Source: a virus (Duplodnaviria; Caudoviricetes). From it: a DNA stretch of 29,738 nt. The notes beneath the pieces were generated by a model, which saw only the letters and a program-made list of their open reading frames with translations, was not told the DNA's origin and did no database searches. Shown one piece after another: positions 1 through 29,738 of the stretch. The DNA lies in the IMG/VR virus record IMGVR_UViG_3300034073_000627, positions 1-29,738 of that record; one strand, given 5' to 3'. The number at the start of each line of letters is the position of its first letter. The stretch's first letter is position 1. A program made the position numbers and the translations under genes.

Positions 1-2
1 TT

Positions 3-503
3 TTAGTAACAGAACCAGGTCATGAAAAAACAACAGGAAATAAAATTATATTTACTAATGTAAAAGCAGTTAATGGATTTACTAATGCAATGTTAAATAC
101 AACACTTGGATTTTCATTAACAGTAGTAAATACTAATCAATATACTATCAATGCTCAAACAGTCGCGAGCGCGAGCGGGAACTTTGGTGGTCAACCTTCC
201 GTTGGACCTTCAGCAGTTGCACTTCCTAATAATGCTTTTGAAGTCACAGCAGGTAGTTCTACACTACAAGTAAATCAACCAAATCATGGTAAAGTCACAG
301 GAGATACAGTTCAATTTCAAAGTTTAACGGTTGTTAATGCTTTTTTAACTTCTTCAGGATTTCAACAATCAGTCTTAACAACATCTTCCGGATATAGTAT
401 AACAGTTGTTAATTTAGATAATTATCGTTTTAACGCATCGTCAGGAACGGGTCTATTAACGACAACCATTGGCGGCGGATCGGCGACAGCGGAGACAATA
501 TAA
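3..503 (+). CDS. 5'-truncated virion structural protein with repeated beta-rich (E1 FCCH-like) modules
   Basis: The frame of ORF 90..503 is open back to nt 3 (LVTEPGHEKTTGNKIIFTNV...). Two similar modules are visible: PGHEKTTGNKIIF...FSLTVVNTNQYTI and PNHGKVTGDTVQF...YSITVVNLDNYRF. Confidence 0.7.
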   Translation, partial: LVTEPGHEKTTGNKIIFTNVKAVNGFTNAMLNTTLGFSLTVVNTNQYTINAQTVASASGNFGGQPSVGPSAVALPNNAFEVTAGSSTLQVNQPNHGKVTGDTVQFQSLTVVNAFLTSSGFQQSVLTTSSGYSITVVNLDNYRFNASSGTGLLTTTIGGGSATAETI

Positions 504-504
504 T

Positions 505-1188
505 ATGGCACTTACGTATTCACAATTAGTAACTCAAATTAGAAATTATACAGAAGTAGATAGTAATGGATTATCTGATTCTACAGTTTCTGTAATTGTT
601 CAAAATACTGAAAATAGAATTTATAGAGAATTAAATATTGATGCTTATAGATTATATGCATCTGCAGTTACTACAGCTGGTACAACTACGATTTCTGTTC
701 CATCGGGTTTAAGAAATATTAGATATGTTGAAATGATTTCTCCAAGTGGAGAAATTAATAATTTAGAACAAAAAGATAGCTCTTATATGGCAGAGTTTAA
801 TAATTTCCCTAATTCTTCTACTTATTATGAAAAACCAAGATATTGGGCAAACTGGAATGAAACAACATGGTTTGTAGCACCAACTCCTAATACAACTTAT
901 ACAATTAATATTGCTTATTATTCACAAGGTACTTCTATAACTGCTGGAAATTCAGCAACTTCAACAACTTATATATCTACTTTTGCTCAAGATTTACTTC
1001 TTTATGGTTCTTTAGTAGAAGCATATAAATACTTGAAAGGTCCACCAGATATGATACAAGTATATGAACAATCATATCAACAAGCCAGAGAATCATTTGG
1101 TGTTGAACAGACAGGTCGTAGAAGAAGAGACGAATATGTTGACGGCGAACCTAGAGTTGTAGTAGATTCACCGCCACCAAGTAAATAA
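505..1188 (+). CDS. Putative head-tail adaptor / tail tubular protein A-like
   Basis: ATG at 505 follows the upstream TAA directly (MALTYSQLVTQIRNYTE). Motifs KPRYW, FVAPTP and LLLYGSLVEAY are typical of podovirus adaptor proteins. The track start at 469 overlaps the upstream gene. Confidence 0.65.
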   Translation: MALTYSQLVTQIRNYTEVDSNGLSDSTVSVIVQNTENRIYRELNIDAYRLYASAVTTAGTTTISVPSGLRNIRYVEMISPSGEINNLEQKDSSYMAEFNNFPNSSTYYEKPRYWANWNETTWFVAPTPNTTYTINIAYYSQGTSITAGNSATSTTYISTFAQDLLLYGSLVEAYKYLKGPPDMIQVYEQSYQQARESFGVEQTGRRRRDEYVDGEPRVVVDSPPPSK

Positions 1189-1201
1189 TTAAGGAGTTAA
1201 T

Positions 1202-1639
1202 ATGGCAAATATAGTACCAGACAGTTTTAAAGAAGAATTATTTGAAGCGATTCACGATTTTACAGCTTCCACAGGCGATACATTTAAAATAGCTTTATAC
1301 AATACCGTTTCAGGTTTTGCTGCTGCAACAACTACAGTTTATGCTGCAACAATCGGATCAAGTGTTGAAGTGACAGGTACAGGTTATACTGCAACAGGAG
1401 CAACTCTTACAAATATTTCACCAACGGTTGCACAAAATGTTGCATTCGTAGATTTTAACGATGTAACTTTTTCAACAGCAACTATTACAGCATCATGTGC
1501 TTTAATTTATAACACAACAAATGGAAGCAAAGCAGTTGTGGTATTAGATTTTGGTGGTGATAAAACTTCAACGAACGGCGACTTTACTATTCAGTTCCCA
1601 GCAGCGAATTCAACAAGCGCAATCTTGAGAATATCGTAG
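1202..1639 (+). CDS. Conserved phage structural (tail-associated) protein, 145 aa
   Basis: Strong SD AAGGAG upstream. Thr/Ala-rich beta protein with SFKEEL...TFKIALY...VLDFGGDKTSTNGDFTIQFP, in the structural module. Confidence 0.65.
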   Translation: MANIVPDSFKEELFEAIHDFTASTGDTFKIALYNTVSGFAAATTTVYAATIGSSVEVTGTGYTATGATLTNISPTVAQNVAFVDFNDVTFSTATITASCALIYNTTNGSKAVVVLDFGGDKTSTNGDFTIQFPAANSTSAILRIS

Positions 1640-1658
1640 TAGTTCGCCATAAAAAATT

Positions 1659-2591
1659 ATGGCTAATAATACTTGGGGAATACATCCATGGAGTCAAGGC
1701 GAGTGGGGTCAACAGACTACTGATGTCATTGTAGAAGTTGGTATTTCAAAAGGTTGGGGCCGAGTTACGTGGGGAGAAGGAGCGTGGAATGAATCTGTTC
1801 CTATTGATGCTCTATCATTAAATTCAGGAACTATTGCAGTTGTAGGTAAAGCAGAAGTTGCTTTAACCGGAAATAATCTAGAAGTTCAAACAGGCATAAT
1901 TACATTTGCTGGTAAAGCAACAGTTGATGTAACTGGAAATAATTTAACATTAAATGTTGGCAATGCCATCATCACTGCAAAATCTAATGTTAATGCAAGT
2001 ACAAATTTATTAAATTTACTTGTTCAAAATCCAAATATCATTGCAGGAGGATCTGTAACCGATGCTGTTGTTGGTGAAGAATTAGAAGTTAGTGTTGGAA
2101 CAGTATCATTTAGTTTAGATGATGTATTTACAGTAACAGGTTCAAGCGTTCAAATAGGAACGGGGCAAGTTATCATTGCTTTACCAACTGTTATTCAAGC
2201 AACAGGTTCAAGCGTCGTTACATCAGTTGGAAATGTTGAAATTAATGCTAAAAACTTTGTAGATGTAACAGGAAATGAAGTTAATGTTGATGTTGGTAAT
2301 CCTACTTTTTCACTAGGATTAGGAGTCACAGCAACTGGCTCTAGTGTAACAGTTAATGTTGGAACTGTTAATATAGAATCAAGATATCCTGTAACAGGAA
2401 ATCAATTAACTGTTGGTACAGGAAACCTTATAATATCTACAAAAGCTGTTGTAGTACCTACAGGAAGTTTATTGACAGTAGGTTCAGGAAGTCCTATTAT
2501 ATACGGCTGGAATATTATAAATCCAACAACAGGTCAAAACTGGTCTGCTATAAACCTAGCAACAGGTCAAAACTGGGTTGATATAACTTAA
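1659..2591 (+). CDS. Putative elongated virion/fibre protein with WG motifs and ~20-aa VTG repeats
   Basis: N-terminal WGxxxW repeats, central V-x-V-T-G-x-x-(L/V)-x-(V/L)-x-(V/T)-G repeats, and C-terminal 11-aa W repeats. A 17-nt exact duplication CAACAGGTCAAAACTGG lies at 2527-2543 and 2560-2576. Confidence 0.65.
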   Translation: MANNTWGIHPWSQGEWGQQTTDVIVEVGISKGWGRVTWGEGAWNESVPIDALSLNSGTIAVVGKAEVALTGNNLEVQTGIITFAGKATVDVTGNNLTLNVGNAIITAKSNVNASTNLLNLLVQNPNIIAGGSVTDAVVGEELEVSVGTVSFSLDDVFTVTGSSVQIGTGQVIIALPTVIQATGSSVVTSVGNVEINAKNFVDVTGNEVNVDVGNPTFSLGLGVTATGSSVTVNVGTVNIESRYPVTGNQLTVGTGNLIISTKAVVVPTGSLLTVGSGSPIIYGWNIINPTTGQNWSAINLATGQNWVDIT

Positions 2592-2615
2592 TAAAAGTGA
2601 TATGGAGAATTTAAT

Positions 2616-3605
2616 ATGGCAAGTACATTTAGTAATTTAGGTTTAAACCTACAAGCGACCGGTGAAAACTCTGGAACATGGGGAGACCTTACAAACGTCA
2701 ATTTACAAGAAATAGATAATGCAATCGCAGGTGTTGTAACAATAACACTAACAGGCAATACGACATTAGCATTTACATCAAATGCAACTTCTACAACTTT
2801 TACAGATGAAGCTGGAAGAAATAAAACAATTATTTTATCAGGAGCATTATCTGCAACAACTGTTACAGTATCCGTTCCAAATATAGAAAAAGATTATGTC
2901 ATTATAAATAATTCAGGAGGTACAGCTATTATATCTTCTGGTGGTTCAACAACCGTTACTGTTAAAACAGGTTCTAAAAATTATGTTATAGTAGATCCGT
3001 CTACAACTTCAGTTATTGCTGCGGTTCCAGACACAACACCTGGTGGATCAGATACACAAATTCAATTTAATAATAATGGTACTTTTGGTGGTTCTGCTAA
3101 TTTAGTTTGGGATGGTACAAATTTAAATATAGGTGCAACAGGAGAAGCAAGATTTCAAGACACAACAGGTGGACAATATGTAGGACTTAAAGCAGCTGGC
3201 ACAGTTGCATCTTCATACACACTAGTATTACCAACTGCAACAGGAACAGCTAATCAAGTTATTCAAACTGATGGATCAGGTAATTTATCTTTTGCAACTG
3301 TATCAGGCGGCGCTGCATGGCAAGCAGTTAAAACTGCAGATTTTAACGTAACTGCAAAAGAAGGATATTTTGTAGATACAACTTCAACAACGATTACAGC
3401 AACATTACCATCTTCACCTACAATTGGAGATTTTGTATCATTCATTGATTATGCTGGAACGTTTGACACTAATAATCTTACAGTAGCAAGAAATGGTAAG
3501 CCCATCCAAGGTTCGGCAACAGATTTAACAGTTGCAACAGAAAGAGCAGGATTCACACTTGTATTTGTTGACAATACTCAAGGTTGGCTGTTACAGAATA
3601 ATTAA
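2616..3605 (+). CDS. Tail fibre / fibre-adaptor protein
   Basis: N-terminal ATGENSGTWG fibre motif, central GGSDTQIQFNN motif, and a C-terminal domain (GYFVDT...TLPSSPTIGD.VSFID..GTFDTNNLTVARNG..I) resembling the T4 gp34 N-terminal module. Confidence 0.7.
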   Translation: MASTFSNLGLNLQATGENSGTWGDLTNVNLQEIDNAIAGVVTITLTGNTTLAFTSNATSTTFTDEAGRNKTIILSGALSATTVTVSVPNIEKDYVIINNSGGTAIISSGGSTTVTVKTGSKNYVIVDPSTTSVIAAVPDTTPGGSDTQIQFNNNGTFGGSANLVWDGTNLNIGATGEARFQDTTGGQYVGLKAAGTVASSYTLVLPTATGTANQVIQTDGSGNLSFATVSGGAAWQAVKTADFNVTAKEGYFVDTTSTTITATLPSSPTIGDFVSFIDYAGTFDTNNLTVARNGKPIQGSATDLTVATERAGFTLVFVDNTQGWLLQNN

Positions 3606-3617
3606 CGGAGGTTTGAA

Positions 3618-4586
3618 ATGACAACCTTTAAAGAAATACGAGGAACTGCAGTTCAATCAGTATCTTCAGATCCTACAAATCCAGAAGTAGGTCAAATTTG
3701 GTATAATAATTCTATTGGAGTTTTAAAAGGTTATCAATTAACAGCTGCTGCTTGGGCATCTGGTGGAAATTTAGGAACAGCTAGATATGGAATAGCAGGT
3801 GCAGGAACTCAAACAGCAGGATTAGGATTTGGTGGTTACGGTTCTAGTGCATATCAAGCAGCTACAGAGGAATATGATGGATCAACGTGGACGGCTGGTG
3901 GAAGTTTATCAACAGCAAGATATACATTAGCAGGTGCTGGTATTCAAACAGTAGGTTTAGCATTTGGAGGATCTAATGGAGGGGGAAAACAATCTGCTAC
4001 AGAAGAATATAATGGATCATCTTGGGGAGGAGGTGGAAATTTAGCTACAGCTAGATCTAATTTAGGTGGAGCTGGTACACAAACTGCTGGTTTAGCTTTT
4101 GGTGGTCAAACAACTGTATTTGCTGTAAACACAGAAGAGTATGATGGATCGGCTTGGACATCAGGTGGGAATATGTCAACAGGAAGAGGTTCTTTTGCAA
4201 ATGCTGGAACACAAACTGCAGGTTTAGCGGCGGGTGGATATACAGGCACAAATTCTAATGCAACAGAAGAATATGATGGTTCGACTTGGACTAATGGTGG
4301 AAATTTAGCTACAGCAAGAACTGGAATAGCAGGATGCGGAACTCAAACAGTTGGTTTAGCATTTGGTGGTGATACTGGAAGTAGATCAAGTGCAACAGAA
4401 GAATATAATGGAACTTCTTGGACAAATTCAACTTCAATGACAACAGCAAGATATCAATTAGGAGGTTGTGGAACACAATCTTCAGGTTTAGCTTTTGGTG
4501 GAAATTCAACAGCTATAACTAATGCAACAGAAGAATACACAGGTGCATTTAATTCAGCTAAAACCATAACAACATCAACAACATAA
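3618..4586 (+). CDS. Kelch-like beta-propeller protein (6 blades), putative receptor-binding/fibre protein
   Basis: SD GGAGG. Six ~44-aa repeats W-x-x-G-G-N-L-x-T-A-R-x-x-L-A-G-A-G-T-Q-T-A-G-L-x-F-G-G-x(6-9)-T-E-E-Y-D-G carry the Kelch GG/Y/W signature. N-terminal SDP..GQIWYN module. Confidence 0.85.
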   Translation: MTTFKEIRGTAVQSVSSDPTNPEVGQIWYNNSIGVLKGYQLTAAAWASGGNLGTARYGIAGAGTQTAGLGFGGYGSSAYQAATEEYDGSTWTAGGSLSTARYTLAGAGIQTVGLAFGGSNGGGKQSATEEYNGSSWGGGGNLATARSNLGGAGTQTAGLAFGGQTTVFAVNTEEYDGSAWTSGGNMSTGRGSFANAGTQTAGLAAGGYTGTNSNATEEYDGSTWTNGGNLATARTGIAGCGTQTVGLAFGGDTGSRSSATEEYNGTSWTNSTSMTTARYQLGGCGTQSSGLAFGGNSTAITNATEEYTGAFNSAKTITTSTT

Positions 4587-4587
4587 C

Positions 4588-6384
4588 ATGACAACATACA
4601 AAGAAATTTTTGGTAAATACGTCAAGAACTACAGTTCAGATCCAACATCCGATGCTGAAGGTCAGATATGGTATAATACCACTTCGGGAACGTTTAAGAG
4701 TGTTTTAGCTACAGATTCATGGAGTTCTGGTGGAAGTATGGCAACAGCTAGAACAAATTTAGCAGGACTTGGTACACAAACAGCAGGACTTGGAGCAGGT
4801 GGATATACTGCTACAACAGCAAATTCAACAGTAACAGAAGAATATGATGGAACTTCTTGGACAGCAGGAGGAAATTTAAATACAGGTAGATATACTTTAA
4901 GAGGTTGTGGAACTCAAACGGCAGGTTTAGTTTTTGGTGGTGCTACTTATCCCCCTCTTGTTTTAAAAAATAATGCAGAAGAATATGATGGCTCTGCTTG
5001 GACAAATGGAGGAACTTTATCAACTGCAAGAAGATTGTTAGCAGGTGCTGGAATACAAACTGCTGGACTTGCGTTTGGTGGTCTTACAACAGTAAATTCA
5101 AACGCCACAGAAGAATACGATGGCTCTGCTTGGACGGCAGGAGGAAACATGGGAACGGCAAGACAAAATTTAGCAGGAGCAGGTTTACAAACAGCGGGAC
5201 TAGCTTTTGCCGGTTATACAACAGTAAATACTGCAGCAACAGAAGAATATGATGGCTCTGCTTGGGCAGGTGGTGGAAACATGGGTACAGCAAGATATGG
5301 TTTAGCAGGTGCTGGAACTCAAACAGCAGGACTTGGTTTTGGTGGACGAACAACAGTTAATGTTACAGCTACAGAAGAATATAATGGATCAGCATGGGCA
5401 ACAGGTGGAAATATGGGAACAGCAAGATTTTATTTAGCAGGTTGTGGAATACAAGATTCAGCTTTAGCATTTGGCGGAGCTGCACCAGCAAGAACAACAG
5501 CCACCGAAGAATACAATTTCTCATCTCTTATCCAAGTAGCAGCAGCGTGGGCGAGTGGGGGAAATATGGCTACAGCTAGATATAATTTAAATGGTTGTGG
5601 AACGCAAACAGTAGGTCTTGCTTTTGGCGGAAACACTGGATCTAGAACAGCCGCAACTGAAGAATACAATGGTTCAGCTTGGACTGGTGGTGGAAATATG
5701 GGAACTGCTAGAGATCAATTAGGTGGAGCAGGTACTCAAACTGCTGGTTTAGGTTTTGGTGGTAATGCTACAGGAACTCCTGTTTCAGATACAGAAGAAT
5801 ATGACGGATCAGCTTGGACATCAGGTGGTAGTTTGAATACTGCAGTAAGATATCTTTGGGGAGCAGGAACTCAAACAGCGGGTTTAAAATTTGGTGGTTT
5901 TACAACAACAGCAGCTTCAAACGCAACAGAAGAATACGACGGCTCTGCTTGGGCAAGTGGTGGAAATATGGGAACAGCAAGATTTGTTTTAGCAGGTTGT
6001 GGATTACAAACTGCAGGACTTGCTTTTGGTGGAAATACAGGAACAGGTATTCAAAATATAACAGAAGAATATGATGGTTCCGCTTGGACAGCAGGTGGTA
6101 ATATGAATACTGGAAGAACAGAATTAGCAGGAGCAGGCACACAAACTGCAGGTTTAGGATTTGGTGGTTATACAACAACTAGTCTTGCCAACACAGAAGA
6201 ATACAATGGAACATCTTGGACAAATTCAACTTCTTTAACTACAGCTAGATATGGTTTAGGTGGTGCAGGAACTCAAACAGTAGGATTAGCATTTGGTGGT
6301 TTTTCAACAGCAGCTACAGCAGCCACAGAAGAATACACAGGGGCATATTCTGTAGATAACGTAAAAACAATAACAACAAGTTAG
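4588..6384 (+). CDS. Kelch-like double beta-propeller protein (2x6 blades)
   Basis: Twelve repeats counted, with linker NFSSLIQVAAA after blade 6. Same N-terminal module and KTITTS C-terminus as the preceding gene. Confidence 0.85.
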   Translation: MTTYKEIFGKYVKNYSSDPTSDAEGQIWYNTTSGTFKSVLATDSWSSGGSMATARTNLAGLGTQTAGLGAGGYTATTANSTVTEEYDGTSWTAGGNLNTGRYTLRGCGTQTAGLVFGGATYPPLVLKNNAEEYDGSAWTNGGTLSTARRLLAGAGIQTAGLAFGGLTTVNSNATEEYDGSAWTAGGNMGTARQNLAGAGLQTAGLAFAGYTTVNTAATEEYDGSAWAGGGNMGTARYGLAGAGTQTAGLGFGGRTTVNVTATEEYNGSAWATGGNMGTARFYLAGCGIQDSALAFGGAAPARTTATEEYNFSSLIQVAAAWASGGNMATARYNLNGCGTQTVGLAFGGNTGSRTAATEEYNGSAWTGGGNMGTARDQLGGAGTQTAGLGFGGNATGTPVSDTEEYDGSAWTSGGSLNTAVRYLWGAGTQTAGLKFGGFTTTAASNATEEYDGSAWASGGNMGTARFVLAGCGLQTAGLAFGGNTGTGIQNITEEYDGSAWTAGGNMNTGRTELAGAGTQTAGLGFGGYTTTSLANTEEYNGTSWTNSTSLTTARYGLGGAGTQTVGLAFGGFSTAATAATEEYTGAYSVDNVKTITTS

Positions 6385-6413
6385 TTTACATTATGAATAA
6401 ATTGACTTATACT
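6385..6413 (+). promoter_or_regulatory. Sigma70-type promoter
   Basis: TTTACA (6385-6390), 17 nt, TATACT (6408-6413) in the intergenic gap, followed by SD AAGGAG (6421-6426). Confidence 0.7.
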
Positions 6414-6433
6414 AACAACCAAGGAGCATAAAT

Positions 6434-6730
6434 ATGGCACTTTTTATATATGGTACAGCAACTAACTATGGCAAGAACTTCTTTACAGTAGAAGATAGAA
6501 GAAACTTTTTCTTACGAAGTTATCCAGGCGATGTTTGGGTAATTGGTAATAATGAAAAAGGAGCTCTATGGCTAGCTGAAAAAAATGGAGTTGAAAAAAC
6601 TAAAGCAGAAGCACAAGCAATTGTTGATGCAGAAGTTACAAAAGCTCAAGCAGCTTATGACGCTTTACCAGAAGAACAAAAAAATAGACCAGGATCAAAT
6701 CAAAGACCGACTGCTATAACTTTACCATAG
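6434..6730 (+). CDS. Hypothetical 98-aa protein between propeller genes (possible fibre assembly factor)
   Basis: Has its own promoter and a strong SD, and a helical C-terminal half (KTKAEAQAIVDAEVTKAQAAYD). Function is inferred from position only. Confidence 0.75.
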   Translation: MALFIYGTATNYGKNFFTVEDRRNFFLRSYPGDVWVIGNNEKGALWLAEKNGVEKTKAEAQAIVDAEVTKAQAAYDALPEEQKNRPGSNQRPTAITLP

Positions 6731-6739
6731 GTCACTCTC

Positions 6740-8512
6740 ATGACGACCTACAATGAGCTAGCAGGATTTAGAGTTAATTACTTAAGTACAGATCCTACAT
6801 TAAATTCAGGAAACGAAGGTCAGGTGTGGTATAACTCTACATCTGGAACTCTTAAAGCATTAGTTCAAATTAAATCGTGGGCCGCTGGTGGTAACATGGG
6901 TACTGCTAGACGTGGTTTAGCAGGAGTAGGAACTCAAACATTATCATTAGGTTTTGGTGGATATACAACAACTAATTCTAATGCAACAGAGGAATACAAC
7001 GGAACTTCCTGGACAACGGGAGGAAATTTAGGAACTGCAAGAAATACTTTAGCAGGAGCTGGAACTCAAACGGTAGGATTAGGATTTGGTGGTTTTACAA
7101 CAGTAGCTTCAAATGCAACAGAAGAATACGATGGATCAGCGTGGACTGGTGGTGGAAACATGGGAACGGCAAGATATAATTTAGGTGGAGCTGGAACACA
7201 AACAGCAGGATTAGGTTTTGGTGGATATACAACAACGAACGTTGCGAACACAGAAGAATATGATGGTTCCGCTTGGACAGCAGGAGGAAATTTAAATACT
7301 ACTAGAAGGCAATTAGCAGGAACAGGATTACAAACAGCAGGTTTAGCTTTTGGTGGTTTTACAACAGTAGCTTCAAATGCAACAGAAGAATACGATGGAT
7401 CAGCGTGGACTAGTGGAGGAAATATGGGAACTGCTAGACGTACTTTAGGAGGTGCTGGCACACAAACATTATCGTTAGGTTTTGGTGGATTAACAACAGT
7501 AGTTGTTGCTAACAATGAAGAATATGATGGGACAAGTTGGACAGTTTCAACAGTTATGGCTACAGCTAGACGTGGTTTAGGTGGAGCTGGAACACAAACA
7601 GCAGGATTAGGTTTTGGAGGATTTACAACAACAAACGTTGCCAACACCGAAGAATTCACTTCTTCAATCAATGTTACTACAGCAGCGGCGTGGGCGAGCG
7701 GGGGGAATTTGAGCACGGCGAGATATTTATTAGCAGGAGCAGGAACGCAAACGGCAGGATTAGGATTTGGTGGATATACAACAACACTTCAATCAGCCAC
7801 AGAAGAATATGATGGCTCTGCGTGGACAGCTGGAGGAAGTTTAAATACAGCAAGACGTAATTTAGCTGGTTGTGGAATTCAAACTGCTGGTTTGGCTTTT
7901 GGTGGTTATACAACAACAGGTGTTAATAATACAGAAGAATATGATGGATCTGCTTGGACTACAGGAGGAAATTTAGGAACTGCTAGATATTCTTTAGCAG
8001 GAGCAGGAACTCAAACTGCTGGATTAGGATTTGGTGGATATATAGGTACAAATTCTAACGCTACAGAAGAATATGATGGAACTTCTTGGACAGGTGGAGG
8101 AAATTTAGCTACAGCAAGAAGTGGTCCTGGAGGAGCAGGAACGCAAACAGCAGGTTTAGGATTTGGAGGTAGTGGACCTACTGCAGCAACAGAAGAATAT
8201 GATGGATCTTCTTGGACAGCTGGAGGAAATTTAGCTACAGCAAGAAGTGGTCCTGGAGGAGCAGGAACTCAAACAGCTGGATTAGCTTTTGCTGGAACTA
8301 CAGGATCAGTTTCAGCAGCCACAGAAGAATATAATGGCTCTTCATGGACAAATTCAATTTCTTTAACAACAGCTAGACGTTCTTTAGGTGGTGCAGGAAC
8401 GCAAACTGCAGGTTTAGCATTTGGTGGTTTTACAACAACCAATGTTGCAAACACAGAAGAATACACAGGAGCAATAGTTACAACAACTCCTTCAACCTTG
8501 ACAACATCATAA
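6740..8512 (+). CDS. Kelch-like double beta-propeller protein (2x6 blades)
   Basis: Twelve repeats, linker FTSSINVTTAAA after blade 6, N-terminal TDP..EGQVWYN module, ends LTTS. Confidence 0.85.
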   Translation: MTTYNELAGFRVNYLSTDPTLNSGNEGQVWYNSTSGTLKALVQIKSWAAGGNMGTARRGLAGVGTQTLSLGFGGYTTTNSNATEEYNGTSWTTGGNLGTARNTLAGAGTQTVGLGFGGFTTVASNATEEYDGSAWTGGGNMGTARYNLGGAGTQTAGLGFGGYTTTNVANTEEYDGSAWTAGGNLNTTRRQLAGTGLQTAGLAFGGFTTVASNATEEYDGSAWTSGGNMGTARRTLGGAGTQTLSLGFGGLTTVVVANNEEYDGTSWTVSTVMATARRGLGGAGTQTAGLGFGGFTTTNVANTEEFTSSINVTTAAAWASGGNLSTARYLLAGAGTQTAGLGFGGYTTTLQSATEEYDGSAWTAGGSLNTARRNLAGCGIQTAGLAFGGYTTTGVNNTEEYDGSAWTTGGNLGTARYSLAGAGTQTAGLGFGGYIGTNSNATEEYDGTSWTGGGNLATARSGPGGAGTQTAGLGFGGSGPTAATEEYDGSSWTAGGNLATARSGPGGAGTQTAGLAFAGTTGSVSAATEEYNGSSWTNSISLTTARRSLGGAGTQTAGLAFGGFTTTNVANTEEYTGAIVTTTPSTLTTS

Positions 8513-8526
8513 TAAATCTCTATATC
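8498..8526 (+). promoter_or_regulatory. Putative sigma70 promoter giving a leaderless mRNA
   Basis: TTGACA (8498-8503), 17 nt, TATATC (8521-8526). ATG follows at 8534 with no SD. Confidence 0.55.
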
Positions 8527-8533
8527 CCTCTTA

Positions 8534-9220
8534 ATGACAGAGAAGAGAAATATTAAGAGTTTAATACAACAAGAAGAAGCTCACTTAAATAATCTACTAG
8601 ATGCAGGCGATCTCAATGCATTCAAAGGAATGGTTGATGAACTTCGTGATACTTGGACTAAAAAACAAATATTCAGAACAGAAACAGAAGCTAGAATTTC
8701 AGTGCTTCAAGATGCAAAGTATCCAACACTATCTGCAAAATACTGGCAATGTGTTAGAGAGCAAAATGTATTTCTTGAAAATTTAATGTCTTTATCTTTT
8801 GATTATAGACGTAATGATGCAAAGATTAAATGGCTACAAAAGAAATTGGAAACTGAAACAGATGAATATAAATTAGAGTGTTATAAAATTGATTTAGATG
8901 AAAAGATTTATGCAAAAGCAAACATGGAATTAGTTGCAAAAGATCGTATGAGAGAAATTAATATGTGGTCTAATTTAAAGAAAGAATTTGATAATGGAAC
9001 GTTTGATACTAAAAATGTCAACACTCACCAATTAGAATCGTATCATCAGATTATGAAAGGCAAAGCAAAGACCTTGACTCCTGGTTCTTCACAAGCAGAA
9101 GTATTCAATGTTCTTGGTCAACTGCAAACGATTGAAAGAGTAAAAGAAGAAAAAGGTTTACTTAAACAAGATGAGAAGAAAGCAATTGGACAACCTACAT
9201 TCGGCAAACCAACCAGTTAA
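8534..9220 (+). CDS. Hypothetical helical/coiled-coil protein, 228 aa
   Basis: Long ORF with charged, heptad-like segments (AKYWQCVREQ...AKDRMREI). No family recognised with certainty. Confidence 0.75.
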   Translation: MTEKRNIKSLIQQEEAHLNNLLDAGDLNAFKGMVDELRDTWTKKQIFRTETEARISVLQDAKYPTLSAKYWQCVREQNVFLENLMSLSFDYRRNDAKIKWLQKKLETETDEYKLECYKIDLDEKIYAKANMELVAKDRMREINMWSNLKKEFDNGTFDTKNVNTHQLESYHQIMKGKAKTLTPGSSQAEVFNVLGQLQTIERVKEEKGLLKQDEKKAIGQPTFGKPTS

Positions 9221-9986
9221 ACAGTTATTCTTTTTAGTCGCATTACCAAGATCTGGTAATACACTATTTGGTTCAATCATGAATCAAAATCCGAATATCG
9301 CTGTAACTCCAAACTCTATTACATTAGAAATAATGAAGGATATATTTCTTCTTAAACAAACTGATGTCTTTCAAAATTATCCAGATCATAAATCATTAGA
9401 TAACGTATTAGATATGGTATTTGACCAATATTATAAAGACTGGCCACAACAGTATATTATAGATAGAGGTCCTGTAATGACACCTGGTAATTTTATGTTA
9501 ATGAACAAGCATTTCAAACGTCCATTTAAATGCATTATTATTTTAAGAGATGTATTAGATGTTCTTGCATCTTATATTAAATGGTTTGAAAAAGAGCCAA
9601 CTAGCTTTGTTCACAGATACGGCAAACAAACTATAGAAGAAAAATTATGGATGTTAATGAATAAAGATGGAGCAATTGCAAAAGATTTAGAAGCTATAAA
9701 GAATTCTTATAACTATCCACAAATTTGTCATTATTTAAAATATGATGATTTAGTAAATCAGCCAGAAATTGAAATTAATAAAATATATGATTTTTTACAA
9801 ATACCTAAATTTAATCATAATTTTAAATCCTTGAAACAGTTTCAAATAAATGGTATGGGTTATGACGATACAGTAGTTGGAAATAAAATGCACACCATTA
9901 GAGAAGAGATTAGAAAGGAAGACAATCCTTACAGATCACAAATACCACAAAGTATTGTGAATGCGTATGGACATATAAAATTTTAA
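9171..9986 (+). CDS. Sulfotransferase family protein
   Basis: 5'-PSB loop LPRSGNTL, 3'-PB-like RDVLDVLAS, and the YDDLVNQP motif. The true start may be TTG at 9186. Confidence 0.8.
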   Translation: MRRKQLDNLHSANQPVKQLFFLVALPRSGNTLFGSIMNQNPNIAVTPNSITLEIMKDIFLLKQTDVFQNYPDHKSLDNVLDMVFDQYYKDWPQQYIIDRGPVMTPGNFMLMNKHFKRPFKCIIILRDVLDVLASYIKWFEKEPTSFVHRYGKQTIEEKLWMLMNKDGAIAKDLEAIKNSYNYPQICHYLKYDDLVNQPEIEINKIYDFLQIPKFNHNFKSLKQFQINGMGYDDTVVGNKMHTIREEIRKEDNPYRSQIPQSIVNAYGHIKF

Positions 9987-10375
9987 TGAAGATATTAATA
10001 TTTGGATTACCAGGATCAGGCAAAACTACCTTTGCTAAAAAATTAGTTGAGAATAAAAAGATACCTCACTTTAATGCTGATGATATTAGAAAGTTATTTG
10101 AAGATTGGGATTTTACAGAAACAGGTAGAAAGCGACAGGCAAACAGAATGATGACGATGTGTGATCTTGCAGCAAAGCATGTAGTAGTAGATTTTGTTTG
10201 TCCATTTGAATCTTACCGATCATTCTATGATATGAAGATTTGGATGAACACCATTGATAAAGGAAGATTTGAAGATACTAATAAAGTATTTGAGAAACCT
10301 AAAAAGGTTGATTTTGAAATAACTGATTTTAATTATAACTCTATTATAGAAAGAATTCATGGTCGATTACTCTAA
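9986..10375 (+). CDS. Adenylylsulfate (APS) kinase-like P-loop kinase
   Basis: GLPGSGKTT, NADDIR, RxRQAxR, DFVCP and FEKP motifs match the CysC-like pattern. Unusually short at 129 aa. Confidence 0.7.
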   Translation: MKILIFGLPGSGKTTFAKKLVENKKIPHFNADDIRKLFEDWDFTETGRKRQANRMMTMCDLAAKHVVVDFVCPFESYRSFYDMKIWMNTIDKGRFEDTNKVFEKPKKVDFEITDFNYNSIIERIHGRLL

Positions 10376-10712
10376 ACCCACAGCACAGATGTTAGGTAGA
10401 TGGCAACCATTTCATGATGGCCATTTAGCTTTATTTAAAGAGATATTAAAGAAAACAGGACAGGTGCAAATTATGGTAAGAACGATGCCAAAGTCAGATA
10501 ACAATCCATTTGAATTTGAAGAAATAAAGAAACGTATTGAAGAAAAATTAAAAGATTATGTAGGTAAATTTGAAGTTATCAAAGTTGCAAATATTACCAA
10601 TATTTGTTATGGTCGAGATGTAGGATATAAGATTGAAGAGATAGTCCTACCTAAACAGATACAAGAGATATCTGCAACAAAGATTAGAAAAGAGATGAAG
10701 AATGAAATTTAA
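10359..10712 (+). CDS. HxGH nucleotidyltransferase (cytidyltransferase-like)
   Basis: GRWQPFHDGH signature, NPF motif and C-terminal ISATKIR. Confidence 0.8.
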   Translation: MVDYSKPTAQMLGRWQPFHDGHLALFKEILKKTGQVQIMVRTMPKSDNNPFEFEEIKKRIEEKLKDYVGKFEVIKVANITNICYGRDVGYKIEEIVLPKQIQEISATKIRKEMKNEI

Positions 10713-11349
10713 CTTTGTATTTTTTGGTCAGTCCGTACTTCGTTATGAAGTTCCAGTAGATATCTTTAATGAAATTAATGGTATTTACGAAAACAATTAT
10801 GGCAATCTTGCAAAAGCTAATAAACAATTAATTGGTAAAATAATGGATGAACGTTCTCTCTATTATGATGGAGATGATACTTCAAAGATGCATAAACATA
10901 ATTATTTATCTCCACGTGTATATGAATGGTTTATGTCAGCTTATAAACATTATTTAGATTGGAATAAGATTATTAAATATCAGTTACACTTAAATTCAAT
11001 TTGGGTAAATGAAATGAAAGCTAATGAATATAATCCAATTCATATTCATCAAGGTAATTTAGCTACAGGATTAACTTCTGTGATGATTTTAAAAGTACCA
11101 TCTCATTATGGAGTTGAGTATTCTGCAGAAGATAAACCACAAAATGGAAGATTACAAATATTAGGTTCTGCTGCAGGTCAATTTGCAAATATTAATTATA
11201 CACCACCAATGCAAGTAGGAGATTTTTATGTATTTCCATATGACATGAGACATTGTGTTTATCCATTTAACGGTACTGATGAAACACGAAGAACATTAGC
11301 TGCAAATTGTGATGTATTATATAACCCACTTGAAAACAGAAAAGGATAA
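10702..11349 (+). CDS. 2OG-Fe(II) oxygenase-like protein
   Basis: WVN..EYNPIHIH...FPYDMRHCVYPF...RRTLAAN, the double-stranded beta-helix HxH...H...R pattern. Confidence 0.75.
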   Translation: MKFNFVFFGQSVLRYEVPVDIFNEINGIYENNYGNLAKANKQLIGKIMDERSLYYDGDDTSKMHKHNYLSPRVYEWFMSAYKHYLDWNKIIKYQLHLNSIWVNEMKANEYNPIHIHQGNLATGLTSVMILKVPSHYGVEYSAEDKPQNGRLQILGSAAGQFANINYTPPMQVGDFYVFPYDMRHCVYPFNGTDETRRTLAANCDVLYNPLENRKG

Positions 11350-11351
11350 TA

Positions 11352-11939
11352 ATGTTACATAAAGAACTTTGGTTTCCAACACAAATCTATATTAAACAAT
11401 TTAATTTAGATAATAGAGAATTAGAAAGAAACATTATTGAATGGTCTAAAAAGGATTCAGGTTTACAAAAGACAAATGTTAATGGTTGGCATTCACCATC
11501 TGATATGCATAAAAAACAAGAATATAGAAATTTAGCAGAAGCATTATTTCATATGCAATTTGATATTTACAAAGAAGAGTGTTTAGATAATGAACCTTAT
11601 CTTGGTAATATGTGGGCGAACATCAATCCACCAGGAGGACATAATAGACCTCATATTCATCCAAATTCTTTATGGTCAGGGGTTTATTATATTAAGACAT
11701 CTAAAGATTGTGGTCATTTAAAGATAGAAGATCCACGAGCTGTTGCTGCAATGACACTTCCAAAAAGAAATAATCAAACATTACCACAATATTTATGGAA
11801 AGAAGTTCATTATGAACCTGTTGAAGGAAGATGTATTATGTTTCCATCATGGTTAAATCATACTGTTGATGTGAACAAATCTAATGATATTAGGATATCA
11901 GTTTCATTCAATTTCTTGCAAACAGGGATGTTTGTATAA
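11352..11939 (+). CDS. 2OG-Fe(II) oxygenase (TIGR02466-like)
   Basis: WANINPPGGHNRPHIHPNSLWSGVYY...FPSWLNHTV...RISVSFN. Confidence 0.82.
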   Translation: MLHKELWFPTQIYIKQFNLDNRELERNIIEWSKKDSGLQKTNVNGWHSPSDMHKKQEYRNLAEALFHMQFDIYKEECLDNEPYLGNMWANINPPGGHNRPHIHPNSLWSGVYYIKTSKDCGHLKIEDPRAVAAMTLPKRNNQTLPQYLWKEVHYEPVEGRCIMFPSWLNHTVDVNKSNDIRISVSFNFLQTGMFV

Positions 11940-11940
11940 G

Positions 11941-11969
11941 TTTGCAATCAAATAATTAGGTGGTATAAT
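11941..11969 (+). promoter_or_regulatory. Sigma70 promoter with extended -10
   Basis: TTTGCA/TTGCAA at 11941-11947 and TG-G-TATAAT at 11961-11969. ATG at 11978 has no SD. Confidence 0.65.
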
Positions 11970-11977
11970 GAAGAATT

Positions 11978-13831
11978 ATGCCAATATCAAAGCTACAATT
12001 TAGACCAGGAATAGATAAACAAAACACTCAATACGGCGCAGAAGGCGGATGGACTGGGTGTGACATGGTCCGTTTTAGGTATGGTGTTCCTGAAAAGATA
12101 GGTGGATGGCAACCAGCCGTTGGTAATAACTTAATTGGTGCTGCACGAGACATTCATACTTATACAGATTTAGCAGGAGACTCATTAGCGGTCATCGGTA
12201 CAGATAGAAAGTTATATACTTATTATGATAACAATTTTTATGACATCACACCTCTATCAACAACTATTCCAGCAGTATTCACATTCACATCAGGCACAAC
12301 CATTGTAAACGTTCTAGCAACATCTAATGGTTCAATTGAAGGAGACTTTGTTACATTCTCAACAGTATCTGGAGTTAGTGTTGTAAATATTACAAATGCA
12401 AATATGCAACAAGAATTTGAAATTCAAAATATTGTAGATTCTAATAATTTTACAATAGATGTTGCATCTATTGCAACACCAGGAGTTGTTACAACTTCTG
12501 GAACAGCGGCAGGTGCTGCATTTCAAATAAATATAGGAGAGGATGTTACACAAATTGGTAATGGATGGGGAGCCGGTGCGTGGGGATTTTCAACTTGGAA
12601 CACACCAAGACCAACGGGAGTTATTACTGCTAATCCAAGAATTTGGCAAATAGATAACTTTGGTGAAGATATTATTGCAACAATTGTAGGTGGTAAAACT
12701 TATTACTTTGACACTTCTGCATTTTTACCATCAAGAAATACTAGAGCTACCTTATTAGCAAATGCTCCAACACAATCTAACTTTATGGTTATATCTCCAA
12801 GAGATAGACATGTGATATTCTTTGGTACACAAACAACACCAGGAACAAGTGCAACTTACGATCCAATGGCCGTGCTCTTTGGTTCACAAGAATCTATTAC
12901 AGATTTTACACCCAATGCAACTAATACCGCAGGATTTCAAAGATTATCCTCTGGTAATAGAATTGTAACTGCGGTTCCAACAAGAGGAGACATATTAATA
13001 TTAACCAATACATCCGCTCACTCAATGCAGTTCGTAGGACCACCTTTTACATTTTCATTTAAACAAATTGGTACGAACTGCGGAACGTTGTCCGCGCATT
13101 CTGCTGTAGAAGCGGAGAACGTTGTTTATTGGATGTCGGATGGAAGTTTTTATTTGTATGACGGAGTCGTGAAGGAAATTCCATGTTCAGTACAAGATTA
13201 TGTGTTTCAAGATTTAAATGAAGATGAACACTCTATTATTTATTCTGGAGTTAATCTTGAATTTTCAGAAGTGAATTGGTTTTATGCATCAGGTAGTTCT
13301 ACTGCAATAGATAGAGTTGTAACTTATAACTATCTTGAAAGAGTATGGACGATTGGAACTTTAGCTAGAACAACTTGGGCTTCTAAAGACGTATTTACAC
13401 ATCCATTAGCTACTAAATATATGCCAAACTCAACGACGCTTGCACAACCAACTGTTATTGGATTAACAGCAGGTGTGTCCACTTTATATGATCAAGAAAA
13501 AGGATTAAATGATGATACAAGTCCTATTACAGCTTTTATAGAATCGGGAGACATAGACATTGTCGATGGAGATAATTCAATGTTTGTAAAAAGATACATT
13601 CCCGATTTTAAAGATCAACAAGGTGCACTTAATATTCAATTTTTAGCAAGACAATATCCAGGTTCAGTACAAACAGTTGCATCAAGCACTGTTGCATATT
13701 CTACAACAACTAAAGTAGACGTTAGAGTTCGCGCTCGTCAAATTGCCGTTAAAATTATAAGCACAGATATTGATACTAAATGGAAATACGGAACATTGAG
13801 GATTGACGGACAAATTGATGGACTTCGTTAA
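11978..13831 (+). CDS. Putative tail nozzle / DNA-stabilisation protein (tail tubular B / P22 gp10-like)
   Basis: 617-aa beta-rich protein (FRPGIDK, VRFRYGVPEKIGGW, EVNWFY, YNYLE.VW..G.LART.W). Size and position before the ejection genes fit. Confidence 0.65.
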   Translation: MPISKLQFRPGIDKQNTQYGAEGGWTGCDMVRFRYGVPEKIGGWQPAVGNNLIGAARDIHTYTDLAGDSLAVIGTDRKLYTYYDNNFYDITPLSTTIPAVFTFTSGTTIVNVLATSNGSIEGDFVTFSTVSGVSVVNITNANMQQEFEIQNIVDSNNFTIDVASIATPGVVTTSGTAAGAAFQINIGEDVTQIGNGWGAGAWGFSTWNTPRPTGVITANPRIWQIDNFGEDIIATIVGGKTYYFDTSAFLPSRNTRATLLANAPTQSNFMVISPRDRHVIFFGTQTTPGTSATYDPMAVLFGSQESITDFTPNATNTAGFQRLSSGNRIVTAVPTRGDILILTNTSAHSMQFVGPPFTFSFKQIGTNCGTLSAHSAVEAENVVYWMSDGSFYLYDGVVKEIPCSVQDYVFQDLNEDEHSIIYSGVNLEFSEVNWFYASGSSTAIDRVVTYNYLERVWTIGTLARTTWASKDVFTHPLATKYMPNSTTLAQPTVIGLTAGVSTLYDQEKGLNDDTSPITAFIESGDIDIVDGDNSMFVKRYIPDFKDQQGALNIQFLARQYPGSVQTVASSTVAYSTTTKVDVRVRARQIAVKIISTDIDTKWKYGTLRIDGQIDGLR

Positions 13832-13835
13832 AAAT

Positions 13836-14465
13836 ATGACATTAAAAGAAAAGAAAAAATTATATTGGAAAAAATGGTATTCTAAAAATAAACAATGGAA
13901 AAAAGAATATCGTTTAAAATATAAAGAAAGAGATCAACAAACTAAAAAATTATGGCGATTAAAAAATAAAGAAATAATAAAAGAAAAAATGAGACTTTAT
14001 CGTTTAAAACATAAAGAAAGAGATAAAAAATATTCTAAAGAATATCGTATAAAAAATTCAGAAAAAATTAAAAAAAGAATGAAACTTTATCGTATAAGAT
14101 CAAGAAAAAAGATAGCAACTTATGTAAGAACAAAATTTCAAAATGATTTAAAATTTAGAACTCTTATGAATTTAAGACATAGAATTTATATGGCTTTAAA
14201 AGGAACTGTAAAATCTAAAAGAACAATAGATTTATTAGGTACATCAATTGATAATTTATGGATTCATTTAGAAAAAACATTTAAACCAGGAATGACTAAA
14301 GATAATTATGGTAAAATTTGGCAAATTGATCATAAAATTCCATGTGCCGCGTTTGATTTGACCAAACCAGAAGAACAAGCTAAATGTTTTCACTACACTA
14401 ATTTACAAGCTTTATTTGCAAAAGAAAATTTATCAAAAGGAGCTAAATTACAATGGCTAAACTAG
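13836..14465 (+). mobile_element. Free-standing HNH-type (homing) endonuclease gene
   Basis: C-terminal WQIDHKIPCAAFDLT...CFHYTNLQALFAKENLSKG, with a Lys/Arg-rich repeated N-terminus. ATG at 13836 lies just after the upstream stop, and the DNA is more A-rich than its flanks. Confidence 0.8.
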
Positions 14466-14626
14466 ATCAACCCAGATTAGCTAATGCTACACCTGAATAT
14501 AATCAACAACAAATGGATCAAATTATTAGAACATTAGAGCAAATGGTGTTACAATTAAATAGTACCTTTACACAAGATGTACAAGATGTTAATGAAGCTG
14601 AAGCTTGGTATTTTATTAGAGTATAA
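14453..14626 (+). CDS. Small hypothetical (likely structural) protein, 57 aa; not in ORF track
   Basis: Hand translation MAKLDQPRLANATPEYNQQQMDQIIRTLEQMVLQLNSTFTQDVQDVNEAEAWYFIRV*. SD AAGGAG lies upstream, inside the HNH gene. Confidence 0.8.
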   Translation: MAKLDQPRLANATPEYNQQQMDQIIRTLEQMVLQLNSTFTQDVQDVNEAEAWYFIRV

Positions 14627-14632
14627 GGAATA

Positions 14633-14968
14633 ATGTCTAACGTATATAAAAACGCAATCTATTCGCCCACAACTACAGCTAATACAACCGTTTATACTTG
14701 TAATGCTACAGCAAGAGCGATTATTCAAACTATCCAATTAACTAATCAATCAGGAAGTCATACAGTAGAAATTTTTGTTTATGATTCTTCTGCAACAACC
14801 ACAGTAGAAATAGTTAATATTAGTTTAGGTTCTAATACTACAGAAAATGTTGCAAAAGGTCCTATTATTTTAGAAGAAGGAGATGCTTTAATAATTTCTT
14901 GTAGTAATACAGTAGTATCAGGAATTGTTTCTATATTAGAAGTTAACCGAGGATCATTAACGACATAA
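14633..14968 (+). CDS. Small beta-rich structural protein, 111 aa
   Basis: SD AAGGA. Thr-rich with TTVYT and IILEEGD motifs, in the structural module. Confidence 0.65.
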   Translation: MSNVYKNAIYSPTTTANTTVYTCNATARAIIQTIQLTNQSGSHTVEIFVYDSSATTTVEIVNISLGSNTTENVAKGPIILEEGDALIISCSNTVVSGIVSILEVNRGSLTT

Positions 14969-15141
14969 TGAAAGAAATAAAAGTAATTTGTGATTCAGAA
15001 ATCACAATTAAGAATATAAAGACAGGACACATCTATAAAAACGAAGATGAGGTTAAAGCAGATATTAATGCTAAACCTGAAGATATTAAACGTGATGTTA
15101 AAATTATAGTTCCTACCATTCCCTTATTTAGCAAAACATGA
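14968..15141 (+). CDS. Small hypothetical protein, 57 aa; not in ORF track
   Basis: MKEIKVICDSEITIKNIKTGHIYKNEDEVKADINAKPEDIKRDVKIIVPTIPLFSKT*. TAATG overlap upstream and ATGA overlap downstream. Confidence 0.8.
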   Translation: MKEIKVICDSEITIKNIKTGHIYKNEDEVKADINAKPEDIKRDVKIIVPTIPLFSKT

Positions 15142-15761
15142 CACTTCCAAATGAGTGGAGAAGAATGCAGCACTATAGAAATATAGGTCTGAAATTTAAT
15201 AAAGTTTTAGATATTGGTGCTTTTGAAGGTGTTTGGACACAAAATTTTAAAAACATATATCCTGATGCAGATGTCTTAATGATTGAAGCAAATGAAGAGA
15301 AAGAAGAAATATTAAAAAAGATTGGTTCTTATAAAATAGCATTATTAGGAAAAGAGAATAATAAAGAAGTAGACTATTATAAATGTTTAGATGGTATGCA
15401 AACAGGAAATACTGTTTATAAAGAAAATACACATTTTAAATTTGCACCTATAAAGAAAACAACTATTACTTTACCTACCTTATTAAATTCAGAAGATGGT
15501 TATGATTTAATTAAAATGGATGTACAAGGATCTGAATTAGATATTATCAAAGGAGCTATTCCTATTATTGAGAAAACAAATCACTTAATACTTGAAACAC
15601 AAACTCTTAATTTTAATGACAAAGCACCAAGATTGACTGATATTGTATGTTATTTAAATACATTAAACTTTTCATTAATTGATGTTATCGACGTACACTA
15701 CTCATTAAATAATATATTATTTCAACTAGATGTTTTATTTGAAAGAAGAATTAATGATTAA
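15138..15761 (+). CDS. FkbM-family methyltransferase
   Basis: VLDIGAFEG motif I and IKMDVQGSELDIIKG signature. Confidence 0.85.
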   Translation: MTLPNEWRRMQHYRNIGLKFNKVLDIGAFEGVWTQNFKNIYPDADVLMIEANEEKEEILKKIGSYKIALLGKENNKEVDYYKCLDGMQTGNTVYKENTHFKFAPIKKTTITLPTLLNSEDGYDLIKMDVQGSELDIIKGAIPIIEKTNHLILETQTLNFNDKAPRLTDIVCYLNTLNFSLIDVIDVHYSLNNILFQLDVLFERRIND

Positions 15762-16455
15762 ATATTATACTCCTATTGCAGAAATTTATAATTTTCTTGG
15801 TAAATTTATTAATAAAGATATGAAAGTATTAGAACTAGGTCCTGGAGTTCTTCCTTTTCCATATGCAACTCATTTTTGTGGTTGGTTAGATTCTGAAAGA
15901 GAAAAATTATCTAATTATAAAGTAGTTGATTTTTCTAAAGATAGGTTTCCATATGAAGACAAAGAATTTGATTTTATTTATGCAAGACATGTTTTAGAAG
16001 ATTTATATAATCCATTTAATTGCATAGAAGAAATGTCTAGAATTGCAAAAGCTGGATTTATTGAATGTCCATCTCCTTTAACTGAAGTATGTAGAGAATC
16101 TGAAAATTGGAAAGATGAAAATTATGAATTTAAGTGGAGAGGATATAATCATCATCATTATTTTGTTTGGAATGATGGTCAATTAAACTTTTTACATAAA
16201 TTTCCATCGGTTGAATATATGAAGATAAATCAAGAAGATTATTTATTAGAATTACTAAAAGATAAGTATTATTGGAATACTTATTATCTATGGAAAGATA
16301 ACATAAAATATAAACATCATGAACATCCAAAAGACTATTTTGCTCCTTGTGATAAAGAATATGCAGAATTAATAGTAAAAGGCATTAATAGTTCTATAAA
16401 TTTTACTGGAAACTTTAAGAAAAAAATGTTAAAGATAGAGAGTGAAAGAAGTTAA
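15754..16455 (+). CDS. Class I SAM-dependent methyltransferase
   Basis: VLELGPG and FPYEDKEFDFIYARHVLEDL. ATG at 15754 preferred over the track start at 15730. Confidence 0.8.
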   Translation: MIKYYTPIAEIYNFLGKFINKDMKVLELGPGVLPFPYATHFCGWLDSEREKLSNYKVVDFSKDRFPYEDKEFDFIYARHVLEDLYNPFNCIEEMSRIAKAGFIECPSPLTEVCRESENWKDENYEFKWRGYNHHHYFVWNDGQLNFLHKFPSVEYMKINQEDYLLELLKDKYYWNTYYLWKDNIKYKHHEHPKDYFAPCDKEYAELIVKGINSSINFTGNFKKKMLKIESERS

Positions 16456-16458
16456 AAT

Positions 16459-17403
16459 ATGAATCCTAAAGGTGGAACAGAGATATTAAAAGAGCAACTA
16501 CTTGCTCAATTACCAGAAGAATCCATTGATGGAATTAATTTAATTGGTTCTATTTGTAATCCAGCGCTTGTTAAAGAAGATAAGATTAATGTTCTTTGGC
16601 AGCATTTAAGTTATGATCAACCTAATGTACAGTACATGCGCGATCGTAAATTCGTTGATTCTATTGATTACTTTATCTATGTCAGCCATTGGCAATACAA
16701 TAAGTTTAGAGAAATTTATAAAATTCCAGAATACAAATCTTTTGTAATTAAAAATGCAACTCATGCATTTGAACCGGTAAAAAAAGAACCGTTGATAATT
16801 ACCTCTGATAAAATCAAACTATTATATACATCTACTCCATGGAGAGGTTTAGCTATTCTTATTAAAGCTGTTGAGATATTAAACAAAACAAGAAATGATT
16901 TTGAAGTAGATATTTATTCATCTACTAAAATATATGGATCTGCTTTTGAAGAAAATGAAAAAGATAGATTTGAACCTTTATTTAATAAATGTAGAAATAC
17001 ACCTAATGTTAATTATCATAGTTATGCAGATAATAACACAATAAGAAATGCAGTACAAAAAGCTCACATTTATGCCTATCCATCTATTTTTGAAGAAACA
17101 TCTTGTTTAGCTATTATAGAAGCGATGAGCGCGGGCTGTCATGTAGTGACAACGAATTACGGAGCGTTGCCAGAAACATGTGGAGAATTTGCAACAATGA
17201 TTGAATTTGATTCTAGTGGCCAGAACTTAATTGAACGATATGCAGAAACATTAAATTCTGTAATTGACAATTATAGAGATAATATATACAAGGATGATTT
17301 AGAAATGCAAATTAAATACTATAACAAAAACTATTCATGGGAAACCAGAATACAAGAATGGAGAAATTTTTTAAATTATGTCAGAACAGAAAAAACACGT
17401 TAA
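16459..17403 (+). CDS. Glycosyltransferase, GT-B fold (GT4-like)
   Basis: YTSTPWRGL and YPSIFEETSCLAIIEAMSAG (E-X7-E motif), then VVTTNYGALPE. Confidence 0.85.
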   Translation: MNPKGGTEILKEQLLAQLPEESIDGINLIGSICNPALVKEDKINVLWQHLSYDQPNVQYMRDRKFVDSIDYFIYVSHWQYNKFREIYKIPEYKSFVIKNATHAFEPVKKEPLIITSDKIKLLYTSTPWRGLAILIKAVEILNKTRNDFEVDIYSSTKIYGSAFEENEKDRFEPLFNKCRNTPNVNYHSYADNNTIRNAVQKAHIYAYPSIFEETSCLAIIEAMSAGCHVVTTNYGALPETCGEFATMIEFDSSGQNLIERYAETLNSVIDNYRDNIYKDDLEMQIKYYNKNYSWETRIQEWRNFLNYVRTEKTR

Positions 17404-18124
17404 ACTATTTATAGCAACACCAGCATTTGGTCATCAAGTTACAACAAACTATGCAAATAGTTTATTAAAATTTGTATCAACATCACACCCAAGACTTGCA
17501 GTATCTTCAGCAGTTCATTTACAATCAGGAATGGCTTTAGTTACACAAGCAAGAAATAACTGTGTAGCGTATTTCTTAAATTCAGATTGCACGCATTTTT
17601 TATTTATAGACGCGGACATTGGATTTGAACCAGAAGCTATTTACAGATTAATAGAAAGAGATGTACCTTTATGTTTAACACCATACCCAGTTAAAGGTTA
17701 TGGTAAAGATAATCAATTACAGTTTATTGTACATTTCCCTGACAAAGATAATGTTAGAATAGATAAAAATGGTTTTGCAGAAATTATTGCAGGACCTACT
17801 GGATTCATGATGATTAAGAGAGAAGTATTTGAAAAACTTGCAGAGAAATATCCAGAACGAAAAACAGTCAATAAACAATTAGTAGGTAATAAAGTAGAAA
17901 CAATGGAAAAAGGTTGGTATACATTCTTTGAAACAGCACAAGATCCTGAAAATGGATATCTTGGTGAAGACATTGCTTTCTGTAGATTATGGACTAATAT
18001 TGGCGGTAAAATATACGCGGATACACAAACGCCGCTAACGCATTTCGGATCGCATGCATTTCATGGTAGTTTAAACACTATGTTTTCTAAACAAAAACCA
18101 ATTGACGATACGTATAAAAAGTAG
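17378..18124 (+). CDS. Glycosyltransferase-like protein, GT-A fold
   Basis: ARN, HFLFIDADI (DxD), TGFMMIKR and GEDIAFC motifs. Confidence 0.75.
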   Translation: MSEQKKHVKLFIATPAFGHQVTTNYANSLLKFVSTSHPRLAVSSAVHLQSGMALVTQARNNCVAYFLNSDCTHFLFIDADIGFEPEAIYRLIERDVPLCLTPYPVKGYGKDNQLQFIVHFPDKDNVRIDKNGFAEIIAGPTGFMMIKREVFEKLAEKYPERKTVNKQLVGNKVETMEKGWYTFFETAQDPENGYLGEDIAFCRLWTNIGGKIYADTQTPLTHFGSHAFHGSLNTMFSKQKPIDDTYKK

Positions 18125-18130
18125 TAAATT
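18102..18130 (+). promoter_or_regulatory. Putative sigma70 promoter for the acyltransferase/ejection operon
   Basis: TTGACG (18102-18107), 17 nt, TAAATT (18125-18130). Confidence 0.55.
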
Positions 18131-18167
18131 CAACGTTTCGGTGTATCTACAAGCTTAACCGACTTGC

Positions 18168-18608
18168 ATGGATTTCATATTTGATAAAGATAAACTTAAA
18201 GATATGCATGAGGTTATATCTTTGTATAAGAAGTTTGATAGGTATAAAGATTTAACAAGAGAAGATCTTTACTACCACATACTTCCATCTTTCAAATTGA
18301 ATCAATTCAAAATACACAAGGACAAAAACGATATGATTGCTTTTACAAATTGGGCTTATTTAGACAAAGACGCTGAAAATCGTTTTATTTCAACAGGAAT
18401 TTTAGAAGACAAAGACTGGAAAAGTGGTGATAATGTATGGCATATTGACACAGTTTGTGTTAAAAATATTAAAAAAGTTATGTCTTGGACTAGGAAATAC
18501 TTTACTAATTTACTTGGAATAAACAAACCTGTTCATTGGTTAAGATTATCTGAAGATGGTAAAGTATATAGAAAAGCCACAAGATTTACCAAGGAGATTT
18601 ATAAATAA
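18168..18608 (+). CDS. RTX toxin-activating lysine acyltransferase (HlyC)-like protein
   Basis: ILPSFKLNQF, AFTNWAYL and DWKSGDNVWHID align by eye with HlyC VLPAIQANQY, AYCSWANL and DWTSGDRKWFID. Confidence 0.8.
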   Translation: MDFIFDKDKLKDMHEVISLYKKFDRYKDLTREDLYYHILPSFKLNQFKIHKDKNDMIAFTNWAYLDKDAENRFISTGILEDKDWKSGDNVWHIDTVCVKNIKKVMSWTRKYFTNLLGINKPVHWLRLSEDGKVYRKATRFTKEIYK

Positions 18609-19696
18609 TGGGTAGTGCTGTAAAATCGATTACAAAACCAATTGCAAAAGTATTAGATAAAATAGTACCTAATGAAATTAAACCTATTTTACCTTTTGCT
18701 GCAGCAATAGCTGCTCCTTATTTAGGACCAACACTTGGTGGTTTAGGTGGACTAGTTCAAAATGCAACATTAAAAGGAATGATAGGTGGAGGTTTATTAA
18801 ACCTTGCAGGACAATTACCTCAAGAAGGATATGAAAGAAGAGGACCAAATTTAGCAAGTTTAGGTTTAGCAAGTTTAGCGGGTGGTATTGGAGGAGCTGC
18901 AGGAGCTGCTCCTGGAACTCCTGGTGGTATAGACACTTTAAGATCAGGAATGACTATTGGTAACGTAGGAGATACAGCTATAACAAGTGCTGAAGTTGCT
19001 AGAAGAATAGCAGAAGTTCCAACTAATTTTGGATTTGAATTTGGAGCTCCAGATCTTGGATTAAGCAATATGACACCACCAACTTTTTTACAAGGAGCTG
19101 AAAATTTAATTAGAAGTGGAGTAGCTTCAGCTGCTGAATATGCAAAACCAGGTTTAGAAGCTGGTGAAAGATTATTTACAGGAACAGGTAAATTGGAAGA
19201 TATTATTCCTGCAGCAAAAACACTTGGACCAAGCGCAATTAGTGCTGCAACTGAAACTGCTGATAGAGTAGCTAGAGATGCACTAGATGAATATAATAGA
19301 CAACAAGCAGCATTAGGACAAACGGTTGCTCAAAATAAAGCAGATCAAATATTTTTTATAAGACAAGCAATGCAACAAGCTGGATTCAATGAAGATGAGA
19401 TAGTTGGTGCTATATCTAAATTTGGATTTGCAGATGGTGGAAGAGTTGGATATGCAAAAGGTGGTGGATTAATGAATTTAAAAATGGGTGGCATGCCTGT
19501 AGAAATGGACTTAAGAGCTAAAGGTGGATTTGTTCCAATAGGTAAAAAAGAACGTGCAGATGATGTTCCAGCAAGATTAAGTAAAAATGAGTTTGTTTTT
19601 ACGGCAAAAGCTGTTAGAGGTGCTGGTAGAGGAGATGTTAAAAAAGGAGCAAAAAGAATGTATCAATTAATGAGACAATATGAGGCAGTAGCATAA
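18608..19696 (+). CDS. Putative internal virion / ejection protein, Gly-Ala-rich
   Basis: Amphipathic N-terminus, hydrophobic glycine-zipper segments, and C-terminal FADGGRVGYAKGG...ADDVPARLSKNEFVFTAKAVRGAG. Confidence 0.6.
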   Translation: MGSAVKSITKPIAKVLDKIVPNEIKPILPFAAAIAAPYLGPTLGGLGGLVQNATLKGMIGGGLLNLAGQLPQEGYERRGPNLASLGLASLAGGIGGAAGAAPGTPGGIDTLRSGMTIGNVGDTAITSAEVARRIAEVPTNFGFEFGAPDLGLSNMTPPTFLQGAENLIRSGVASAAEYAKPGLEAGERLFTGTGKLEDIIPAAKTLGPSAISAATETADRVARDALDEYNRQQAALGQTVAQNKADQIFFIRQAMQQAGFNEDEIVGAISKFGFADGGRVGYAKGGGLMNLKMGGMPVEMDLRAKGGFVPIGKKERADDVPARLSKNEFVFTAKAVRGAGRGDVKKGAKRMYQLMRQYEAVA

Positions 19697-19697
19697 T

Positions 19698-20528
19698 ATG
19701 GCAGATCCAGTACCTACATCGATACAACAGAATTTACCTTCACCTTATATACAAGGTGCGCTTACTGCATTAAGTGAAAGATTATTACCTTTACTTTCAA
19801 CTTCAGCAGCTATTCAAACTTCAACTTATGCACCACAAGTTGCAGCAGAAACTGCATTACAACAACAAGCAAGAGGACTTGCTGGTGGATTAGGTGATTA
19901 TCAACAATATTTAACACAAGCTGAACAATATTCAGGACCACAGGCATATCAACAATTTATGTCTCCTTATCAACAAGAAGTTATTTCAACTACACTTTCT
20001 GAATTTGATAGACAAAGACAACAAGCTTTAGCACAACAACAAGCACAAGCTGTGGCAGGTGGAGCTTTTGGCGGAGCAAGAGAAGGAGTTCAAAGAGCAG
20101 AATATGGTGCACAAACTTTGCAAGATAGAGCAGCATTACAAGCTCAATTATTACAACAAGGATTTGGACAAGCACAACAACAAGCAGCGCAAGCTTTTCA
20201 ACAACAAACAGGTTTAGCTAGTTTACAACCACAATTATTAGGACAACAAATTGCAGGAATAACAGGACTAGGTCAACAACAACAAGCTCAACAACAAGCT
20301 GTATTAGATGCTCAAGCGGCAGCTGCAAGAGAAGCTGCGTTTGAACCTTACACTAGATATGGTTTAGTTGGACAACAATTAACAGGATTAGTTGGTGGTT
20401 TCCCAACACAAGTACAAACATTCAACCCACAACAACCTGCTAGTCCATTACAAACTGCTTTAGGAACTGGATTAGGTCTTGCTTCTATTGGAGGCAAATT
20501 ATTTGGTAAGGGAGGAATATTTGGTTAA
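19698..20528 (+). CDS. Putative ejection / pilot protein, Gln-rich coiled coil
   Basis: YQQFMSPYQQEVI and GAFGGAREGV motifs, Q-rich helices, and a hydrophobic Gly-rich C-terminus. Confidence 0.6.
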   Translation: MADPVPTSIQQNLPSPYIQGALTALSERLLPLLSTSAAIQTSTYAPQVAAETALQQQARGLAGGLGDYQQYLTQAEQYSGPQAYQQFMSPYQQEVISTTLSEFDRQRQQALAQQQAQAVAGGAFGGAREGVQRAEYGAQTLQDRAALQAQLLQQGFGQAQQQAAQAFQQQTGLASLQPQLLGQQIAGITGLGQQQQAQQQAVLDAQAAAAREAAFEPYTRYGLVGQQLTGLVGGFPTQVQTFNPQQPASPLQTALGTGLGLASIGGKLFGKGGIFG

Positions 20529-21607
20529 TGAGTAAAATTTTAAGAAGACCAATGTTTAGAGGTGGCCGCGTCGATAGTCGCGGAACGGGGATTACATCTG
20601 GATTAATGGATGAAGGACAAATTGGTGGTGGCACTATTTATGGTGAACAAATGCCAGATGGTAGATATGGATTTCAAGATCCAATTTATAGACCAAGTAT
20701 TGAAGAAATAATTAGTAGTTTTCCTCCTTTATATGATCCCGAAAAAGAAGCAAAAGAAAAATTATTAAAATATCAAGAAGAAATGACTCCAAAAGGATAT
20801 ATGGAAGATCCATCTGGATTAACACCTGTTGCTCCTGGAAAATTATTTTTTGAATTTGGAAAAGATGAACGATCTGATATTTTAAAACTAACACAACCCG
20901 ATGGAATTAAATCTTATGTAAAAGAAAACATAGGTAAAAGAAATGAACAAATTAAAAATATAATGGAAACTACTAAAAATTTATCACAAGATGAAAGAAA
21001 TGCAATTTTAAAAAGATTTAATGTAACACAAAAAGATATTTCTGGAGCAATTGGAGATGAAGAAGATAAAGATGTAAGTAAAATTATTCCTGGACCTACT
21101 CCAAGATCAAGAAGAGAAGAAATTTTAGAAGAAGCTGCTCTTTATAGAGAAGCTTTAGGATATGATGAAGCTAAATCACAAGCAATATTTGATGCTTTAG
21201 GAGCTGCTGCACCAGCTTTCTTTAAAGGAAAAAATGTAAGAGAAGCAATACCACAAGTATTAGAATCTATAAATAAATCAAAAGCATTTGAAGGACCTAA
21301 AGATATTAAACAAGCTGCTGGACAATTAGCTATACAAAGAAGAATGTTAGCAGATAAAGCAAAAGCTGAAGAATTAGCAAGATTAGCTATATACGGAATG
21401 AAGAATAGAGAAACATTAACTGATCTTGTGAAAGGAATTCCTGGATCTTTTGTAGCCGGAGTATTACCAAAAGGAATTGAAAATAATCCTACTTTACAAG
21501 CATCTTTAAGACCAGGTGGAATATATTCAACTACTGAAGGTGAATATTTCTATGCTGTTCCTAGCGCTAAAGGAGATAAAGTAAGCGGCTTGCAAAAGAT
21601 AGGATAA
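20528..21607 (+). CDS. Putative internal virion protein
   Basis: Starts MSKILRRPMFRGGRV...GITSGL. Helical, and located between ejection-like genes. Confidence 0.55.
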   Translation: MSKILRRPMFRGGRVDSRGTGITSGLMDEGQIGGGTIYGEQMPDGRYGFQDPIYRPSIEEIISSFPPLYDPEKEAKEKLLKYQEEMTPKGYMEDPSGLTPVAPGKLFFEFGKDERSDILKLTQPDGIKSYVKENIGKRNEQIKNIMETTKNLSQDERNAILKRFNVTQKDISGAIGDEEDKDVSKIIPGPTPRSRREEILEEAALYREALGYDEAKSQAIFDALGAAAPAFFKGKNVREAIPQVLESINKSKAFEGPKDIKQAAGQLAIQRRMLADKAKAEELARLAIYGMKNRETLTDLVKGIPGSFVAGVLPKGIENNPTLQASLRPGGIYSTTEGEYFYAVPSAKGDKVSGLQKIG

Positions 21608-21617
21608 GTAAATTATC

Positions 21618-24600
21618 ATGGAATCAATTAATTTCGATTCATTAAATAAAACATTACCTGCAGAAAAAGATAATAAAGTAAGTGTTATTAGTTCAGTTTT
21701 ATCTGGAATAGGTTCAGGTTTAATTTCAATACCAAAAGGTGCATTTTCGTTAGGTGCAACTCTTTATGATTTAGGTGCAGGAACAAATAAAGCAGCAGAA
21801 ATAGAAAAATTTTTTGATGATTTAACAGAATTAGACGAAAAAGCAGAAGCAACGACTGCCGGTAAAATAACACAAGCATTGGTTAATCTTGGTGTACCTG
21901 GTGCATATGGTTTTAAATTAGGATCTTCTTTAGCAAAAAATGCAATTACTGCTAAAAAAACTGGAAATTATTTTACATTAACTAATCCTGCATTAAGAGA
22001 TGCAACGGACAAAGCGATTGAATTAAATACAAAAGGTAAACTTGCAACATTTGCGGCAGGAGCTGTAGGAGGTGGTTTATCAGATGCTGTGTTTGTTGGT
22101 GATGTTGAAGAAATGGGAACCTTTGGAGATTTGTTAGGTGGACCTACAGAACTCAATAGAGGTGAAGGAGAGACAGATTATGATCCTACAAGAGAATTAA
22201 TAAATAGAATAAAATTTGGAACTGAAAGTTCTTTGTTTACAGGAGTTATTGCTGGAACAGGAAGTAGTATTAAAAAATTAGCTCAACGTGGTAAAGATTT
22301 AAGATTTAGTAACAATCAAATAGATAGAACATTAGATAAAATAGCTTCTTTTGTAAGAGCTAGAGGTGGTAAAACACAAGAGTATTTTGATATTGAAAGA
22401 CAACAAATAGGAAGAAGATCAGTTGATATTAATTTAGCACAACAAATATCAAGAGATTTAGATAAAAATATAGATGAAATATTTCCTGCTTATAAAACTG
22501 TGTTTAATAAACAAACAGCAAAAGAAAGAACAAATACTTTAGCAAAAATAAATGATTTATTACTTTCTGGAGAACCAGTTTTAGACGATGCAGGTAAAGT
22601 TACATTTGGAACTTTAGATGAAAATCTTAAACAAGGAGTAATAAATACTTTAAAACAAGCAGGTGCAAAAGATGAAACCATAGCAGAGATACTAGGAAAT
22701 TTAAGTGCAATTAGATCTGGATGGAGTGATATGTTTAGTGCTATTGGAGGAAGAATTGATCCTGAAAACATAGGTGATTTTAAAAAATTGTTTGGAAATA
22801 AATTTAAAAATTATCTTGGTTCTACTTACGACATATTTCAAAACAAATCTTTAATACCTTTTTTTAATTTTAAACCTGCAGAACAAGCAATTGATAAAAC
22901 AAAAGAAATGTTTAAACAAGTTGCTTTACAAAACGGTAAACCCATTACAGATGAACAAGCAAATTACTTTGTAGATCGTTTAGTTAAAACAGCAAGACTT
23001 CCTAAAGGATTTAGAATGGACAAACCATCAGATCCTATATTTCAAATACCGGATTTTTTTGTAGGTAAAACAGTATTGGATGATGCAGTAACTGATAAAG
23101 GATTTGCTTCATTAAGTAGTTTACCAAAAGAAAATAGAGAAATAATAGAAGAATTATTGGGTAAAACTAAAAATCCTATGCAAACAATATTAGGTGGAAC
23201 TGCTAGACTATCTTTAATAACAAGACGTAATGAATTTTTTCAAGATCTTGTTTCAAAATCAGATGAGTTAAAACAAAGAGGTAAAGGTATATTTTATGAT
23301 ACAGAAGAAGAAGCATTACAAAATTTAGGACCTGACTTTAGAAAAATTAATATTGATCCAAATAAAGCATTAGAAGCAGGTATTACAAATCCCGTTAATG
23401 GTAAATATGCAATTAATGAAATTGCAGATGCATTAGAACAAACTGCAGCACAAACAAGGAGTGATAGTATTATTGGTAAGATATATGAAAATTTAATTTT
23501 ATATCCAAAAGCAACTTCTCAATTAGCTAAAACTGTTTTATCTCCGGTAACACACGTTAGAAATTTTATTAGCGCTGGAGCGTTTGCAACTGCAAATGGT
23601 ATTATACCAAATCCAAAAGCAATGCGTGAAGCGTATTCTGCATTACAAACTGCGTTACCAGGAACAAGACAAAACAATGAATTATACAGAAGACTATTGG
23701 AATTAGGTGTTGTTAATAAAAACGTTGCACTTGGTGATTTAAATAATTTATTAAAAGATATTAGTTTTGGTGAAACAGTTAATTCAGATAAATTTTTAAG
23801 ATTAATGTTAAGACCTTTATCTAAAATTAAAAAAGTTTCTGAAGATTTATATACAGCAGAAGATGATTTTTGGAAAATTACTTCTTGGGCAATGGAAAAA
23901 CAAAGACTTGGAAATGCTTATGCTAAATCAGGAATAACTAAAACTACAAGAGAATTAGAAGAAGAAGCAGCAGATATTATTAGAAATAATATTCCAAACT
24001 ATGACTATGTCGGAGATTTTATAAAAGGATTACGTAAATTACCTTTTGGTAACTTTGTATCTTTTCCTGCAGAAATATTAAGAACATCTACAAATATAGT
24101 TAGAAGAGGTATAGATGAAATTACATTACAAGTTAAAAATGATAAAGGAGAACTTGTTAAACCATTAGCTGGTATTGGTTATCAAAGATTAATTGGAATG
24201 GGTACAACTTCTATTGCAGTTCCATTAGCAGTAGTAGAGGCAGCTAAAGTTTTATATGATGTTGCGGATGAAGAATTAGAAGCTTTAAGAAGATATGTTC
24301 CTTTGTGGTCTAAAAATTCAACTTTAGTTCCAATAAGAGACAAAGAAACAGGTGATTTAAAATATATAGACTTTAGTCATGCTAATGCCTATGACGTTTT
24401 ATATAGACCTATACAAACCGTTATCAATGCTGTTGCTTCAGGAAGAACAGACAAAGATGGAATTATGGATGATTTCATGAAAGGTTTAATAACAGCATCT
24501 AGTGAACTTGGTAAACCATTTGTTGAAGAAGCTATATGGACAGAAGCACTTACAGATTTATTTGTAAGAGGTGGAAGAACAAGAGAAGGTAATCAAGTAT

Positions 24601-25478
24601 TTAATCCTGAAGATACGGAAGGAAATAAAATTATGGCTGGTATTAAACATTTAGTTGAAACACAAGCTCCATTTTCTTATCCTCAATTTAAAAGATTAGA
24701 TTTAGCTTCAGAACCAATAGATATAATTGAAAAAGGTAAATATGATAAATATGGACAATCTTACGAATTAAAAGATGAATTACTTGGTTTTACTGGATTT
24801 AGACCAGTTAATTTAAATGTAGAACGTGGATTAAATTTTAAAGTTGCTGAATTTCAAAAAGGAGTTAGAGAGTCAAGACAATTGTTTACAAGAAATACTT
24901 TAAGAGGAGGACCTGTAACACCAGAAGAAATTGTTGATGCATACATTAACGCTAACAGAGCAATATTCAATGTTAAAAAAGATTTGTATAAAGATTTAAA
25001 AGCAGCAGAAATTTTAAATACACCTAAACAAAAAATTAATAAAGTAGTTGGAGAACGAATTTCTCAAAATGAATATAATAACATTAATCTTGGTATATTT
25101 ATTCCTTATAATATATCTGAAGATGTTCAAAAAACTTTCGCTGAAAATGCTGCAAAAATAGGACAACCGAATCCGTTAATAAGTGCTAATCCAATTATTT
25201 CTAATATTCAAAGAACTTTATCTAGAATTCCATTAACAGAAGAAGGTATACCTGAAATAGAAAACCCATTTAAAAATTTAGCTGAACCTACATTAGAACC
25301 TATTTCAAAATTACCTGAATTACCAAATCCTACGCAAATACAAGGATATGGACAAATTAATCTTCCTGGAACTGTTGTGGGTAATCAAATAAATCCAGTA
25401 ACAAAGTTGACACAAGCTGAAGAACAGTTATTATCACCTGCTGAAAAATTAATTAGACAAAGACAGAGAACAACATGA
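21618..25478 (+). CDS. Large internal virion / DNA-ejection protein, 1286 aa
   Basis: Largest ORF and last of the structural block before lysis. Hydrophobic N-terminal helices, with motifs SPVTHVRN, EDDFWK, PNYD..., PFGNFVSFPAE. Confidence 0.65.
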   Translation: MESINFDSLNKTLPAEKDNKVSVISSVLSGIGSGLISIPKGAFSLGATLYDLGAGTNKAAEIEKFFDDLTELDEKAEATTAGKITQALVNLGVPGAYGFKLGSSLAKNAITAKKTGNYFTLTNPALRDATDKAIELNTKGKLATFAAGAVGGGLSDAVFVGDVEEMGTFGDLLGGPTELNRGEGETDYDPTRELINRIKFGTESSLFTGVIAGTGSSIKKLAQRGKDLRFSNNQIDRTLDKIASFVRARGGKTQEYFDIERQQIGRRSVDINLAQQISRDLDKNIDEIFPAYKTVFNKQTAKERTNTLAKINDLLLSGEPVLDDAGKVTFGTLDENLKQGVINTLKQAGAKDETIAEILGNLSAIRSGWSDMFSAIGGRIDPENIGDFKKLFGNKFKNYLGSTYDIFQNKSLIPFFNFKPAEQAIDKTKEMFKQVALQNGKPITDEQANYFVDRLVKTARLPKGFRMDKPSDPIFQIPDFFVGKTVLDDAVTDKGFASLSSLPKENREIIEELLGKTKNPMQTILGGTARLSLITRRNEFFQDLVSKSDELKQRGKGIFYDTEEEALQNLGPDFRKINIDPNKALEAGITNPVNGKYAINEIADALEQTAAQTRSDSIIGKIYENLILYPKATSQLAKTVLSPVTHVRNFISAGAFATANGIIPNPKAMREAYSALQTALPGTRQNNELYRRLLELGVVNKNVALGDLNNLLKDISFGETVNSDKFLRLMLRPLSKIKKVSEDLYTAEDDFWKITSWAMEKQRLGNAYAKSGITKTTRELEEEAADIIRNNIPNYDYVGDFIKGLRKLPFGNFVSFPAEILRTSTNIVRRGIDEITLQVKNDKGELVKPLAGIGYQRLIGMGTTSIAVPLAVVEAAKVLYDVADEELEALRRYVPLWSKNSTLVPIRDKETGDLKYIDFSHANAYDVLYRPIQTVINAVASGRTDKDGIMDDFMKGLITASSELGKPFVEEAIWTEALTDLFVRGGRTREGNQVFNPEDTEGNKIMAGIKHLVETQAPFSYPQFKRLDLASEPIDIIEKGKYDKYGQSYELKDELLGFTGFRPVNLNVERGLNFKVAEFQKGVRESRQLFTRNTLRGGPVTPEEIVDAYINANRAIFNVKKDLYKDLKAAEILNTPKQKINKVVGERISQNEYNNINLGIFIPYNISEDVQKTFAENAAKIGQPNPLISANPIISNIQRTLSRIPLTEEGIPEIENPFKNLAEPTLEPISKLPELPNPTQIQGYGQINLPGTVVGNQINPVTKLTQAEEQLLSPAEKLIRQRQRTT

Positions 25479-25702
25479 AAAAAATCATAAAATCTCGGTT
25501 AGATGAACATATGGTAGATTTATATCACAGAGTAGATAATCTTAAAAAAGATATATCAACAATTAAAAACAACCATCTCAAACATATGAGTTGTGCTATT
25601 TATAAAATAGAAAAGAAAGTAGATTGGATTCAAAAAGCTATGCTTACAGGAATGGGCGCACTTGCATTAACTCTCATAGCTATTCTATTTAAACTTAAAT
25701 GA
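25475..25702 (+). CDS. Holin-like / XhlA-like small membrane protein
   Basis: Coiled-coil N-terminus plus one C-terminal TM segment (AMLTGMGALALTLIAILF). ATGA-coupled to the endolysin. Confidence 0.5.
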   Translation: MKKIIKSRLDEHMVDLYHRVDNLKKDISTIKNNHLKHMSCAIYKIEKKVDWIQKAMLTGMGALALTLIAILFKLK

Positions 25703-26157
25703 AATTAAGCAACAACTTTTCTTTAGAAGAGTTAATTAAATCACAAGAAGCAATAAGACTCGGAATACCAAACGAACCTAATCAAGATCACATTTTTAAT
25801 CTACAATTACTTTGTCAATACATATTACAACCTGTACGTGATAATTTTAATTTACCGGTTACAATCAGTTCTGGATATAGATCTCCTGAACTTTGTGAAA
25901 AAATTGGATCATCTAGTAAGAGTCAACATACTCGTGGGGAAGCCGCAGACTTTGAGATATTTGGCCTTCCAAACAAAGAAGTAAGCGATTGGCTCGTTCA
26001 AAATCTTGATTACGATCAATGTATACTTGAATTTTGGACTCCTGATGAACCTAACTCTGGATGGATTCATTGCAGTTACTCTGCAGCTAAAAATAGACGA
26101 CAATACCTTAAAGCATCTAGACAAGATGGCAAGGTAATTTATTCACCTTTAACATAA
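25699..26157 (+). CDS. Endolysin, peptidase M15A family
   Basis: LSNNFSLEE, ISSGYRS, SQHTRGEAAD (H-x6-D) and GWIHCS zinc ligands. Confidence 0.88.
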   Translation: MKLSNNFSLEELIKSQEAIRLGIPNEPNQDHIFNLQLLCQYILQPVRDNFNLPVTISSGYRSPELCEKIGSSSKSQHTRGEAADFEIFGLPNKEVSDWLVQNLDYDQCILEFWTPDEPNSGWIHCSYSAAKNRRQYLKASRQDGKVIYSPLT

Positions 26158-26200
26158 AATAATTTGTTGCATTAATCTCAAAAAGTTGTATGACGCGCTT

Positions 26201-26776
26201 ATGGATAATAAAATATTAGTACATAAACATTTAATAGTCCGAGCGGAAGCTAAAAATCCTCCAATGGATGAAACTATCCTTACAGAATGGTTTAAGAAAT
26301 TTATAGAAGAAATAGGTATGAAGGTTATGATGGGGCCATACGTGAAGTATTCTCATATGATCGGGAACCGTGGAATTACAGGAGCTGCAATCATTGAAAC
26401 ATCTCATATAGTAATGCATGTTTGGGATGAACCTGACCCCGCCTTGCTTCAGTTTGATGTTTACTCATGTGGTGAATTTGATCCTGAAACAATATGTGAA
26501 AAGATAAAGAAAGATTTTAATGCAACAAAAATAGAATATAAATTTTTAGATCGTGAACATGATCTAAAAGAAATACATACTTTAACATATACTGATCCGA
26601 TTGTTAAAAATTATGAAAGTAGAGAAATAGAAAAGAAAAATAATGCATTATTAAGAAGTAGAAAAGAAGTTGAGATTAATGGAAGTGGAACACATGGTTA
26701 TAGAATTAAAGAAGGTTCTCATAAAGGTACAGTTCTTGGTCATATAATAAGAGAAAAATCAGTACTTGAAAATTAA
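26201..26776 (+). CDS. speD: Pyruvoyl-dependent S-adenosylmethionine decarboxylase-like proenzyme with C-terminal extension
   Basis: HKHLI, GITGAAIIETSHIVMHVW (self-cleavage Ser in ETSH) and DVYSCG. ATG at 26201 preferred over TTG at 26186. Confidence 0.75.
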   Translation: MDNKILVHKHLIVRAEAKNPPMDETILTEWFKKFIEEIGMKVMMGPYVKYSHMIGNRGITGAAIIETSHIVMHVWDEPDPALLQFDVYSCGEFDPETICEKIKKDFNATKIEYKFLDREHDLKEIHTLTYTDPIVKNYESREIEKKNNALLRSRKEVEINGSGTHGYRIKEGSHKGTVLGHIIREKSVLEN

Positions 26777-26800
26777 TAAATAATATTTATATATACCGCA

Positions 26801-26853
26801 GGTTGCATCATGTGGATGGACCAATTAACTTGCTTTAAAAGGAGATAATTATG
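26801..26853 (+). promoter_or_regulatory. ROSE-like RNA thermometer in the Hsp20 5' UTR
   Basis: Hairpin 1 at 26801-26822 (GGT..CATC/GATG..ACC). Hairpin 2 at 26823-26850, AATTA-A-CTTGCTT/AAGGAG-A-TAATT, has the UUGCU motif opposite the SD. Confidence 0.7.
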
Positions 26854-27273
26854 ACAAACATTGAAGTTTTCAATAATTTAAGCAAACAATTATTCAACGG
26901 ATCAACAAAGTTTTTTGATGAATCTTTTGAAAATATTTTTGACACGTGGTCAAAAGCACAATCATTTCCATTCTATAACGTAGTAAAATACTCAAAAGGT
27001 AAATACGGTTTAGAAATCGGTTTAGCTGGCTACAGTAAAAAAAACATACTTGTAGAGGTTAAAGATGGTATCTTAACAGTAGAAGGAAAAGTAGAAGATA
27101 AAAATGTAGACTATGTTAAACAAGGTCTAGCATTTAGAAAATTTTTCAAACAGTTTGAATTAGCTAAAGATGTAATAGTTGATGAAGCTGAAATGAAAGA
27201 TGGTTTACTTAAAATTAAATTTGGTTTTAATGAACCAAAAGAAATTGAAGGCGTTAAAATAGAAGTAAAATAA
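26851..27273 (+). CDS. Small heat shock protein (Hsp20/IbpA-like)
   Basis: FPFYNVV, LEIGLAGY, GILTVEG, GLAFRKFFKQFEL, AEMKDGLLKI alpha-crystallin motifs. Confidence 0.92.
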   Translation: MTNIEVFNNLSKQLFNGSTKFFDESFENIFDTWSKAQSFPFYNVVKYSKGKYGLEIGLAGYSKKNILVEVKDGILTVEGKVEDKNVDYVKQGLAFRKFFKQFELAKDVIVDEAEMKDGLLKIKFGFNEPKEIEGVKIEVK

Positions 27274-27347
27274 TGACTACAATAGCAGTATTTTTTATTG
27301 TTTGTTTTATAATACTTTTATATTTAATTTATAATAATTATAAATGA
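27273..27347 (+). CDS. Putative 24-aa single-pass membrane peptide; not in ORF track
   Basis: MTTIAVFFIVCFIILLYLIYNNYK*, with a TAATG overlap at the Hsp20 stop. Confidence 0.45.
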   Translation: MTTIAVFFIVCFIILLYLIYNNYK

Positions 27348-27376
27348 TGCCTTATAATTCTGAAGAAAACGATTGG

Positions 27377-28816
27377 TTAAATCCAAGATCGTAATTCTTC
27401 ACCAAGTACTTCCGACGCAATATTAATCTTTTTGCGGAGAGCTTTGACAATTTTTTCATCAACAGTTTTCTCCGCAATTAGATCTATGTAGGTAACAGAT
27501 TTCTTCTGGCCGATCCTATGCGCACGATCCTCTGATTGTAATCTTTTCTCAAGATCATAACCATTAGAATAATAAATAACTGTACTAGCTTCTGTTAGTG
27601 TAATACCATACCCACCTGTTTGTGGATTGCCCACGAAAAATCGGACCGAGGAACGCGGATCTTGGAATTTCTCTATTGCCTTTTGTCTTTGATCGGATTC
27701 AATTGCTCCATAATATTGTACAACAGAATCACTTCCATGTTCTTTACTAATAGCTTCAACTATGTTTTCGATATCATGAATATAGTTAGCCCATATAATA
27801 ACTTTACCTTCTACTTCTTCTAGTACATTTAATAGTTCGGTAATTCTGTTATTTTTAATATTAATTATTTCACCTGACTCTGTTTTTAAATGTCCACAAG
27901 TTATTTGATGTAGTCTCATCATTTGAGTAAGAACATGAGGTGCTTTAACTACTTTTCCTTTTAAAGCAGCCATAGCAATAAGTTTCATAGATTGATACAA
28001 TTTTAATTGTTCATCTGTTAATTCAATTTCTCTTTTAATATAAATTTTATCTGGTAAATCCAAACAATCTTCTTTTAATACACGATAAGAAAAAGGTTCT
28101 ATTAATTTAGATAATTCATCTAATCTTTGATAAGATTTAATAACAGATACTTTTCTACCTCCAAACCATTTATCTACCATACAGGCATACCTGTTTTGAA
28201 AAGAGTAATAAGAAGCAAATCCTAATAAATCTTCATTAAGAAATTTACATTGCGTATATAAATCTAAAGGTGATTTAGTAACAGGAGATCCTGTTAATAT
28301 TCTTCTATATTTTGCAAGACTTGCAATACTTACAATGTTTTTAGTTCGTGCAGCTTTTGGTGTTTTAATTGTTGTAGATTCATCTACAGCAATTAAAGTA
28401 TTGTGGCATGATAAAAATTTACGCGCAAACGTTAAACCTTTTGGCGTTGATAGCGCCTCAACATTCATAATAAAGATGTGAAGGTTATAGTCTGTTTCAA
28501 ACAAAGATTGATACTCTTTATCTTTTGTTTTGGATGTTAAAGCGGTCCATAATACACTTTTATATTGGATATGGCTAGGTAAATGTGTAGGAATTTCTGA
28601 AGATAACCAGTTTCTATAAACACCTTTTGGTGCTATAATCATCGCCGCATTTATTTTACCTTTATCATATAGCATAGCTATATTATCTATAAGTACTTTT
28701 GATTTACCAGTACCCATTTCCATAAAATATGCGTACTCTTCTTTATCCCAAGATTTTTCTAAAGCAACGTATTGATGTTCATACGGTTTAGTTTTATATC
28801 TATAATTTCTTACCAT
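27377..28816 (-). CDS. SNF2-type (SF2) helicase
   Basis: EMGTGKS (Walker A), VDES, LTGSP, GGYGITLT and QSEDRAHRIGQ. ATG at 28816 preferred because 28843 falls inside the promoter region. Confidence 0.92.
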   Translation of the reverse strand: MVRNYRYKTKPYEHQYVALEKSWDKEEYAYFMEMGTGKSKVLIDNIAMLYDKGKINAAMIIAPKGVYRNWLSSEIPTHLPSHIQYKSVLWTALTSKTKDKEYQSLFETDYNLHIFIMNVEALSTPKGLTFARKFLSCHNTLIAVDESTTIKTPKAARTKNIVSIASLAKYRRILTGSPVTKSPLDLYTQCKFLNEDLLGFASYYSFQNRYACMVDKWFGGRKVSVIKSYQRLDELSKLIEPFSYRVLKEDCLDLPDKIYIKREIELTDEQLKLYQSMKLIAMAALKGKVVKAPHVLTQMMRLHQITCGHLKTESGEIINIKNNRITELLNVLEEVEGKVIIWANYIHDIENIVEAISKEHGSDSVVQYYGAIESDQRQKAIEKFQDPRSSVRFFVGNPQTGGYGITLTEASTVIYYSNGYDLEKRLQSEDRAHRIGQKKSVTYIDLIAEKTVDEKIVKALRKKINIASEVLGEELRSWI

Positions 28817-28836
28817 AAATAATTTAATTCTTTCTA

Positions 28837-28874
28837 TTGACATTATAAATAAACATCATTATATGCTTTGTCAA
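28837..28874. promoter_or_regulatory. Overlapping divergent promoters
   Basis: Plus strand: TTGACA (28837-28842), 17 nt, TATATG. Minus strand: TTGACA (28874-28869), 17 nt, TATTTA. Confidence 0.6.
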
Positions 28875-28889
28875 GAGAGAAAATTAAGA

Positions 28890-29288
28890 ATGAAAAATAA
28901 AATATTTGAGTTATATAAAGACAAAAGTCTTGTAGAGTTTTTAGAGTTTAAAAAAGATAACCCTAAAGAAAATTTTGTGTATGTATTACAACATCCACCA
29001 GCTAATATAAATATATTAAGTGCGTCTAATTTTGGATATTTAGTTATATGTCTTGCCTACTTCGATCAAGTAGCATTTAATGCAGCACCTTTCGTATTTA
29101 AAATGCGAAAGAACTTGAAAGATTTTACCAAGCAAGATTATATATTGCTTACAGGAGATCCGGCGGTCATTGGTATTTCTTGTGCTATAGCAAGTGACAT
29201 GACCAATGGCCAATTTAACCTCTTGAAATGGGATCGTAGAGAGTTTAAATATTACCCAATTGAATTTGATCTCTATCAGAAAGGATAA
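28890..29288 (+). CDS. Conserved hypothetical phage protein (alpha/beta)
   Basis: VYVLQ...DYILLTGDPAVIG...LLKWDR. ATG at 28890 lies downstream of the promoter. Confidence 0.7.
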   Translation: MKNKIFELYKDKSLVEFLEFKKDNPKENFVYVLQHPPANINILSASNFGYLVICLAYFDQVAFNAAPFVFKMRKNLKDFTKQDYILLTGDPAVIGISCAIASDMTNGQFNLLKWDRREFKYYPIEFDLYQKG

Positions 29289-29290
29289 CA

Positions 29291-29738
29291 ATGAGTGACG
29301 ATGTAAAAAATATGATGTTAGAAGATTCTACAGATCTTTTAGATAATGTAGAAGTAACTACAATAGCCGACCAATGTAAAAAATTAAAAGATTTAGAAGA
29401 TGATATTACAAGAGCTGAAGAGCATGTAACTAATCTAAAAATAATGGCGCGAGATATTAGTGAACGAGTTATACCTGAACTCCTGGCGGAGCAAGGTTTA
29501 AGTTCTTTGAAATTAGCTGATGGTTCATCTGTAACAGTCAAAAGAGAATACAGATGTACTCTTCCCAAAGATGATAGCAAAAGGGAAGAAGCTTATGCAT
29601 GGCTTCGTGATAACGGACTTGGAGACATTATTAAAAATAATGTTTCTGTTACGTTCGGTCGTGGCGAAGATAACAAGGCACAACAATTGTTGGACCTTGC
29701 AGCGTCAAATGGTTTTGAACCACAACAGAAATCTGATG
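29291..29738 (+). CDS. 3'-truncated phage replication-module protein; not in ORF track
   Basis: SD AAGGA. Open to the window end: MSDDVKNMMLEDS...IPELLAEQGLSSLKLADGSSV...AYAWLRDNGLGDIIKNNVSVTFGRGED. Confidence 0.8.
   Translation, partial: MSDDVKNMMLEDSTDLLDNVEVTTIADQCKKLKDLEDDITRAEEHVTNLKIMARDISERVIPELLAEQGLSSLKLADGSSVTVKREYRCTLPKDDSKREEAYAWLRDNGLGDIIKNNVSVTFGRGEDNKAQQLLDLAASNGFEPQQKSD

What the first reader, a model, noticed from the sequence alone, without database searches (positions are those of the whole stretch)
9171..11939. Possible self-contained PAPS supply plus sulfation/hydroxylation cassette beside the fibre genes
Seen: overlapping genes for a sulfotransferase, an APS-kinase-like protein, a 117-aa HxGH nucleotidyltransferase and two 2OG-Fe(II) oxygenases, inside the tail module. 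Established: sulfotransferases need PAPS, which is made by ATP sulfurylase (HxxH nucleotidylyltransferase superfamily) plus APS kinase. Cultured marine SAR11 lack assimilatory sulfate reduction. Inference: the tiny HxGH protein may be a minimal ATP sulfurylase completing a phage PAPS pathway, with the oxygenases creating hydroxyl acceptors on virion proteins or glycans.
Basis: partly seen in the sequence, partly recalled or inferred. Interest (0 to 1): 0.7.

Follow-up and report, generated by a model that had tools for sequence, protein, structure and literature searches.

The report
Phage sulfation cassette with mini sulfurylase
This phage carries, among its tail-fibre genes, a sulfate-transferring enzyme gene next to two tiny genes that likely make the sulfate donor PAPS; one of them is likely an undescribed, very small ATP sulfurylase whose relatives sit where that enzyme is missing in the abundant SAR11 ocean bacteria.

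Summary
The five ORFs are real and under purifying selection in an HTVC023P-type pelagiphage-like tail module. The 129-aa kinase is a trimmed APS kinase by profile and fold. The 117-aa HxGH protein descends from NMN adenylyltransferases, not Sat, and lacks Sat's QxRN motif. Still, its relatives occupy the ATP-sulfurylase slot in four unrelated settings:
- fused to APS kinases in three architectures;
- closing a cysG-cysI-cysH operon that lacks cysD;
- upstream of aprMBA in SAR11 (present in 95 of 99 aprA genomes, 91 with no Sat or CysD);
- replacing sat in a cysC-sat-pyk block.
A predicted strand-swapped dimer would complete its fold. In 80 related phage loci the kinase is always present and 68 carry a full sulfotransferase. 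Most likely a PAPS supply for sulfation (about 0.75); nothing is assayed. The acceptor is unknown; fibres are the best guess. The oxygenases also occur without the sulfur genes, so their proposed role is unsupported. Many SAR11 hosts carry the same pair. This scan reached the same reading earlier on other DNA; nine literature searches found no description.

The parts
9171..9986 (+). PAPS-dependent sulfotransferase (Sulfotransfer_3/1 type); acceptor unknown
   Evidence: Pfam; LPRSGNT loop and R126/S134 conserved in 21 dereplicated phage relatives; weak PDB sequence hits CurM sulfotransferase and TPST1, E 0.008-0.1
9986..10375 (+). Trimmed APS kinase (short lid)
   Evidence: Profile and fold searches rank APS kinases first; R35, F43, R48, F70-x-C72-P73 conserved
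10359..10712 (+). 117-aa HxGH adenylyltransferase, NMNAT/NadM-derived; likely minimal ATP sulfurylase; predicted strand-swapped homodimer
   Evidence: ancestry; context; dimer model
10702..11349 (+). 2OG-Fe(II)-type oxygenase OX1 (PF13759), HxH...H; not shown to be tied to sulfation
11352..11939 (+). 2OG-Fe(II)-type oxygenase OX2 (TIGR02466), HxH...H; widespread in cyanophages without the sulfur genes
8534..9220 (+). Conserved 228-aa gene of unknown function overlapping the sulfotransferase start; travels with the repeat fibres and this sulfotransferase type
   Evidence: no Pfam or PHROG hit
3618..8512 (+). Three repeat-rich putative fibre/receptor-binding genes plus a 98-aa gene; candidate acceptors (inferred)
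   Evidence: PHROG 27227; co-variation with sulfotransferase type

Best explanation
The 117-aa HxGH protein likely joins sulfate to ATP to give APS, the trimmed kinase likely turns APS into PAPS, and the adjacent sulfotransferase likely uses that PAPS to sulfate a phage-made target, most likely the tail fibres or a glycan on them. Shown: the genes, their families, their conservation, their fusions and neighbourhoods. Predicted: the small protein completes its Rossmann fold as a strand-swapped dimer. Inferred: ATP-sulfurylase chemistry (about 0.82), PAPS feeding this sulfotransferase (about 0.8), a virion acceptor (about 0.45). The oxygenases are an independent, variable part of the same tail-modification island.
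For: Kinase: profile hits and Foldseek ranks 1-22 shown are all APS-kinase domains, TMq about 0.7-0.8. Fusions: trimmed kinase-transferase in 58 of 149 50%-cluster representatives; transferase fused to full-length CysC above the TIGR00455 cut-off in both orders, P0314 and P0359. Assimilatory operon: cysG-cysI-cysH-DUF2061-kinase-transferase in 9 of 10 transferase-bearing genomes of one alphaproteobacterial group (cbiX in front where the contig reaches; the tenth contig breaks), each with one strong PF01507 hit (CysH, so no CysD), and Sat in 1 of these 10, elsewhere. SAR11, n=151: transferase+aprA 95, transferase only 12, aprA only 4, neither 40; Sat in 6, CysD in 7, and none of the 7 CysD genomes has the transferase. 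In 24 of the 95 it lies 1.4-4.0 kb upstream of aprA on the same strand, where sat lies in Allochromatium (PMC3779200, passages); in 9 of 11 such loci fetched no kinase is nearby. cysC-transferase-pyk in L216 mirrors cysC-sat-pyk in L196. Phage loci: kinase in 80 of 80; full sulfotransferase in 68 of 80, of two Pfam families; weak sulfotransferase-like genes in 3 more; the other 9 end 173-1053 nt upstream of the transferase. Sat's GRD and SGTxxR motifs are matched. Dimer model: score 0.91, best control 0.01, contacts agree at least 98%, pLDDT 92; the mark was reached by 20 of 30 solved homodimers and 1 of 23 single chains; own alignment and ATP riding along make these counts rough.
Against: No assay. 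Closest families by sequence and fold are NMNAT/NadM and PPAT; no Sat sequence hit, Sat only at Foldseek rank 42, hhalign to a Sat 12%. Sat's sulfate-binding QxRN and GxxKxxD are absent. Of 84 distant loci, 49 show no sulfur gene nearby (25 of them 4 kb or longer, many T4-like phage); 17 have a sulfotransferase-like gene within 3 genes, 2 of these of the PAPS-independent ASST type. In Sano and Bacata the fusion follows a NADAR gene. SAR11 counts are not corrected for kinship, the cys operon is one lineage, and the 80 phage loci are the closest 80 of 433 and partly redundant. Most SAR11 copies sit in a betaine/C1 region with no sulfur-activation neighbour except the kinase. Fibre co-variation may be mere linkage.
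Confidence: 0.75

Rival explanations
1. The pair is an NAD-salvage unit (NMN adenylyltransferase plus nicotinamide-riboside-type kinase, like a reversed NadR), and the sulfotransferase relies on host PAPS.
For: Best family and PDB hits of the transferase are NMNAT/NadM; public labels say NMN adenylyltransferase; NADAR precedes the fusion in Sano and Bacata; phage NadM/NadR systems are known (PMC9503650, passages).
Against: The kinase ranks with APS kinases; an NR kinase appears only at E 0.014. NadD is found in 142 of 151 SAR11 genomes. About 25 residues between the segments aligned to M. jannaschii NMNAT are missing (that this region holds the nicotinamide-stacking Trp is recalled). Positions in cys and apr operons are unexplained.
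Confidence: 0.07
2. PAPS is made as proposed, but the sulfotransferase acts on a host target (surface polysaccharide or receptor, for superinfection exclusion) or on a small molecule, not on the virion.
For: In SAR11 islands the fusion sits by sulfotransferases and glycosyltransferases (L211, L212, L156); the window has glycosyl- and methyltransferases at 15138-18124.
Against: The cassette is translationally coupled to fibre genes, and sulfotransferase type tracks fibre type: 37 of 37 loci with the 8534-9220 gene or its fibres have types 0 or 4, 8 of 8 type-1 genes go with collar fibres, while kinase and transferase stay alike.
Confidence: 0.3
3. The kinase and transferase are auxiliary metabolic genes boosting host sulfur assimilation, the usual reading of viral cysC.
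For: bioRxiv 10.1101/655167 reads viral cysC and cysH this way (passages); relatives do sit in a cysH-cysI operon.
Against: No cysH or cysI among 33 window ORFs scanned or among the common neighbours scanned from the 80 loci; Pelagibacter lacks the reductive pathway (PMC5069961 and 10.64898/2026.04.03.716430, passages); a PAPS consumer is next door.
Confidence: 0.06
4. The transferase handles APS by another reaction or activates another small oxyanion (for example APS + phosphate to ADP, or a phosphonate/sulfonate).
For: QxRN is absent; near aprMBA an APS-consuming step of either kind would fit.
Against: The cysH operon and APS-kinase fusions need APS synthesis from ATP; HxGH enzymes use NTP/PPi chemistry (established knowledge).
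Confidence: 0.06

Closest known systems
Sat-type ATP sulfurylase (PF01747), e.g. Allochromatium vinosum Sat of the sat-aprMBA operon
   Same: HxxH superfamily; GRD-like and SGTxxR-like motifs; same gene slot before aprMBA and in cysC-sat-pyk
   Different: 117 aa against about 350-400; no PUA domain, no QxRN, no GxxKxxD; no sequence hit; predicted strand-swapped dimer
Archaeal NMNAT / NadM adenylyltransferase domain (PDB 1f9a, 1ej2, 2qjt)
   Same: GRxQPxHxGH start, NPF motif, first three strands; closest by sequence
   Different: About 25 residues shorter in the second half; far below NCBIfam cut-offs (34-39 bits against 127-397); sulfur gene contexts; no Nudix fusion seen
Bifunctional PAPS synthases (human PAPSS1; Sat-CysC fusions)
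   Same: APS kinase N-terminal to an HxGH adenylyltransferase in the fused relatives; same inferred product
   Different: About 250 aa in all against 550-630; transferase of independent origin; split into two genes here
APS kinase CysC (PF01583, TIGR00455; PDB 3uie, 2ofw, 1m7g)
   Same: Fold, P-loop, DxxR, DxxFSxxxR and FxSP-like motifs
   Different: 129 aa, shortened lid; Cys for Ser in FxSP; below TIGR00455 cut-off
HTVC023P-type pelagiphages (HTVC027P, MN698241.1)
   Same: Tail-module order and an oxygenase island in the same slot
   Different: HTVC027P shows no kinase, transferase or sulfotransferase in the searches run

Membership tests
Sat-type ATP sulfurylase (PF01747) | PF01747 or sequence/profile match | tested here: not met
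   No Pfam/NCBIfam hit; no Sat in PDB profile search; hhalign 12%
Sat-type ATP sulfurylase (PF01747) | QxRN (RNP) loop before HxxH | tested here: not met
   G13-R14-W15-Q16-P17 at those positions (motif from PMC3779200)
Sat-type ATP sulfurylase (PF01747) | HxxH, GRD loop and SGTxxR | tested here: met
   H19/H22 93-95%, G85 98%, R86 97%, D87 63%, S105-A-T107-x-x-R110 88-92% over 114 rows
ATP sulfurylase activity (any family) | ATP + sulfate to APS + PPi | not testable with these tools
   Inferred from context only
CysD/CysN ATP sulfurylase | PF01507 domain with GTPase partner | tested here: not met
   No such hit in 33 window ORFs
NMNAT/NadM | Curated cut-off of NF002243, TIGR01527 or NadM models | tested here: not met
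   33.8/127, 30.3/181, 38.8/397 bits
NMNAT/NadM | GRxQPxHxGH and NPF motifs | tested here: met
APS kinase | Fold and nearest profile relatives | tested here: met
   PF01583 24.0 bits against cut-off 21.1
APS kinase | Full-length lid and TIGR00455 cut-off | tested here: not met
   21.8 against 138.7 bits; 129 residues
APS kinase | APS + ATP to PAPS | not testable with these tools
   Needs assay
PAPS-dependent sulfotransferase (PF13469/PF00685) | Pfam cut-offs and 5'-phosphosulfate loop plus 3'-phosphate Arg/Ser | tested here: met
   48.9/27 and 45.4/22 bits; P26-R-S-G-N-T31, R126, S134 conserved; role of these residues recalled
Tyrosylprotein sulfotransferase (TPST/RaxST-like) | Protein-tyrosine acceptor | tested here: inconclusive
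   Only weak TPST1 hits, E about 0.08-0.1
2OG-Fe(II) oxygenase | HxD/E...H facial triad (recalled) | tested here: not met
   HxH...H in both, although PF13759 cut-off is passed

The most novel reading that the evidence does not exclude
The 117-aa protein founds a third kind of ATP sulfurylase, evolved separately from an NMN adenylyltransferase and working as a strand-swapped dimer. It is the long-missing partner of AprBA in SAR11, letting these cells regain ATP from sulfite oxidation, and pelagiphages use it with a mini APS kinase to sulfate their own tail fibres, an unreported virion modification that could tune host recognition or immunity evasion.
Probability: 0.4. Interest if true: 0.88.

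Novelty: new variant of a known kind. Interest (0 to 1): 0.7.

Why it matters
SAR11 carry AprBA but are reported to lack sat and cysDN (PMC5069961), which leaves APS without a known outlet; a cheap enzyme assay on this small protein would close that gap for the most abundant ocean bacteria and correct genome-based calls of sulfate auxotrophy in other lineages. It would also re-read many viral 'cysC' and 'nadM' auxiliary genes as a PAPS supply for phage-directed sulfation, and offer a PAPS synthase of about 250 residues.

Full report
Observation. The window is a phage structural module. The best cultured matches of the virion gene 11978-13831 are DSL-LC04 (47%) and Pelagibacter phages HTVC027P and HTVC023P (41%), so it is HTVC023P-like; the host is not established. 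All five are under purifying selection against related loci (median dN/dS: sulfotransferase 0.11, kinase 0.07, transferase 0.05, oxygenases 0.20 and 0.17; 12-75 ungapped pairs each).

The kinase. Alone it hits adenylate kinases through its P-loop. A 41-row profile ranks APS kinases as the best single-domain hits and aligns DxxR, DxxFSxxxR and FxSP-like motifs. The model (pLDDT 95) returns APS-kinase domains in all Foldseek rows shown through rank 22. R35, F43, R48, C72 and P73 are 88-100% conserved in 43 diverse rows; that the matching Arg and Phe bind APS is recalled. The lid is shortened and the TIGR00455 cut-off is not met.

The transferase, ancestry. Family, PDB-sequence and fold searches give NMNAT/NadM and PPAT, all below curated cut-offs; Sat appears only at Foldseek rank 42 and at 12% in hhalign. 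Sat's QxRN and GxxKxxD are absent, while HxxH, a GRD-like loop and S(A/G)TxxR are present. Four arginines (14, 41, 86, 110) are 92-97% conserved in 114 rows. About 25 residues are missing relative to M. jannaschii NMNAT. The monomer model leaves residues 77-98 extended. A two-copy model with ATP scored 0.91 against a best control of 0.01 (contacts agree at least 98%, pLDDT 92; calibration 20 of 30 homodimers and 1 of 23 monomers, rough here), with residues 77-84 packing on residues 6-10 and 91-95 of the other copy. I read this as a predicted strand swap that completes the sheet; it supports, and does not show, a working enzyme of 117 residues.

The transferase, context. (1) Fusions: PHROG 10255 spans both proteins; 3637 longer relatives were found and most of the 120 listed carry APS-kinase or AAA_33 labels; 58 of 149 representatives carry the trimmed kinase; P0314 and P0359 fuse it to full-length CysC above cut-off, in opposite orders. 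(2) In one alphaproteobacterial group 10 of 11 genomes have it; 9 show cysG-cysI-cysH-DUF2061-kinase-transferase, none shows CysD and one has Sat elsewhere. These are incomplete 0.6-1.2 Mb assemblies and one lineage. (3) In 151 Pelagibacteraceae genomes: transferase 107, aprA 99, both 95, Sat 6, CysD 7, NadD 142. Of 99 aprA genomes, 91 have the transferase and neither Sat nor CysD; the 7 CysD genomes all lack it. The Fisher p of 3e-21 ignores kinship. Two unpublished genomes (G191, G114) are in these tallies; leaving out G191 changes nothing. In 24 of the 95, picked from the printed coordinates, it lies 1.4-4.0 kb upstream of aprA; 11 fetched loci show it ahead of a 264-aa gene (AprM by position, inferred), aprB (ORF not called in L202), aprA and tauE, with no kinase nearby in 9. 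Sat holds this slot in A. vinosum (PMC3779200, passages). Smith et al. list sat as absent from HTCC1062, and their Table 3 appears to show cysC and aprA in the same five of seven strains (PMC5069961, passages; columns read from flattened text). (4) cysC-transferase-pyk in L216 mirrors cysC-sat-pyk in L196. (5) Of 84 distant loci, 17 have a sulfotransferase-like gene within three genes, 8 lie in the cys operon, 10 have only DUF2061 and 49 show nothing (24 under 4 kb). In a class-wide alphaproteobacterial sample 7 of 401 genomes matched (includes unpublished G380); of five non-SAR11 carriers tested none has Sat and two have CysD matches, so it is not always the only candidate.

The phage cassette. 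In the best 80 of 433 viral loci the kinase is always present, directly before the transferase in 68. A full sulfotransferase is present in 68 (64 of this family at 24-100% identity, 4 of PF03567), a weak sulfotransferase-like gene in 3, and the other 9 end within 1053 nt upstream of the transferase, two of them inside a sulfotransferase. Replacement by unrelated sulfotransferases while the pair stays is what a PAPS supply predicts. Sulfotransferase type tracks fibre type, which points to the fibre module as target but may be linkage among redundant loci. On a 31-row tree five phage rows form one supported clade (100/99) within a larger group with SAR11 and cys-operon copies; the root is unknown, so no donor is claimed. 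Among 50,697 GenBank phage records the transferase hits 12, all as fusions in the three inspected, the sulfotransferase 6 and OX2 251. HTVC027P fills the same slot with three oxygenases only. The oxygenases are therefore a separate, variable part of a tail-modification island.

Mechanism. Inferred: ATP + sulfate gives APS + PPi at the HxGH site, pulled forward by the kinase and host pyrophosphatase (established for ATP sulfurylases; PMC11697783, passages); PAPS then serves the sulfotransferase late in infection. In SAR11 the same enzyme would run backwards behind AprBA. The acceptor is unidentified: virion fibre or its glycan about 0.45, host surface or small molecule about 0.3.

Prior knowledge. 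Viral cysC is read in print as an assimilation aid (10.1101/655167 and PMC8066274, passages); phage HIGH-kinase fusions are described as NadR (PMC9503650, PMC7824862, passages). A 2026 survey of 135 Pelagibacter genomes notes aprA-aprB and no assimilatory reduction, with no such enzyme in the passages seen; PMC2211403 (passages) defines aprM by position. Nine searches found no report of this enzyme; supplements were not read and may bear on this. Six earlier unchecked notes of this scan reach the same reading on other DNA (seen after my reading was formed); they are not independent evidence.

Verdict. Real, conserved and most likely a PAPS-supply plus sulfotransferase cassette. The small protein works like an ATP sulfurylase by context but is not a member of the Sat or CysD families. 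New variant of a known kind; interest 0.7.

Noticed in passing
L180-L190, L092 (genomes G006, G011-G020); L277-L290: A small-genome marine alphaproteobacterial group has a full-looking assimilatory sulfate operon with no cysDN and mostly no sat; standard pathway calls would score it as incomplete.
   Followed up: partly
L265-L302 (metagenome, T4-like contexts): The fused kinase-transferase follows an adenylosuccinate-synthetase-like gene and an Fe-S assembly gene, often with DUF2061 behind; L307-L310 place it near QueC-like and GTP cyclohydrolase I genes. A role in nucleotide or DNA modification there is untested.
   Followed up: no
L191, L196, L197, L214, L215, L216: A pyruvate-kinase-like gene recurs beside sat or the small transferase in surface-polysaccharide islands of SAR11 and relatives.
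   Followed up: partly
L092:4865-5122; L286; L265: DUF2061 travels with the pair in both cys operons and phages; possibly a sulfate-pathway accessory.
   Followed up: no
L205:5665-6333: A CADD-family (TIGR04305) gene and metC are fixed neighbours of the transferase-aprMBA-tauE operon in SAR11.
   Followed up: no
window 15138-18608: A second modification block: FkbM-type and class I methyltransferases, GT1 and GT2-like glycosyltransferases, and a HlyC-family acyltransferase-like gene.
   Followed up: no
window 13803-14465: HNH/endonuclease VII-like gene inserted behind the virion protein; present in only 2 of 80 related loci.
   Followed up: partly
window 26186-27273: S-adenosylmethionine decarboxylase-like and Hsp20 genes near the endolysin.
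   Followed up: no
L084: A 1.9-kb contig filed under a Thermoplasmatota MAG holds this phage cassette at 66-88% identity; probably a mis-binned phage piece.
   Followed up: no
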